64,000 nt of DNA from Bacteroidia bacterium (GTDB lineage Bacteria > Bacteroidota > Bacteroidia > M30B66): NCBI GenBank assembly GCA_965279035.1, contig OZ257142.1, forward strand, positions 1,536,001-1,600,000, in the 5' to 3' direction. The notes under the pieces were generated by a model. That model made no database searches. It saw nothing but the letters and a program-made list of their open reading frames with translations, and was not told the origin of the DNA. Shown here piece by piece: positions 1 to 64,000 of this stretch. Position 1 is the first letter of the stretch. Each line of letters begins with the position of its first letter. The position numbers were made by a program, and so were the translations under genes.

Positions 1-395
1 GGAATACCTTGTAACATAGCGGCTAAACGTGGTGTAGCTCCTCCATTTTCACTTACTTTAATAGATGGATGAACTATAATCGAAATCAAGGCTAAAATAA
101 TGAGTGATAATCCAATCCACATTAGTTTGGAGTCTTTGCGAAAACACATAATCATTCCAATTAAACTTAGAACCGAAATAAAAGAAACGATAGCTAAACC
201 AATATAGAGCGTTGTTGTAGAAGGCATGCCCGATTCTTTCATCGCCATTTCAGCCAATGCTGGCGAAAAAGAACTGATTAAGCCCATTTGTTGGTCAATC
301 TTTTCGATTAAGGATGTGTCGCGCATGATCGGTCCAAATCCGATGAGAATCGTTAGTATGGCGAAAATGATTGATAGAATTTTTAGTGCTTTCAT
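1..395 (-). CDS. Hypothetical membrane protein (3' end runs off window)
   Basis: Own translation from ATG at 395: MKALKILSIIFAILTILIGFGPIMRD...LYIGLAIVSFISVLSLIGMIMCFRKDSKLMWIGLSLIILALISII...; open to the window edge, about 3 hydrophobic helices; absent from the ORF track because it has no stop. Confidence 0.6.
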   Translation of the reverse strand, partial: MKALKILSIIFAILTILIGFGPIMRDTSLIEKIDQQMGLISSFSPALAEMAMKESGMPSTTTLYIGLAIVSFISVLSLIGMIMCFRKDSKLMWIGLSLIILALISIIVHPSIKVSENGGATPRLAAMLQGI

Positions 396-523
396 GGGGT
401 TGGGTTTTTAAATGATTTTCTAAAATATACATTTATTTCTTATGAAAAAAAACGTATTCTGAAATCAAAAATAATACTGAATTCGATTTATCTATCATGT
501 ATATCGATTCTCTTTGTTTTCAT

Positions 524-531
524 TAGTTTTG
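524..531 (+). promoter_or_regulatory. Bacteroidota -7 promoter element (TAnnTTTG)
   Basis: TAGTTTTG lies 4 nt before the ATG at 536. Confidence 0.5.
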
Positions 532-535
532 CTAC

Positions 536-1330
536 ATGTCTGTATCCAACGAAATTAGGCAAGTACAAGTAATACGCTATATCACTCCTTTGCGCGAAGG
601 TGGCTCATTACCTGCTTTAGCCGAAGCCGATGATGGATTTAAATATGTTCTTAAATTCAAAGGAGCTGGACATGGTGTAAAAGCACTCATTGCCGAATTT
701 ATTGGAGGTGAAATAGCACGTATCCTCGGCTTGAAAATTCCTGAATTGGTTTTTGCTCAACTCGATGAAGCGTTTGGACGCACCGAAGCTGATGAGGAAA
801 TTCAAGATTTATTACAAGGAAGCCGTGGACTTAATTTAGGCATGCATTTTTTATCCGGTGCTGTTACGTTTGATCCTGTAGTAACTGAATTAGATGGTTT
901 GTTAGCTTCTAAAATTGTTTGGTTGGATGCATTTCTTACTAATGTTGATCGCACAGCTAAGAACACCAATATGCTTATCTGGCATAAAGAATTATGGTTA
1001 ATTGATCATGGTGCAACCTTATTTTTTCATCATTCATGGGACACTTGGGAAAAGCATGCGCAAAGTCCATTTACGTATATCAAAGAACATGTTTTACTTT
1101 CTCGTGCAGAACAATTAGAATCAGTTGATAAATTATTTAAAGGAATTTTATCGAACGAAATACTACATGATTTAGTTGAGAAAATACCTGAAGAATGGTT
1201 GCAATGGGAGGGAAGCGGACTCAATCCCGAACAGACAAAAGCCGTTTATTTTCAGTTTTTGACGATACGATTAGCACATTCATCCACTTTTGTAAAAGAA
1301 GCCCTCCATGCAAGAGCCACTGGTGTATGA
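536..1330 (+). CDS. HipA-like Ser/Thr kinase (HipA_2 type)
   Basis: REGGSLP loop, YVLK, catalytic NVDR..NTNML and LIDHG motifs; followed by DUF3037. Confidence 0.85.
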   Translation: MSVSNEIRQVQVIRYITPLREGGSLPALAEADDGFKYVLKFKGAGHGVKALIAEFIGGEIARILGLKIPELVFAQLDEAFGRTEADEEIQDLLQGSRGLNLGMHFLSGAVTFDPVVTELDGLLASKIVWLDAFLTNVDRTAKNTNMLIWHKELWLIDHGATLFFHHSWDTWEKHAQSPFTYIKEHVLLSRAEQLESVDKLFKGILSNEILHDLVEKIPEEWLQWEGSGLNPEQTKAVYFQFLTIRLAHSSTFVKEALHARATGV

Positions 1331-1691
1331 ATATTCGGTAATCCGCGTCCTGCCTCAGGTTGAACGTGAGGAATTTTTCAATGTAGGCTTAGTCCTTTTT
1401 TGCAAGCGTCGAAAATATATCCGAATGGCATTTCAGTTCGATGAAGCCAAATTTTCTGCCTTCCAATCAGAACTCACTGCAGAACAGATTTTATCGAATT
1501 TACAGGCATTTGAGCGAATTAGCAGAGGCGATTCTGATGCTGGTCCGATCGCTCAAGAAGAACCAGCAGAGCGTTTTCGTTGGTTAACAGCCGTTAGAAG
1601 TTCCTGTATTCAAACATCCCGTCCTCATCCCGGTTTAAGCATTCATTTGGATGAAACATTCGATAAACTATTCGAAGAATTAGTGAGTTAA
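1308..1691 (+). CDS. DUF3037 domain protein
   Basis: YEYSVIRVLP.VEREEFFNVG and RFRWLTA.RS..IQTS.PHPG motifs; overlaps the kinase stop. Confidence 0.85.
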   Translation: MQEPLVYEYSVIRVLPQVEREEFFNVGLVLFCKRRKYIRMAFQFDEAKFSAFQSELTAEQILSNLQAFERISRGDSDAGPIAQEEPAERFRWLTAVRSSCIQTSRPHPGLSIHLDETFDKLFEELVS

Positions 1692-1692
1692 A

Positions 1693-1790
1693 TTTGGGCG
1701 GTGTCCATGCTTTCACTATTAGTCCTCACGGCATTCCTTCGCTAAGCTTCGGCATGCGTTGCGGGCTAACCGTTCAATCATTACCGCTTT
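1693..1790 (+). ncRNA. Structured intergenic repeat, family A copy 1 (possibly Flavo-1-like)
   Basis: GGGCGGT...ACCGCTT closing stem with inner CCTCAC/GCGGG and GCTAAGC hairpins; homologous to the reverse complement of 35511-35609. Confidence 0.55.
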
Positions 1791-1875
1791 TGTGTTAAAC
1801 CAAAACTCTCTTATAATAAATCTTTATTTATTTCTATCTAGATAAACTTCATTCCGTATAAGGGAATTTTTTCCC

Positions 1876-2781
1876 ATGAGAATCATCAATAATATCAATA
1901 CCCGCGCTTGTAAAAAGTATCCCTTATTAATTCATCGTCATAACGATATGTATCGATATGGAATTCTTAAAGGTTTAGCTGAAAGTACCTTAATGAGCTA
2001 TCGGAATCAACTATCACGTATCGTTTATGAGTGCAATTGCTTTCCCGAAGAACTCAGCAATACTCAATTAGAAGAGTACATATATGAAATTGCAAAAGCC
2101 GATCGTTACAATGGAACTGCAACATTAAAAATGTTTGTCTTTGGAATCCGCTTTTATTTTCGTGCAATAAATCTAGAACAACGTGCGCTGAAATTGCCTT
2201 CATTAAAGCAATCTAACCGAATTCCAGTGGTATTGTCCGAAAATGAAATCACTCGAATCATATTAGCTCATCCCAATCCAAGAAATCGCATTGTACTTGC
2301 TACGTTGTATAGCTTAGGAATGCGTTCTAAGGAATTAGTCAATTTAAAATGGAACGATATAAATTTTGAACGAAAACAAGTAATCATCCAAAAATCAAAA
2401 GGAGGAAATTCCCGAATTTTACCTATGGGAAAGGCACTTTATAAAACGCTCAAGAAATGGAGGAAATACAGTGCAAACGAATTTGTTTTTTTCAATACTC
2501 AAACATTCGAAAAATTAACGACTTCAGCAGTAAAACATATCATAAAAACTTCTGTCCAATTTTCTGGAATTACTCGTAAAGGAATTAGTTCACATGTTTT
2601 TCGACATTCCTATGCTACTCATTTACTCGAAATGGGACTCGATATCGTCAGTGTAAAGAACTTACTCGGCCATTCCCGTATCGATAATACGATGGTGTAT
2701 TTGCACGTTGCTCAAGTCAATCCTCAAGCCGTGTTTTCACCTTTGGATGTTCTAATGGGGGAAAGAAAAAGAAAACGATAA
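1876..2781 (+). CDS. Tyrosine recombinase/integrase with SAM-like N-terminal domain
   Basis: Intact R (GMRSKE), K (KSKGG), HxxR (HVFRH), LGH and Y (TMVY). Confidence 0.9.
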   Translation: MRIINNINTRACKKYPLLIHRHNDMYRYGILKGLAESTLMSYRNQLSRIVYECNCFPEELSNTQLEEYIYEIAKADRYNGTATLKMFVFGIRFYFRAINLEQRALKLPSLKQSNRIPVVLSENEITRIILAHPNPRNRIVLATLYSLGMRSKELVNLKWNDINFERKQVIIQKSKGGNSRILPMGKALYKTLKKWRKYSANEFVFFNTQTFEKLTTSAVKHIIKTSVQFSGITRKGISSHVFRHSYATHLLEMGLDIVSVKNLLGHSRIDNTMVYLHVAQVNPQAVFSPLDVLMGERKRKR

Positions 2782-2787
2782 TCTATT

Positions 2788-3498
2788 TCAATCCCGAACA
2801 CATCTTACTGAAAATCCATTCTTCTTCCCATACGAATAGCGATTGACATTTACATTGGGATAATTGATGTATCGGACATAAGCTGCTGGAACACTCACTG
2901 TTGAAGCAGTCCACCAATATCCACTATTGATCGCATTACTAAAAAATCCTCCATGATCGGCATCGCGCATTCCTCCTGGCAAGGCTGTAAATTCTACAGA
3001 ATTACTAGCTCCAGTATTAGGCATTGCCCACAATTCGGTCGACTTTAAAAGTCCACCTGCAATGCCTTCTCCTCCCAATGAATCTATCAAATTTCCCCAT
3101 TCTGCATCGGTCGATACATGCCAACCAGCAGGACAAACATTTCGCGGATCTGAAACGGTAAAGCCATTATACAACTTCCCATAAATCGAATCATTCACCG
3201 AATTATTCTGATATTTACTAAATGCTCCAGAAGTGATTGAAGCCCATTCGTTATCATTTTGAATTTCAGGAATGCTATCTCCATTTTGGTAATGACTAGT
3301 TTTTATGTTTTCATTCAGCCAGCAAGTACCATAAAGATCCAATACTCGATAGCGATTTCCATCAATATCCATTATTGAATCTGGACAGGGAATCAAGGTG
3401 TTTGTATGATCTTGTGAACTTATAGCAACTGTTTCTTTTTTACACGCTGAATAAATAATGAGTAATAAACTTGTTAGGATAAAAGCAAATCTTGTCAT
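2788..3498 (-). CDS. Lipoprotein with Fibrobacter succinogenes major paralogous (FISUMP) domain
   Basis: Lipobox YSAC; DIDGN.Y, YGKLYN, CPAGWHV, GFSVRCVRD motifs. Confidence 0.85.
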   Translation of the reverse strand: MTRFAFILTSLLLIIYSACKKETVAISSQDHTNTLIPCPDSIMDIDGNRYRVLDLYGTCWLNENIKTSHYQNGDSIPEIQNDNEWASITSGAFSKYQNNSVNDSIYGKLYNGFTVSDPRNVCPAGWHVSTDAEWGNLIDSLGGEGIAGGLLKSTELWAMPNTGASNSVEFTALPGGMRDADHGGFFSNAINSGYWWTASTVSVPAAYVRYINYPNVNVNRYSYGKKNGFSVRCVRD

Positions 3499-3564
3499 TC
3501 GTGTCTTTGATTTATTAAATCTAAATAAACCAAAAATAGAAATAAAATTGATTTTGCTTTAAAT

Positions 3565-4209
3565 CTACCAATACGAAGTATGCTTAGGTGTCCAAATTCT
3601 GAGATTCCAGCCTAGTCCTGCCATAATTCGTATCTCATCTATATTTTTAGGTTTGGGTAGAATGCTGAAAAATTGTCCTTTAATCCCTTGAACTTTGGCA
3701 AAAAAATTAAAGATCGATCCAACATAAAAATTAAAACCCAATTGAGCCGACATTACCGGAACTACCGATAATGGTGTTGATTCCACTCTTTCTTCTCCAT
3801 TAAAACGCACTCTCACTAAGGATATACCGGGTATTAATCCAATGTAAGGATCAAATCGGGCTGGTTTCATAAAGTGATAATTTGCACCAGCAAACAATCC
3901 ATGATTATCAGTAATTCCTAGTTGATTTTTACGTATCGTTTTAAATGAATAACAAATGCTTCCTGTATAGGCAAAACGATTGTCGACAAATAATTCCATT
4001 TCACCATTTAAATAGGCAGCAACTGGTTTTTGAGCACTTAAAAATCCGGCACCTAAATTTCCCTGAGAACGGATATTTCCCGTTCTGAGTTCCCAAATTT
4101 TCTGACTGAATGATTGTCCTTGAATTCCCCAAACGATGAGAATAATTCCTGCTAATTGGCAGAATTTAGGACTTGCTGAAATTAACTTTTTCGGTTCCAT
4201 AGCTTGCAT
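3565..4209 (-). CDS. Outer-membrane beta-barrel protein
   Basis: Signal-like N-terminus, amphipathic strands, FDPYIGL motif, aromatic C-terminus. Confidence 0.55.
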   Translation of the reverse strand: MQAMEPKKLISASPKFCQLAGIILIVWGIQGQSFSQKIWELRTGNIRSQGNLGAGFLSAQKPVAAYLNGEMELFVDNRFAYTGSICYSFKTIRKNQLGITDNHGLFAGANYHFMKPARFDPYIGLIPGISLVRVRFNGEERVESTPLSVVPVMSAQLGFNFYVGSIFNFFAKVQGIKGQFFSILPKPKNIDEIRIMAGLGWNLRIWTPKHTSYW

Positions 4210-4865
4210 AATTTATAGTTAGCACTCAAACTAAACATGAGATGTCCTTCCCAACTGGTATTGTCATGTTTAACAACCGATAGATCACCAGTAGCTCTAT
4301 TTTCTTCTAATTCCACTTCTTTACCTAAATGAAATCCATATTGAGTGGAAAGAGCAAGGTTAAATCGTGGTGTTATATTATACTGACAACCAATTCCGGT
4401 TTGAACCTCAGAAGTAAAGCGATTATTTCGCGATTTACCTGCACCATTTACTGCAATATCGGTTTCATCAAAACAATGTCCTGCAATAATATAAGGTGTG
4501 AATTTTCGTTCAAATCCTTTGGGATCGATAACATAATAAAGCACGCTCCATCCAATATGATAATCGGTACGATGTGCTTTATCTTTTAGATTACTCATGA
4601 ACACATCAGCGTACCATTCGGTATTTATCCGGTTACTGAGTTGTATTCTAAAATGTCCTCCAATACCAGTTCCTACAGAACCTTTTACACCATCATTGAA
4701 TAAACTAACAGTATTTCGCATTCCTGTTGAGAAATTACCGCCTTGTTTTTCATGGAAATCGGTATTTGATCCACTAAATAATCGGGTTCTAGATTGTGCC
4801 TGAACTGTTTCGTTAATTCCTAATAATGCTAGGAAAATGCATCCAATAACCACATACTTCAACAT
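4182..4865 (-). CDS. Outer-membrane beta-barrel protein
   Basis: Signal peptide (VQA-Q), FTPYIIAG motif, amphipathic strands; overlaps the next gene. Confidence 0.55.
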   Translation of the reverse strand: MLKYVVIGCIFLALLGINETVQAQSRTRLFSGSNTDFHEKQGGNFSTGMRNTVSLFNDGVKGSVGTGIGGHFRIQLSNRINTEWYADVFMSNLKDKAHRTDYHIGWSVLYYVIDPKGFERKFTPYIIAGHCFDETDIAVNGAGKSRNNRFTSEVQTGIGCQYNITPRFNLALSTQYGFHLGKEVELEENRATGDLSVVKHDNTSWEGHLMFSLSANYKLCKLWNRKS

Positions 4866-5050
4866 AGTATTTAAGATTGGTGAAGTAGGGCTGTTTCATA
4901 ATGACTTTTTGGTAAAACGACCTCACCTATTTCTTAGTATGATGATGAATAAATATTCTTTATTTTTTTTTGAATTTGTTTTTGAAAGAATTTGGATTTC
5001 ATTTAAATGAATTACTAGTAATTATCAATTCAAAAAAAATAATTCGAATT

Positions 5051-5097
5051 AAAAAAAGCATAAACAAAATTGAGAAAATATCAATTCTGTTTATGCC
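5051..5097 (-). terminator. Intrinsic terminator after the Dps/SHOCT genes
   Basis: Minus strand GCATAAACAGAATTGA-loop-TCAATTTTGTTTATGC followed by T7. Confidence 0.7.
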
Positions 5098-5134
5098 TTA
5101 TTATTCCTAGGAAAATTTCGAATAATTATAAAAA

Positions 5135-5365
5135 TTATTTTGGAAATGTAGCTAAATCGTGCTCTAAAACACTCTTTTTTTCTTGATATTCTGATAATGT
5201 TATTTTCCCAGATGCAAATCGTTTCCTTAGTATTTCCAAGGGATTTTCTTTGGGTTTTCGTTGACCTGGAATGTCATAAGGAATAGCAAAAATCCAGCAT
5301 ATCAAAACAATCCAAGCAATCCACCAGATCAAATTCATTCCCCAATAATAACTGTCGTAAAACAT
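5135..5365 (-). CDS. SHOCT-domain small membrane protein
   Basis: One TM helix then PLEILRKRFASGKIT..EY; ATG at 5365 preferred over the track start. Confidence 0.8.
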   Translation of the reverse strand: MFYDSYYWGMNLIWWIAWIVLICWIFAIPYDIPGQRKPKENPLEILRKRFASGKITLSEYQEKKSVLEHDLATFPK

Positions 5366-5367
5366 GA

Positions 5368-5844
5368 TTAAATCTGTATATGTGAACGAATAAACCAAGC
5401 CATTTTTTCGTGTTCTTCCATCAAGCCTGTGATAAAATCACTGCTGCCTAAATCATGATATTCTTTGGAAAATGCATGAATATTTTCACGTAAAAATATA
5501 ATGATACATTCATGATCAGTAAGCAATTCTTTCAAAAAGGTTTGACTATCATTTTTATCTTGCTTCGATTCTGTTAAATGGGTTAGCTCAAGAAATGATT
5601 TTAAGGTGGCATACGAGTAACAACCTAAAGCACGTGAACGCTCTGCAACGCGATCAATGATGGAATCAAGTAAAGCCGATTGACTATCAAAAAAAGTATG
5701 TTTCTCAAAAAAATCGGGACCTTCAATATTCCAATGAGCATTGCGAGTCTTAGTATATAATACGTATTCATCTGCCAATAAAATAGTTAATTGCTTGGCT
5801 ACCTCAATTCGATTTGTTTCAATAATTCCAATTTCCGTTTTCAT
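5368..5844 (-). CDS. dps: Dps family DNA-protection ferritin-like protein
   Basis: LYTKTRNAHWNIEG..F...H, D.VAER, HEKMAWF motifs. Confidence 0.9.
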   Translation of the reverse strand: MKTEIGIIETNRIEVAKQLTILLADEYVLYTKTRNAHWNIEGPDFFEKHTFFDSQSALLDSIIDRVAERSRALGCYSYATLKSFLELTHLTESKQDKNDSQTFLKELLTDHECIIIFLRENIHAFSKEYHDLGSSDFITGLMEEHEKMAWFIRSHIQI

Positions 5845-5865
5845 TTTTTTTGAAATTTTATTTTA

Positions 5866-5918
5866 AATCCGTAATCCGTAATTGATAATCTGTAATTGAT
5901 AATCTGTAATTGATAATT
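5866..5918. repeat. Heptamer tandem repeat (AATCCGT/AATTGAT/AATCTGT, 7 units)
   Basis: Directly visible between SDR and dps; same family on the opposite strand at 23600-23627 and 35457-35491. Confidence 0.8.
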
Positions 5919-5920
5919 CC

Positions 5921-6667
5921 TCAAGCCATTACTCCACCATCTAAAATCAATTGAGTTCCATTGCAATAACTTGAATCATCAGATGCTAGATAAATAAAAG
6001 CTTTGGCTACTTCTTCAGGAGTGCATAAACGTTGCATGGGAGTTCCAATAATCCAACTTTCATGTACTACGCTTGGAGCTGCTTTTATCAAAGGTGTTTC
6101 AACATAATAAGGACAAATGGCATTGGCTCGAATATGTTGATTTCCATATTGAACGGCAATGTTTTTTGTAATTCCTAATACTCCATGTTTTGCTACAGTG
6201 TAAGGCATTAAACCATGCTCAGCTTTCAAACCACCTAAAGATGACATATTGACGATCACGCCACCACCTTGTTTTAGGAATTGCTGTAATTCGTATTTAA
6301 CACAGTAGAATTGTCCCGTTAGATTCACGGCAATTAATCGATCCCAAACAGCTTCATCTAAATCATGAATTCCAGAATATACTCCTCCAATTCCAGCATT
6401 GTTAAATGCTATATCCAATTGTCCAAATGTTTCAACAGTTTGATTGATTGCCCTTATAACACTATTTAAATTCGTAACATCCAAAGAAATAAATAAACAC
6501 TTTGCTCCTAAATCTGCGAGATCAGCCATGGTATGAATGTGTTCATTTTGCGGTAAATCGGCAATTACCACAATAGCTCCTTCTTTCGCTGCTTCAATAG
6601 CTGATGCCTTGCCAATTCCAGAATTTCCACCGGTGATAAATACTACTTTGTTTTCTAATTTTTTCAT
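5921..6667 (-). CDS. Short-chain dehydrogenase/reductase
   Basis: TGGNSGIG, NNAG, YxxxK (YTVAK). Confidence 0.9.
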   Translation of the reverse strand: MKKLENKVVFITGGNSGIGKASAIEAAKEGAIVVIADLPQNEHIHTMADLADLGAKCLFISLDVTNLNSVIRAINQTVETFGQLDIAFNNAGIGGVYSGIHDLDEAVWDRLIAVNLTGQFYCVKYELQQFLKQGGGVIVNMSSLGGLKAEHGLMPYTVAKHGVLGITKNIAVQYGNQHIRANAICPYYVETPLIKAAPSVVHESWIIGTPMQRLCTPEEVAKAFIYLASDDSSYCNGTQLILDGGVMA

Positions 6668-6745
6668 AATCTTGTATGATTAAATGAAATATAACCTTGC
6701 TCAGAAGATGATAAATCTTCCAAACAAGGCTTTATTTAATTCTAA

Positions 6746-7423
6746 CTAATCAATGAAAGCATAATCGTATTCTACTTCCAATTTATTATCTACATTCCAA
6801 ACTCCAGGAGCGTTCCAAGCAATTCGTTCGGCTTCATTTTTTTGGTAAATTGAAGAAACAGTTCCACTCAATGTTACTTTAGTTCCAGATACATCCACTT
6901 GAATGTCTTTATCATTGATCGACCAATTGCGCGCCAAAGCACTTTCAATATCTTTCTTCTCGATATCTGCTTTAGAATTTGCTTTAATACTAATATTATT
7001 TGTTACTCCAAGAACTCCAGCAACATTGGAAGCCGCTTTTTTCGCTGCATCACGTTGATAATTCCAATTTAATTCTCCACTTAAAGTAATCCATTCTTTC
7101 TCTACTTTCACTTGTACTTGATCATTTGGAATCTCCCAGCGCCATTTAAGTGCGTTCACTACTTCTTTAGCTAATTCCTGTTCTGTTTTTTTCCAAGATT
7201 CGTTGAACTTAATTAGAATATCTTCAACAACCGCTTTAACACCAGCAACATTTTTTGCGGCATTTTCGGCTTCTTGCTTTTTGGTGAAACTATCTACTGT
7301 TCCAGTCAAGGTGATGATTCCATCTTTTGCTATAACACCGATTTCTGCTGCATTTAATAATGGTTCCCATTTAATTGCATCTTGAACTTCTTTTTGCAAT
7401 ACTTCATTCGATTTCATAATCAA
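6746..7423 (-). CDS. Triple BON-domain (OsmY-like) protein
   Basis: Three repeats of the G.(I/V)TL.G.V...A...GV..V.N pattern. Confidence 0.9.
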   Translation of the reverse strand: MIMKSNEVLQKEVQDAIKWEPLLNAAEIGVIAKDGIITLTGTVDSFTKKQEAENAAKNVAGVKAVVEDILIKFNESWKKTEQELAKEVVNALKWRWEIPNDQVQVKVEKEWITLSGELNWNYQRDAAKKAASNVAGVLGVTNNISIKANSKADIEKKDIESALARNWSINDKDIQVDVSGTKVTLSGTVSSIYQKNEAERIAWNAPGVWNVDNKLEVEYDYAFID

Positions 7424-7797
7424 TTTATTTAATCTTATTAAAACAGTTTAACAAGGGGATAAAATTGATATGAATTGAATTTCTGGTTATTGCAAATTGC
7501 TTCTTATTAATTACATAAATCTCATATTATAACAAAGTATTTTTATTTAGAATGAATTAAAATAACATAAGACTTTCTTAGTTTTTTTTTATGTTGAATT
7601 GAAGTTTATACGTAACGATCTTTTATTTAGTAATTAAATGTAGATTGATCGAAGATTTCTTATGCAAAATGCAACTCAAATTTTTCAATAAAGTGTATCT
7701 CATTTATTTATAAAAATTGTTAAACTCACATTTGATTATAAATTATTTTTTACATTAGAATTTCAATTTGCATCTATTTCAGCTAAATCATCTTCCT

Positions 7798-8127
7798 ATG
7801 TCTTACGCAACTATAGTAAACCATACAAAAGTTCAGCAATGGGTGATCAATAATTTTGATCTTCAACGCGTACAACAAGAGCTTCATGTTCTCGGTTTAG
7901 ATTCCGAATCGATGGAAGCGCATATTGTGGCATTTAAAAAGGCCTTACATAAAAAAAGATTAATTACTGGATTTATATTATTAGGTGCTGGAGCGTTTAT
8001 GGGATTTTTAAGTTGTGTTTTATCGATTGTTAATCCTATTCCAAGTTTATATTACTGGATTTTATACGGCTTTACTTCAATTGCTATAACTGTTGCTTGT
8101 TGGGGAATGTATTATGTCTTAGAATGA
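7798..8127 (+). CDS. Small two-TM hypothetical protein
   Basis: ORF with two C-terminal hydrophobic helices; ATG 7798 preferred. Confidence 0.6.
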   Translation: MSYATIVNHTKVQQWVINNFDLQRVQQELHVLGLDSESMEAHIVAFKKALHKKRLITGFILLGAGAFMGFLSCVLSIVNPIPSLYYWILYGFTSIAITVACWGMYYVLE

Positions 8128-8181
8128 AGCAATTGATTCAATCTATTTTCTTCATTTAGGATTTTATGATTTGAATATAGA

Positions 8182-8661
8182 TTACTGATTTCTTTTTAAT
8201 AGTGGGATTTGACATTTTTTCGATATAAAATCTGCTGCTCGATTTCCTTCTTCTGTAAATGCCCAAACAAATAAGTGTTGAATTGGGTAATTTTTCCTTA
8301 TTTCTGAAATAGCTTCTAGACTGAGTTTGGAAGCTATTCCTTTTCTTCTATATTCTTCCAGTACCAAGGCAGAACAGAGATAAATACAATCATATTCTGC
8401 GTGTAAAGGTGTTAACTCATATAGTTGTTTTTCACTAATTTCTTTATTCAAGAATTCGTACATGAGTTTTTGTGTTGTAGGAAACATCAATACCCAACAA
8501 ACCGGACCATCTTCCTCATTCCATTCTGAAACACAAGAGGAATGAATTTTTTCTAAGTGAGCTAGAATATCTTGATTCACATCCAATTGATCCGGATCTG
8601 TCCTTGTCGAGAATACCGAGTCGGCAAGTTGAATTAATCGTTCAAAATTGGAAGTTGACAT
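8182..8661 (-). CDS. GNAT family acetyltransferase
   Basis: VLEEYRRKGIA acetyl-CoA binding motif. Confidence 0.75.
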   Translation of the reverse strand: MSTSNFERLIQLADSVFSTRTDPDQLDVNQDILAHLEKIHSSCVSEWNEEDGPVCWVLMFPTTQKLMYEFLNKEISEKQLYELTPLHAEYDCIYLCSALVLEEYRRKGIASKLSLEAISEIRKNYPIQHLFVWAFTEEGNRAADFISKKCQIPLLKRNQ

Positions 8662-8705
8662 AGTGATTTTGAGCTGATTTAATTAAAATAAAAACATCAT
8701 TAAAT

Positions 8706-9362
8706 TCATTCATTAAAAGTACTTCCAATTGCCCATTCTTGCGGGTTAATGTAAATATATTGAAAAGCTAAGTCTGTTAGAATTATAGCACCATCGATAA
8801 GAATTATTGTTAATGCTGCAATAAAACCAAAAGTTTCTGAATTAGGAATAGTGCTTGCAGCACCAGCAAATGACATTAGTACAGGTGAAATTACAATAAA
8901 AATATCTCCAGCTCTAAATAGTTGCCTAAAGCTTTTTATATCTCTACTGCTAATCTGTAATTCTTTAATACTTGCCCAGCTTACAGTTCGAACCACAGGA
9001 TAGTTTAAGGCTCTTCTTCTTATGTTCTTTTGGCGACGATTTAGTGTTGTGTCACGATTTATTTTCCTTCTAGCATCTCGATATACCGGTGGAATAATAT
9101 GTTCATTTGAAGTTGTATTTATTCGTATTGAATCCCCCGATATACCTGTAATATAGCCATCATTTTTACCTCCATCTTTCCAAAAAATCCGTACTTCAAC
9201 TTCATTCACAGGAAGTATAATTATTCGTTCGGGATTCGATTTCTTTGTGAAAAAAAGAGTGTCTTTTATCGGCGAATCTGATATTTGTGCATGAACTTGT
9301 ATATTTATTAATAGGCTAACAACAAGGAAAAATAATTTGAATCTTCTATTTATTTCTTTCAT
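8706..9362 (-). CDS. Hypothetical exported/membrane protein
   Basis: Signal peptide (VHA-Q), two C-terminal TM segments. Confidence 0.55.
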   Translation of the reverse strand: MKEINRRFKLFFLVVSLLINIQVHAQISDSPIKDTLFFTKKSNPERIIILPVNEVEVRIFWKDGGKNDGYITGISGDSIRINTTSNEHIIPPVYRDARRKINRDTTLNRRQKNIRRRALNYPVVRTVSWASIKELQISSRDIKSFRQLFRAGDIFIVISPVLMSFAGAASTIPNSETFGFIAALTIILIDGAIILTDLAFQYIYINPQEWAIGSTFNE

Positions 9363-9428
9363 TTTCTTAAATTTTATAGCGATTAATTGGCTTGATGTGA
9401 ATCGTTTATTCTTTATTTCAATTAAAAT

Positions 9429-10109
9429 TTAACGTTGAGCAAATAGTGATTGAATGAAAATATCGCAGTTATTTTTAATTAGATAAAGGCAAGTATCATA
9501 ATAAATTCGGTTTGTAAATTTCATTCTGATATTTCCTTTTCCTCCATATATTTCATTCAGTTCCGAAGTGTATAAATCGATATGAATATCTAAATACGTA
9601 TTTCTATTCCAACTACTTTTTGAAATAAGGTCGAAGGAATTTATACTGAGTATATATTCATAGTTGTTATCATGACATATCGTTTTTAATTTTTTAATGG
9701 ATTGTTTACTCAATTTTCTACTTAAGTAATAATTCTCCATAACTTCTAGAAAAATTGGAGGTTTTGATTTTGCATTAGTCATTCGATTAAAAATAGGTCG
9801 CTGATACAAACTATCTTCCTTTGAGAATAATATTGGTGTTTCGGCTTGTAGTATAAATTGAATTCCTTTGCATGTTACTTTCCTTAATATTCCTTTTAAA
9901 TTTGTTTTTGCAGAATCTTTACTAACCTTATTATGCTTAAGAATTCGATCTAGTTGATTATTCCAGCTGATATTAGTTGTTTCAGGTAGAATTAGAAGAA
10001 CTTTAGCATTGGTTTGATTGAACAGTTTAAATGGAATAAGTAATAATAATCCAATAATTATTTTTTTATGAAATGGAATTAGTATGGTCGAAAGGTCATT
10101 TTTATTCAT
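9429..10109 (-). CDS. Hypothetical protein
   Basis: 226-aa ORF, hydrophobic N-terminus. Confidence 0.5.
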   Translation of the reverse strand: MNKNDLSTILIPFHKKIIIGLLLLIPFKLFNQTNAKVLLILPETTNISWNNQLDRILKHNKVSKDSAKTNLKGILRKVTCKGIQFILQAETPILFSKEDSLYQRPIFNRMTNAKSKPPIFLEVMENYYLSRKLSKQSIKKLKTICHDNNYEYILSINSFDLISKSSWNRNTYLDIHIDLYTSELNEIYGGKGNIRMKFTNRIYYDTCLYLIKNNCDIFIQSLFAQR

Positions 10110-10314
10110 AGGTTAAATAATTGTTTCATATTTAATTTCCGGATTGATAGAAAAGTTTAGCCTTATTGTGAAATAGTAATTGCAATTTAGTTAAACATTC
10201 AGCTTAATTCATAATATCAAGTTCTATCTAATGGAATAATGAGTTGGGATCTTTATTCCTTCTTCATAACATTTCAATAACATGCCTCTCAATTGCATTT
10301 AGTAGTTTCGCCAA

Positions 10315-12354
10315 ATGAATTGGTCGAACTATTTTCGTTTTTTGTTATGGGTGATTATTTTCACTTGCTTTGGTAATGCTCAGGCACAGATACAATTAGC
10401 TTTTCAAGGAGGCGAACCAGGTGATAATTGGTCATTCACGGCTACTGCAGTTTCTGCCGATGGTATTACCGAATCAACGCAAGCTCCTAACTTTGTTTCA
10501 GGTACTCAATCAATCGTAGTTGGAGGAGTTTCAGGTGGTGGAAGTTGTATTTCGGGTGGTTCAGGAAATGGAGCCAGCATCTTTCATAATTTTACCTTTT
10601 CTGATTTCAACATCAGTACCTCAAGTCAGTTCACACGAAATCTTCAATTTCATTATGGGAATCGACTTCCAGCTTGTACCGGAACTGGTTGGGATACAGG
10701 TGAAAACTTATTGCTTATCCCCATTTTGGATGGTGTTCTTCAAGATACCATCACCGTTTTTACTGGTGCTAGTAATATTGCTGTCGATATCAATCAAAAC
10801 CAATTTTCCTATCAAGTACCACCTTGTGTTGGGACTTTTGGATTTATTCTAGGAATCAAAACTAATCGTAACGATGAATTTCTATTTGTCGACAATGTGG
10901 AATTAAGTACCCCAGAATTGAACGGTCCAATTCCTTCTTTCACCACCATCAATGGCCCATTGCAAGCGTGTACTGGAACAACGAGTATATTGAGTACCGA
11001 TGAATTTGGAGGGGTGAATTACCACTGGTTTAATGAACCATCTACTTCTTCATTCATTACTCCCAACGACACCACCATTGCCGATTCCATTGTTTTAGAT
11101 TGGGGAACTACATCTCCTGGTTCCTATACGATTTCTGTTTCACCAACTGATGCATGTGGTCTTCTCAATGGAGATACGATATCCATCACCATTGAATTAG
11201 TAAATAATCCTCAACCACTTACGATAACTGGTCCCGACACAATTTGTGAAGGAAGTTCTGCCACCTTTAGTTCCAATTATGTAAGTGGAAATGCATGGTC
11301 AACTCAAGATTCAACTCAAAGCATTCAAGTGACTCAATCGGGAATTTATTCAGTCAGTGTATTAGGTGCTTGTGGAATTTTGCAAAGTAGTATAACACTG
11401 AGCGTTCTTCCTTTACCGGATGTTTCCATTCAAGTACTTGGAAATCTCGCATTATGTCCCGGACAAACGGTTCAATTAATTTCGAATACAGCGAGCGATT
11501 TTACTTGGTCAAATCAATCCACCACCGATACTCTTAGCACTGGAGAAGCTGGTATCTATATTCTAACAGTTTCAAATGCATGTGGTTCATCTTCCGATTC
11601 GGTCGAAGTGATTGCTATTCCAGGAAGTATTCAACCATCCATATTGTCTAGCTCTTCGGTTATTTGTGATGGTTCAAATTTGATACTAGTTTCAAGTGAA
11701 GCCAGCGGGAATTCTTGGTCAACAGGAAGTAATTCCGATAGCATAATTGTAACACTTCCGGGCACGTATATCTTACATGTAGATAATGGGTGTGCAACGG
11801 GGAATGATACTCTGATTGTAAGTAATTCTACATTCAATTTTCAAGCTACTGCCGCTCCAGATTCTGGTAATGCACCTTTGGATGTTAATTTCACCATTGA
11901 ATCAACTTCTAATTTGAACCTATATCAATGGGATTTTGATGGTTTTGGTACTAGCTCAACAAGTAATCCAGCATTCACTTTTAATGAACATGGTTTGTAT
12001 CCTGTATCTATTGAAGTGACTGATGAAAATGGATGTATTGGACTGGATACTATCTCTATTTTAGTATTACCTGAACTACCGTCAAAAATAAAAGTACCCA
12101 ATTGTTTTAGTCCAAACGGAGATGGTTTGAATGATTATTTAACGGTTGATGCTACGAGTATTAAATCATATGATATCCAAATACTCAATCGTTGGGGAAT
12201 TCAACTTTATCAGTCATCTGTGATATTGCCTGGTTGGGACGGCAAATACCATTCAGAAAATGCACCAGAAGGGACATATTTTTATGTGTTGAAAGCCGAA
12301 GGAAGTGACACCAAATCGTATGAATTAAAAGGGACGATAACCTTAATTCGTTAA
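10315..12354 (+). CDS. T9SS type B (gliding-motility C-terminal domain) surface protein with Ig-like/PKD repeats
   Basis: PNCFSPNGDGLND..NRWG..WDG..GTYFY C-terminus; PKD domain (APLDVNF..WDF). Confidence 0.85.
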   Translation: MNWSNYFRFLLWVIIFTCFGNAQAQIQLAFQGGEPGDNWSFTATAVSADGITESTQAPNFVSGTQSIVVGGVSGGGSCISGGSGNGASIFHNFTFSDFNISTSSQFTRNLQFHYGNRLPACTGTGWDTGENLLLIPILDGVLQDTITVFTGASNIAVDINQNQFSYQVPPCVGTFGFILGIKTNRNDEFLFVDNVELSTPELNGPIPSFTTINGPLQACTGTTSILSTDEFGGVNYHWFNEPSTSSFITPNDTTIADSIVLDWGTTSPGSYTISVSPTDACGLLNGDTISITIELVNNPQPLTITGPDTICEGSSATFSSNYVSGNAWSTQDSTQSIQVTQSGIYSVSVLGACGILQSSITLSVLPLPDVSIQVLGNLALCPGQTVQLISNTASDFTWSNQSTTDTLSTGEAGIYILTVSNACGSSSDSVEVIAIPGSIQPSILSSSSVICDGSNLILVSSEASGNSWSTGSNSDSIIVTLPGTYILHVDNGCATGNDTLIVSNSTFNFQATAAPDSGNAPLDVNFTIESTSNLNLYQWDFDGFGTSSTSNPAFTFNEHGLYPVSIEVTDENGCIGLDTISILVLPELPSKIKVPNCFSPNGDGLNDYLTVDATSIKSYDIQILNRWGIQLYQSSVILPGWDGKYHSENAPEGTYFYVLKAEGSDTKSYELKGTITLIR

Positions 12355-12363
12355 TAGAATTAT

Positions 12364-12663
12364 TCAATCATTTATTTTAAGGTGAAGTCCTTTTTCGGCA
12401 AGAATGCTTTCTATTTTGGGAATAGATGATTTTCCAAAACCATGAAATTGAAGTAGTTTATTTTCGGAAAAATTAACTAATAAATCGATAGATGTAATCC
12501 CATTACTTTCCAATGCACGTCGAGCCGGAGCGCTTAGTTTGTTGAGAAAATCAGCTGAGGGTTTTCGATTTATTTCACATTGAGGGCATACTGGACAATC
12601 ACTAGATTTGTAATAAATGTGACCATTTTTACAGGTCTTTAAAGTCTTATTTATTGGTGCCAT
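12364..12663 (-). CDS. RNA polymerase alpha-CTD-like HhH protein with N-terminal Cys/His cluster
   Basis: C..GH...SDCPVCPQC followed by LSAPARRAL...GI....L..HGFG. Confidence 0.75.
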   Translation of the reverse strand: MAPINKTLKTCKNGHIYYKSSDCPVCPQCEINRKPSADFLNKLSAPARRALESNGITSIDLLVNFSENKLLQFHGFGKSSIPKIESILAEKGLHLKIND

Positions 12664-12682
12664 TTATTTTTATATAATTAAT

Positions 12683-14053
12683 CACACCCGTCCAAGACGT
12701 TTGTATAACGAAAATACAATCCTGATTTGATGCGAGATTACTCATCAAAGAACGCTCTTTTGAAAATTAAACCCTCTATAATTTAAAAAAGGGACATTTG
12801 TAATTCCAGTTTATCAATTTCGTCATCATCTAAAAAGGGTTTATCAAGCCATTTTTTGAGGTCAATTTTCACAAAGAGATTTAATCGAATAAAGGACACC
12901 AAATTTGAGAGGTGCCAAGAGTGTTTTGCTTCCTTTTGAAGTGTCTTTAAAAGCAGTATGGTGATTAGTGCTGTCCAAATCTGTATCAGAACAGCATTCA
13001 TGCTGGTTCCTATGAAAGACTTGATTTTCAGGTGTGTTTTGATCTCCTTGAAGAACGATTCGATGCTCCATCTACGTTTATATAGTTCTGAAATGGTCGA
13101 TGCTGTCCAAGAAAAATTGTTTGTAAGAAGTTCAAGATATATCTGTTGTTCTTCATCCCAGATCTGAACCATTCGGAGCTTTTGCGGGTATTTTTCTTTT
13201 GATTGAGGTAAACTCAAAAAGCCTTTCCAGTCGTATTGCAAGTCTGGATTTGCTTCATCGGTTGGGCTCTTAGTTCGCTCATAAAGTTCAAACTGAATGT
13301 TTTCTTTTCCTCGAATAACAAAGAATACTCCTTGTTCATCTAATTTTCTCATCCAGTTAAAATCGACATATCCTCTATCAGCTACAACAATGCTTCCTGT
13401 GGGAAATTCAATATCATGTGCTGCATTTACATCGTGCTTTTTGCCATCACTCAAATCAGCAAAAACGGGCATACAGCCGTCAAAGTCAAGGACTGTGTGA
13501 AGTTTTATAGCTCCCTTCTTCTTTCGAAATAGTGCCCAGTCGAACACTTTAAGACAAAGGTCAATCGTGGTTGAATCGAGCAGATAGATTTTACGTTTGG
13601 GAAGCAGCTTTCGGCTTGTTTTTAAGGTTGATTCAAACTGCTCATACAAGTTAAAATACATCGCTTGAAACAGCTCCCAGTTGCGATGTTGGTTATTATA
13701 TGCCAACGATGATCGCCTCATGGCTTTTGACACTCCCAGATGATTTAAATCGCCTGTTGCTGATCGCATTCCATTGCAAACGTCATTTAAGCTATTAGAC
13801 TTGGAAAACTGGCAAAAAACCATTGTCACAAAGTGAGACCAAGCATCATTGCCTTTACAATGTTTATTGGACTCAAACTTTTCTACTAGTTTATTGAAAG
13901 AATCTCGCTTAATTTTTTGGAATATCTGAGCAAATAATGTGATCTTCATGCCGGAGTTGGTTTATGTTTTTGTGTCGTAACTCAAACATACCGGATTTAA
14001 TCCGGACCAACTCTATTTTTTTACCCTATTTTAAAACGTCTTGGACGGGTGTG
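12683..14053 (-). mobile_element. IS4-family insertion sequence, 1371 bp, complete
   Basis: Perfect 20-bp terminal IRs CACACCCGTCCAAGACGTTT / AAACGTCTTGGACGGGTGTG; 9-bp target duplication ATAATTAAT at 12674-12682 and 14054-14062. Confidence 0.95.
12783..13949 (-). CDS. IS4-family DDE transposase (DUF4372 + DDE_Tnp_1 type)
   Basis: LDSTTI, ADRGY, Y..RW.IE.FFK (YREK) motifs. Confidence 0.95.
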   Translation of the reverse strand: MKITLFAQIFQKIKRDSFNKLVEKFESNKHCKGNDAWSHFVTMVFCQFSKSNSLNDVCNGMRSATGDLNHLGVSKAMRRSSLAYNNQHRNWELFQAMYFNLYEQFESTLKTSRKLLPKRKIYLLDSTTIDLCLKVFDWALFRKKKGAIKLHTVLDFDGCMPVFADLSDGKKHDVNAAHDIEFPTGSIVVADRGYVDFNWMRKLDEQGVFFVIRGKENIQFELYERTKSPTDEANPDLQYDWKGFLSLPQSKEKYPQKLRMVQIWDEEQQIYLELLTNNFSWTASTISELYKRRWSIESFFKEIKTHLKIKSFIGTSMNAVLIQIWTALITILLLKTLQKEAKHSWHLSNLVSFIRLNLFVKIDLKKWLDKPFLDDDEIDKLELQMSLF

Positions 14054-14605
14054 ATAATTAATATATTCTTCTAGTTTTTCTAAATATTGCTTGCCTAAAG
14101 TATTATTATTTAGTTGGTTTTCATTTGGGTATTTTTGTTCAAGCCAATTTTCATAGTGCATGTTTTTATCCTTTAAAACCAAAGAATAGTTTGTATAAGT
14201 ATCGGTAGTGTCAATTTGAATTTTCGATATTTGATTTGCTTTGGTTGTAAAAGAGAACTTCCAAATTGGATTTGGGATTTCTAATAAGGTGTAATATAAA
14301 CTGGAATCAACAGCCATGTATATTGATTTTTCACTTGATTGAGATATATCAATTACTGTGAATTTTCCTTTTAATAGTTGTGAATAATCTATATAATTAT
14401 TTAAGAAACTGGTTTTATCATTTTTATAGGAAGTGTAGGTTCGGGTTAATTCAAAATCATCAGTCAATAGTATTTCCAAGCTATCTTTTTGGTACGCATT
14501 AGTGTATCGAAAAAATTTATTGATTAGCTCATCAGTAGATTGAGCATTAACAAACAGTTGCAACAGAATAAATATGCCCAAACTAATAAGCTTGAATCGA
14601 TTCAT
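14021..14605 (-). CDS. Exported NTF2/SnoaL-like protein, C-terminus rewritten by the IS
   Basis: Signal peptide; LLTDDF pattern; last 10 codons lie inside the IS end. Confidence 0.55.
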   Translation of the reverse strand: MNRFKLISLGIFILLQLFVNAQSTDELINKFFRYTNAYQKDSLEILLTDDFELTRTYTSYKNDKTSFLNNYIDYSQLLKGKFTVIDISQSSEKSIYMAVDSSLYYTLLEIPNPIWKFSFTTKANQISKIQIDTTDTYTNYSLVLKDKNMHYENWLEQKYPNENQLNNNTLGKQYLEKLEEYINYHTRPRRFKIG

Positions 14606-15012
14606 TTTTTCAAGGCTATTTTACAAGCTATGAAGCTCATTGGCAGATAGGCTCCCAATAAATCTACAAGTGTAAACCAGAGTGGTGAAGGAAGCATGAT
14701 CACATTAGCAATTCCACCAGCTAAAAAGACAAATCCAATACTGTATGCTATTCGTTTTTTGTGTGAACCAGCAATCAGAATGACTAGTATTGCTCCTACC
14801 AATGTACCTAATGCATGAGCCAACCAGGGCATAAGGAAATGTTTAGGTTCCATGAGATGCATGGCAGCTTTAAGACCTTCCATTGTTTTCAAATTAGCAC
14901 CTTCAGGAGGAGGAATTAAACTTGAGCCTAGGCTGATAATGGCTCCATTCACTATTGATCCGATCACAAGACCTGTAATGATTGCAAGGACATTTTTTGC
15001 TGTTGAATTCAT
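14602..15012 (-). CDS. Four-TM hypothetical membrane protein
   Basis: PPPEG, HF..P.LAHALGT, P.WF...DL..AY.PM conserved-looking motifs. Confidence 0.7.
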   Translation of the reverse strand: MNSTAKNVLAIITGLVIGSIVNGAIISLGSSLIPPPEGANLKTMEGLKAAMHLMEPKHFLMPWLAHALGTLVGAILVILIAGSHKKRIAYSIGFVFLAGGIANVIMLPSPLWFTLVDLLGAYLPMSFIACKIALKK

Positions 15013-15068
15013 AGGATATGTAGCTTAGGTTGGGTTTTAAGCGGGATGATTTTTACGAATATATCAAT

Positions 15069-15707
15069 TTATTCCATCTGAATTCTTTTCCAAACACGAT
15101 TCTTCTCATCAGAATATTGAAGAATTCCGATCTCTTTGTCAAATAAAAATTGATTGATAGGTTCATTTATATTAACGCCCACATACTGAGCATTGGAAGA
15201 TTGAAACAAAATTTCTTTGGATTTATTTCCCTCTTGTTTTAATACAAATTCTTCATCGAAAACTAAACCGAGAAAGCTTATTTGACGAGAACTATGAGAA
15301 TTTTTAACCAATTCAAATTGAATGAAATTTTCAGGTTCTTCATGCATTGATTTTACTGTAAATTGATGGTAACTAAATGGACTCATACGATAGGAAATAA
15401 AAACCTTACTAGCCTGATAAAATCCCTGCTCTATTGAATTTACATGCAATGTGTCTCTCTTAACTGCATCAAAGTAAATCGTATCATGTAGACCCTGTTC
15501 AGTTGAATAGATGACGCTTTGTGACTGTTGAAATGGAATGGTAAATTCCAAATCTTCCTTTTTAAGTGTTTGTTGTGAGGAGCAACTATATAAAATAAAA
15601 CACAGAAACAGTTGGAATAATATTGAGCTTGTTTTCAATGATGTTTTTAGTATTATTTCGTGAATTAAATCTTGAATAAATGCAACTATACTTTTGATTT
15701 TTCCCAA
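15069..15707 (-). CDS. Hypothetical lipoprotein (start uncertain)
   Basis: Lipobox-like LYSC after a hydrophobic stretch. Confidence 0.5.
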   Translation of the reverse strand: MGKIKSIVAFIQDLIHEIILKTSLKTSSILFQLFLCFILYSCSSQQTLKKEDLEFTIPFQQSQSVIYSTEQGLHDTIYFDAVKRDTLHVNSIEQGFYQASKVFISYRMSPFSYHQFTVKSMHEEPENFIQFELVKNSHSSRQISFLGLVFDEEFVLKQEGNKSKEILFQSSNAQYVGVNINEPINQFLFDKEIGILQYSDEKNRVWKRIQME

Positions 15708-16240
15708 TACATAATGAGTTTTTCACTCAGTGTATTTTCTAATTTGAAAAATCCCGGAATACTACCAACTGTCTTGAATCCTAGTTTCTCATAAAGTTGA
15801 ATAGCCGGAGTATTTTCCAAATATACTTCAAGCCAAATCAAATTGATATGCTCGTTCGATTGAACCCAATCCATGGCATGCTTCATCAAAAAATAACCAA
15901 TTCCATTTCTGCGATATTCAGATAAAATTCCAATTCCTATCATAGCAGTATGTTGTAACTGAATTCTAGTTGCGCCTGTTAAATCAATATTTCCAACAAT
16001 TTTTCCTTCACATTCAGCAATCAATAAAACTGAATTAACTTGATTTATATAATTCTGAATGAGCTGAATTTCTTCTTCTAGAGTTTGTGTATACTCTTCA
16101 GGTAATAGAGGAATATACGGACTTTCAGCAATGTACTTTCGTTTGGTTTCTAACAGTTGTGGGGCATCTTCAACTCGAGCATGACGAATGGTGATCGATT
16201 GACCATTTTTTAGTTTGTTTGTGCCCGGATATGCTTTCAT
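15686..16240 (-). CDS. GNAT family acetyltransferase
   Basis: EYRRNGIG; N.PAI.LYEKLGF. Confidence 0.85.
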   Translation of the reverse strand: MKAYPGTNKLKNGQSITIRHARVEDAPQLLETKRKYIAESPYIPLLPEEYTQTLEEEIQLIQNYINQVNSVLLIAECEGKIVGNIDLTGATRIQLQHTAMIGIGILSEYRRNGIGYFLMKHAMDWVQSNEHINLIWLEVYLENTPAIQLYEKLGFKTVGSIPGFFKLENTLSEKLIMYWEKSKV

Positions 16241-16270
16241 CTGCTTGATTCAAGCTGCAAAATACATAAA

Positions 16271-16738
16271 TTAATCACGAATCGGATTTTCAGAAATTAC
16301 TAGAAACATATCGTATAAATCATACCCTTTTGACCAATAATTCGGAATTATTTCGGTTAAAGAAAATCCACTCTTCTCATAGAATCGATAGGTCATTTGA
16401 GAAGTTCGAACTCGAATTCGTGTATATCCTTTTTGCTTTATTAGATTCATTCTGAAATTCAATAATTGATTTCCCAGTTTTATTTTCTGAAAATCGGGAT
16501 GAATTAAATCCCAACTGATTACAGCAAAATTCTCATTCAGCGGATAATTTATTCCTCCTGCTCCAACTACTTTATCATCTTTTTCAATTACAAAATAGTC
16601 TTCCAATTCATGATTTAAATACTGTTTCAACTCCTCTGCTTCATTCTCTGCAAAATAATGAGGTGTATTGAGTTTAATAATAGCTAGAATAGCATCTTGA
16701 TCTGTTGATTGATAGGGACGAATAATAACTTGATTCAT
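16271..16738 (-). CDS. GNAT family acetyltransferase
   Basis: IHPDFQ...LG; FYEKSGF. Confidence 0.85.
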   Translation of the reverse strand: MNQVIIRPYQSTDQDAILAIIKLNTPHYFAENEAEELKQYLNHELEDYFVIEKDDKVVGAGGINYPLNENFAVISWDLIHPDFQKIKLGNQLLNFRMNLIKQKGYTRIRVRTSQMTYRFYEKSGFSLTEIIPNYWSKGYDLYDMFLVISENPIRD

Positions 16739-16803
16739 TTGAATTATTTATTTATTCAAAAATAGTGTTGAAAATCTCATCTTAATTCATTTTTAAATTA
16801 AAC

Positions 16804-17883
16804 CTAAATAACCCTTTTTACTTCCATTTGAGTAAATCGATTTAATTCCTGAATTGAATGTTCAAAGGCTTTTTCTTGCGCTGAATTAAGTGATTTGAAA
16901 AACTGATATTCCATATGCAAGGCTTTCGAATTTACCGTTCTTTTCCAATATCCAATAACTTGTCCTTCCCATACAATGGTGCAGTTATGTATTGATTTAG
17001 GATGTGGCTTTGTATTATTTCGATCATTAAAAATGGCCGAACGATCTTTGTAGCCCATGATGTATTCATCATACATGGGTAATAGCATCATAGATGAATT
17101 GGTTAAAGAATTCACCTTTTGACTTGGTATGAAATAATATTCATTTCCTTCTGATCGAAGTGTCTGAATTTCATTGGATAATAAGGCAATGCCTTTGCGA
17201 CAATCTCCCAAAGTTAAACCCGACCAGGTTGAATAGTCCTGAACTGTTGCTGGTCCGCGGCTTTGAAAGTAACGTTTAGTCAATTCTGCCAAGGATTCTT
17301 CTTTGCTCCATTTTCGAGTTTGGGGAATTCGTTCTTCAATCAATGCATAGGTGTGTTGATTTCCTCTTTTAGCTCCACTACAGATCATTCCATTTAGTTC
17401 GGCATTCATCATCAAATAACTTAGTCTATGGCCTTCGGCTCGAATGGAATGGCGCTTAAACTCTTCATTTATTTCTTCGCGCGTAAGTTGTTTTCCTCCA
17501 TGTAAGGATTTATAAATGATCTCTGAGCTTCGATTAAATAGAGCATCATTCAATTCTGTTTGTTTGTACATAAATGCATTCACAGCATGTACGCGTGGTG
17601 CTGTGAGCGCAAGCATCCAGTGTATATCATTGGCAGAAACAAAGTGCCATGTTGGTCTTAACACATGCGTGCGAAGAAGTTGACCTTCATTGAATTCTTT
17701 TTCAATATCATCTGCAATGAGATTCGGTATGCGTAAACCAATTCCCCAAAGTGTTTGAGCATATTCCTGCGCTTGAATAGCACCAAGCCAAGCTACAAGA
17801 TCTTGAGCTTTGGTGTATCGTGACTGAATTAATTGCTGTGATACTAAACGCATCAAAGCAATATCATTTAAAGAAACATTCAT
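16804..17883 (-). CDS. AlkZ-like (HTH_42) DNA glycosylase, crosslink repair
   Basis: GAIQAQ (QxQ), LRPTWH, Y....GPAT..D...WSGL, LLP.YDEY..GY. Confidence 0.8.
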   Translation of the reverse strand: MNVSLNDIALMRLVSQQLIQSRYTKAQDLVAWLGAIQAQEYAQTLWGIGLRIPNLIADDIEKEFNEGQLLRTHVLRPTWHFVSANDIHWMLALTAPRVHAVNAFMYKQTELNDALFNRSSEIIYKSLHGGKQLTREEINEEFKRHSIRAEGHRLSYLMMNAELNGMICSGAKRGNQHTYALIEERIPQTRKWSKEESLAELTKRYFQSRGPATVQDYSTWSGLTLGDCRKGIALLSNEIQTLRSEGNEYYFIPSQKVNSLTNSSMMLLPMYDEYIMGYKDRSAIFNDRNNTKPHPKSIHNCTIVWEGQVIGYWKRTVNSKALHMEYQFFKSLNSAQEKAFEHSIQELNRFTQMEVKRVI

Positions 17884-18097
17884 GAATAAATACGTGTTCT
17901 ATTTATTGATTTATTTATTCTTGGTAAATCTAAATGAATCCATTAAATCTTAAGAGATAAATTTTTCAAAATTCTTGTACAATCAGCATTTGATTCTTGA
18001 TAGATTGATGAAAAAATGAACCATTCAATTGATCATTCAGATCAATCAACAATAATTACGAATTCTTCGGGTTTATAAATATCCCTAATTCAATCCA

Positions 18098-18979
18098 ATG
18101 AATCCGCTCTTATTTCATCAGCTGCTTTCATTATCACTACTGTGCTTTCAACCGAATTCGTTTGATTCTCATGTAGCTCATTCGAAAAGCGAATCTCTTG
18201 ATATTGCGGCTTTGTGTAAGCGTGGAATAGTGAAAATTGAATTAACATCACTCGGTTCTTATCAAGGCGAATGTGTTGAAATGAAACTCAAAAACACAAC
18301 GAACGACTCCTTGATTTTTGATTTGGAAGCTGGGCGTAAATTCATCGCATCGGATTCCTCAGCTCAAGATATTTTAATTGTAAAATCCATGCACTTTAAA
18401 TTAGCTCCACGAGCTGAGAAAAATGTTTTTGCTATAGGATATTGTTGTCGAGCTACACGCCATGCACCTCATAAAGGAATGACTTTTTCTTTGGGAGAAT
18501 TGATGCCAACTGAGTGGATTCGAGTGGCAAATTATATTAGCAATAATTCAATCCCATCTCATGCAATTCAATCGGCTGTTTGGGCTTTATCGGATGATCA
18601 TGCTGTAGCTGCTATTCAAGACGACAAAAATCAATCAGCAGATCAACTTCGGCGTTTAGTGGCAAATGTAAAAGGTGTTGAACTGCCCTGGTATTCGGTT
18701 TCATACGAATCCGATACCTCGAATTTGTTTTCCGGAAAGCCACAACGAGTTTGGGGGACTGTCGATTATTATATTCCCAATCATGCAATGATATCGATGG
18801 TGATTCATGATAAGCAAGGAAAAACGCAGAAGATTCTGGCTCAAAATTCTGCGGGTTCTCCTGGAACATATACGTATTATTTTGATCTAAATGTAGTTCA
18901 TTGGAAGCGGGGCGACTATGATTTTTGCATCTTTGAAGACGGATTGAATCTTCGTTTGAAAAAGAAATTCAGTATTTAA
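18098..18979 (+). CDS. Secreted protein with thioester-domain-like motifs and C-terminal Ig-like fold
   Basis: GYCC....AP and AIQSAVW motifs; beta-rich C-terminus (GTYTY.F....W..GDY). Confidence 0.5.
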   Translation: MNPLLFHQLLSLSLLCFQPNSFDSHVAHSKSESLDIAALCKRGIVKIELTSLGSYQGECVEMKLKNTTNDSLIFDLEAGRKFIASDSSAQDILIVKSMHFKLAPRAEKNVFAIGYCCRATRHAPHKGMTFSLGELMPTEWIRVANYISNNSIPSHAIQSAVWALSDDHAVAAIQDDKNQSADQLRRLVANVKGVELPWYSVSYESDTSNLFSGKPQRVWGTVDYYIPNHAMISMVIHDKQGKTQKILAQNSAGSPGTYTYYFDLNVVHWKRGDYDFCIFEDGLNLRLKKKFSI

Positions 18980-18990
18980 TACATTGAAAT

Positions 18991-19539
18991 TTGAAATCAA
19001 TTTATCGACTTTTATTTATAATACTTTTTGGTGGAACGAATGTATGCGCTCAGAATGATCCAATTTCATTTGTCCCACAAGCCTTTACTATTCTTGATTC
19101 AGCTAGTGGTTATTTGAATGAAGATTTAATAAAAGATTGGGTTTTGGTATTAAAATGTGAAAATGAAAAATTGAATCCAGAATCACTTCGTCCAGTTTTA
19201 ATATTAATAGGAACTTCTCAAGGAAATTTGGAATTATTTGCTCGTAATGACAGTGTTGTGATGTGTTCTGAATGTGGCGGTGCTATGGGCGATCCGTATT
19301 TGGGACTAGAACTGAAAGCCAATACATTTTCTTTTGAATTTTATTGTGGAACAAATGAACGTTGGACACGATCAATTTTATTTGCATTCGATTCAAAGAC
19401 GAATCAATGTATTTTAATGAAAGATGCCGGATTGCAATTTTGGGCAACTGATCCTGATAAACAAGAGTCGTATTTAAGCAATGAAGAAGATTTCGGGAAA
19501 CTGCTCTTTCAACAGTTTTCAAATGCTAAATCGTGGTAA
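18991..19539 (+). CDS. Hypothetical exported protein
   Basis: Signal peptide; G.LN.D...D and CxxCGG..GDP motifs. Confidence 0.6.
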   Translation: MKSIYRLLFIILFGGTNVCAQNDPISFVPQAFTILDSASGYLNEDLIKDWVLVLKCENEKLNPESLRPVLILIGTSQGNLELFARNDSVVMCSECGGAMGDPYLGLELKANTFSFEFYCGTNERWTRSILFAFDSKTNQCILMKDAGLQFWATDPDKQESYLSNEEDFGKLLFQQFSNAKSW

Positions 19540-19613
19540 TTATAACAGATTTTGAATTCTATTTATTTTCATTATTTTTAAATTCATCTTTAATGAAAAA
19601 TTGATTTTAGAAA

Positions 19614-20819
19614 ATGAGAATTAAACTCGCTCTGCTTTTTTATTTAGTTCCAATTCTTTCTGTTTTTTCTCAGTGGAATCTTCGCTTTCAAACCACACAT
19701 CAACAAATGGTGAAAGTATTTAGTTCACCCAATAATGATGTTGCTTGGTTTATTACCAATATGGATTCACTTTATAAAACTTCCGATGGTGGAATGAATT
19801 GGACTAAACTTCCGCCTTCCTCTCCAAGTTTTAATCCGGATGGTTTGTTTGTGTTGAACTCAGATACTGCTTTTAAAAGTAGTAGTTCGGCATTGTTTCG
19901 AACGGTTGATGGTGGATTGAATTGGGTTCAGGTTTTTTCGGGTGCTGCATTTTCTCCACCAGTAATTTGGATGAAAGATTCTAATCAAGGATTGATGGCA
20001 TATAATGGACAAATTTACATCTCCACGGATGCTGGTTTGAATTGGAGCAATACCCTAATAACACAGCCACCTCATGCGCTGACTAGCTCATTGGGGAAAG
20101 GCTCAATCTGGATTTCGGATGATCGAATTTGGGTTACACAAAATAACGGTGGTGTTGCCTATTCGGATGATTTTGGACAATCATGGAATCAACCAGCGAA
20201 TACCGGAATATCCTTTAGTGGTTGGGGGAAGATTTCGTTCGCGAACAATGAGCTTGGTCTCGCAGTACGGCAAAATTTACCCTTTGTTTATGTTACAAAT
20301 GATGGAGGTGAAACATGGACAGCTTCGTTTAATTCTCTGGGAGCAAACGAGGATGTTTTAGCTTTCGGAACAGAAATGTGGTTTATTCCAAATTCAGCTG
20401 ATCATTTTTATGTTCAACATTCTTCGGATCAAGGCTCATCTTGGCAAGTGCAATTAAACGATCCTGATGGATTTGATATTTTGGAGAAATCGCGCAATGG
20501 AAATCGCGTGTGGGCTGGTTCGGATAAAGGAAAAGTCTATTTACTCGAAACCGACATTGTCTTAAATAATCAGAATATTGAATCAAGGAATTTATCCGCA
20601 TTTGTTTATCCAAATCCTTCTTCGAAATCATTTACCTTGAATTTACCAACGAATACGAATTGGCTTGAAATTCATTCCTCTGTTGGCGAAATAATTCTTC
20701 CTAAAACGCTTGTTCATACTGGTTTTCAATTTGGTGAAGAATTCAAACCTGGCTTATATACTGTTCATATTCAAGCTGACAATGGAATCAATAGCTATTT
20801 GAAAATTGTAAAATATTAA
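19614..20819 (+). CDS. T9SS type A secreted BNR/Asp-box beta-propeller protein
   Basis: Repeated (T/S).DGG.(N/T)W boxes; VYPNP...GLY CTD. Confidence 0.8.
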   Translation: MRIKLALLFYLVPILSVFSQWNLRFQTTHQQMVKVFSSPNNDVAWFITNMDSLYKTSDGGMNWTKLPPSSPSFNPDGLFVLNSDTAFKSSSSALFRTVDGGLNWVQVFSGAAFSPPVIWMKDSNQGLMAYNGQIYISTDAGLNWSNTLITQPPHALTSSLGKGSIWISDDRIWVTQNNGGVAYSDDFGQSWNQPANTGISFSGWGKISFANNELGLAVRQNLPFVYVTNDGGETWTASFNSLGANEDVLAFGTEMWFIPNSADHFYVQHSSDQGSSWQVQLNDPDGFDILEKSRNGNRVWAGSDKGKVYLLETDIVLNNQNIESRNLSAFVYPNPSSKSFTLNLPTNTNWLEIHSSVGEIILPKTLVHTGFQFGEEFKPGLYTVHIQADNGINSYLKIVKY

Positions 20820-20857
20820 ACCATTTTTGATAAATAAAAGATTCAATATTTGATTCT

Positions 20858-21709
20858 ATGTTGAAATTAATCAAATGTCATACGTGTCTTTTATTTACAT
20901 TCTTCTTATTCGTTTTTTCATTCGAATCACATGCTCAGTCTTATGGAGATGAGAATGGATATACCTGCATGGGTTATGGAATGCGAGCTAAAGTCCTGAA
21001 CAATCAGCTACATCCACAATCGGATATTCTATTGGAAGGATATGGAGAAACGCAGGATATTTTAGAAAATCTTAATCAAGTTTATCCAGTGTATTTGATT
21101 TCAGGAAAGGACAGTATTCCATTGGAGGTTTCTGATATTTTTAAAGGTCAGATTTATATTACACAAGTAGTTTTAAAGCACAAAGGCTCATTGGAGATAA
21201 ATCGAACCTATGAATTGTGTATTCTTAATGTTGACACTTCCTATTTATGGGATTGGAATCGCGATAATTCCCGATCAGTTCCGAATTGGAAAGTAGAACC
21301 TGAAAGAGATTCGATCTTTCACAAATGGATCAAACAGCCTAGTATTAAAAGCAAAGGGAGATTTCAACCTCAATGTGGATCAGGAAACGTTTTTTATACG
21401 TGTCAAAATGTTGAATGCATTGTTTTTCACTATGAAATTCAGGATAGCACAGAAATTCGAGTGAAAGTGTATCTTCATAATTTAACGAGTGATTCGCATT
21501 TTACCTATGTCGTTTTTTCTAAAAATGGGGAAATAGCCATTGGACATAACGAATGTTATGGAGCCTTCGAATTTGGAGTAGAAGATGAGTTCGAGATTGA
21601 GTTTGAAATACTAAATTATCAAGGAAAAGCTGTTTCAACAAAATCGGAGAAAATCAATTTCAATGCACGTGAGGTGAATGAGGCTTTTGATCGCTATGAT
21701 GTGTATTGA
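20858..21709 (+). CDS. Hypothetical exported Cys-containing protein
   Basis: Signal peptide (SHA-Q), 283-aa ORF. Confidence 0.55.
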   Translation: MLKLIKCHTCLLFTFFLFVFSFESHAQSYGDENGYTCMGYGMRAKVLNNQLHPQSDILLEGYGETQDILENLNQVYPVYLISGKDSIPLEVSDIFKGQIYITQVVLKHKGSLEINRTYELCILNVDTSYLWDWNRDNSRSVPNWKVEPERDSIFHKWIKQPSIKSKGRFQPQCGSGNVFYTCQNVECIVFHYEIQDSTEIRVKVYLHNLTSDSHFTYVVFSKNGEIAIGHNECYGAFEFGVEDEFEIEFEILNYQGKAVSTKSEKINFNAREVNEAFDRYDVY

Positions 21710-21724
21710 AGGTATTATGATTTC

Positions 21725-22606
21725 CTATTTTAGATCTTCATTCGGATTTTTTTCATCTTTTTTAGATACTGGTAGCTTATTCATAAAGCGTTCGAATTGC
21801 CTTGGATCATAGCCCATTATAAAAGCAAGTAATGATGCAATGATGGCAAATTTGAAATAGGATTGTAAAGAAATCCCTCCGAAATCGGTGTCGGTAGGAG
21901 GAAGTATTTTGCGGCGAATGCTTTTGATTTGAAGTTTAATTTTATTTTTTTCATATACTGAGTTTGTATATTCTAAAGAGTCTTTTAATCTCAATACTTC
22001 ATGTACATAAAATTCATTTGAACGATCTTCTACTGTATCGGTTATTGGGTTTTTCCAAACAGAAAGTATGCTTGATTTAGGGATGATGATACTCGTTGAA
22101 TCTTTTGGTGCTTTTATGAGAACAGAATCTATTACTAAAGGTTTTTCCGATTTACTTATTTGTTCTTTTTTAGGTTCAGATTCTTTAGGAGCAGCCGTTA
22201 ATTCTGTAAATGAAGTTGCATATTGAATTGAAAGTAGTCCAATAAATATAATAATGCCTCGAATTGCCGATATAAATGGATTTTCAATTAATGAATGATG
22301 TACACCTTTATTTTCTAATTCATCTTGCGAAATTTTAAAGCCTTTGGTAGAAACTAATCGACTTGTAATCCCACCTAGTAATCCTGAAAAAAATGCTAAC
22401 AAAGCCACATTACTCAATGTGAAAGAAAGAAATGTTACTATTATATCTTTTAAATCATAAAAGTCATAATTAATAGCTACACGGTAATAATCCGAATCGA
22501 CTAATAAGCCAATTAAAAATAAGGCAATCCAAATAAATGAGATAATTACTCCAGCTACAATATAAAATTGTTTCTTTCTTCTACTTGATTTTACGATGGC
22601 TTCCAT
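21725..22606 (-). CDS. Multi-pass membrane protein
   Basis: About 4 TM helices, SGLLGG and AFIMGY motifs, large soluble loop. Confidence 0.6.
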   Translation of the reverse strand: MEAIVKSSRRKKQFYIVAGVIISFIWIALFLIGLLVDSDYYRVAINYDFYDLKDIIVTFLSFTLSNVALLAFFSGLLGGITSRLVSTKGFKISQDELENKGVHHSLIENPFISAIRGIIIFIGLLSIQYATSFTELTAAPKESEPKKEQISKSEKPLVIDSVLIKAPKDSTSIIIPKSSILSVWKNPITDTVEDRSNEFYVHEVLRLKDSLEYTNSVYEKNKIKLQIKSIRRKILPPTDTDFGGISLQSYFKFAIIASLLAFIMGYDPRQFERFMNKLPVSKKDEKNPNEDLK

Positions 22607-22627
22607 GAATGTTTTCTATCTATTATT

Positions 22628-23449
22628 TTAAAGTGTATTATAGCGATTAAAGGCCTTTTCGAGCTTTTTGTCGTATTGATTTGTTTGGTATGCGCTACCA
22701 TTGTATCGTTTAGCAAATCCAGCCCAGTAGTGCTTTTGGATAAAACTTAGAAGATTATTTTTCTCTGCAAATTTCCCAAACACATCCAATTGGTTCGACT
22801 CCGATTGGGATAGATATGCATACATGCTTTTAGCTGAATCAAATCCCAAATCAGTAGCATGAAATCCCATGATTTGAAACAAGCCATACGATGCTGAACG
22901 GAATGCTGCTTCTTCATTTATGATAATGGCTTTATTTAAACGATCTAATTGATCTTCTTTATAATAAGGATTTGGAGTAAAATAATTGGGATAAAGAATG
23001 TTTTCATTGCCTGCTTGAATCGTGCTAGGCTGAACACCTTGCTTTTTTAATTCTTTCCAGAATATATGCCCTTCAAATAAGAGTTTAATATGTCCTTGAG
23101 AAAATCCTCTGCCGGCCGCTTCCACTTCTTGTACTGCTTTTACAGCCGCTTTTTCAATTTGGTATTTGGCTGCAAAAACATCGAAGTCAGATTCACTTAA
23201 AAATTGACTTGTATTGATTGCAGATGATTGTTTTAGTGCATGTACTTTTTCTTCCACAATCGTCCATGTTTTGGGGCCAACTAAACCATCTATTTTAAGA
23301 CCTAAATCTTTCTGTAGTTGCAACACAATTTTCTCTGTCCCTGATCCAAATATACCATCTGAAACTAGGTTATAACCGAGAGCATGGAGCTTATCTTGAA
23401 ATAAGCGGACAAACTCACCTTTACTCCCTTTTTTTAAAATATCATTCAT
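22628..23449 (-). CDS. PG-binding domain + N-acetylmuramidase (DUF3380) endolysin-like protein
   Basis: DGIFG..T / DGLVG.KT PG-binding domain; VE..G.GF, LFEGHIF, SYGLFQIMGF, FAKRYNG; ATG 23449 preferred. Confidence 0.9.
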   Translation of the reverse strand: MNDILKKGSKGEFVRLFQDKLHALGYNLVSDGIFGSGTEKIVLQLQKDLGLKIDGLVGPKTWTIVEEKVHALKQSSAINTSQFLSESDFDVFAAKYQIEKAAVKAVQEVEAAGRGFSQGHIKLLFEGHIFWKELKKQGVQPSTIQAGNENILYPNYFTPNPYYKEDQLDRLNKAIIINEEAAFRSASYGLFQIMGFHATDLGFDSAKSMYAYLSQSESNQLDVFGKFAEKNNLLSFIQKHYWAGFAKRYNGSAYQTNQYDKKLEKAFNRYNTL

Positions 23450-23639
23450 GATATGTTGTATTGATGCTTGAATTAGAAGTGGTCTTATGAGTACCATTTT
23501 TTAATTCTCAATTTAATCATTCAATACTAGATAAATTAAAAGATTTGAGTAAGGTGAAAATGATGGAGTTGTTGGGGAGTATTTTACACGGGGTGAAAGA
23601 ATTACGAATTATCAATTACGAATATTGTTTATAACGCAT

Positions 23640-23945
23640 TGTGCGGTTGAATTATCAATTTATTTATTCATATCAATCAATGAAATAAGGCTATAAATGC
23701 ATCTTGTTAATATATCATTCATGTTTGTCTACGACTTATTACTTCTTGTCTTGAAACAAGAATTAACCAACGGCGAAGCCCTCATGAGTACAAATAAAAA
23801 TAAACACTTACGAATAAAGAAGTTCAAGTCTGAACGATGCTGCATGCGCACAGGGCTATTTTTAGACAATTCTGCTCGGACATTCTTTTTCTAATCAATG
23901 TCGAAACATACCCTCGCCGCCCAGACAATGCCATCGCAAGCTCCG
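23640..23945 (-). ncRNA. Pseudoknotted intergenic repeat, family B copy 1
   Basis: Homologous to 37195-37440 with compensatory changes; carries an extra insert of about 48 nt. Confidence 0.6.
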
Positions 23946-24337
23946 TTTTAAACCTAATTTTACTTTAAAATAATTTTATTTAAAAGCCTTTCTCTAGTGT
24001 TTAAAATTGACATATGCGATTAACATTATTGAAGATTATATTTAATTTTTAACCGCACAACGGGTTGTTTATATTGTATTTTATTCGAGAATTGCTTAAA
24101 TATTTTCGAAAGTGAAATTTGTATAAATGAAATTTAAATAATTTACATAATCCCAAATTTTGGAAGCATGATTTTAAAAAAAAACAATAAGTAAATCCAA
24201 TTGCAATTATTTTGTTCTTAAATAGATTTTTCCTTTTTGATCAACATGATTATTTGTCAAACAATTGAAATAATCTATTTTTGAGTTTCATCAGGATGAA
24301 AAATACTCAAAACACTCATATTTCAATTAATTAATTC

Positions 24338-27300
24338 GTGAATAAAATAAATGCTATATTCTTGCTTCTGCTCTTTTTTTCGTGCAGTTCAGAATCAAAA
24401 AAGCAGCATGCTGATAATGGACCCAAGGTAACAGATGCCATGGGTACAATTGTGCCACCTGAAACAATCGAACCACCTGAAATTGTTCTGTTGGATGAAA
24501 GCAAATTGATTCATAAACCATTAGGGAATCCTGTTCCTTATCCCATATTAACAAATGCTCATTTAGCAGGAACTCCAACTATTAAGTCAGTTATCAATCC
24601 AACTATTATTATTCCAGGTAGAGATACCTTGATGGCTCCGGAGGTAATTCAAACGACTGATAGTCCTTTTGTTGTTAAGAAGTCAATTCCGATTCCTGCT
24701 TTACCTATGCGAACAAAGGATGTATCTCCGTTCAACTTCAATTATCTCAGTGAAGATCAAGGACTGATTTCATCGAATGTTTTAAAAATCCTGGAAGATA
24801 AAAAGGGGAATCTCTGGTTGGGTACTGATGGTGGAGGAGTATGCAAGTACGATGGGAAATCATTTACAAATTTCACCGAAAAAGAAGGCTTGTCGAGTAA
24901 TGCCGTATTCTCCATTTTAGAAGATAAAAAAGGAAATTTTTGGTTTGGGATGAGATCTGGAGGAATAATTAAATTCGATGGTCAAAATTTCACTCATTAT
25001 TCTATTAATGAAGGGTTGGGAGATGATGAAGTTTATTCGATGTATGAAGATAAACGTGGAAAATTTTGGATTGGTCAAAAAAAAGGAATCACCCGATTTG
25101 ATGGAAAATCATTTACACATTATTTTACCAAACAAGGTATTTCAAAAGGGAATATATTTTCCATTATAGAAGATAAAAAAGGATTTATTTGGTTTGCTAG
25201 TTTAGGAGGTGGGATTTATAGATTTGATGGTAAAACATTTATAAATTTTACTACGAAAGATGGTCTTTCTGATGACAGAACATCGAATATTATAGAAGAC
25301 CGAAAAGGTAACTTGTGGATTACCACACATGGAGGAGGTATCAATAAATTCGATGGGAAACAATTCTATAACTATTCTGAAGATGCAGGTTTAGTAAGCA
25401 AGTATGTAAATTCTATTTTTGAAGTTAAAAACGGCAATTTATGGATATGTACGAATTATGGAATTAGTGTATTTGATGGTAAATATTTCACAAACTATAC
25501 AGAAAAAGATGGATTAAGTAACAATTTTACTAAGTGTGTTTTGGAAGATGAAGTTGGAAATATATGGATTGGTACTATGGATGGAGGTCTTTGTAAATAT
25601 TATGGGAAGGCTTTCACCAACTATTTTGATGTTGCAATCCAAAGCATAAAAGGAGTAAGGCATGTAAGAGAAGACAATAAAGGCCAAATTTGGTTCGGGA
25701 CAAACTTTGAGGGTTTATTTAAATATGACGGAAAATATGTTTGGAAATACACTAAAGAAGAAGGATTAAGCAGTAATTCAATATCATCATTATTATTAGA
25801 TAAATTCGGGAATATATGGATTGGGGCATTTGGCTATGGTGTTGGTAAAATTGATGGAAAAACAATTACCTATTTTACTACACAAGATGGATTGAAGAGT
25901 AATAATGTCGTTTCAATAAACGAAGATAGTAGCGGTAATATCTGGTTTGGAACGTATGAAGGTGGAGCAACTAAATACGATGGTAATCGTGTGGAGGCAC
26001 TATTAATGGGTGCAAATATTCCTATAGATCAACAAAACGATATTCATAAAGTAACTGGAAAACCAGTAAAGACGTTTACTCATTTTACCGATAAACAAGG
26101 ATTAGGAGGTAATATTGTTTGGACAGTTTATAGAGATAAACAGAATTCTATTTGGTTTGGAACGACCGAAGGGGGAGTAACTCAGTATGATGGAAAATCA
26201 TTCCAACGCTATACAATAAATTCCGATTCGTCAAAAAACACAGTTTGGTCAATTTTTGAAGATACTAGTGGAAACATTTGGTTTGGAACTTTTGGCTCAG
26301 GAGCAATTCGATTTGATGGTAATCGGGTTGATGCTTATGAGAAGGGTGAAATTCCTTTGGATGAAATGTATGATGTTCGAAAAATTAATGGGAAGTTTGT
26401 AAAGTCATTTCTTTATATTACCGATAAAGAGGGTTTAAGCAACAATGTTGTTCGATCTATTTTTCAGGATAAGAAGGAAGATCTATGGATAGCAACAAGT
26501 AAGTCGATACATCTTTTTAAATTAAAAAATCAAAATGAGAATCAATCGACACATTCGACAATTCATTCACCTTTGCGGATTTTTGATACGCATCAACTGG
26601 TAGAATTGAATAAAGAAGATGGTGCAAAAGTCGATGGTTTCTATCCAAACAGTGTGTTTTTGGATCGACACAACCGCATTTGGTGGGCAAGCACTTTATC
26701 CCTAAGCAGACTCGATTTAAATGAGTTTAATACCGATAAGATTGTACCCGAATTACAATTAGAAACAATATTAATTGATGAAAAATTTATTGATTATCTT
26801 CAATTCAAAACCGATAGTTCTCAATTTCAGGAATTACCAGAACAATTCGAGGAAATAGAATATAAAGATGTTTCGAAATTTCATAATTATCCAATTGACT
26901 TAGAATTACCCTATAATCTCAACCACTTAACATTCAATTTTATTGGCATTGATTGGTCAGCTCCGCACAAACTCAAATACCAGTTTAAACTGGAAGGATT
27001 AGATCAGGATTGGAGTCAATTATCTTCTAGCAATAAAGCAGATTACAGAAATATCCCCTTTGGGAAATACACTTTTAAATTACGAGCAATCGGCATTTCG
27101 GATAAATGGAGCAAAACGCTAGAATACACATTTGTTATCCATCCTCCTTGGTGGAGAACCTCTTGGGCTTATATAATCTACACGATTGCTACAATCTTAA
27201 CAATCGTGCTTATTGTGAATTGGAATAGCAGAAAATTGCGAGCAAGAGCCAAAGAACTTGGAATGAAGATCGATGAGGCTGTTCATGAAATAAAAGAACA

Positions 27301-28081
27301 AAAGCATCTAATTGAAGAAAAACATAAGGAAATTAAAGACAGTATCAATTATGCTGAACGAATTCAGCGTTCCTTACTCGCTAGTAAAGATTTACTTAAT
27401 AAAAATTTAAATGACTATTTCATTTTTTATCAACCCAAAGATGTGGTAAGTGGAGATTTTTATTGGGCAGCTGAATTGAATAATGGTGATTTTGCTATTA
27501 TTTGCGGTGATAGCACTGGCCATGGAGTGCCCGGTGCTATTATGAGCATTTTAAATATCGCGTGCTTAAGAGAAGCCTATTTGCAGGGCATCACGCGTCC
27601 CGATTTGATCTTGAATGAAACTCGAAGATTGGTTATTGAAAATTTGAAGAATGATGGAAGTGAAGAAGGAGGGAAGGATGGTATGGATGCCAGTTTAATT
27701 TGCTTCAATCCAAGGAAAGACCGACTTACTTTTTGCGGTGCTTATAATCCAGCTTGGATTTTACGTAATCAAGAATGGATTGAATTAAAGCCCGATAAAA
27801 TGCCTATTGGAAGACACGATAAAGATTCCATCGGTTTTACATTAAAAGAAATGGAATTAATTAAAGGGGATATTATTTACCTATTTACAGATGGAATGCC
27901 CGATCAATTTGGTGGTCCATTAGGTAAAAAATATAAATACAATCAATTAAAACAGTTTTTACTTTCAATTCAGCATTTGAGTATGGAAGAGCAACATCAG
28001 GAAATTAAAACGGAGCTGAACAACTGGAAAGGAGATTTAGAGCAAGTAGATGATATTTTAGTCATTGGATTAAGGATTTAA
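24338..28081 (+). CDS. Two-component-regulator propeller + Y_Y_Y + TM + SpoIIE/PP2C phosphatase sensor
   Basis: Many ED..GN.W.GT..GG...(Y/F)DG repeats; YQFKLEG..W; HPPWW-TM; VSGDFY, DSTGHGVPG, TDG, DD. Confidence 0.9.
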   Translation: MNKINAIFLLLLFFSCSSESKKQHADNGPKVTDAMGTIVPPETIEPPEIVLLDESKLIHKPLGNPVPYPILTNAHLAGTPTIKSVINPTIIIPGRDTLMAPEVIQTTDSPFVVKKSIPIPALPMRTKDVSPFNFNYLSEDQGLISSNVLKILEDKKGNLWLGTDGGGVCKYDGKSFTNFTEKEGLSSNAVFSILEDKKGNFWFGMRSGGIIKFDGQNFTHYSINEGLGDDEVYSMYEDKRGKFWIGQKKGITRFDGKSFTHYFTKQGISKGNIFSIIEDKKGFIWFASLGGGIYRFDGKTFINFTTKDGLSDDRTSNIIEDRKGNLWITTHGGGINKFDGKQFYNYSEDAGLVSKYVNSIFEVKNGNLWICTNYGISVFDGKYFTNYTEKDGLSNNFTKCVLEDEVGNIWIGTMDGGLCKYYGKAFTNYFDVAIQSIKGVRHVREDNKGQIWFGTNFEGLFKYDGKYVWKYTKEEGLSSNSISSLLLDKFGNIWIGAFGYGVGKIDGKTITYFTTQDGLKSNNVVSINEDSSGNIWFGTYEGGATKYDGNRVEALLMGANIPIDQQNDIHKVTGKPVKTFTHFTDKQGLGGNIVWTVYRDKQNSIWFGTTEGGVTQYDGKSFQRYTINSDSSKNTVWSIFEDTSGNIWFGTFGSGAIRFDGNRVDAYEKGEIPLDEMYDVRKINGKFVKSFLYITDKEGLSNNVVRSIFQDKKEDLWIATSKSIHLFKLKNQNENQSTHSTIHSPLRIFDTHQLVELNKEDGAKVDGFYPNSVFLDRHNRIWWASTLSLSRLDLNEFNTDKIVPELQLETILIDEKFIDYLQFKTDSSQFQELPEQFEEIEYKDVSKFHNYPIDLELPYNLNHLTFNFIGIDWSAPHKLKYQFKLEGLDQDWSQLSSSNKADYRNIPFGKYTFKLRAIGISDKWSKTLEYTFVIHPPWWRTSWAYIIYTIATILTIVLIVNWNSRKLRARAKELGMKIDEAVHEIKEQKHLIEEKHKEIKDSINYAERIQRSLLASKDLLNKNLNDYFIFYQPKDVVSGDFYWAAELNNGDFAIICGDSTGHGVPGAIMSILNIACLREAYLQGITRPDLILNETRRLVIENLKNDGSEEGGKDGMDASLICFNPRKDRLTFCGAYNPAWILRNQEWIELKPDKMPIGRHDKDSIGFTLKEMELIKGDIIYLFTDGMPDQFGGPLGKKYKYNQLKQFLLSIQHLSMEEQHQEIKTELNNWKGDLEQVDDILVIGLRI

Positions 28082-28180
28082 ATTTTGTCTAGTTGAAGAT
28101 ATACCTATACTATTTAGTAGTAGGAGTTCAAATTTAGATTTTCTTGCTTTAAAAAATTATTGAAGAAAATTTAAGAAAAA

Positions 28181-28228
28181 TTTGCGTAGTTAAATAACTA
28201 CATATATATTTGTAGTCAAATAGCTACA
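28181..28228 (+). promoter_or_regulatory. sigma-A promoter overlapped by two palindromic ArsR operators
   Basis: TTTG(28181)-N20-TATATTTG(28205); GTAGTTAAATAACTAC at 28186 and TGTAGTCAAATAGCTACA at 28211. Confidence 0.75.
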
Positions 28229-28230
28229 TA

Positions 28231-28551
28231 ATGAATTTGAGACGAGACGTATTTCAAGCGATATCCGATCCGACACGGAGGGCAATTCTTCTATTACTTA
28301 CTGCACAGTCAATGACTGCAGGTGCAATCGCTTCCAATTTTGATACAGCAAGACCGACAGTTTCTAAGCACTTGCAAATATTGACAGAGTGTGAACTCCT
28401 TAAGCAGGAACAACAAGGCCGGGAGATTTATTATCACTTCAATCCTATAAAAATGAAGGAAATCGCTGACTTTATTGAGCCATTTCGCAAAATGTGGGAT
28501 GAGAAGTTTAATAAACTTGAAACGGTAATGAAAAAATATAAAAACAAATAA
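28231..28551 (+). CDS. ArsR/SmtB family transcriptional regulator
   Basis: [12 protein letters not shown]...VSKHL..L...GREIYY. Confidence 0.9.
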
Positions 28552-28552
28552 A

Positions 28553-29017
28553 ATGGATATGAAAACACAAATACACGCAGAAGAAGGGAAGCAAGAATTA
28601 GTTATTACGAGAGAATTTGATTTGCCTTTGGATTTGCTCTTCAAAGCATATTCTGAACCCGAATTCATTGAACAATGGATGGGTGCAAAAGTGATAAAAC
28701 AGGAGAATAAAAATCATGGCAGTTTTCAATTTGAAACTTCACACAATGGACATGTTGTTTTTAAAGCAAATGGAACAATCCACCAATTTGAATTAAACGA
28801 AAGTATAATTCGAACGTTTGAAATGGATAATATGCCCATTGGTGTTCAACTCGAATTTTTGGAGTTTGAAAAAATCTCTGATGATTCAAGTAGACTGACA
28901 ATTCAAATTATTTATAAATCAGAAAAACACCGAGCAGAACAGCTCAAATTACCATTTGCTTTTGGAATTAATAAAGCTCATGACAGACTTCAAGAAATAA
29001 CTAACAATCTAAAATAA
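28553..29017 (+). CDS. SRPBCC/AHSA1-like protein
   Basis: LVITREFD.P....F.A...PE...QW; typical ArsR partner. Confidence 0.85.
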   Translation: MDMKTQIHAEEGKQELVITREFDLPLDLLFKAYSEPEFIEQWMGAKVIKQENKNHGSFQFETSHNGHVVFKANGTIHQFELNESIIRTFEMDNMPIGVQLEFLEFEKISDDSSRLTIQIIYKSEKHRAEQLKLPFAFGINKAHDRLQEITNNLK

Positions 29018-29018
29018 A

Positions 29019-29408
29019 ATGAAAATGAGAAATAAAATAATTTATTGGGTTGCTACAGCCTTAGTATCTTTTGGAATGTTGGGCAGTGGAATTTCTCAAC
29101 TATTACACCTCAAAGAAATGAATGAGCTCATTACTCATGTTGGCTATCCACTCTATTTTATGTACATCATTGGTGTGTGGAAAATTTTGGGTGTAATTGC
29201 TATTCTAATCCCAAACTTTAAATTATTAAAAGAATGGGCGTATGCAGGTTTCTTTTTTTTAATGACTGGAGCATTCATTTCTCACTTATTTATGGGAGAT
29301 GGCGGGAATGCTATTCTAGGACCTTTGTTCCAAACACTATTTATAGTAACCTCCTGGTATTTCAGGCCAGCTGATAGAAAATTAAGTTCTCTTTCATTTA
29401 ACCAATAA
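29019..29408 (+). CDS. DoxX-like membrane protein
   Basis: GYP.YF...GVWK, LKEWAYAG. Confidence 0.85.
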   Translation: MKMRNKIIYWVATALVSFGMLGSGISQLLHLKEMNELITHVGYPLYFMYIIGVWKILGVIAILIPNFKLLKEWAYAGFFFLMTGAFISHLFMGDGGNAILGPLFQTLFIVTSWYFRPADRKLSSLSFNQ

Positions 29409-29419
29409 GTTGAATTCAG

Positions 29420-29572
29420 ATTGTGAACTATCATTTGCCAACTATTCGTTTGAATATCAATAGCAACGTAAACTAATAATCATCCTCTTCGTATTTTTTT
29501 GCACCCAGAAAAGCACAGCATAATTACTGATGCAAATAGTATGAAACCTGCGAATATGTAAGGAAATTTCAT
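29420..29572 (-). pseudogene. Decayed lipoprotein gene remnant
   Basis: ATG 29572 MKFPYIFAGFILFASVIMLCFSGCKK, then fragments YEED, IISLR and KRIVGK* scattered across frames. Confidence 0.4.
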
Positions 29573-29599
29573 TTTGATAATAATCTCTCTTTTGACTAA

Positions 29600-30228
29600 T
29601 TATTTTTTTAGAATATAAAGATACAAAATTTTGAATTTTACAAATGCGGAGATCTTAGTGCATTTATCATAAATCCTAACTTGAATACCAAGCATTGTAT
29701 TGGGGAACAGAGGATTGTTTAAAATAAATCCATCCATTGAATATAGGCCCAAACCAGCAAATAACTGTATTTGTTTCATAATAAAATATTCAATTCCAAT
29801 TGAAAGAGAATTCTCGAATCTCATTTTTTTTCGATTAATGAAAAAAGGTGGTGCTAATTGATATTCTCTATAGTTTAACTGATACATTGAATATTCAAAC
29901 TGGCAAAAGAATTTAGCTTTTTTATATTCATAGATAGAATAGCGATAGCCGAGAAGAGCACCTAATGCATGTTTATTATACACGATAGTTGAAATAGGTT
30001 TTTCTTATTGAAATACTGAATATTCAGGACCTATGAAAACCGAATGCCTCTTCCATTTTAAAACTAAAAGCGCAGCATGATGAAGGATTTGCTTATGAAT
30101 ATTCAAGGAATAGCGAATTGAAATTTCAGGAGGTTTGGGAATTGAATCCTGTCCATGAGCGGATTGAAACAATGAAAATGATAGTAAGATCGCTATAACA
30201 ATGGAATGGTGCAATTCGTTGATTTCAT
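29600..30228 (-). pseudogene. Interrupted outer-membrane beta-barrel gene
   Basis: ORFs 30005-30214 and 29600-29983 are in the same frame, separated by one TAA (SVFQ*EKPISTIVYNK); the nearest ATG (30228) is out of frame. Confidence 0.65.
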
Positions 30229-30387
30229 TGTTGAAGGAGATTTACAATTTAGTTCCTATCATTTCAATTGTTCGTTATCAAAAAGAAAAATCCATATTTA
30301 TATACGATTATATCAGAAAAAAAACTAGCGAGTATAGTGGGAAATTTCATTTGTTATAATATCTCGGATTTTTTAATTTTTGATTAA

Positions 30388-30975
30388 TTACAATTTTATC
30401 TGAATTCCAAGTGCTAGAAGTTTTGTAAAGGAAATACCAGGAATTTCATAATCGTATTGTGATTGAGAAATAAAATGTGCCCTATTTCTTATATGAGAAA
30501 TGCAAATAGGCTCAAAAATAAATTGAAAACGATTATTTATGACATAGTAGAATCGAGGGAAAATTCCAATATTGAAAATGGATACCCTTTTTTTCATAGG
30601 TTCATTTTGCAAATAGTTTCCAATGTCAAAGCCAAGGCCTAGTAAAAGTTTATTTTTAGATAAATGAAAAATATATTCAGCATTAAAAGCAATTGAATTA
30701 TTATCAAAGAATTTACTTCCACTAAAGACTTTTATGGGTATACCTACTATTAGCTTGCCTGAAAGTCTGTCGTTATACTGATAATTTATAAAGAAGTTAT
30801 TATTATAAAATGCATTCACAGAGCCTATTTTACCATTTATAAGTTGGTATAGATTATCATGAAGATAACCTACATAGAGTTTACCTTTCTTTTCTGGTTG
30901 TATTGCTTGTGAAAATACATTTAATGTAGAAAAATATAAAATTATCAAAGCGATCCAGTACCCAAAAAATCTCAT
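30388..30975 (-). CDS. Outer-membrane beta-barrel-like protein
   Basis: Signal peptide, amphipathic strands, LGIQIKL C-terminus. Confidence 0.55.
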   Translation of the reverse strand: MRFFGYWIALIILYFSTLNVFSQAIQPEKKGKLYVGYLHDNLYQLINGKIGSVNAFYNNNFFINYQYNDRLSGKLIVGIPIKVFSGSKFFDNNSIAFNAEYIFHLSKNKLLLGLGFDIGNYLQNEPMKKRVSIFNIGIFPRFYYVINNRFQFIFEPICISHIRNRAHFISQSQYDYEIPGISFTKLLALGIQIKL

Positions 30976-30992
30976 GAAATCTAATGTAAGAA

Positions 30993-33134
30993 TTAGTTTT
31001 TAAGAAAGGTTCCTTTTGAATTTAATTTATCTTCATTTATTAAAATGAAATAAGAACCGTGTGATAAACTCTTAACGTCTATAGCAACTGTACCTTTAAT
31101 TCCAGTAAGGTTTCCTTTCATGACTTCTGTTCCTAAAACAGAATATATTGAATATGTTACTTTTGGTAGATCAGGTACAACAAAAGAGATTGATTCATTA
31201 GTTGGATTTGGAAATAATAAAAGAGAAACTGGAACTTTATTTTTTTCATTTTTCCTAATTGGTAAAGATAAGTAATTTAAGTTTGGATTCTCGATTCTTT
31301 GAGGTGGACAGTATACAGGATTTGCGATAATATCATATTCAGATATATCTCCTGGAGCAAATTCATCTGCGCCTGTAACTTCACCTTGAGCTACAAATGT
31401 AATATGAGTACCTGGCTCAATTGTAACGTTTGGTCCGAAGGCTATATCTCCTATCGCAGCGATAGTCAAATTCCCAGTTAGATGAATATTGCTCAATGAA
31501 ATATTAGGCTGCAATTCACAACACTCTCTTGGTATGCTCTCACTTGAATAAGCTTCCGCACTATAATTAAAAGAATAATTACAATTATTTGAGTTTATCA
31601 TTTTGGGAATCGGATTATAGTTAAAATTGGAGTTAATAGATGGCGAAGGAGAAATCTTTGTATATGTACCGTTTAAAAATTCACCTTCGATTGCTGAACA
31701 AGGATTTTTCAAATTTAAAGACCAACTATAGGTCCCATTTGGTGCTTGATTTCCATTTTCATCTAATCCATTCCATGAAATTACATCTTGAGGATTAACA
31801 ATAGAAATTTCTCTGATAATTCCAGAACTATTTGAGATTCTTAAGAAGAGTTGGGTTACATTTGATAAATTTGAAAAGGTTAAAAGTCCTGATTGAACAG
31901 TTTGTAAAGCATGAAAAACTTGAGCACTATTTTCACCTTTGGAAAAAATATGAGATATTTGGTCCCCACAACTTAAGCAACCTGCATCAAAATTTAAATT
32001 ATAAATATAGTATCCTGCTGCAACTTCTGAACCGTTCGAATTTTTTCCATTCCATGAAACTACTGAAGGTGGATTGTGAAATGACTTCTCCCATATTAAG
32101 GCACCATCATCTGTCTCGGATATTCTTATTTTAACATATTCTACATTCTCTAAATTAAAAAAAGTTAATGGTGCTATAGATGTATGCTGATTATTAACTG
32201 TGATCAAACCTGGTTGGCCTATATCTCTCATACATGATAAATCATACCTTTTTTGACAGAGTCTGTAAACTTTTATATTATCAACAAGTGCCATTCTATG
32301 ACCAAATACTAAATCGGGACCACTAATTCTTATATGTAAATAAGTTTCATCACTGGCTTCATCAACCTCAAATATTTGTGTAAAGTGAGTCCATTCTGAT
32401 TGACTGTTTGGATCATTTTCTAAATTTAATTCATGATCGTAATTCCCTAATTGGTCTGTTAAATTATGAGACCAGTCTCCATCTGGAGTAAAACGGACTT
32501 TTAATTGTGTAGACTTATTTCTCATTCTAGCCGCATCACACTCAAATATATAATATTGGCAAGGTGCAATTGGCTCAGTTAATTTTACTATTATTTGATC
32601 TCTTCGATCCACCGCTGCAGATCTTAATCCAACATAATTATTATTTACCTGATTAGGCAACTGCATTGGGATCTTATAACCAAATGAATTATTAGGAACG
32701 CCAAAGTCGGCTGGACAACCATTTGCATCTACTTCATCGCACCCTGGCTGAAATGTACATTCTGCTCCCATAGTATTCCAATATTCCGCATCATGAATCA
32801 TAACGTTTGTGGAATTAGGATATGCTATACTTACAGTTGAAGAAAAAAGAGTTGCAGTACCAGCATTAGTCCCACCTGTATTTTCAGTTTGCATTTCAGA
32901 ATACCAAGGTCCGCACCAGAACGCTAGCCATTTTTTAAAAATATAATCTGGGTTATACGCCAAATAACCCGTTGGCCGGATTCCAATTTCGTCAGAACAA
33001 CATTCATTTGTGCAGTTAGTAGGAGGAGCCCAATATTCAGCACATTCAAAATTAGGGCATGGGACAATATTATAACTCTGGCTTCGCAATTGAAAACTTA
33101 TCAATATGAGAAGTATAAAAGCAAGATTTCTCAT
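30993..33134 (-). CDS. T9SS type A secreted protein, Cys-rich N-terminus, two FlgD-like Ig repeats
   Basis: SWNG....G.....G.Y twice; LFPNP...GSYF CTD. Confidence 0.75.
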   Translation of the reverse strand: MRNLAFILLILISFQLRSQSYNIVPCPNFECAEYWAPPTNCTNECCSDEIGIRPTGYLAYNPDYIFKKWLAFWCGPWYSEMQTENTGGTNAGTATLFSSTVSIAYPNSTNVMIHDAEYWNTMGAECTFQPGCDEVDANGCPADFGVPNNSFGYKIPMQLPNQVNNNYVGLRSAAVDRRDQIIVKLTEPIAPCQYYIFECDAARMRNKSTQLKVRFTPDGDWSHNLTDQLGNYDHELNLENDPNSQSEWTHFTQIFEVDEASDETYLHIRISGPDLVFGHRMALVDNIKVYRLCQKRYDLSCMRDIGQPGLITVNNQHTSIAPLTFFNLENVEYVKIRISETDDGALIWEKSFHNPPSVVSWNGKNSNGSEVAAGYYIYNLNFDAGCLSCGDQISHIFSKGENSAQVFHALQTVQSGLLTFSNLSNVTQLFLRISNSSGIIREISIVNPQDVISWNGLDENGNQAPNGTYSWSLNLKNPCSAIEGEFLNGTYTKISPSPSINSNFNYNPIPKMINSNNCNYSFNYSAEAYSSESIPRECCELQPNISLSNIHLTGNLTIAAIGDIAFGPNVTIEPGTHITFVAQGEVTGADEFAPGDISEYDIIANPVYCPPQRIENPNLNYLSLPIRKNEKNKVPVSLLLFPNPTNESISFVVPDLPKVTYSIYSVLGTEVMKGNLTGIKGTVAIDVKSLSHGSYFILINEDKLNSKGTFLKN

Positions 33135-33146
33135 TTCAATATTTTT

Positions 33147-35360
33147 TTACTTATTTTTTATTTGTAATTCCAATTCATTAATTCGTTTCTCCAATTCGAT
33201 TATGTACAGAAAAAGTTCCTCTGTTTTCTCAACATTAGTAAGTTGAACTTGTTCTAAATCAAAACCACCATTTTGCTTTACCTCATTTACACTTGGCATT
33301 CCTGGTAAGTGCTTGTTCTTCTTAATATATGCTTCAATTTCATTTAATTTCATTAGTTTATAAGATTCTTCAAAAACATAATCTGGAAAATTAAAAGAAG
33401 TAACTTTAAATTTTCGAGCTGATATCATCCCATAAACCTTGAGTTTAGAAGTGTTTAGTTGAATGTCATCAGAAGGATTTCCAATTTCTGTTCTCCCATC
33501 CCCCCATACCATAAACGCTGGATTTGTTCCATTACTTTGATCAATTGTAAAAGCTTTTGTATTATTATTACTCACATTTACAACTAATGCATAACCATAC
33601 TGTTCGACATCTTGATCATTTAAAGTTAATGTTGTTTTATCCTTCGTTTGAATTGTCGTTTCTCCACCAAAAAAAGAACGCCCTCTAAGATTTAAAGATA
33701 TTGGCCAATTTTCAGTTTCGTTGTTAGGAACTACTCCTCTTAAAGATAGAATACCATTTACATGTAAAGCATCAGTATTTGTTTCTTCGAAGTTTCCTCC
33801 AATTTGAAGTGATCCAGTAAAACTTGTTCCATTCACATGCAAATTAGTTTGAGGAGCATCCGTCCCAATTCCAACAAAAGGTTTACAAGTTTCTATTCCT
33901 GCATAGAGAATTGCTGGATTTCCTGCTACTGAAATCCAAGAAGATAAAAATTCTTCTGTTTGTGTTAATCGACAAGCTCTCTGGACTGGTAGTATTGCAG
34001 TTGGCAATCCTGTTATCTTATATAAACTGCCATCATCGCCCATAACCAAATACTTAAATGTATTTTCTTGTTCTTCTGTTAAGATTGGAAGATCGGGTAA
34101 ATTTGAAAGAATTACTTGTTGATTTAGGCGAACAGAGCCATTTACATCTAATTTATAGTTTGGATTTGAAATGCCAATGCCCATATTTCCAGAAGCAGCC
34201 AATCGCATGGCTTCTTGCAAATTTGTTTTAAATACCACATCCGTTTCATCATTGGTTCCTATATACTGAGTTTCAGGATTGGTACCTGAATTTCCTCCCA
34301 TGGTCCAATCGTCGCGCTCAGGAGCATTGAGTGTGATGTCTGCTGAAGTAGCACAATTTCGACCATCGGTAACGGTAATAGTATAAGTTCCTGCGCCTAA
34401 ACCACTGAGTGTGGAGCTTGTTGCACCTGTATTCCATGCATAGGTATAGGGGGCATTTTCTTGATTAGAAAGGACGGTTTCTATTTGTCCGTTATAGCAA
34501 TTATAGCAAGACACTTCATAGCCATTTGCATATGAACTTGTTTGAAGGTTGAATTTAGGTTTCTCATAGTTTAGAATTTCAAATACAGGACGTATTTCAC
34601 CTCCACTTGCATCAACAATGAAAACATGTTGCTCTCCTGCGTTTAAATAGTGCGCTGTATCGCTTGAGTTTCCATTTTCCCATTTTATTTTATAAGGTGG
34701 CGCTCCACCAGCAATGGTCACGGTTGCCGATGCAGGCTGATCTTCTCCACATTCAATATGACTGAGGATATTTACACTAGCTGAAAGGACTGGTGGTGCC
34801 GATAATTGAACACTCCCTTGCTTGATACACCCCGATTCATCAGTAATTGTATAGGAATAAGTTCCTGAAGATAAAGCGCTTATTTCACGTGTTGTAGCAC
34901 CTGTATTCCATTGAACTTGATAGGCGCCTGATCCTCCATTGGCACTTAATAGAACTAAACCATCTGTTGCTGCATTACTGCTTAATTGATAGGAGCCAAA
35001 CTGTTGAATTGTGAGTTGTGGTTCAATCTCGGCAGGTTCATATATAGTTATGCTTTGTGTTAAACTCATGGCTGGAACAGAGGCATCAGTCACCGTTAAA
35101 CTATAAGTTCCAGCATGTAGATTATTGATTTTTGCATCGTGTGTTCCATCGCTCCAAGTAAATACATAAGGCTGAGTTCCTCCACTTACTTGGCTATTAA
35201 TAAAACCATCGCTGCTTCCATGGCAACTAATATTATATCCTCCACTATAAAAGCGTGGAACCAATTGTATATTCAAAGGTCCTTGTGCACATACCGCCGA
35301 AAATGGTAGTATAAAAAGAAGAATTAATTTCCAATGGGGGGGGGGATTTTATCTTTTCAT
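33147..35360 (-). CDS. SprB-repeat protein with tail-fibre/peptidase-S74-like C-terminus; in-frame TAA at codon 4
   Basis: SprB repeats (GG..PY...W, L.AG.Y...VTD..C); GIGT..P...LHVNG; PDYVF...LPGMPS + coiled coil; ATG AAA AGA TAA precedes an intact signal peptide. Confidence 0.7.
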
Positions 35361-35510
35361 GATTCTATAAAATAGTAGAACGAACCTAAATCATAAAAAT
35401 GAAAATCAATAGGGTTGTTTAACGGTTTGGGGAAGGGCTGTTTGCACGGGAAAATTAATTACGAATGTTCAATTACGAATTACGAATTAATTTGGTTGAT
35501 AGAAACAACT

Positions 35511-35609
35511 AAGCGGCAAGGATAGCAGCGTAAAACCCGCAGTGCCAACCGCAGCTTTAGCGGAGGTTGGTGCGAGGATTTGACGCGAATAGCCTGCCCG
35601 CCGCCCAAA
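35511..35609 (-). ncRNA. Structured intergenic repeat, family A copy 2
   Basis: Minus strand TTTGGGCGGC...TCCTCGC-CCAACC..GCTAAAGC..GGTTGG-TGCGGG...GCCGCTT, homologous to 1693-1790. Confidence 0.55.
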
Positions 35610-35616
35610 TAAAATT

Positions 35617-37131
35617 CTAATTCTTCTCCACACATTTCCAAGCTTCTGGAAGCATATGGATGAGATCGCTTGCCTGCATGGCGGTGTATCCCATGTATTC
35701 TTGCGCCATGTCGCCGGCTAGTCCGTGAATGAAAACGCCTGCACGTGCTGCCTCAATTGGTGATAATCCACGGGCGAGTAAAGCAGTTATGATTCCGCTG
35801 AGCACATCGCCGCTGCCGCCCTTTGCCATACCGGGATTTCCTGTGCTGTTGAAAAAGACATCGCCCGATGGACTGCACACTGCGGTAAATGCACCTTTGA
35901 GCACCACCACAGCACCTGTTTTACGACTTAGCTCACGTGCATTCGCTAAGCGATCGAAAGCATTGCTCACCTTTCCACAAAGTCGATCGAGTTCGCCGGG
36001 ATGTGGCGTTAATACTGTGTCTTTCTGTAAAAAGGCTAACCAAGTTGGGTTTTCGGCAAGCAGATTTAAGCCATCGGCATCAATCAATAAAGGAGCTTGT
36101 GTTGTTTGAATGAGGTTCTTTAAGACTCGAGCTGTGTCTTCATGTTTGCCAGCACCGGGACCAAACCCAATGGCATCGAACGCTTCCGGGTTGAATGATC
36201 CGCTGAGATGCGCATTTTCTTCGGATGTAAACACCATAGCTTCGGGCAATGCTGTTTGTAAAATCGAATAGGCTTCGCCCGGAATATACACACTGCATAA
36301 TCCTACACCGCTACGTAGACAAGCTTTAGCGGCTAAAATAATCGCCCCCGTTTTTCCATGTGATGCACCTGCAATTAGGGCATGTCCGTTTGTGCCTTTA
36401 TGTGCAAATAGGCGAGGAGCTTCGAATAAATTTTCGATATCGGGTAAGAGCGTGTATTCGAAATGGGAAAATGGATCTTTCTGGAATGTTTCATCGTTAG
36501 GCATTTCCAATCCAATATCCAAGACATGCCAAGTACCCGTATAATTATCAGAACCTGGAAGTAAATACATTAAGCGTGGGGCGTGAAAACAAAGCGTATG
36601 CTGCGCTCGAATAGCTACAGCTTTGTCAGGCATAGGTGAATCGGTAAAAAAGCCGCTCGGAGCATCTATAGCAATTTTGATGGCTTGAATCGCATTGATT
36701 TCATCTACCAAACGTGCAATGGAATGTTCTAATGGACGATCGAGTCCCGTTCCGAATAAGGCATCGATAATGACCGTTTCGTTTTGAATTTGCTGAATTG
36801 ACTCTGCATTTAATTCATACGTAATTCCTCCTTCTCTGCAATATCGCTCTTTGTTTATTTGGTTATCGGAACTTATTTTTTCGCTCGGAAGAACAAATGC
36901 AAGCACCTTGTTATTGGATTTAAGAAGGAGTCGCGCGATCACAAATCCATCACCTCCGTTGTTACCCGGACCGATGAGAATGGCAAAGGAAGAATTGGGT
37001 TGAATGTGTTTCGTAATCCAATCGTAGCAAGCTGTTGCGGCTCGTTCCATAAGATCGGTAGAGCTGATCTTTTGTTGTTGAATGGTCCATTGATCGCAAG
37101 CACGAATTTGAGCGGTGGAAAGAATTTTCAT
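35617..37131 (-). CDS. nnr: Bifunctional NAD(P)H-hydrate epimerase/dehydratase
   Basis: LMERA, GNNGGDG, DALFGTG, HKG..G, GPG, LTPH.GE, GGSGDVL. Confidence 0.95.
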   Translation of the reverse strand: MKILSTAQIRACDQWTIQQQKISSTDLMERAATACYDWITKHIQPNSSFAILIGPGNNGGDGFVIARLLLKSNNKVLAFVLPSEKISSDNQINKERYCREGGITYELNAESIQQIQNETVIIDALFGTGLDRPLEHSIARLVDEINAIQAIKIAIDAPSGFFTDSPMPDKAVAIRAQHTLCFHAPRLMYLLPGSDNYTGTWHVLDIGLEMPNDETFQKDPFSHFEYTLLPDIENLFEAPRLFAHKGTNGHALIAGASHGKTGAIILAAKACLRSGVGLCSVYIPGEAYSILQTALPEAMVFTSEENAHLSGSFNPEAFDAIGFGPGAGKHEDTARVLKNLIQTTQAPLLIDADGLNLLAENPTWLAFLQKDTVLTPHPGELDRLCGKVSNAFDRLANARELSRKTGAVVVLKGAFTAVCSPSGDVFFNSTGNPGMAKGGSGDVLSGIITALLARGLSPIEAARAGVFIHGLAGDMAQEYMGYTAMQASDLIHMLPEAWKCVEKN

Positions 37132-37194
37132 AGCACAAAGATGGAATATTCGATGAGTTGAATATTTATAGAATTATGCAATCGATGTGAAGTT

Positions 37195-37440
37195 GAAAAT
37201 TAGATTTTTCATGTCAATTAATCAATTAAAGTTGTTGAAACATCAGATTTATGAATCATTCAAGTTTGTCTGCGACGCCATACTTTCTTGTCTTGACACA
37301 AGAAAGTATGCAAAGAAGGTCAAGTCTGGACGATGCTTCAGCGCGCAATGCCTTTTTTCGCCCGATGTACTTGTAGCAAAATATTTCTAAGAAATGGCGA
37401 AACGCTGCCTCGCCGCCCAGACGGGCCTGCGCACTAGATA
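37195..37440 (-). ncRNA. Pseudoknotted intergenic repeat, family B copy 2
   Basis: 13-bp hairpin 37279-37310 whose loop pairs with 37319-37324; two further crossing helices; homologous to 23640-23945. Confidence 0.65.
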
Positions 37441-37709
37441 CGTGTTTGCATCCATCTATATGAGTTAGATTCAATTTACTATATATCATTCAATTGTATT
37501 AGGAATTAATTTTCTTCAAAGACGAAAATCTGCTAAGCTGCCCATGCAAAGCCATCAAACAGTACCGTTTCTATACTTGATATTTTTATAATAAGTTAAT
37601 TTCTAAGTCTTTACTATCTTATTTTAATATGAGGTAAACAAAAAAATTGTTGATGGAGATTTCTTAATTTTTAGGGAATATTTTAATTTTTTAACTGTAC
37701 ATTTATTAT

Positions 37710-38291
37710 TTATGCCAGAATTTTCGTGTAGATTTCTATGACTTGTGGAATGAGTAAATGCTGATTATCGTTATGAATAATCCATTGTCCTAAGCGTACG
37801 ATTTCTTCTTGTGGCCATTGTTGATTCATGCGTGCTCGAACATCAATTTCCGACACTTGATTCCGCTTCATAACTCGTTGAATTCGAAGTTCATCGGGAG
37901 CTTCCACGACGATCACTCCATCGAGGTATTTTTCGAGATGATGTTCGAATAAAATGGCAGCTTCTTTTAATATGAACGCCGCTTTTTGTTGTTTGCACCA
38001 TTGTTCGAAATCATGAGCAACAGCGGGATGTATGATGGAATTGAGTGATTGAAGTGCTTCTGGATTTGAAAAAACAATGGAAGCTAAGGCAGGTCTATTT
38101 AATTGTCCATTTTCAAAAAAAACTGTTTCTCCAAATTGGGTGAAAATGGCTGTTTTAATATCGGGATCTGAATCGGTCAACAGTTTTCCACGCTCATCGG
38201 CATTGTAAACAGGAACATCGAGCAATTTAAAAATGCGCGCAACGGTTGTTTTTCCGCTACCAATTCCACCGGTTAACCCAATGCGTTTCAT
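37710..38291 (-). CDS. coaE: Dephospho-CoA kinase
   Basis: IGLTGGIGSGKT, IIHP.V, EAAILFE. Confidence 0.95.
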   Translation of the reverse strand: MKRIGLTGGIGSGKTTVARIFKLLDVPVYNADERGKLLTDSDPDIKTAIFTQFGETVFFENGQLNRPALASIVFSNPEALQSLNSIIHPAVAHDFEQWCKQQKAAFILKEAAILFEHHLEKYLDGVIVVEAPDELRIQRVMKRNQVSEIDVRARMNQQWPQEEIVRLGQWIIHNDNQHLLIPQVIEIYTKILA

Positions 38292-38335
38292 GTGGTGAAG
38301 GTACAACGGAAATGGATTGAGTTGAAGAATGTATA

Positions 38336-39358
38336 TTGTTTCAGCTAGTATTCGTTTTATTGCTTTTATTTGTTTTTCAATTCATTTCTGTAGTGTCTGT
38401 TTCCAAACAATTTTACCGGAAAATTCTCGATTTAAGTTATCAATTCATTCCCGTTTCCTTTGCGGGGAAGGACCTGACGATTTTGTGTTTGCATGGAGTT
38501 GCTCCCAATAATGCTCCATTTAATAAGCGTCATTTATCAGTTAATCAATTCGAGCATCTCATTCGTTATGTTAGTTCACGTTTTCATTTAATTCATCCGA
38601 ACGAAATTAAGGAAATCAAACCGTCTTCGAATAGCAAGCCAGCCATGCTCATTACGTTTGATGATGGGTATTTGAATAATTTAAACTATGCTGCACCCAT
38701 TTTAAAAAAGTATGCTGCACCTGCTAGTTTTTTTGTCATTACCAACACCTTTCACGATCCCGAATACATTCAATATGCGGATGTGTGTGATTTTTTGAAT
38801 TTCAGTTCGAATCGTGAAATTCAACTAAAGGATCAGGTTTTTACGAAACAATTAGGCGTTTATAAATCCTCAAAAGGAGAAACACTTTTTCAATATTTAA
38901 AGCACCAAACAATCGGAAGAGATGCGCTAGTGAAATCATTGCAGGACGCGGATTTTAAGGAGAAATCAATTCCCTTTCTGGATTATTTACGTTTGATGAA
39001 TCCAGAGCAATGGCTTCAATTAGATTCGGATCCTTTGTTTGTCATTGGATCGCATACACATTCGCATTATAATTTGGATTTAATTCCGGAGGAAATGGCT
39101 GAAAATGAATTACGTATTTCGAAAGATATTTTAGGAAATGTGCTTCAAAAAAGCATACATTCTATTGCCTATCCAGATGGAGCTTATTCTCAATATGTGA
39201 AAGAAACTTCCTTGGAAGCAGGATATAATGTGCTCTTTGCTGTTGATTATCGTTTGCCTGATGATGAAGCTGATCCACTTATTTACAAACGATTTTCATA
39301 TAGCAATAGTACTACAGTTGGCTCAAATATGTTTCGACTTTTCTTTTCGAAATGGTAA
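38336..39358 (+). CDS. Polysaccharide deacetylase (CE4); start uncertain
   Basis: ITFDDGY, GSHTHSH, AYPDG. Confidence 0.85.
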   Translation: MFQLVFVLLLLFVFQFISVVSVSKQFYRKILDLSYQFIPVSFAGKDLTILCLHGVAPNNAPFNKRHLSVNQFEHLIRYVSSRFHLIHPNEIKEIKPSSNSKPAMLITFDDGYLNNLNYAAPILKKYAAPASFFVITNTFHDPEYIQYADVCDFLNFSSNREIQLKDQVFTKQLGVYKSSKGETLFQYLKHQTIGRDALVKSLQDADFKEKSIPFLDYLRLMNPEQWLQLDSDPLFVIGSHTHSHYNLDLIPEEMAENELRISKDILGNVLQKSIHSIAYPDGAYSQYVKETSLEAGYNVLFAVDYRLPDDEADPLIYKRFSYSNSTTVGSNMFRLFFSKW

Positions 39359-40291
39359 TTAAAATGTATCCCAATCGAGTGATGTAAATCCAACTTGATT
39401 GACCTCGATTTTGGTTCCATTTAAATAACAAAAAGGCAAGGTGGATTTGATTTGAATTCCAGGATAATTTGTTAGCATTTCATTGATATAAATTGCCGGA
39501 GAAAGTTGGAATACAATCTTTCGTATTCCTAGGATAACACAGCGGTTTTGGAGTTTTTTTAAAATAGTAAATAATTCCGTTTGATTTACTTTTTCAATCT
39601 CTCCAATGAGCAAGCGGTGATCGAGTTTTATCCAAATATTTTTCCCTTCAATTTGAGTGATGAAACTACCTTCATACATTTTATAATTTCGGAATTGCTG
39701 ATTGCGTTTTAATCCAATTAAATGGGAATCAATAATAACATTGGATGAGCTAAAATTATAATTCGAAATAGGAAATAATCGTTTAATTAAATTCGTATAA
39801 ACGGAATGTATCCTTTTCGATTTACTCAATAAAGGCAATAGGGGCAAGGTGTTTATAGGAATTGTATATTCAATTAATTCTTCCTGATTGATCCAATCTA
39901 ATTTTTTAATAAATCCCGGAAGTGAGTTTTGATTGGGAAATCCAAAAATAAATTGGCAATCTTCTTTCAAAGCAAGATCAAAAGTCATTCGAGCCAAACG
40001 AGTAAATAATCCTTTGCCTTGGTATGAAGGATGCGTCATCGTATCGGCCGATTGGGCAGCTAAAATATCTTCCTTGTTTTGTAGGAGTTTACAAGCAAAA
40101 ACCGCATAAAATGCTATGGCTTCTTGCTTTTCGTTGTAAGCTATATGTGCCCAATAATTTCCTCCGAAAGCAGATGTATCGAACTTTTTTTTTAAGTAAT
40201 CGAGTGCAAATGTTTTCCCGAATGCCGCTTTGTATAAGGGAATGAGATGGGAAATTCGCTCTTTTGTTAAACGAATAATTTCGAAATCCAT
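39359..40291 (-). CDS. GNAT family acetyltransferase
   Basis: QSADTMTHP.YQGKGLF, FGFPN. Confidence 0.8.
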   Translation of the reverse strand: MDFEIIRLTKERISHLIPLYKAAFGKTFALDYLKKKFDTSAFGGNYWAHIAYNEKQEAIAFYAVFACKLLQNKEDILAAQSADTMTHPSYQGKGLFTRLARMTFDLALKEDCQFIFGFPNQNSLPGFIKKLDWINQEELIEYTIPINTLPLLPLLSKSKRIHSVYTNLIKRLFPISNYNFSSSNVIIDSHLIGLKRNQQFRNYKMYEGSFITQIEGKNIWIKLDHRLLIGEIEKVNQTELFTILKKLQNRCVILGIRKIVFQLSPAIYINEMLTNYPGIQIKSTLPFCYLNGTKIEVNQVGFTSLDWDTF

Positions 40292-40371
40292 TTGCTAGCA
40301 ATTACAATCCGTGTCGAATATACGGTTTTGAATTCCTATTAAAATAATTCAACAGCAATTTAGAAATGGAT

Positions 40372-41352
40372 TTATTTCTTTCGAATGATGAATTCAACCG
40401 TTTCAGGTTCCATGCGAACACCATGAATAAACGGAGGAATATTACGCAGATACAAACGCAGATTTTGTGCTTTACTATTTCTCAAATCGAATGCATCGGC
40501 AGCAATACGAAATAGTTTGGGGTTGACTTTATTATAATCACGCAGTGAAACTAGATAGCGAACTTTAACCGTTTGTGGAAATATATCGAGACTATCACTG
40601 CTTAATAAATGATCAACATAAATGGGAACTTCCAATATTGATTCGGTGTATTTGTCAACATTTAAATGCACGCCTATTTCAAGCGGAGCATAGCTTAACT
40701 TTTCATTCGGTTTTTTAATTCGGATGTTATACGTTCCCGGTTTATTGAGATTATTCAGAACCAATGCTTCAGTTTCTATACGATGAATAGAATCTAAAAT
40801 TTCGATAGGACCATTAAGAGTTATGCTATCTGGACTGAGTTGAATGCTATCGCTTAAACTGAATTGCCGTTCGAAATTGAGGTATTTATTGAGGTGAACG
40901 GGTACTTTTTTGTAGCCACTGTGAAAGAAAGAGAAGTGAATGGTATCTGGCAAAATGTTAAGTGCCTTGATATCGCCATGTTCTCGATTGAAGAAGTCGA
41001 TACCTGGATACGTGGTAAGAAATGCTTCACCAGCCTTGGAAGCAGGGCTCATGCCAATTGATCGTCCATCCAAATAAACAGTAGCTAATTCGGGCTGAAG
41101 AATATAGGACAGTAATTGATAACCGGATCCACTCACTTGAACGTCGAGTTCCTTCGGAAGTTTATCCATCATGATGCGACTTTCGGGCATATTGATGTAG
41201 GTAACCGGAACGCGAATTCGAGTTGAATATGGACTATTGAAAGCAAGTAAAATCCAAAAGAGGGTGGATATCAGCAGGCAAATGCCAAACACCACTACCT
41301 TTCGGCGAATGATGACCGAACGCAGCACCGAGGTGGTTTTGCTCCGGGTCAT
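40372..41352 (-). CDS. YbbR-like (CdaR) domain protein
   Basis: N-terminal TM, repeated VPV / P..(I/V)...G / P..V motifs; position between yajC and coaE. Confidence 0.75.
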   Translation of the reverse strand: MTRSKTTSVLRSVIIRRKVVVFGICLLISTLFWILLAFNSPYSTRIRVPVTYINMPESRIMMDKLPKELDVQVSGSGYQLLSYILQPELATVYLDGRSIGMSPASKAGEAFLTTYPGIDFFNREHGDIKALNILPDTIHFSFFHSGYKKVPVHLNKYLNFERQFSLSDSIQLSPDSITLNGPIEILDSIHRIETEALVLNNLNKPGTYNIRIKKPNEKLSYAPLEIGVHLNVDKYTESILEVPIYVDHLLSSDSLDIFPQTVKVRYLVSLRDYNKVNPKLFRIAADAFDLRNSKAQNLRLYLRNIPPFIHGVRMEPETVEFIIRKK

Positions 41353-41357
41353 GTTTG

Positions 41358-41672
41358 TTATTTGCCAGCTACAAGCTGATCCTGTGGACTATTGGAAACA
41401 GCCGATTTCTCAACACGAAACTTAGCACCGCTTTCAGCTTCAAGAATGAACGTTGTTTCATTTACTTCGGTAATTCGGCCATGAATGCCACCAATGGTGA
41501 CAACAGTGTCACCTTTTTTCAGGCTTTCGCGGAATTTTTTGGCATCTTTTGCTTTCTTCATCTGCGGACGAATCATGAAGAAATAAAATACGACAATGAT
41601 TAGAAGCATCGGTAAAATTGAACCGATTCCACTTTGACCTGGTGCGCCCATTAAGAGCAATGCGTTATACAT
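41358..41672 (-). CDS. yajC: Preprotein translocase subunit YajC
   Basis: [20 protein letters not shown]. Confidence 0.95.
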
Positions 41673-41695
41673 ATTGGTTTGGATTGGATGCTAAA

Positions 41696-42163
41696 TTATT
41701 CTTCAGATGGATCACCTTTCACGTAGCCTGTCAGCACAATTAAACTTGTTGCAGGTTCTGTGTTTGCGTAAATGGTAATGGTTTTATTGGCTTTTCCTAC
41801 ACGACGTTCGCTATTGAAAACAACATCGATTTTGCCTTTTTGTCCAGGGCGAATTGGTTCTTTTGGCCATTCAGGAATGGTACAACCACAACTCCCAATG
41901 GATTTAGTAATGATCAAATCGTTTTTTCCTGTATTTGTAAACGTGTACGCATGCGCTACTTTCTCGCCTTCTACAACCGTCCCAAAATTGAAAGTGTCTT
42001 GATCAAACTTAATAGCAGAAACAGGTACATTTTCAGTACCATCGGCCGATGCAGAATTATTGACCATGTCGGATGTTACTTTTCCATCGGACTTTTGATC
42101 ACAAGAGCCTAAGCTTAATAGGATAGCAGAAAATGCAAAAATGGAGATTCTAAAATGGTTCAT
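41696..42163 (-). CDS. DUF1573 lipoprotein
   Basis: Lipobox LGSC; F.NTG..L.I...SCGCT. Confidence 0.9.
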   Translation of the reverse strand: MNHFRISIFAFSAILLSLGSCDQKSDGKVTSDMVNNSASADGTENVPVSAIKFDQDTFNFGTVVEGEKVAHAYTFTNTGKNDLIITKSIGSCGCTIPEWPKEPIRPGQKGKIDVVFNSERRVGKANKTITIYANTEPATSLIVLTGYVKGDPSEE

Positions 42164-42279
42164 TCTTCAAATTTTCGGGGTGGCAAAACTACGTAAAATT
42201 GCTCGTGTTCTCATTCTTTCAACTGAATGATTCTCCATCAATGTTTCGAATCAATTCAAATAAATAGATGCGTTGAAGT

Positions 42280-44067
42280 TTAATGTTGAATAATCACAGG
42301 AAAATGCTTCTGTCCAGCATGAATAAAATAAATCCCTGAGCTGTATGTTTCAAGATTGAGTTGTTTTTGTTCACCCGCCTCAATCGTTAGTTGTGTAATG
42401 ATTTTACCACTCGCATCCGTTAATCGAACTAAACTCGATTCATGTTGATTATTCTTTATTGATAGAAAAGCATTGGCTGGATTAGGGAAAACTTGAATTC
42501 CAGATTGATCATTGACTTTATTTAAACCAGCATTATGCTGAATATAGAGAGCAACAATGTATGGTGAACTTTCACACCCATTCGAATCTGTTGCAATAAC
42601 TTCTGCTTGAATGATTCCTGTTAAATCGTTCCAAACAACCACAAGCGTATCGCCATCCAAGGAGTGAAACGAATTGTTGAGTAATGAATTATCTCCGCTA
42701 AAATTCCAAGAATAAGTAAGATCTGAACTTCCTGTTGCATACAGTAATCCTGTTCCACCTGCCGTTTGAATAGTATCTCCATGAAATGCTAAAACAGGAC
42801 GAGGAAGGAGACTCACTTCAATAGAATCGAAACGGCTATAACAGCCATTGGTACTCATTCCTACGATATATAAACCAGCACCTTCGACAGGAATATTTAC
42901 AACTTGTGGTTCACGAATATTCGATGTGAAATTATTTGGACCAATCCAATGATAAGTTGAATTAGCCACATTATTTACACTGAGCTGAAGCGTTCCACCT
43001 TCACACACGATATTTCCCGCTTCAACAATTTGAGGCTTTTGAGGAATAGTAACTTGAACGTTGATTGTTCGAATAGTTGTGCAATTGTCGCCAGTCACGG
43101 TGAGTGTATAGTTCCCACCCATGCCTGCGGTAATATTTAAGCGTGTTGGACTTAATTCAGTAGTTGAAAATCCTGCCGGACCAGTCCATAAAACGGTTGA
43201 ATTACTTGGAATTGTAGCCGAAAGATGCAAATCGGAACCAATACAAACAGGTGCATTCGATTGAACCGTCACATCGCATGGCAAACAACTTTCTGGAGCA
43301 ATGTAGTTAGCAGTTTTAGTACATGTTGGATCGATACTGAAAGTGGCAGTGATGGTGTAATTTTGACCATCGGAATTTAAATTATTCAGTGTGTAATCAA
43401 TTTGACCATTAAATGGGGCATTAAAATTTTGAGAAACTGTTCCATTCGAAATAGTAAGAGTTCCTGCTTGTGGTGGATTGAACGTGAATACGGAACCGGT
43501 TACTGAATATTTACTTGTTGCTGTATCGCAAATGGAAGGAGTTGCAGTCAACAAATTCATTGAACAAACTGGGTCAAATTCACAGTCAAAATCTCCAGTA
43601 CCAGCTGTTTGGTTAAAGGTGACATTGGTTGGTGTATTCGAATAATTGGTGATGAGTAGAAAATAATAATCACCAGAAGTTGTAGAAGAAAAATTGATTG
43701 TTTCAGTTGAACCTCCCGAATAGCTGCATGCTGCAGTGTGAGCTACATCGAGCGAATTGCAATTTCCTGTAGGATTGGTAAATGGTCCATAAAGGATGAA
43801 ATCGAGATCTTGTCCATCCGAATTTGATTCTAAAATGGTGTGGGTACCAGGGTTTCCAATGCGGAATAAAAACCAAGCTGGATTATTTTGAGAACCTAAA
43901 CATCCATAGTCAGGACCTGTTTCAGCGGAACCTTGATCAGTTGAAGCTGGGTATGTAACTGGCTGTGTAAGGCAAATTTGAATAGCTCCTGCACAGGTGG
44001 TGTTTCCAATTTGTGCATGTAGAAAACTTCCCGTTAGGATGGCAATGATGGTAATAATACGTTTCAT
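42280..44067 (-). CDS. T9SS type A secreted Ig-repeat protein
   Basis: Cys-rich N-domain, W.GP..F repeats, VFPNP...GIYF CTD. Confidence 0.8.
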   Translation of the reverse strand: MKRIITIIAILTGSFLHAQIGNTTCAGAIQICLTQPVTYPASTDQGSAETGPDYGCLGSQNNPAWFLFRIGNPGTHTILESNSDGQDLDFILYGPFTNPTGNCNSLDVAHTAACSYSGGSTETINFSSTTSGDYYFLLITNYSNTPTNVTFNQTAGTGDFDCEFDPVCSMNLLTATPSICDTATSKYSVTGSVFTFNPPQAGTLTISNGTVSQNFNAPFNGQIDYTLNNLNSDGQNYTITATFSIDPTCTKTANYIAPESCLPCDVTVQSNAPVCIGSDLHLSATIPSNSTVLWTGPAGFSTTELSPTRLNITAGMGGNYTLTVTGDNCTTIRTINVQVTIPQKPQIVEAGNIVCEGGTLQLSVNNVANSTYHWIGPNNFTSNIREPQVVNIPVEGAGLYIVGMSTNGCYSRFDSIEVSLLPRPVLAFHGDTIQTAGGTGLLYATGSSDLTYSWNFSGDNSLLNNSFHSLDGDTLVVVWNDLTGIIQAEVIATDSNGCESSPYIVALYIQHNAGLNKVNDQSGIQVFPNPANAFLSIKNNQHESSLVRLTDASGKIITQLTIEAGEQKQLNLETYSSGIYFIHAGQKHFPVIIQH

Positions 44068-44109
44068 CGTTTGTTGAAATGGAGTCGCAAGTTAGCAATT
44101 GCTCGATAC

Positions 44110-44700
44110 TTAAAAAGCAAGCAATTCTTCGTAAAGTTCTTTGGTAGGTAATCCCATCACATTGAAATAGGAACCATTTAAACTTTCAACCCCAATATAC
44201 CCTATCCATTCTTGAATTCCGTAGGCTCCTGCTTTATCAAGTGGGCGGAATGTTTCGGTATAATAGAGGATTTCATCTTCGTTTAGAGATTTAAAAACAA
44301 CCTCTGTCACCGCATAAAATGATAGGCTTTTCTTCAGTGATGTGAGACTAACGGCCGTTATTACTTCGTGTGTTTTTCCTGAAATCCGGTTGAGCATATA
44401 GCGAGCCTCTGCTAAATCGGCTGGTTTATTTAGCACTTGATTCCCTATCCACACAATGGTATCGGCAGTAATGACAAGCTGATTATCACCAATATTTATT
44501 TTAGCTTCTTCGGCTTTCAATCGGGATAAAAAAAGCGGAATTGATTCACGTTGAAGCTTTTCGGGAAATTGTTCATCCACATTCAATTTCATCACACTGA
44601 AATTCAGTCCAAGTTCCTTTAAAAGTTGTTGTCGGCGCGGAGATGCAGATGCGAGAATAATTTCTGTACCGGCAAGTTTTTTTAGGAGTTGCATAATCAA
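44110..44700 (-). CDS. maf: Maf family nucleotide pyrophosphatase
   Basis: ILASASPRR, ADTIV, KP, DKAGAYGIQ, NVMGLP. Confidence 0.95.
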   Translation of the reverse strand: MIMQLLKKLAGTEIILASASPRRQQLLKELGLNFSVMKLNVDEQFPEKLQRESIPLFLSRLKAEEAKINIGDNQLVITADTIVWIGNQVLNKPADLAEARYMLNRISGKTHEVITAVSLTSLKKSLSFYAVTEVVFKSLNEDEILYYTETFRPLDKAGAYGIQEWIGYIGVESLNGSYFNVMGLPTKELYEELLAF

Positions 44701-45692
44701 TAAGTGAAACGGAATACAAACATAGAAAGTACTCCCGTAACAATGAGTAATTTACATAATATAGATGCTTTGGAATAATCGCTTTTTTGAAGCGCTCGCC
44801 ACAAGCGAATAATCAACACAGTGAAGGGAACTTGAACGGCAATAAGGATATACCAAAACATCCCTTTATACGCTCCTAACCAGAGTTGCTTTTGAATAAA
44901 TCCAAGCAAAATCATCGTAAACAAAACGACACTGATTGCAATAAATCGTGCTTGCTCTTCGCCTAAAACAATGGGAATTGTGCGCGCTCCATCAGCCTCA
45001 TCTCCTTCGGTATCTTCAATATCTTTAACGATTTCACGGATGAGATTACTTAAAAATGCAAAAGCCGAATAACCAATTACTAGAAATGCACCTTTGCGTA
45101 AAAGACTGTTTCCCATGCCTTCAACATAACTATTCAAAATATTAAGGTTGATGATTGAACCCGAAGCAAATTCGAACAATCCGGCAGTGACAGGAACCAA
45201 TGCAGCCAATAAGGATATCAAGAGATTTCCAGAAAGCAACTGTTTTTTAAGATGTGTGGAATAAAACCACAAGGCCACAATACTAAATAAATGGATGGCC
45301 GAAAGCTTCCAATTACCCACTTTCAGTGCGAGATAAATCCCAAGTAAAAGTCCAATGCTGCTTAATGTTAAATGCAGTATCATCGCCACACGGCGCTTAA
45401 TCACTCTTCCTACAATGACTTGATCAGGCTTGTTGATGCGATCAATACGTGTATCGAAATAATCGTTGATGATGTATCCGGCTGCAGCAATAAACAAAAT
45501 GGAAATGACTAATAATCCAAAGTCAATTCCCTGCATGTGTAAACCTAGTCCTTGAACGCTATAGCCCAATCGGAGCATATCACCAATGGCATGATGCCAA
45601 ACAGGTTCCATCAAACCATAACGAACACCACACAAAGTGAGTGCTATGATGATGAGATTGGGTAAGCGAATAAGACGGAGGAAATCGAGCAT
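44697..45692 (-). CDS. UbiA-family prenyltransferase (DGGGP synthase-like)
   Basis: GYIINDYFD..ID.INKP; REIVKDIED.EGD. Confidence 0.9.
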   Translation of the reverse strand: MLDFLRLIRLPNLIIIALTLCGVRYGLMEPVWHHAIGDMLRLGYSVQGLGLHMQGIDFGLLVISILFIAAAGYIINDYFDTRIDRINKPDQVIVGRVIKRRVAMILHLTLSSIGLLLGIYLALKVGNWKLSAIHLFSIVALWFYSTHLKKQLLSGNLLISLLAALVPVTAGLFEFASGSIINLNILNSYVEGMGNSLLRKGAFLVIGYSAFAFLSNLIREIVKDIEDTEGDEADGARTIPIVLGEEQARFIAISVVLFTMILLGFIQKQLWLGAYKGMFWYILIAVQVPFTVLIIRLWRALQKSDYSKASILCKLLIVTGVLSMFVFRFTY

Positions 45693-45777
45693 AATGGTGT
45701 CCAAAAATAATAGAAAAACACCCAATCAATGGCAAAGGATGTTAAGGGATTGAGAACATTTACTGCTCTTTGTCGGA

Positions 45778-46290
45778 TTACCAAGTGAATGCATCGGCGT
45801 CCATCCACTTCTCCTGACTTCGTAATACATGTTCTAGTACTTCACGAACCGCCCCCTTTCCTCCAGCAGCTGCACTAACGTAATGTGCAATAGCTCTAAT
45901 ATCTTGGGCGGCATCAGCTGGACAAGCAGCAAAACCACAGCGCTGCATGACTTCATAATCAGGAATATCGTCGCCCATATAGAGGCATTCGGATTCTTTT
46001 AGGTCACATTCAATGAGAAGATCTTCGAAGCGTTCTATTTTGCGGGAAACGCTCATGTAGATGTGCTCAATCCCAAAGCTGGAGAGTCGTTCACGCATCA
46101 TTTCGGATTTTCCACCGGAGATAATCATCACTATAAAACCTTTCTTTACGGCAAGTTGTAAGGCGTAACAATCTTTGATGTGCAGGTTTCGAATTTGTGT
46201 CCCATCGGGAAGTAAAGTAACACTGCCATCGGTCAATACACCATCAATGTCGAAGAGCAAAGCCCGAATATTCTTCAGTTTTTCCTGCAT
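45778..46290 (-). CDS. kdsC: KDO-8-phosphate phosphatase
   Basis: DIDGVLTDG, GDD.PD, GG.GAVRE. Confidence 0.9.
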   Translation of the reverse strand: MQEKLKNIRALLFDIDGVLTDGSVTLLPDGTQIRNLHIKDCYALQLAVKKGFIVMIISGGKSEMMRERLSSFGIEHIYMSVSRKIERFEDLLIECDLKESECLYMGDDIPDYEVMQRCGFAACPADAAQDIRAIAHYVSAAAGGKGAVREVLEHVLRSQEKWMDADAFTW

Positions 46291-47069
46291 CAGTTTCGTT
46301 TGCTACGTTCAGATATTTGCTTGCTCAATAATGCGTAAACCTCTGCAAACTCAGGGAAATCTTTCAACATGCTTAAATGCAATGCAATGGTTGTTTGATC
46401 GTTTCTACTTGCCGGTCCCGTTTGGGTGAGCTTTGGAGAACTTGTCTTAAAACGTTGGGCACTTTGCTCAATCATAGGCATCAGAAACTGAAAATCAAGT
46501 CCGTTTGCCAAACACCATTCTTCGGTGAGCACCATTAAGTGATTCACGAAATTATTCGCTCCCACAGCAGCTAAATGAAGCATTCGTCTTTGCTCACCTG
46601 ATAGCCAGGCAAATGGACCACCCAGATTCTTAGCTAGTTCGGAGATTTCGCTGTGAGCAAATTCATCGGAAGCTTCTAGGCAAAGTGGAACATTTTTCCA
46701 GTTAATGCTGTTTCCGATAGTGAAACTTTGGTTTGGCCATATAACGCCTGTGTGAGCTGCAGTTCCACTGATTAAATCCATCGATGATGTTCCTGAAAGG
46801 TGGATGATCAAGTCGAAGCGACCAGTTAGCTCATGTGCAACAGTTTGTATGGCATGATCGCTCACGCATAAGATTCCAATGGAGTTGGTTGGAATTTCTG
46901 AGATTTCATTGAGCAGTTTGATTCCTGTTTCTTCCGAAATGGTTTGGGCTATTTGAGAATTTCTTCCCCAAATGAAAATGGAATAATCATCTAAGCTTGC
47001 CAGTTTTTCTGCAAGGTGACGGGCAATTTTACCTGTCCCGATTAAACAGATGTTTTTATGCTTGAGCAC
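46290..47069 (-). CDS. Rossmann-like + DUF2520 protein
   Basis: IGTGKIA, H.SG, LHLAAV..NNF.NH, QTGPA.R.D. Confidence 0.9.
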   Translation of the reverse strand: MLKHKNICLIGTGKIARHLAEKLASLDDYSIFIWGRNSQIAQTISEETGIKLLNEISEIPTNSIGILCVSDHAIQTVAHELTGRFDLIIHLSGTSSMDLISGTAAHTGVIWPNQSFTIGNSINWKNVPLCLEASDEFAHSEISELAKNLGGPFAWLSGEQRRMLHLAAVGANNFVNHLMVLTEEWCLANGLDFQFLMPMIEQSAQRFKTSSPKLTQTGPASRNDQTTIALHLSMLKDFPEFAEVYALLSKQISERSKRN

Positions 47070-49683
47070 GTTTACGTCCGGATGGTTTAATTCTCGCCCA
47101 AACTGCCATTCCCGTTCCGATTGCCATCAGCAAGGAGCCAATCCACAGAATATTGATTCCAGGGAAAATGATGGCTTTCATAATGATAAAATCGTTGGTA
47201 TTGCTCACTTTTTCACTTACTCGAATATGAAATGTTTCGGTCTCCGGATCGATTTTCCAAAAGCTGAATTTCAATCCGGAAGCTTCCACTTCATCTTCAA
47301 TGGCGAAGGTGGTGTTTCCACGTAAAACATACAGTGGAAGAGCATTTACGGTTTTGCTATTCACATTCAAGACTCGAAGTTGAGCACCTACTGGCATATC
47401 GCCAGGTCTTAATTGAGAAGAAGAATTTAATGGAACATCTTTTTGAATATTATCTATAATTACCAAACTGTTGCTGGTAAACATGGTATCGCCCAAATGC
47501 AACTGATAATCTTGAGGATCTTTCCACTCCGATTCTTTCTTCTTGTTATTTTCCTCCAGTTTCGCATACGTGATGTGCGTAAAAATATCGCGACCTAAAT
47601 AGTGCTTCGTTGCTGGTTCTGCCACATTTCCCATGCGTGGATTTGTCTGTATAAGCGGACTTAAACGAAAAGCTAATTCAGGTTGACCAGCAGCATTCTT
47701 CTTGTAATAATCAACATTGTAGTAAATATTAATACCATCAATCGAATCACCTCGATAACTTACGTTAAACTCGCCCATTTGAACCGTATCGTTGCGGGCA
47801 AGAAGGATGTTTTCTTGGTTCGGAAAATCTTTTCCTAAATCGAATGAGCTTTTGTTTTGGGAGATGAATTCTTTCTTTCCAGCCGATATCAATGCACCCA
47901 TCAATACCAATGCAAACCCAACATGAGCCACAGAAGAACCAGCTTTCGCCATTTTGAACTTCAGCACAACAAATAAATAATGGAAGTTGGCGAGAGTAGC
48001 AAACAAGGAAGCGAATAGTAGTAATAGCAACAATGGCTGATCGATTTCCATCCACAAACCAATCAGGGCAGTCAATACAAAGGCAATGGTGAATGGTATT
48101 AATATCTTCTTGTAGAAGTCAGCCATCGGGGTTTTCTTGTACTTAAGAAATTGTCCAATCGCCATGAGAACCGCTACGATTACTGCAAACGGAATCTGCC
48201 AAGCATTATAATGTTGGCTTGCATCTTTGGGTGAAGCCATATTGGCATCAGCCAGTTTTGAAAAAAGATCAGAGTTGAAAATGCCATTGAGCCAACCAAA
48301 GAATCCAGCTAGATTTCCAGCTAGGAATTTATTGATTACAGGTGTAGATGTAGAGAAAGTGATTTGGAAAGCAGAAATCAACAACACGAGCGCACCCACA
48401 AACATCCAGAATTCGCGTGAGCTCAAACTTTCTTCCTCTTCTTCCTTAGGCAGTGCTTTCGTAACCTGACGAATCATGATTCCGATTGCAATGAGCAAGA
48501 AAACAGCTGTCACCAATTTCATGAATCCCAAGAAGAAACTTACGAGTAAAAGTCCTACGCTTACCGTGTACCAAATAGTTCGGAAAGTTCCATGTGGTAA
48601 AGTAATCGCCGAAGGCAACCAAATAAAGAAGAACAGGTAAATAAGTAATTGCCCGGTCATACCTAAATCGGTGAAGGCATGCACCGAAGATTCACCCAAA
48701 ACGCCGCTACGTGTTAGGAAAGTAGAGTAGAGGATAAGGATGAAGGTGATGAAGACCATGAAGATCGCCATCATCACTGATTGACCTTTGGATTTGTTGA
48801 TGAGCATGACGTGTCCGCCAGCAACCAAGGTAAGCCAAGGAACAAGAGAAGCATTTTCAACTGGATCCCAAGCCCAGAAACCACCAAAGCTTAATGCTTC
48901 ATATGCCCAAGCGCCACCCATCAAAATTCCGGTTCCTAAGATGCTGATTCCGAAGAAAGTCCAAGGAAGTGCAGGTGCTATCCATTCGCGGTATTGTTTT
49001 CTCCAAATTCCGGCAATGGCGTATGCAAAAGGAAAAAGGGTGAGTGAGAATCCAAGAAATAGGGTTGGAGGATGAATCGTCATCCAATAATTCTGAAGCA
49101 AAGGATTTAAACCACGACCATCGAGTTTAGCTAGATAATCGGGCATTTGAATGAAAGGAAGTCCAACAAAATCGGGATGTTCGCGAAGTAAAATGAAAGG
49201 ATTACTTCCTATATGTACATCACCCACATACACACCTAAAAGCATCGATGCCAAGAAAACTTGAACAAGTGCCACAATGGTCATGGTACTAAATTCCCAA
49301 TCGCGACTTGTGCGGATGAGGATATTTCCAAGCACCATGTTCCAGAATGTCCAAAGGAGAAAACTACCTTCTTGTCCTTCCCAAAAGCAGGAAAGAATGT
49401 ATTTCATCTGCATGGCTTTATTGCTATGTTGCCATACATAATGGAATTCGAAATAGTGGTTGAACAGGATGAAAAACATCACCCCAATAATTCCTACAAC
49501 ACCAATTGAATGCAGTCGAAAGCCAATGCGTCCTAGTTTTTTCCAACCCGATGGATCAGCAGGATTCGTTTGTGCAAACCAATACGATACAGCCGACAAA
49601 ATAGCTGCTGCAAATGAAAGTGAAATAAACAGGTGACCGATTGTCCCCCAAATAGTGTGTTCTCCGATATAGTGAATGTCCAT
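47056..49683 (-). CDS. ccmF: Cytochrome c heme lyase CcmF
   Basis: W.GQEGS, GLNPLLQN..M.IHPP, WAY...GG.WAWDPVEN, SVHAF. Confidence 0.9.
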   Translation of the reverse strand: MDIHYIGEHTIWGTIGHLFISLSFAAAILSAVSYWFAQTNPADPSGWKKLGRIGFRLHSIGVVGIIGVMFFILFNHYFEFHYVWQHSNKAMQMKYILSCFWEGQEGSFLLWTFWNMVLGNILIRTSRDWEFSTMTIVALVQVFLASMLLGVYVGDVHIGSNPFILLREHPDFVGLPFIQMPDYLAKLDGRGLNPLLQNYWMTIHPPTLFLGFSLTLFPFAYAIAGIWRKQYREWIAPALPWTFFGISILGTGILMGGAWAYEALSFGGFWAWDPVENASLVPWLTLVAGGHVMLINKSKGQSVMMAIFMVFITFILILYSTFLTRSGVLGESSVHAFTDLGMTGQLLIYLFFFIWLPSAITLPHGTFRTIWYTVSVGLLLVSFFLGFMKLVTAVFLLIAIGIMIRQVTKALPKEEEEESLSSREFWMFVGALVLLISAFQITFSTSTPVINKFLAGNLAGFFGWLNGIFNSDLFSKLADANMASPKDASQHYNAWQIPFAVIVAVLMAIGQFLKYKKTPMADFYKKILIPFTIAFVLTALIGLWMEIDQPLLLLLLFASLFATLANFHYLFVVLKFKMAKAGSSVAHVGFALVLMGALISAGKKEFISQNKSSFDLGKDFPNQENILLARNDTVQMGEFNVSYRGDSIDGINIYYNVDYYKKNAAGQPELAFRLSPLIQTNPRMGNVAEPATKHYLGRDIFTHITYAKLEENNKKKESEWKDPQDYQLHLGDTMFTSNSLVIIDNIQKDVPLNSSSQLRPGDMPVGAQLRVLNVNSKTVNALPLYVLRGNTTFAIEDEVEASGLKFSFWKIDPETETFHIRVSEKVSNTNDFIIMKAIIFPGINILWIGSLLMAIGTGMAVWARIKPSGRKRAQA

Positions 49684-49705
49684 CCGCGCTATCCTCCTGT
49701 TTGAA

Positions 49706-50128
49706 TTACAAGGAGGTTGTTTTTTTGTCTTCTGCTTTGAATTCCTTCATGTCGCCGCTGCCGTTGTTGTATTTACTTGGGCATTTCATGAGAATTTTAT
49801 CGGCATTAAAGGTTTGTCCGTTCATTTTGCCGGTAATTACGACTTGTTCAGACTTCTCGAAATCCTGTGGTTTAGAACCATTGAAGAGGACTTTTTGTTC
49901 GAGTCCATCGCGATCGATGAGGTAAAATCCGAAGAGATTCGCGTTTTGTTCAGGATTGTATTCGAGTGGTTTATTCTTATTAAGTTTTCCCACTACGTGA
50001 AATTCTTGATTTGGAGCATCCATCGCTTCTTTGAAAGAGGCATAGGTGCTCGAATCGGAGAACGTGCTGAGAATCATACCGATTGCCAATGCAATGACAA
50101 GGATACCAATGATGTGAAACTTTTTCAT
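49706..50128 (-). CDS. ccmE: Heme chaperone CcmE (CxxxY type)
   Basis: KCPSKY; N-terminal TM. Confidence 0.9.
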   Translation of the reverse strand: MKKFHIIGILVIALAIGMILSTFSDSSTYASFKEAMDAPNQEFHVVGKLNKNKPLEYNPEQNANLFGFYLIDRDGLEQKVLFNGSKPQDFEKSEQVVITGKMNGQTFNADKILMKCPSKYNNGSGDMKEFKAEDKKTTSL

Positions 50129-50349
50129 TCTTTTTCAGATTGACGCTGTTCTTTTTCGATACGGCTGATTTTGCGATCGAGCCGAATAAGGAAAATCACG
50201 ATGCCTGTAAACACAATAGATAGGATGGCAACAACGACATAGATTTTACCGTCGGCACGAAATGTATCGGCCATTTCTACATCATTCTGAGCCATCAGCC
50301 CGGTAGAAAAAAGGAGTGTGAAAAAAAGAAGGATGCGTTTAAAGGACAT
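50125..50349 (-). CDS. ccmD: CcmD family protein
   Basis: GKIYVVV...L.RLDRKI; between ccmC and ccmE; ATG 50349. Confidence 0.75.
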   Translation of the reverse strand: MSFKRILLFFTLLFSTGLMAQNDVEMADTFRADGKIYVVVAILSIVFTGIVIFLIRLDRKISRIEKEQRQSEKE

Positions 50350-51076
50350 GAGTTGGATTACTTTCAGGACGTGAAAACTGTTTACGTAGTTGCTTATAGC
50401 GCACAATGGATGAGCGAATGGAAATATTGGCAATCCACAGTCCGGTCATGATCCAACCAAAAACGGCAGGATAAAATACCATGCGCATATTTTTATCGAG
50501 GTCGTATGAGCTGAATGCAGGATTTCCGCCATTTCCAGGATGGAGTGAATCGACTTTATTCATGCGAGGATACACTACCAAGAATACAATCAACAATACG
50601 AATGCGAAGATGTTGTAAACCGCTGCAACACGTGCACGTTTTTGTTCTTCGTCCATTGAATTGCGAAGGATAATGTAAGCGAAATAAATAAGCAGGGAAA
50701 TAGCAGCACCATTGAGTTTCGGATCATTCACCCACCAAGCGCCCCAAGTGAAATGTGCCCAAACACTTCCGGTAGTTATACCTAACATTCCCAATAGAAT
50801 TCCAACATTAGCATAATGTTCCGCTTTGATATCGTCTTCGAAACGGCCACTTGACAAATAGCGAATACTAAATACCAAGGAAGCTCCAAGAATGAAAATC
50901 ATCGAAAACCACATGGTTACGTGGAAGTAGAGATTGCGAATGGTTTCGTGAAGAATGGGTAAACGGGGAACGGTTCCCAAGAATCCCATGATAATGGAAT
51001 AGAAAACCAAACAAACACCCAGCATTTTCCACCAATTTCGGGAGAGGAATGATGCTGAGGCAGGTGATTGAGACAT
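50339..51076 (-). CDS. ccmC: Heme exporter CcmC
   Basis: YFHV, WA..TWG.WW..DPKL, LHP; ATG 51076 lies downstream of a TAATTTTG promoter element. Confidence 0.9.
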   Translation of the reverse strand: MSQSPASASFLSRNWWKMLGVCLVFYSIIMGFLGTVPRLPILHETIRNLYFHVTMWFSMIFILGASLVFSIRYLSSGRFEDDIKAEHYANVGILLGMLGITTGSVWAHFTWGAWWVNDPKLNGAAISLLIYFAYIILRNSMDEEQKRARVAAVYNIFAFVLLIVFLVVYPRMNKVDSLHPGNGGNPAFSSYDLDKNMRMVFYPAVFGWIMTGLWIANISIRSSIVRYKQLRKQFSRPESNPTHVL

Positions 51077-51192
51077 AAAAGGCTTTTCGGTTGAGGTGGC
51101 AAAATTAGTCAATAATGCAATCGGTTGCTTGTTCGAAAATGTTCTAATAATTCCCTTTTCAACAGAATGAGTTTCTTCAGTTTTTTTTCATA

Positions 51193-51660
51193 TTGCAGAA
51201 AACCAAACCCGATTCAATGCAATCCTATTCTCCACTTGATTCAAATCAACAAAGTCAGGGAATTCAACTAGAATTTGCAGCGAAAAACTATTTATTACGC
51301 ACGGCAAAATGGGCTAAGTTTCTATCTATTGTCGGGTTTATTTTTGCCGGAATCATGGTGTTGGCTTCCATTTTTATCGGGATTTTTCTTGGAAATAGAA
51401 TTTCGAACGAAATCCCCGGATTTGTTTTTACAATCATCTATTTAGTCATAGGTGGAATTGCAATTCCTCCCATTTTATCACTCTATCGTTTTTCCGAAAG
51501 AGCCAAATCTGCTTGTAATCAAGGAGATTCTTTTTCATTAACCGAAGCATTGGGGCAACTCCATGCCCATTATCGATACAATGGAATTTTATTAATCATC
51601 GTCCTAAGTTCCTACTTGTTAGCGATTTTGGGAGGTGTTTTATATGCACTACTTCAATAA
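51193..51660 (+). CDS. DUF5362-like membrane protein
   Basis: L..TAKWAKFLSIVGFI motif, 3 TM. Confidence 0.7.
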   Translation: MQKTKPDSMQSYSPLDSNQQSQGIQLEFAAKNYLLRTAKWAKFLSIVGFIFAGIMVLASIFIGIFLGNRISNEIPGFVFTIIYLVIGGIAIPPILSLYRFSERAKSACNQGDSFSLTEALGQLHAHYRYNGILLIIVLSSYLLAILGGVLYALLQ

Positions 51661-51688
51661 TTAATAACCAACCCAAACCCCTTTTACT

Positions 51689-52123
51689 ATGGAAAACAAC
51701 ATACTCGATCAATCATCAGTTCAAAACGGACAAGTAGAATACGCCGGTTTTTGGACACGTTTCTTAGCTGCATTAATTGATGGACTTTTACTCGGCGCCA
51801 TTGGATATGGAATCGCAGCTATTCTTGGAGTAGATCAAACCAAAATGGGAGCTTTTCAAGGTATCACCATTATTCTTCAATGGTTGTATTATTCTTTTAT
51901 GGAATCTTCCGAAAAGCAAGCAACATTAGGGAAACAAGCCATGGGAATTAAAGTGACTACAATGGATGGTGAGCGAATCAATTTTGCTCAAGCTACTGGA
52001 CGTTATTTTTCTAAAATCCTATCTGCTTTGATTCTATTAATTGGTTACATCATGGCAGCGTTTACTGAAAAGAAACAAGCTTTGCACGATATCATTGCAG
52101 GAACTCTTGTCGTAAAAAAATAG
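51689..52123 (+). CDS. RDD family protein
   Basis: YAGFW.RF.A.LID, T.GK..G, Q.LHD.IAGT. Confidence 0.9.
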   Translation: MENNILDQSSVQNGQVEYAGFWTRFLAALIDGLLLGAIGYGIAAILGVDQTKMGAFQGITIILQWLYYSFMESSEKQATLGKQAMGIKVTTMDGERINFAQATGRYFSKILSALILLIGYIMAAFTEKKQALHDIIAGTLVVKK

Positions 52124-52134
52124 ACTTATTCGTC

Positions 52135-52164
52135 TGCAACCTCGGACTTCAGTCCGAGGTTACA
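52135..52164. terminator. Perfect palindrome between convergent genes (REP-like or bidirectional terminator)
   Basis: AACCTCGGACT-TC-AGTCCGAGGTT. Confidence 0.6.
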
Positions 52165-52168
52165 TGGG

Positions 52169-53503
52169 TTAGATTAAACCCCTCGATTTTAATTCAAGGT
52201 ATTTATTTACCGTATTCATCGAAAGTTCAGAAGGACGCGTATAAATAGTTTGAATACCGTGCTGTCTTAATAATTGAACAAGTCCAAGTTTCATTGTAAC
52301 ATGCTTCCTTGCTGTTGTTTGAACATAAATTTCTTCCAGTGTTTTTCCCGGTTGCAGTGCCAGTTCTGAGATATCCGTATTCTCGAAAAAGATTACTACC
52401 AACAAGTGCAAACGGTTGATTTTTCGAAGTAATGGCAATGCTCTTTCTAAAGCATGTTGACTTTCGAAGTTCGTATATAAAAAGAGCAAACTACGTTGGG
52501 ATAATCGGCCTCGAATGGTCGTGTACAACAATTCATAATTAGGCTCTAAATCTTTTTCTTTCAACAAATAAAGTGCTTCCAACAAATGCTTCATCTGCGA
52601 ACGCGATCGTTCTGCCTGAATCACTTTGGATGCATGACTAGAGAAATAAATCAATCCAGCTTTGTCTTGTTTACGTAAAGCGATGTTGGAAATCACTAAA
52701 CTGGTATTGATCGAATAATCCAACAAACTGAGTCCATCAAAAGGCAATTCCATCGAACGACTTTGATCAATCACATTGAAAATCTGCTGTGATTTTTCGT
52801 CTTCGTATTGGTTTACCATCAACTTACCGCGGCGACTTGTTGCTTTCCAGTTTACACTTCGAAATTCATCCCCGCTTACATATTCTTTTATCTGCTCAAA
52901 TTCATAGCTGTGGCCAATGCGACGAATTTTTCGAATGCCTTTAGACGTGTTTAAATCGGCAAACGTGCGAAGTTCAAACTGTTTCATCTCCAGAATCGAT
53001 GGCATCACTGCAACTTCTTTCGACAATTCAAGTTCAAAGCGCCTACTGATTAGACCAATTCGGGAACGAACAAGTAAAAACACATTTCCAAATTGATAAA
53101 CACCGCGTATTACCGGGCGAATCGGATAGGTTAAACGAATTTTATTTCCTGGAGCTAAATCCGCCATCAAACTAAAATCGCGTTTTTGCAATTGTTCTGG
53201 AAGTTCATCAATCACTTCGGCTTTAAGCGATTGATTAGAGAGGTTAGCAAGCGAAAGCTGAACTTCGTGAACAGAACCTAATGAAAGAATTCGAGGCATG
53301 ATGCGAGAAGCCTGAAATCGAATTCCAGTTGCATACAGCAACACCATATCTCCAGCACCCAAAGCCAATATTAAAGCCAGCAATAGTTGAGCTATTGGAA
53401 ACAAAAAGGCAAAAGGAAACGACAGGGCAAAAACTCCTGCGATTATCCCTAAAGCCAAATTGAATCGGGCTGTTGGCTGTATGGAACGGATAAGTTTCAT
53501 CAA
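52169..53503 (-). CDS. DUF58 (vWA-like) protein
   Basis: EFEQIKEY..GD..R.VNWKAT.R, D.SRSM. Confidence 0.9.
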   Translation of the reverse strand: MMKLIRSIQPTARFNLALGIIAGVFALSFPFAFLFPIAQLLLALILALGAGDMVLLYATGIRFQASRIMPRILSLGSVHEVQLSLANLSNQSLKAEVIDELPEQLQKRDFSLMADLAPGNKIRLTYPIRPVIRGVYQFGNVFLLVRSRIGLISRRFELELSKEVAVMPSILEMKQFELRTFADLNTSKGIRKIRRIGHSYEFEQIKEYVSGDEFRSVNWKATSRRGKLMVNQYEDEKSQQIFNVIDQSRSMELPFDGLSLLDYSINTSLVISNIALRKQDKAGLIYFSSHASKVIQAERSRSQMKHLLEALYLLKEKDLEPNYELLYTTIRGRLSQRSLLFLYTNFESQHALERALPLLRKINRLHLLVVIFFENTDISELALQPGKTLEEIYVQTTARKHVTMKLGLVQLLRQHGIQTIYTRPSELSMNTVNKYLELKSRGLI

Positions 53504-54561
53504 CGCGGCACTTCGGTTTGTTGGAGAATGCGTTTGATTACTTGAACACTATCTACACCTTCCATTTCACGTTCGGGCGTTAATTGGATGCGGTGATTTA
53601 AGACTGGAATAGCCACATGGCGAATATCATCTGGAATGACAAAAGATCTTCCATTGATTGCTGCAAAAGCTTTGGATGCGCGCAGTATAGCCAGCGATGC
53701 ACGTGGTGATGCTCCGAGGAAAAGGTCGCTGTCGTTACGTGTTTGAAACACGATTTGAGCAATGTATCCTAGCAATTCATCTTTGATGTGAACCTGTTCT
53801 ACCAGCTTTCGGATATGAGCAATTTTGTGAGGATCTAGAACCGGTGTGAGGCTTTCCATGTATCGCTTATTGAAATCGTCGCGGAAGCGTGATAGAATGG
53901 CGATTTCCTGATTCAAATCGGGATAGTCGATCCGTATGCGGAAGAGAAAACGGTCGAGTTGTGCTTCAGGTAAACGATACGTACCTTCTTGTTCTATCGG
54001 ATTTTGAGTTGCTAAAACTAGAAACGGACTTGCCAATTCATACGTATTTCCATCAACCGTAATTTGCTGTTCTTCCATTACTTCGAACAATGCAGCCTGA
54101 GTTTTTGCAGGAGCACGATTAATCTCATCAATCAAGACAACATTGGCGAAAATAGGTCCTCGGTTGAAGGTAAATTCCGATGTTTTAAGGTTGAAAATAC
54201 TTGTGCCCGTTACATCCGAAGGCATCAAATCGGGTGTGAACTGAATGCGTGAATAATCGAGCTGAAGCGTTTTAGCAAGTAAACGTGCACTCAGTGTTTT
54301 AGCGATACCCGGAACACCTTCGAGTAACATATGCCCGCCTGCAAATAGTCCGGTAAGTAAATGCGTTACAAGTTCATCTTGTCCGATAAGCACTTTTCCC
54401 ATTTGTTCACGAATCTCATCGGCTGCTTCCATGACCGGCAAAACTGCTTTTTCAGGACCATCATCGATAGGTTGATCATTCGTAATTTCAGGCTGGATCG
54501 TTGGCTGTGCTGATTCTTCCGGATTTCCGGATGTTTCATTCAGTTCGTTTTCTGTACTCAT
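53500..54561 (-). CDS. moxR: MoxR family AAA+ ATPase
   Basis: GVPGIAKT, RIQFTPDLMPSD, DEINR, ATQNPIE, QLDRF. Confidence 0.95.
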   Translation of the reverse strand: MSTENELNETSGNPEESAQPTIQPEITNDQPIDDGPEKAVLPVMEAADEIREQMGKVLIGQDELVTHLLTGLFAGGHMLLEGVPGIAKTLSARLLAKTLQLDYSRIQFTPDLMPSDVTGTSIFNLKTSEFTFNRGPIFANVVLIDEINRAPAKTQAALFEVMEEQQITVDGNTYELASPFLVLATQNPIEQEGTYRLPEAQLDRFLFRIRIDYPDLNQEIAILSRFRDDFNKRYMESLTPVLDPHKIAHIRKLVEQVHIKDELLGYIAQIVFQTRNDSDLFLGASPRASLAILRASKAFAAINGRSFVIPDDIRHVAIPVLNHRIQLTPEREMEGVDSVQVIKRILQQTEVPR

Positions 54562-55817
54562 TTGGCAAGGGTATAAAACTGTGATAGAAGTTTGTAAAAA
54601 GCAATAATTTCTTGGTCATCTAACTCCACATACACTTTCAATCGGTTTTCTTCTTCCATGATTTTTCGAATGTGCTCAATTGGAACGCCCGATCGCATGG
54701 ATAAAAGTTGACAATTTTCTTCATTCAATTCTTTGGAAAATACGCGGTATCGTTCTCGGATGAATGAATAAAAATAACGCATCTGATGACGCATTAAGGT
54801 TTGATGATTTCGTTGATGAAAATACAATCGACCGATGGACTGAACAAACTCCAATGAACTATTGATTTTAGGTTCGATGATCGGTATAATCTTCTGTCGA
54901 CGGCGTGTGTAAAATAGGAGGTAAATAAGCCCTAATCCAAGTAACACATAAAAGCTCCAACGTAAAGAACGGTTTGAAAGGATGAAGCTAAGTGGAGTTT
55001 CATTGGTGCCATGAATTTTGGGTGCGCCTTCCTCATTATGTTCATTGCGATGATATTCATCCCAAAAGAGATCTCCCGATTTTAAATAACTCAGCGCTTT
55101 TGCAGCATAAATAGCTTCCTCTTTTCGAATTAAATGATAGTTCGTGAACATGAGCGGAGTTGTATGAAGCAAGAAAACTCCTTTGCCTTTTTTTATTCGC
55201 ACATAATTCACCAAGTTAGGCTCGAAATAGGCGAGTGGTTCCATTGGACTATTCTCGCAAAACTGAATGGAATCAAAGGCTCCAAAATCGTATCGATGAA
55301 TTTCCTTTTTGTATTGAAAATGAAACTCTGTTCCTTCATTTGATTTAAGTTGAGGGTGATAATAATTCGCGTAAACGATGCTATCGTAATAATAATATGA
55401 ATTGCTGTAATTACTACCGGCACAAGCGCTATCGTAAATCGATTCCATAATGCTTATTGGAAAAGACTTAGCCGAAATAAAAGCGGTATTTCCATTTTCT
55501 ACCCAGCGTATTAATTGATTTTGTTCGTTTTCGCTTAGATAAAGTTCTCGACCAATGAATACGTATGTTCCTTTTTGCTTTTGTGAATTCAATGAATCCG
55601 TTTCGAAACTCTGATTGATTTGATTGAAAGCATAAATAGGAAATTGGTCATCCAGTAAATCATGAATCACTTGCGTACCATACGGTTGATCACTAGTAGG
55701 ATCGAAGCTTTCGTACCAATTAAATTCATCATCACCCGAATTGAGATACCAAAAAATCCCAATCAGTAATATGGCAAGTAGGGCAATGAAAATTCCATTG
55801 AGTGGTGTTTTTTTCAT
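54558..55817 (-). CDS. DUF4350-like membrane-anchored protein
   Basis: PYGT, WV..GN.AFI, P..FTNY, SLEFV..IG.LY; MoxR cluster position. Confidence 0.75.
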   Translation of the reverse strand: MKKTPLNGIFIALLAILLIGIFWYLNSGDDEFNWYESFDPTSDQPYGTQVIHDLLDDQFPIYAFNQINQSFETDSLNSQKQKGTYVFIGRELYLSENEQNQLIRWVENGNTAFISAKSFPISIMESIYDSACAGSNYSNSYYYYDSIVYANYYHPQLKSNEGTEFHFQYKKEIHRYDFGAFDSIQFCENSPMEPLAYFEPNLVNYVRIKKGKGVFLLHTTPLMFTNYHLIRKEEAIYAAKALSYLKSGDLFWDEYHRNEHNEEGAPKIHGTNETPLSFILSNRSLRWSFYVLLGLGLIYLLFYTRRRQKIIPIIEPKINSSLEFVQSIGRLYFHQRNHQTLMRHQMRYFYSFIRERYRVFSKELNEENCQLLSMRSGVPIEHIRKIMEEENRLKVYVELDDQEIIAFYKLLSQFYTLAK

Positions 55818-56653
55818 GCCTTCGTGTTTGATTTATATTCCGCAATGGATGAACGGAATGCGTGAAACAAAGGCTCAAGCCGACGATATGCAGCTTCATT
55901 TGGAGGAGTAGAACTATACCAACTTTTTTCGAACCAGCGCGTTAGATCTCTAAAGCGACGATGAAAAGATGTGGATCTTAATTCACCCACATAATCGGCA
56001 TTGGTTTTATCTTTTTTCCATCGTATGAGTTGAATACGATGTAGATCAGCAAGCGTTTGCAAATAGAGCAATCGCACAGCAAAAGCATAATTCCCTGCTG
56101 CTAAACATTCATCCAATTTACGCTGAAGAATTTGCTCTGGTGAAGCTTCTTTCTCAATATCCACCTGCAACCATTCCGGATCTTCTTTGATATTCGGATT
56201 GTTTTTCCCTGCATTTTTAATAATAAAGTAAATCAGGAAACATAAAACCAAGAGAATGATGACAATCAGTATTACTTGTCCGACACCTAAAAACGATGTT
56301 TTGGTATTTAATTTCAGTTCGGGTGCAGGAGTTTTCTTTTTGACTTCTTGCTTTTTTTCTTTGTCGTAATTCAATCCACGAATGGCCTTGGCATAATCAC
56401 TTTCATCGAATGCTTTTTTTCCAGTGTTTTCGGGGCGGTATTTTTCAGAGATACTATCGATTGAAAACCCAGCTGAATGTCCAGTGTAATTCTCTTCTTC
56501 GTTGTAGTTCTCAGTAGCATCATCTGCATCTACTTCTTCGCTCTCATATACAACTGAATCTGTTTTTGTTGTATCAGGAAGAACTTCGGTTTGTCCTTGA
56601 ATAAAGGAAATCGAATGAGTGAATATGAAAATAGATAGGATTAATTTCTTCAT
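55814..56653 (-). CDS. DUF4129 domain protein
   Basis: AVR.LYL..L, KTN.DY..E, F..LT..FE..WY. Confidence 0.8.
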   Translation of the reverse strand: MKKLILSIFIFTHSISFIQGQTEVLPDTTKTDSVVYESEEVDADDATENYNEEENYTGHSAGFSIDSISEKYRPENTGKKAFDESDYAKAIRGLNYDKEKKQEVKKKTPAPELKLNTKTSFLGVGQVILIVIILLVLCFLIYFIIKNAGKNNPNIKEDPEWLQVDIEKEASPEQILQRKLDECLAAGNYAFAVRLLYLQTLADLHRIQLIRWKKDKTNADYVGELRSTSFHRRFRDLTRWFEKSWYSSTPPNEAAYRRLEPLFHAFRSSIAEYKSNTKA

Positions 56654-58491
56654 TCGTTTGCTAATCCAGATTTACGGATTCGTTCAATTAATCCGGGAGC
56701 TTCACTTATTTCGCGGTAAGAATAATACGAATAAGCCATGCTAGTTAGCAATAAAGGAATGAGAAAGAAAACGGCTGAGCAGGTTAACAATGCTATAATT
56801 CCAGTTTTTATCCAGGCATACACTTCATCATCTAGTTTGAAATTCCAACTTAAAATGGAAGTATCCATCAAGGGAAGTATGACATCGGAAAGCAATAAGA
56901 AAAAGATCCCAATAATAGCAATACCGATGAAAGCTCCGTAATGACGAGCCAATCCACTAAATGCAATTTTCAATAATCCAGAAAGCGCATTTCCAAATGA
57001 TAATTCTGTGACTTGCCAGCCAGCCTGCAATTGCATGAAGAAAGGTAGAATAATGAGAAATAATAAAAAGCCAAATCCACTATCCAAAAAAAGTGGGAGT
57101 ATCAGCGGAATTAAAAGGATGAAACTACCGATGAATTTCTCCACTTGAAATTGTATTCCAGATTTAGTTCGCGTTTCGGCAGGTGCCATAAGTAAAGGTT
57201 CGGTTCTCCAACTTTGTCCGAAAATACAGGCAGTAAGAGCCGAAAGTGCAAGGAAAATAAAGCTGATTAATAAAGAACTTTCAATGGGAAAAAGCAGTCC
57301 TAATTTCAGGAAAAACCAGTTGTAATTAGCGAGAAAATCAGTCATTAAAAATCCGCGAAGAAATAGGATTGATATGGCATATAAAGTTGAAATACCCAAA
57401 TACCATTTCCAGTATTTACTCAAGAGGCGTATATAGGTCCTAAAGCTATCACCAAAAATAGCGCTTCCACTTTTTATTTGATCTAATTCAGGCGCAAATA
57501 CAGGCGTTGCTGGCATGCGTTGCTCATTCATTTTAAATGGAATTCCTCTCTTGGCTTTGCGGATTGGATAAATTACAAAGTAGCTAATGATGAAGAATAG
57601 TTGCAATAAAATAAAGGACAATCGGATAATGTTATCGAGTTCGGTGTAGCGGGTAATAAAGGCTTCGATCAAAGCCGCTACAATAATAATGGGTGTGATT
57701 CCTGCCATGATTTTAATTCCAGAACGGGCAGAAATTCGGAGTGCTTGTAGTCGGGTAAATGTAACTGGAAATACCAATCCTTTTCCCATCACCAAACCGG
57801 CTCCACCAGCAATGATAATGGAGGCAATTTCCATGGTGCCATGCATCCAAATGGTTAATGCAGAGTCGACAAACAAGCCACGGCTTATGAAGAAATATTG
57901 AAAAACACCTACCATGATTCCATTGGAAACGGTTGAACCGATCGTCCCAACAGCGAAGAATAATCCTAGAATAAATGTTCGAAAAGCAACAATAAGATTA
58001 TTCTGTGCGATATAAAGAAACATGTTGAGCGCATCGCGGTCTTTATAAACCGCCATAGGATCGCCCGACTGAATATTGGTATTCGTCATATCGACATATC
58101 CGGCACCCAAAATTGTTTGGGCAAAACTACTGTCGTAATGGCTCGATAACGCACCGATAAACATGCAGAATGTAAAAAGGAGAAACGAAAAAATCATCTC
58201 TTTGCGACTGTGATACACAACTCCAGGAAGATCTTCTTTCCAGAAATTAAAGAGGCGTTTTTTGTGGTTGACGGTATTTTTTAGAAGTGTTCCAAAAACT
58301 TTTTGAGTAAGCTGGTTGAGGTATACACGTACAACCCGGTTTCCATAATAGGTTCGAGCGTAGGATAAATCATCACTCACTTGAATGAATAATTCACTGG
58401 CTTTATCAGGATCGCGGTGTTTGTCCGAAAGCAATTTCTCGAGCTCAACCCATTTTTCCTTATTTTGCTCAATAAAGCGAGTTTCTTTCAT
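56650..58491 (-). CDS. SpoIIM-like (DUF95) membrane protein with C-terminal extension
   Basis: MKE..FI.QN..KW, DDLSYARTYY, NN..VA, HG..E. Confidence 0.85.
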   Translation of the reverse strand: MKETRFIEQNKEKWVELEKLLSDKHRDPDKASELFIQVSDDLSYARTYYGNRVVRVYLNQLTQKVFGTLLKNTVNHKKRLFNFWKEDLPGVVYHSRKEMIFSFLLFTFCMFIGALSSHYDSSFAQTILGAGYVDMTNTNIQSGDPMAVYKDRDALNMFLYIAQNNLIVAFRTFILGLFFAVGTIGSTVSNGIMVGVFQYFFISRGLFVDSALTIWMHGTMEIASIIIAGGAGLVMGKGLVFPVTFTRLQALRISARSGIKIMAGITPIIIVAALIEAFITRYTELDNIIRLSFILLQLFFIISYFVIYPIRKAKRGIPFKMNEQRMPATPVFAPELDQIKSGSAIFGDSFRTYIRLLSKYWKWYLGISTLYAISILFLRGFLMTDFLANYNWFFLKLGLLFPIESSLLISFIFLALSALTACIFGQSWRTEPLLMAPAETRTKSGIQFQVEKFIGSFILLIPLILPLFLDSGFGFLLFLIILPFFMQLQAGWQVTELSFGNALSGLLKIAFSGLARHYGAFIGIAIIGIFFLLLSDVILPLMDTSILSWNFKLDDEVYAWIKTGIIALLTCSAVFFLIPLLLTSMAYSYYSYREISEAPGLIERIRKSGLANE

Positions 58492-58547
58492 CCGATAAAA
58501 ATCCAGTATCTTGGAAGCCGAAAAATAGGAATTCTTTTATATTCAAG

Positions 58548-59282
58548 ATGCGCCGTATCGAAATCATTACTCCGCAAAACGTTCCCATCCTGTATCAGCT
58601 CGCATCGGTGCGTGAGCGCATGTTGGCTTTCTTTCTGGATGCCTTGATTTTGCTAATTTTTCTCTACTTTCTCTACTTTGTGTGCATATCAACTTTTGGA
58701 GAAAACTCATTGATGTTTGTTTTATATGTAATCATTTTTCCCATTGCATTCTTCTATTCTTTGGCTTTCGAAGTGTTTAATCACGGTCAATCCATTGGCA
58801 AACGTGCAATGCAAATTAAAGTTGTCAAACTAACAGGTGTCGAAATTAGCTTGTCGGATTATCTTTTACGTTGGGCTTTCCGTTGGATTGATCTCTGGGG
58901 ATCGCTTGGTTCTATTGCTGCTTTGCAAGTAAGTTCTTCGAATAAAGGTCAACGCATTGGCGATTTGTTGGCCGATACAACGGTGGTTCGCTTACGCGCT
59001 GATTTTTCTGTATCACTAAATGATTTGCTAGCAATTAAAAGCACATCTGATCACGAGGTGATTTATCCTGAAATACGTAGGATGAAAGAAGAAGAAATGT
59101 TACTGGTAAAGTCGACGCTTGATCAGTATCGACGATTCCCGAATGAAGCACATAAAGAAGCCTTAATTCTGATTGCCAATAGTGTTGCTAAACGCATTGA
59201 ATTGGAACAAATTCCCAAGGATAAACAGGCATTTCTCATTCGAGCATTAACCGATTATGTAACGGTAACGCGATCGGCTTGA
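58548..59282 (+). CDS. RDD family protein
   Basis: R..AF.LD, GQSIGK, QRIGDL.A.T.V. Confidence 0.9.
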   Translation: MRRIEIITPQNVPILYQLASVRERMLAFFLDALILLIFLYFLYFVCISTFGENSLMFVLYVIIFPIAFFYSLAFEVFNHGQSIGKRAMQIKVVKLTGVEISLSDYLLRWAFRWIDLWGSLGSIAALQVSSSNKGQRIGDLLADTTVVRLRADFSVSLNDLLAIKSTSDHEVIYPEIRRMKEEEMLLVKSTLDQYRRFPNEAHKEALILIANSVAKRIELEQIPKDKQAFLIRALTDYVTVTRSA

Positions 59283-59381
59283 AGAAAAATTGTAAAAACA
59301 CTTCCTTATATAATAAAGTGGGGGATTGATGTAGATTGCTTTTAAACACTACTTAATCGAATGACTATAAAATATTTTTCG

Positions 59382-60008
59382 TTAATTCATTTGATTCTTA
59401 GATATTAACCAAATCTTAATATTTTCTATAAACTCAGGAATTGGCATAAAATCAATATCAGAATGAGAAAATCCATCTTTTATTTTTTCATCAAATAAGT
59501 TTGCCATAAAATCATTGAAATTATACCAAATTTTTGCAGTGCTTTTTGCTCCTTTATAGTTGACTGTTTCTACAAACCAATCACGAACAGCTCTTACAAC
59601 TTCCTGAGGTTCATTTTTATGAGATTTTATATCGAAGCCATTGATATCTGAAAATGCTTTCATATATCGATAACTCTCTTTCTCTAATATTAAAAACCGT
59701 TTTCCGCTATGAGCAATTCCTGAATATAGGCGACATCCGAAATCAATTCCAAGTTCAAAAGGCATATTTAACCTATAATATTCTTTCTTTTTGATTGATT
59801 GTATTCTAGAAATATCATGAATACTGAACTTTGATTCTGCAATTAAGTTTTTGATTTTCTCAATTCTAGGTATGCCAGAATCGGAATTTTCTTTTGCTAT
59901 TCTTGGCTCAAAATTATGATATAGAATTGTAAAAAGTAAGGTTCTTAGTAATGGTAAATATTCGTTATCAAATGGGCAATTAATAAATACGTTTTTTTCA
60001 TATTCCAT
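59382..60008 (-). CDS. Nucleoside 2-deoxyribosyltransferase/TIR-like Rossmann-fold protein
   Basis: VFINCPFD, SIHDISR, RLNMPFELG, SDI.G.D...H motifs. Confidence 0.6.
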   Translation of the reverse strand: MEYEKNVFINCPFDNEYLPLLRTLLFTILYHNFEPRIAKENSDSGIPRIEKIKNLIAESKFSIHDISRIQSIKKKEYYRLNMPFELGIDFGCRLYSGIAHSGKRFLILEKESYRYMKAFSDINGFDIKSHKNEPQEVVRAVRDWFVETVNYKGAKSTAKIWYNFNDFMANLFDEKIKDGFSHSDIDFMPIPEFIENIKIWLISKNQMN

Positions 60009-60011
60009 AAA

Positions 60012-60248
60012 CTAAGTGTTTTTATCTTTAAGAGGATTTGGATCATTTCCATGACTATCTTTTCTTTCTATGGTGCCATCTTTTTTATGAATGTATAGCT
60101 CAGATTCTTGGTTCTTACTAATTTCACGAGCATATTCTACTGCTTCTCTTTTAATTTCAAAACTTTTAGAAGCTTTTTTTGCTCCCCCTTTTGTTACATT
60201 CCAACCTCCATTTCTAGAAGGAACAACGTGATGTGTTTTTCTTGACAT
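60012..60248 (-). CDS. DUF2188 domain protein
   Basis: HVVP...GW.V...G...AS..F.....A...AR......EL.IH..DG.I....S.G.DP; ATG 60248; TAAATTTG promoter element at 60267-60274. Confidence 0.85.
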   Translation of the reverse strand: MSRKTHHVVPSRNGGWNVTKGGAKKASKSFEIKREAVEYAREISKNQESELYIHKKDGTIERKDSHGNDPNPLKDKNT

Positions 60249-60507
60249 AACTTTAAAATATTCACTCAAATTTAAGAATTATTCAAGTCATAAATAAACT
60301 AAGCTATGTTTCCGATTGATTGTTAATAAATATTCGATAAATGGATCCAAAAAGTAAACGTTGAACGAGTGAATTGATCAAATGAATTGGTATTTTACTT
60401 ATTGTGCACTAATATGGCATGGATAGCAAGTGATTATTCTAAGAATTAAATCAATTTCAAATTCATTTTACATAAAAAATTTGATTTGAAGAATTCTAAA
60501 TTCCTCA

Positions 60508-60846
60508 CTATCTCCCAAAACACAAGTCATACGCCGATTCTAAGCAAGTTAATTCTTGTATTAATTCCGACATTTTGCATTTCAATCCTGCTCGACCAAA
60601 TTTCACAATATCAAATCCATCTATTTGTATGAGAATATCATTTTCTACTTGTATAAATTCCCATTTTGCATGAATCGAAACTTCTAATAAACGATCATAG
60701 GCAATGACATCTCCGCCTTGATTAAAAGAATAGGAAAATGTAAAAAGGAGCACCTTGTTAGTCGATTCAATTGGATCTTTAATGATGCTTTTACAAGCTG
60801 CTAAATTCATTTCATTGCAATAGAAACATTCATAAAAGCCAATCAA
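60508..60846 (-). CDS. Hypothetical protein (start uncertain)
   Basis: 112-aa ORF, TTG start 4 nt after the upstream stop. Confidence 0.3.
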   Translation of the reverse strand: MIGFYECFYCNEMNLAACKSIIKDPIESTNKVLLFTFSYSFNQGGDVIAYDRLLEVSIHAKWEFIQVENDILIQIDGFDIVKFGRAGLKCKMSELIQELTCLESAYDLCFGR

Positions 60847-60850
60847 TTTC

Positions 60851-62440
60851 TTATTTCGAAATCATCAATTTCTTCGAAATCATTTTATCTTTAGAATGAA
60901 TAATCACTTGATACATTCCCAATGGAAGTGATGAACAATCAATTTCATGTTTACTATCTAATTTCCCTACCATTACACGACTTCCTTGCACATTGAACAC
61001 TTCAAATTCTGAAGGGGAATCAATTCCTGAGAAATACACTTCATGTTGAGCTGGATTAGGATAAAGCAAAATGTTTGATTCATCTAATTGTGGGATGTCG
61101 GTTGTTAAACCAGTAAATCGAAGCATCACGACATCCGTGCCTCCGTGATTGCCCGAAATCCAGCCATCATTTCCTGCTGAACGACCTATTACATAAATAT
61201 CGTTGCTATTTCCTAAAACTACATGGTGCGCATAATCATTTTGTGAACTTCCCCAGCGAATGGTACTGATTGTATCGCCTGAATTGGCATTCACTTCAAT
61301 CACAAAACCATCCGAAAGTCCATTCCCAGTGCGAATAGAAGTATGATCCACACTGCGAGTTGATGAACATATCCAACGTGAATTGCCTGTCCCTGCAACA
61401 AATCCATAGGCATAATCTAAATTACTTCCTCCGTAGTTTTTATCCCACAGAATTGTTCCTGCAGCATTTAATTTAACCAACCACGCATCTGCATTTCCGG
61501 CAAAATAATTTGTCACATTTCCACTTCCACCACGAATGGTTCCAAGTGCTAAAATATCATCATTGGCTTCCATAATGAGTCCCGCAGGTGAATCTCCAGC
61601 CGTTCCTCCAAAAGTTTTCTTCAACGATTGAACACCCGATAGAGAATATTTGCTGAGAAATAGATCATCAGAATTCACATCATTAAAATTGTACGATGCA
61701 CCGAGTAGGTAAACGGCATCAGATGCTGAGTTAAGTTTTATATACCAAAAGCTTTCTTCCCAATCGGCGCTTACTACAAGTCCATTCGTTATCCGACTCC
61801 AAATTGGAATTCCTGTCGGGCTAATGCGCATCAACCAGGCTTTATTCGAACCTGCATACGTTGAGTTATTGATATCTCCATCAATCGAACCGCTGATTCC
61901 ACAAGCCATTAAATCTCCACCTGAGATTTCAAGTACATCAAAAAAAGTATCGGGCAAAGAACCGCCAAATTGTTTCGACCAAACTACATCGCCATCGGTG
62001 TTCAACTTCAATAAAAAGCCATCTTCACCTCCATGCGAATTGGGAAAAGTTCCATTAGATGAAGCTGTTCTACCTGCTATTAGTATGTTGCCATCTTGCA
62101 GTAAAATCAAGCTATAACATCGGTCAAAATCACTTCCGCCGTATACTCTACTCCAAATAAGTATTCCTTGTGCATCGGTTTTAAATAGCCAAATATCTTC
62201 ACTTCCAGGTCCACTTGGAATATCTCCATCGCTGGAATTCGTGAATGTAGCGGTGTAAATATTTCCACTTGCATCAATTAACGAATGAATCGAAGGTGCT
62301 CCTGAAATGCCTGTTCCAAGGCCAATCGGTTCTTCTGATGAACCACCATAACACTTGGTAAATAAGGTATCGATTTGTGCGTGTAACGAAGAAAATCCGA
62401 AGAGAAAAAGGAATGCGCTTAGCTTAATTGATTGTTTCAT
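60851..62440 (-). CDS. T9SS type A secreted beta-propeller protein
   Basis: Repeated D.(W/F)L.K....G...W...(Y/F)GG...D; LYPNP...GMY CTD. Confidence 0.85.
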   Translation of the reverse strand: MKQSIKLSAFLFLFGFSSLHAQIDTLFTKCYGGSSEEPIGLGTGISGAPSIHSLIDASGNIYTATFTNSSDGDIPSGPGSEDIWLFKTDAQGILIWSRVYGGSDFDRCYSLILLQDGNILIAGRTASSNGTFPNSHGGEDGFLLKLNTDGDVVWSKQFGGSLPDTFFDVLEISGGDLMACGISGSIDGDINNSTYAGSNKAWLMRISPTGIPIWSRITNGLVVSADWEESFWYIKLNSASDAVYLLGASYNFNDVNSDDLFLSKYSLSGVQSLKKTFGGTAGDSPAGLIMEANDDILALGTIRGGSGNVTNYFAGNADAWLVKLNAAGTILWDKNYGGSNLDYAYGFVAGTGNSRWICSSTRSVDHTSIRTGNGLSDGFVIEVNANSGDTISTIRWGSSQNDYAHHVVLGNSNDIYVIGRSAGNDGWISGNHGGTDVVMLRFTGLTTDIPQLDESNILLYPNPAQHEVYFSGIDSPSEFEVFNVQGSRVMVGKLDSKHEIDCSSLPLGMYQVIIHSKDKMISKKLMISK

Positions 62441-62619
62441 AAAGGCAAATTAAACCAGAATTTACCTTGAGGAAAAATCTCTATTCAGGGTGCATCTTAT
62501 TTAAAAATGAGATTTCAATTTTTCCAATTTGAATCTATCTCAGAATCAAATCATCACCAAAATCAATAAGCTATTAAAGTTGAAATTGTGCTTATTTTGA
62601 AAGAGTATACCAGCGTATT

Positions 62620-64000
62620 TTAGAATTTCAAATTAGCTCCAATGCTTGGTAAAATAGGTAGCTGATTAATTCGTTGAAATTTCACTCGGTCGAAATAGAA
62701 AATATTATCACGATTGTATGTATTCGTTACACCTGCCGAAAGTTCCAAAGTGGTATTTTCTCCTAAAACAATGGAGTGTTTTAAATTCACATCCAAACGG
62801 TGGTAAGCAGGTAGTCGTCCTTGATTAAGCGCTCCAAAGGTTGACCCCAAAGTTCCGTTTGTTGTAGTGTAATTTCCGTTGATATTGTTGGTTAAATTGA
62901 TATTCTCGTAAAAGCCTTGTGTTTGAGTGAATGGAAATCCTGATCCATAATTCCAACGTGCACTAAAGCTCCAATTGAGCCCTTTTCCAAATTCGTATGA
63001 AGCCAATAGATTAATGTTGTGGCGACGATCCCAAACTGGACTGTAATTGATTAATTCATCTTCACGAGTTACTTTCATCAATGAATAAACTGCCCAGATG
63101 TAAAAACGTTTGTAATCGTATTTCAAGGTCATATCAACCCCTTTGGAAGCTCCTTTTTCGAGGATGAAATCTTTCTTTTGAACATCCGGTTTATCTTCGT
63201 TTTCAGTATTGTCGTCGTACAATTTGTTACGATTGATATTCGTCAACTGATTGAAGTTGAAATAATACGCTTCCACATTCCATTTGATGTGCTTTGTTAA
63301 GTTGCTTTCGAAACCGAAAATGATATGTTGTGCTTTTTGAAGTTTACTCGTGCGTTCAACTCCTTTAAACTTTGTTGGAGCATTATCAGGTGCTGTTAGA
63401 AATCCATAAAACAAATTCACCACATCCCGATCGGATACACCGGCAATTAAGTTTTGACTGTACAATCCACTAGCAAATTTCAATCGGAATTTATCGGTCA
63501 CATTGTATTTCAAGCCCAAGCGTGGTTCGGGTGATGCTTCTCCAAGTGAGGCATAATAATGCATCCGGAAACTTGGTTCAGCAACTAATTTCCCAATGGT
63601 AAAATGGTACTTCGCATACAATGCGAGTTCGGTGTTGTTTTCGTTCTGTTGAATTTTACGATTCACTTCGTTGTAAAATGTAAAATCGGTATTCAAACCA
63701 ATGGCTTCAACTCCCCAAAGCAAATCGTTTTTCCCAAAGAAATACTTAAAGTTGAGCGCAAGATTAAATCCGCTGATTTCGCTACTACGCGAAGGACGAC
63801 TGGCTTCGTCGAGGGTGATTTTATAATCGCTATAACTAAAAACTCCATCCATCACGAAATTTGATGTATTGGGAACGAGTACGAAATTGGCTCCTGCTCC
63901 GAACGTATTCCAATGTAAATCTTGTAAACTTTTATAACGCACACGATCCGAAAAATCGAAACCGGTGATATTCAATTTACTGCCATTGTCTCCGTTGAAC
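62620..64000 (-). CDS. TonB-dependent receptor (5' end beyond window)
   Basis: EPR, DRRH..N, GFPFT, RLPAYHRLD, N.YNR.N, terminal F. Confidence 0.85.
   Translation of the reverse strand, partial: FNGDNGSKLNITGFDFSDRVRYKSLQDLHWNTFGAGANFVLVPNTSNFVMDGVFSYSDYKITLDEASRPSRSSEISGFNLALNFKYFFGKNDLLWGVEAIGLNTDFTFYNEVNRKIQQNENNTELALYAKYHFTIGKLVAEPSFRMHYYASLGEASPEPRLGLKYNVTDKFRLKFASGLYSQNLIAGVSDRDVVNLFYGFLTAPDNAPTKFKGVERTSKLQKAQHIIFGFESNLTKHIKWNVEAYYFNFNQLTNINRNKLYDDNTENEDKPDVQKKDFILEKGASKGVDMTLKYDYKRFYIWAVYSLMKVTREDELINYSPVWDRRHNINLLASYEFGKGLNWSFSARWNYGSGFPFTQTQGFYENINLTNNINGNYTTTNGTLGSTFGALNQGRLPAYHRLDVNLKHSIVLGENTTLELSAGVTNTYNRDNIFYFDRVKFQRINQLPILPSIGANLKF

What the first reader, a model, noticed from the sequence alone, without database searches (positions are those of the whole stretch)
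59382..60274. Low-GC two-gene islet DUF2188 + NDT/TIR-like enzyme: candidate undescribed defence or TA system
Seen: own TAAATTTG promoter element, DUF2188 (78 aa), a 3-nt gap, then a 208-aa protein with VFINCPFD, HDISR and NMPFELG motifs. Spot counts give 14/60 GC at 59401 versus 22/60 at 58801, and the islet sits among core genes with no mobility gene. Known: the N-x-x-x-E-L-G helix carries the catalytic Glu of nucleoside deoxyribosyltransferase/TIR-like nucleotide-cleaving folds used as immune effectors; DUF2188 is uncharacterised. Inference: a small sensor or antitoxin controls a nucleotide/NAD-depleting effector. No cyclase, Argonaute or Thoeris partner is present, so it matches no system I recognise.
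Basis: partly seen in the sequence, partly recalled or inferred. Interest (0 to 1): 0.75.

Follow-up and report, generated by a model that had tools for sequence, protein, structure and literature searches.

The report
Small protein paired with TIR enzyme
A two-gene cassette found in many unrelated bacteria pairs a small uncharacterised protein with an enzyme shaped like the NAD-destroying immune enzymes of bacteria, and probably works as a self-contained toxin-and-keeper anti-phage switch, though no activity has been measured.

Summary
In detail: DUF2188 (78 aa, 60012-60248), a 3-nt gap and a 208-aa protein (59382-60008), minus strand, 29% GC against 40% in the flanking genes. The larger protein has no Pfam, NCBIfam or PADLOC match. 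Its model has the TIR/NDT fold (Z 11-13), and its invariant F8, R79, N81 and E85 reproduce the NAD-pocket pattern of the Cap12-type TIR of bacterial STING. It is therefore better read as a sensor-less Cap12-like TIR than as a deoxyribosyltransferase. DUF2188 lies directly upstream in 80 of the 80 closest genome loci (at least 18 phyla). No third gene is conserved, and only 11-17 of 80 loci have a defence or TA neighbour. Complex prediction gives weak support for binding (0.58, best control 0.01). DUF2188 is not partner-specific: it also heads CBASS operons and stands alone in phages, and a sister clade of the enzyme uses other small basic proteins. Best reading (0.5): DUF2188 binds and gates a TIR NADase toxin in a TA-like abortive-infection module. 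No description of the pair turned up in ten literature searches. Toxicity, NADase activity and phage defence are untested.

The parts
60267..60274 (-). TAAATTTG, candidate Bacteroidota -7 promoter element, 18 nt before the DUF2188 ATG
   Evidence: sequence; position plausible (consensus recalled), but the motif is not above chance in the window (53 found, 84 expected)
60012..60248 (-). DUF2188 protein, 78 aa, basic (pI 9.7); beta-beta-beta-alpha-beta-beta model; proposed keeper or gate of the TIR enzyme
   Evidence: PF09954 E 3e-22; PADLOC PDC-S16 E 1e-33; phrog_3220; model pLDDT 83.7; pI
59550..60008 (-). TIR/NDT-fold domain of the 208-aa protein (residues 1-153), Cap12-like, with invariant F8, R48, D65, R79, N81, E85, G87, D126
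   Evidence: model pLDDT 88.6; VIA Z 12.9 MilB, 12.5 IL-1RAcP TIR, 11.8 NDT, 11.3 SfSTING; conservation in 104 of 104; Atlas and Pfam leads to PF10137
59382..59549 (-). C-terminal three-helix extension (residues about 154-208), acidic in most homologues, no assigned family
   Evidence: secondary structure; near-invariant F, G, E, W positions; median pI 4.5 in 65 rows; only repeat-driven or non-significant PDB hits
60508..60846 (-). 112-aa ORF inside the same low-GC stretch; not part of the conserved module
   Evidence: no significant Pfam, PADLOC, NCBIfam or PHROG hit, no plasmid match, no homologue in any of the 85 loci then held

Best explanation
A self-contained, horizontally moved two-gene module that works like a type II toxin-antitoxin or abortive-infection switch. 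The 208-aa protein is a Cap12/Pycsar-like TIR enzyme that has an intact NAD pocket but no cyclic-nucleotide sensor domain, only a short acidic helical tail. The co-translated basic DUF2188 protein binds it and keeps it from forming the self-associated active state. Loss, titration or displacement of DUF2188 (phage infection, translation shut-off, stress) lets the TIR cleave NAD+ with Glu85 and arrests the cell. Shown by computation: fold, conserved pocket residues, gene linkage, lack of a third gene. Inferred: NAD+ as substrate, direct binding, the inhibitory direction, the trigger, the anti-phage role.
For: Fold: TIR/NDT, Z 12.9 (MilB, rmsd 2.9, 130 aligned), 12.5 (IL-1RAcP TIR, 3.2, 136), 11.3 (SfSTING, 3.8, 124); SPARTA and other TIRs head the Foldseek list, none at E<=0.001. 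Pocket: SfSTING uses F6, R78, N80, catalytic E84 and helix residues F83/F85/L87/L89 (PMC9402430, passages); this protein has F8, R79, N81, E85 and F84/L86/I88/F90 in the same spacing, and F8, R79, N81 and E85 are invariant in 104 of 104 diverse homologues. The start offsets of the structural alignments put F8 on SfSTING F6 and MilB F17; Phe rather than Tyr there goes with ribose/NAD substrates (PMC11204291 section 11; PMC4081090 passages). Linkage: DUF2188 directly upstream in 80 of 80 loci, median gap 3 nt, 63 of 73 at 20 nt or less, at least 18 phyla, no third conserved gene, GC below flanks in 73 of 78. Distance matrices of the partners correlate beyond phylum (rho 0.36, within-phylum permutation mean 0.19, p 0.001; 62 of 65 rows). 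Charge: median pI 10.4 for DUF2188, 5.5 for the enzyme, 4.5 for its tail. Complex prediction: weak support, 0.58 against best control 0.01, runs agree in at least 91% of contacts, partner pLDDT at least 77; the mark was reached by 116 of 157 solved complexes and 2 of 215 mismatches, but at 0.60 or under by only 18 of the 157 and both mismatches (ticket, result). Direction: the enzyme gene failed my full-length test in 7 of 80 loci and is split by an insertion in Sinorhizobium L086 while DUF2188 stays open; DUF2188 is fused to an annotated antitoxin beside a BrnT-like toxin and to DUF2442, and was proposed as a HicB-like minimal antitoxin (PMC13621843 section 9).
Against: No activity measured. 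DUF2188 is promiscuous: 452 plasmid and 26 phage records against 16 and 0 for the enzyme; it is the first gene of CBASS operons and of a canonical-TIR operon, stands alone in phages and is fused to phasins and membrane proteins. The window's DUF2188 is as like unlinked copies (42-58%, 10 examined) as linked ones (30-63%, median 46). A sister clade of the enzyme has unrelated small basic ORFs upstream (4 of 6 plasmid records examined, of 16) or is fused to other domains. DUF2188 has no recognised DNA-binding domain and I saw no conserved operator upstream. Cap12-type TIRs need oligomerisation to be active, so a sensor-less one may be silent by default and need an activator rather than an inhibitor. 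Only 11 clear and 6 ambiguous of 80 loci have a defence or TA gene among the nearest neighbours scanned, with no matched background. The broken enzyme genes may be assembly errors, and the longer gene is expected to break more often.
Confidence: 0.5

Rival explanations
1. DUF2188 is a generic accessory at the head of defence operons (or a small defence gene of its own), and the TIR protein is a stand-alone effector that senses a phage protein directly through its tail. Alternatively DUF2188 is the sensor or activator that clusters the TIR, for example on nucleic acid, rather than its inhibitor.
For: DUF2188 heads CBASS operons in Roseovarius and Agrobacterium and a TIR operon in Phaeobacter, each divergent from an HTH or HTH/IrrE gene, as also reported in bioRxiv 2022.04.27.489752 and 2022.03.30.486325 (passages); PADLOC carries it as PDC-S16 (reading the S as single-gene candidate is recalled); the partner is interchangeable in the sister clade; single-protein TIR systems triggered by phage proteins exist (PMC11350192, passages); Cap12-type TIRs need clustering.
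Against: Linkage within the clade is complete (80 of 80) and tightly coupled, with no other gene retained; partner distances correlate beyond phylum; the complex prediction passes weakly (0.58 against 0.01; counts as above).
Confidence: 0.27
2. A Thoeris-like signalling pair: the TIR makes an ADPR-type signal and DUF2188 is the effector that binds it.
For: A preprint calls a DUF2188 gene in one Thoeris island a putative effector (10.64898/2025.12.03.692087, passage); two-gene TIR plus effector is the Thoeris layout (section 5).
Against: The enzyme matches no ThsB model and does not align with the ThsB of L081 (hhalign probability 0.2%, single-sequence template); its nearest named family is the NAD-depleting Cap12/Pycsar type, which that preprint set aside as effectors; a 78-aa protein with no catalytic or membrane domain is a poor killer; DUF2188 persists after the enzyme is broken.
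Confidence: 0.08
3. Not a conflict system: a MilB/DNPH1-like nucleotide N-glycosidase for pool sanitising or stress, with a small nucleic-acid-binding helper.
For: The top structural match is MilB, tied within 1 Z with TIRs and close to NDT/DNPH1; most loci sit among housekeeping genes, one between thyA and a folA-like gene (L059); conservation is high (40-57% identity across phyla).
Against: Patchy spread, unrelated insertion sites, GC below flanks in 73 of 78 loci, flanking direct repeats in 7 loci; neighbours include Gabija, Thoeris, AbiH, AbiO/Nhi and type I RM; relatives are fused to TIR_2/SEFIR, FGE-sulfatase and NDT domains; the R-x-N-x-x-x-E pocket follows Cap12.
Confidence: 0.12

Closest known systems
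Cap12 / Pycsar TIR effectors (PF10137; SfSTING, PDB 7UN8)
   Same: TIR fold (Z 11.3, rmsd 3.8, 124 aligned); F, R-x-N-x-x-x-E pocket and alternating hydrophobic alpha-C pattern; nearest named Atlas clusters at 0.81-0.84, a lead only; weak PF10137 hits in 7 of 104 homologues
   Different: No STING, cNMP-binding or SAVED sensor domain, no cyclase in the operon, no PF10137 match for this protein; carries a 55-aa helical tail and a small upstream partner
Nucleoside 2'-deoxyribosyltransferase / MilB / DNPH1 N-glycosidases (PF05014)
   Same: Same flavodoxin-like fold, Z 11.8-12.9; N-x-x-x-E-L motif aligns with an NDT-annotated domain, not significantly
   Different: No PF05014 match; Phe, not Tyr, in strand 1 in 104 of 104, so not deoxy-specific like NDT/DNPH1 (MilB also has Phe); mobile cassette context
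Type II toxin-antitoxin modules (HicAB, BrnTA)
   Same: Small gene first, near-abutting bicistron, solo insertion among core genes; DUF2188 fused to an annotated antitoxin in one prophage and reported HicB-N-like
   Different: Toxin would be a TIR NADase; the small protein is basic and has no recognised DNA-binding domain; my fold searches did not confirm the HicB likeness
Thoeris (ThsB TIR plus effector) and single-protein TIR systems of E. coli (TIR-V, VI, IX)
   Same: Stand-alone TIR-fold protein in a short operon; occasional defence-island location (one locus beside Thoeris)
   Different: No ThsB or TIR_2 match for this protein; no known effector; DUF2188 is not named in the passages read of PMC11350192
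PADLOC PDC-S16 and DUF2188 operons under CapH/CapP control
   Same: Same DUF2188 family (E 1e-33); prior link to defence
   Different: The operons named there carry cyclases, CBASS or hypothetical proteins whose sequences I did not check; no conserved CapH/CapP here

Membership tests
Cap12/Pycsar TIR effector (PF10137) | Profile match above the curated cut-off | tested here: not met
   No PF10137 hit for the window protein at E<=1; 7 of 104 homologues hit weakly, best E 4.7e-4; 4 of 104 hit a PADLOC TIR effector model, best E 0.003
Cap12/Pycsar TIR effector (PF10137) | TIR fold with NAD-pocket residues F, R, N and catalytic E | tested here: met
   Fold Z 11.3 to 7UN8; F8, R79, N81, E85 invariant in the spacing of F6, R78, N80, E84. 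Residue equivalence is inferred from spacing and alignment offsets; S10, W33, F37, L47 were not mapped, and D110 may be D121 or D126
Cap12/Pycsar TIR effector (PF10137) | Fused cyclic-nucleotide sensor and a cyclase in the operon | tested here: not met
   Only a 55-aa helical tail; no third conserved gene in 80 loci; no CBASS or Pycsar cyclase among the neighbours scanned
Cap12/Pycsar TIR effector (PF10137) | Oligomerisation-dependent NADase activity | not testable with these tools
   Needs biochemistry
NDT / DNPH1 (PF05014) | Flavodoxin-like fold with catalytic Glu on the helix after strand 3 | tested here: met
   Z 11.8 (6EVS), 12.9 (MilB); E85 lies in helix 77-95 after strand 61-65
NDT / DNPH1 (PF05014) | Strand-1 Tyr that enforces 2'-deoxy specificity; profile match | tested here: not met
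   F8 in 104 of 104; no PF05014 hit; role of the Tyr
Type II toxin-antitoxin | Conserved, coupled two-gene operon | tested here: met
   80 of 80 loci, median gap 3 nt
Type II toxin-antitoxin | Direct protein-protein binding | tested here: inconclusive
   Weak support, 0.58 against best control 0.01; at 0.60 or under the mark was reached by 18 of 157 solved complexes and 2 of 215 mismatches
Type II toxin-antitoxin | Toxicity of one gene, rescue by the other | not testable with these tools
   Needs cloning
Type II toxin-antitoxin | Autorepression through an antitoxin DNA-binding domain and operator | tested here: inconclusive
   No HTH or RHH found (weak Arm-DNA-bind hit, E 0.009, below cut-off); no conserved upstream motif seen by eye
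HicB-like antitoxin | HicB N-terminal fold | tested here: inconclusive
   Best VIA Z 5.6 (AcrIF5); HicB3 at Foldseek E 1.7; 5JN6 not among the rows shown; likeness is reported
Thoeris | ThsB-type TIR | tested here: not met
   No ThsB model hit in Pfam or PADLOC for the protein or 104 homologues
Thoeris | Signal production and a signal-activated effector | not testable with these tools
   DUF2188 is called a putative effector once in a preprint, untested in the sections read
Anti-phage defence system (general) | Enrichment next to known defence genes | tested here: inconclusive
   11 clear and 6 ambiguous of 80 loci among 261 nearest neighbours of 90 aa or more (108 of them also by PADLOC); no background control, flanks of 6 kb at most
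PADLOC PDC-S16 | HMM match | tested here: met
   E 9.5e-34 over 74 of 75 positions

The most novel reading that the evidence does not exclude
An undescribed, phylum-spanning family of sensor-less Cap12-like TIR NADases controlled directly by a small protein partner (DUF2188 in one clade, an unrelated small basic protein in the sister clade) rather than by a cyclic nucleotide: a TIR-toxin type II TA or abortive-infection system. It would give DUF2188 its first molecular function and suggest why the same protein heads CBASS and other defence operons, namely as a portable gate or infection sensor.
Probability: 0.4. Interest if true: 0.8.

Novelty: new variant of a known kind. Interest (0 to 1): 0.62.

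Why it matters
Bacterial TIR NADases of the Cap12/Pycsar type are switched on by a fused sensor that binds a cyclic nucleotide. This family keeps the pocket residues but has no such sensor and no cyclase, and travels with a single 78-aa protein, so it must be controlled in another way. It is large (2395 clusters at 90% identity; 3056 representatives at 50%), unannotated in Pfam, NCBIfam and PADLOC, and under 900 bp, so it is easy to test. It also offers a direct handle on DUF2188, which recurs at the head of defence operons and in phages without a known function.

Tried and rejected
Sequence searches of the enzyme against PDB and Pfam, PADLOC, NCBIfam and PHROGs gave nothing significant; Foldseek against PDB and viral models gave no hit at E<=0.001, only TIR/NDT rows below it. 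No match in phage genomes. Profile comparison with single canonical TIR or ThsB sequences failed. DUF2188 fold searches were inconclusive. No natural DUF2188-TIR fusion was found (both searches scored only about 8000 candidates, so this is weak); P0194 is an out-of-frame chimera and was not counted. A third conserved gene, tRNA-site integration (one tRNA within 300 nt and one within about 500 nt of the pair in 80 loci), an RNA component in the window and a conserved terminal repeat were looked for and not found. The careful tree did not finish; the quick tree is quoted, without bootstrap, midpoint-rooted, and leaves out the 7 non-full-length loci. The 112-aa ORF was rejected as a member of the module. 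The source names of cluster members could not be looked up, the metagenome and viral contig collections were not searched, and Burroughs and Aravind 2020, cited as linking DUF2188 to defence, is not held: it may already mention this pairing. Table S1 and Figure 1 of the Thoeris preprint (29 predicted effector types) and the supplements of the other papers were not seen and could list a TIR plus DUF2188 configuration.

Full report
Observation. The small one is DUF2188 (PF09954, E 3e-22; PADLOC PDC-S16, E 1e-33). The large one has no significant match in Pfam, PADLOC, NCBIfam or PHROGs. GC is 0.293 for the pair, about 0.40 for the flanking RDD and T9SS-sorted genes and 0.362 for the window; the spot counts are exact, but four or more other stretches of the window are as low. 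The low-GC stretch continues to about 60900 and holds an orphan 112-aa ORF. TAAATTTG lies 18 nt before the ATG; the motif class is rarer than chance in the window (53 against 84), so only its position speaks for a promoter. No tRNA, repeat or Rfam RNA accompanies the pair. The T9SS domain suggests a Bacteroidota host (inference).

The enzyme. It belongs to a large, well-conserved and unnamed family: 2395 proteins at E<=0.001 among 2532 candidates and 3056 representatives at 50% identity. The model (pLDDT 88.6, pTM 0.89) has a five-strand alpha/beta domain at residues 1-153 and a three-helix tail. Structure search puts the domain among TIRs and NDT-like N-glycosidases, which tie: MilB Z 12.9 (rmsd 2.9, 130 aligned), IL-1RAcP TIR 12.5 (3.2, 136), NDT 11.8 (2.8, 122), SfSTING 11.3 (3.8, 124), with receiver domains at about 10. 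Foldseek lists SPARTA and plant TIRs and DNPH1 first, none at E<=0.001. Sequence evidence points to the Cap12/Pycsar type: the nearest named Atlas clusters carry PF10137 (0.81-0.84, a lead only) and 7 of 104 homologues hit it weakly. The best evidence is the pocket. SfSTING binds NAD with F6, R78, N80 and catalytic E84 and dimerises through F83, F85, L87 and L89 (PMC9402430, passages). This protein has F8, R79, N81, E85 and F84, L86, I88, F90, and F8, R79, N81 and E85 are invariant in 104 of 104 diverse homologues. The start offsets of the structural alignments put F8 on SfSTING F6 and on MilB F17. Tyr at that place gives NDT and DNPH1 their deoxy specificity, whereas NADase TIRs and MilB have Phe (PMC11204291 section 11; PMC4081090 passages). 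The equivalences are inferred from spacing and offsets, because the tools gave no residue-level superposition. What is missing is the fused sensor and the cyclase. Longer relatives are fused to FGE-sulfatase, TIR_2/SEFIR and NDT domains (12 hits among 8000 candidates scored).

The pairing. All 80 have a DUF2188 homologue directly upstream on the same strand; the median gap is 3 nt, and 63 of 73 full-length cases are within 20 nt. They span at least 18 phyla as labelled on the tree. No third gene is shared beyond close relatives, and the pair is lower in GC than its flanks in 73 of 78 loci with enough flank, median -0.087. Seven loci have direct repeats of about 30-280 nt on both sides. Partner distances correlate (rho 0.34 in 65 rows; 0.36 against a within-phylum permutation mean of 0.19, p 0.001, in 62 rows); this shows joint inheritance, not contact. 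The quick tree separates two groups (SH-aLRT 99, midpoint root): one holds the window, all 73 full-length loci, the Sphingobium plasmid copy, which also follows DUF2188, and three longer proteins of unknown context; the other holds four plasmid copies preceded by unrelated small basic ORFs, and most fused forms. Of 16 plasmid records I examined 6: two with DUF2188 and four with the other ORFs. So 80 of 80 is a property of one clade, and a small basic upstream partner is seen in all 86 contexts examined.

Defence context. I scanned 261 nearest neighbours of 90 aa or more (of 301 called, up to two each side) with Pfam and 108 of them with PADLOC. Eleven loci have a clear defence or TA neighbour: L007 (MTES_1575 nuclease), L013 (HEPN plus nucleotidyltransferase), L017 (Gabija), L026 (type I methyltransferase), L032 (DarG-like, type I RM), L037 (AbiO/Nhi), L045 (Phd/YefM), L049 (DUF3644, PDC-S19), L075 (HTH-IrrE), L080 (AbiH, CapP-like) and L081 (Thoeris). 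Six more are ambiguous (L006, L011, L012, L031, L038, L062). The rest lie among housekeeping or unassigned genes. That is a real but modest association with no background control, and it resembles solo TA cassettes more than island-bound systems (inference).

DUF2188. The model is beta-beta-beta-alpha-beta-beta (pLDDT 83.7) with no clear structural match (best Z 5.6). A 2026 paper reports likeness to RPA3313 and, without significance, to the toxin-inhibiting N-terminal domain of HicB, and proposes a minimal antitoxin with no toxin found (PMC13621843 section 9). It is basic (median pI 10.4) while the enzyme (5.5) and its tail (4.5) are acidic. It is much more widespread than the enzyme on mobile elements, 452 plasmid and 26 phage records against 16 and 0. 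In the 12 contexts I opened it heads two CBASS operons and one canonical-TIR operon, is fused to an annotated antitoxin beside a BrnT-like toxin, precedes the split enzyme in Sinorhizobium, and otherwise stands alone or before hypothetical genes. It is also fused to phasins, membrane proteins and DUF2442. The complex prediction gave weak support: 0.58 (runs 0.61, 0.58, 0.55) against a best control of 0.01, at least 91% contact agreement and partner pLDDT of at least 77. That mark was reached by 116 of 157 solved complexes and 2 of 215 mismatches, but at 0.60 or under by only 18 of the 157 and by both mismatches, and the counts hold only roughly for my alignments. I found no solved DUF2188 relative by sequence, so a pass from memory is unlikely.

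Mechanism. The most likely reading (0.5) is a TA-like abortive-infection module in which DUF2188 binds the sensor-less TIR, perhaps through the acidic tail, and holds it inactive until infection or stress removes it, after which E85-dependent NAD+ cleavage arrests the cell. Fold, pocket, linkage and isolation are shown computationally; substrate, binding, direction of control, trigger and phage defence are inferred. The direction rests on thin evidence: gene order, the antitoxin fusions, and enzyme genes that fail a full-length test in 7 of 80 loci plus L086 while DUF2188 stays open, which gene length and assembly errors could also produce. The main rival (0.27) is that DUF2188 is a generic leader of defence operons or an activator, which fits its promiscuity and the need of Cap12-type TIRs for clustering. 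A Thoeris-like signal and effector pair (0.08) and a housekeeping nucleotide glycosidase (0.12) fit less well.

Prior art and novelty. Ten searches were run. DUF2188 appears in 13 papers; I read passages of three, section 9 of a fourth, the outline and sections 5 and 14 of the Thoeris preprint, and only the listing of the other nine. They link DUF2188 to defence in general, to CBASS and CapH/CapP operons and once to Thoeris; none of what I read describes this enzyme family or the pair. Passages of PMC11350192 describe other TIR systems. Burroughs and Aravind 2020 is not held, preprint supplements are closed and other supplements were not opened, so an earlier computational mention cannot be excluded. 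The protein works like a Cap12-type TIR but fails membership (no profile match, no sensor, no cyclase), is not an NDT by its strand-1 residue, and meets only the genetic criteria of a type II TA. Verdict: a real, widespread and apparently undescribed module, a new variant of a known kind, interest 0.62.

Noticed in passing
window 536-1691 (+): Two overlapping ORFs (264 and 127 aa) match PADLOC PDC-M66A and PDC-M66B (E 4e-23, 3e-13), a second candidate defence or TA pair; the reading as HipA-like kinase plus DUF3037 is recalled.
   Followed up: partly
window 60508-60846 (-): Orphan 112-aa ORF (100 aa from its first ATG) in the same low-GC stretch, 5 nt downstream of the T9SS-sorted gene; no family, plasmid or locus match.
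   Followed up: partly
L002-L005, just upstream of about 5980: In the sister clade the enzyme follows small, very basic ORFs unrelated to DUF2188; three share a DGVxxxxxxxKPxxF motif and two carry an RxAxTGR[YF] motif. They may be a second partner family.
   Followed up: partly
L091:3501-3725, L092:3001-3237, L095:2995-3216: DUF2188 is the first gene of two CBASS operons and a TIR operon, each divergent from an HTH or HTH/IrrE regulator.
   Followed up: partly
L088:2629-3222: DUF2188 is fused to the C-terminus of an annotated antitoxin next to a BrnT-like toxin in a mycobacterial prophage.
   Followed up: no
L086:3720-5200: In a Sinorhizobium plasmid the enzyme gene is split by an insertion carrying a 165-aa ORF while DUF2188 is intact; four Sinorhizobium records match only residues 32-144.
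   Followed up: partly
L006, L012, L014, L026, L028, L029, L078, within 400 nt of the pair: Direct repeats of about 30-280 nt flank the cassette, in L012 a duplicated start of a methyltransferase-like gene; a hint that the pair moves between repeats. The stop codon region of L023 resembles an integron attC site (recalled, not tested).
   Followed up: partly
L059:4752-6720: The cassette sits directly after thymidylate synthase and before what reads as the start of dihydrofolate reductase (second name recalled from the sequence).
   Followed up: no
P0283, P0286, P0289, P0290, P0292; P0284, P0285, P0288, P0291: DUF2188 fused to phasin domains and to a hydrophobic, probably membrane, protein, which points to uses outside defence.
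   Followed up: no
window 12783-13949 (-): A 389-codon ORF with higher GC3 than its neighbours and a homologue in L070; it reads like an IS4-family transposase (name recalled), 45 kb from the pair.
   Followed up: no
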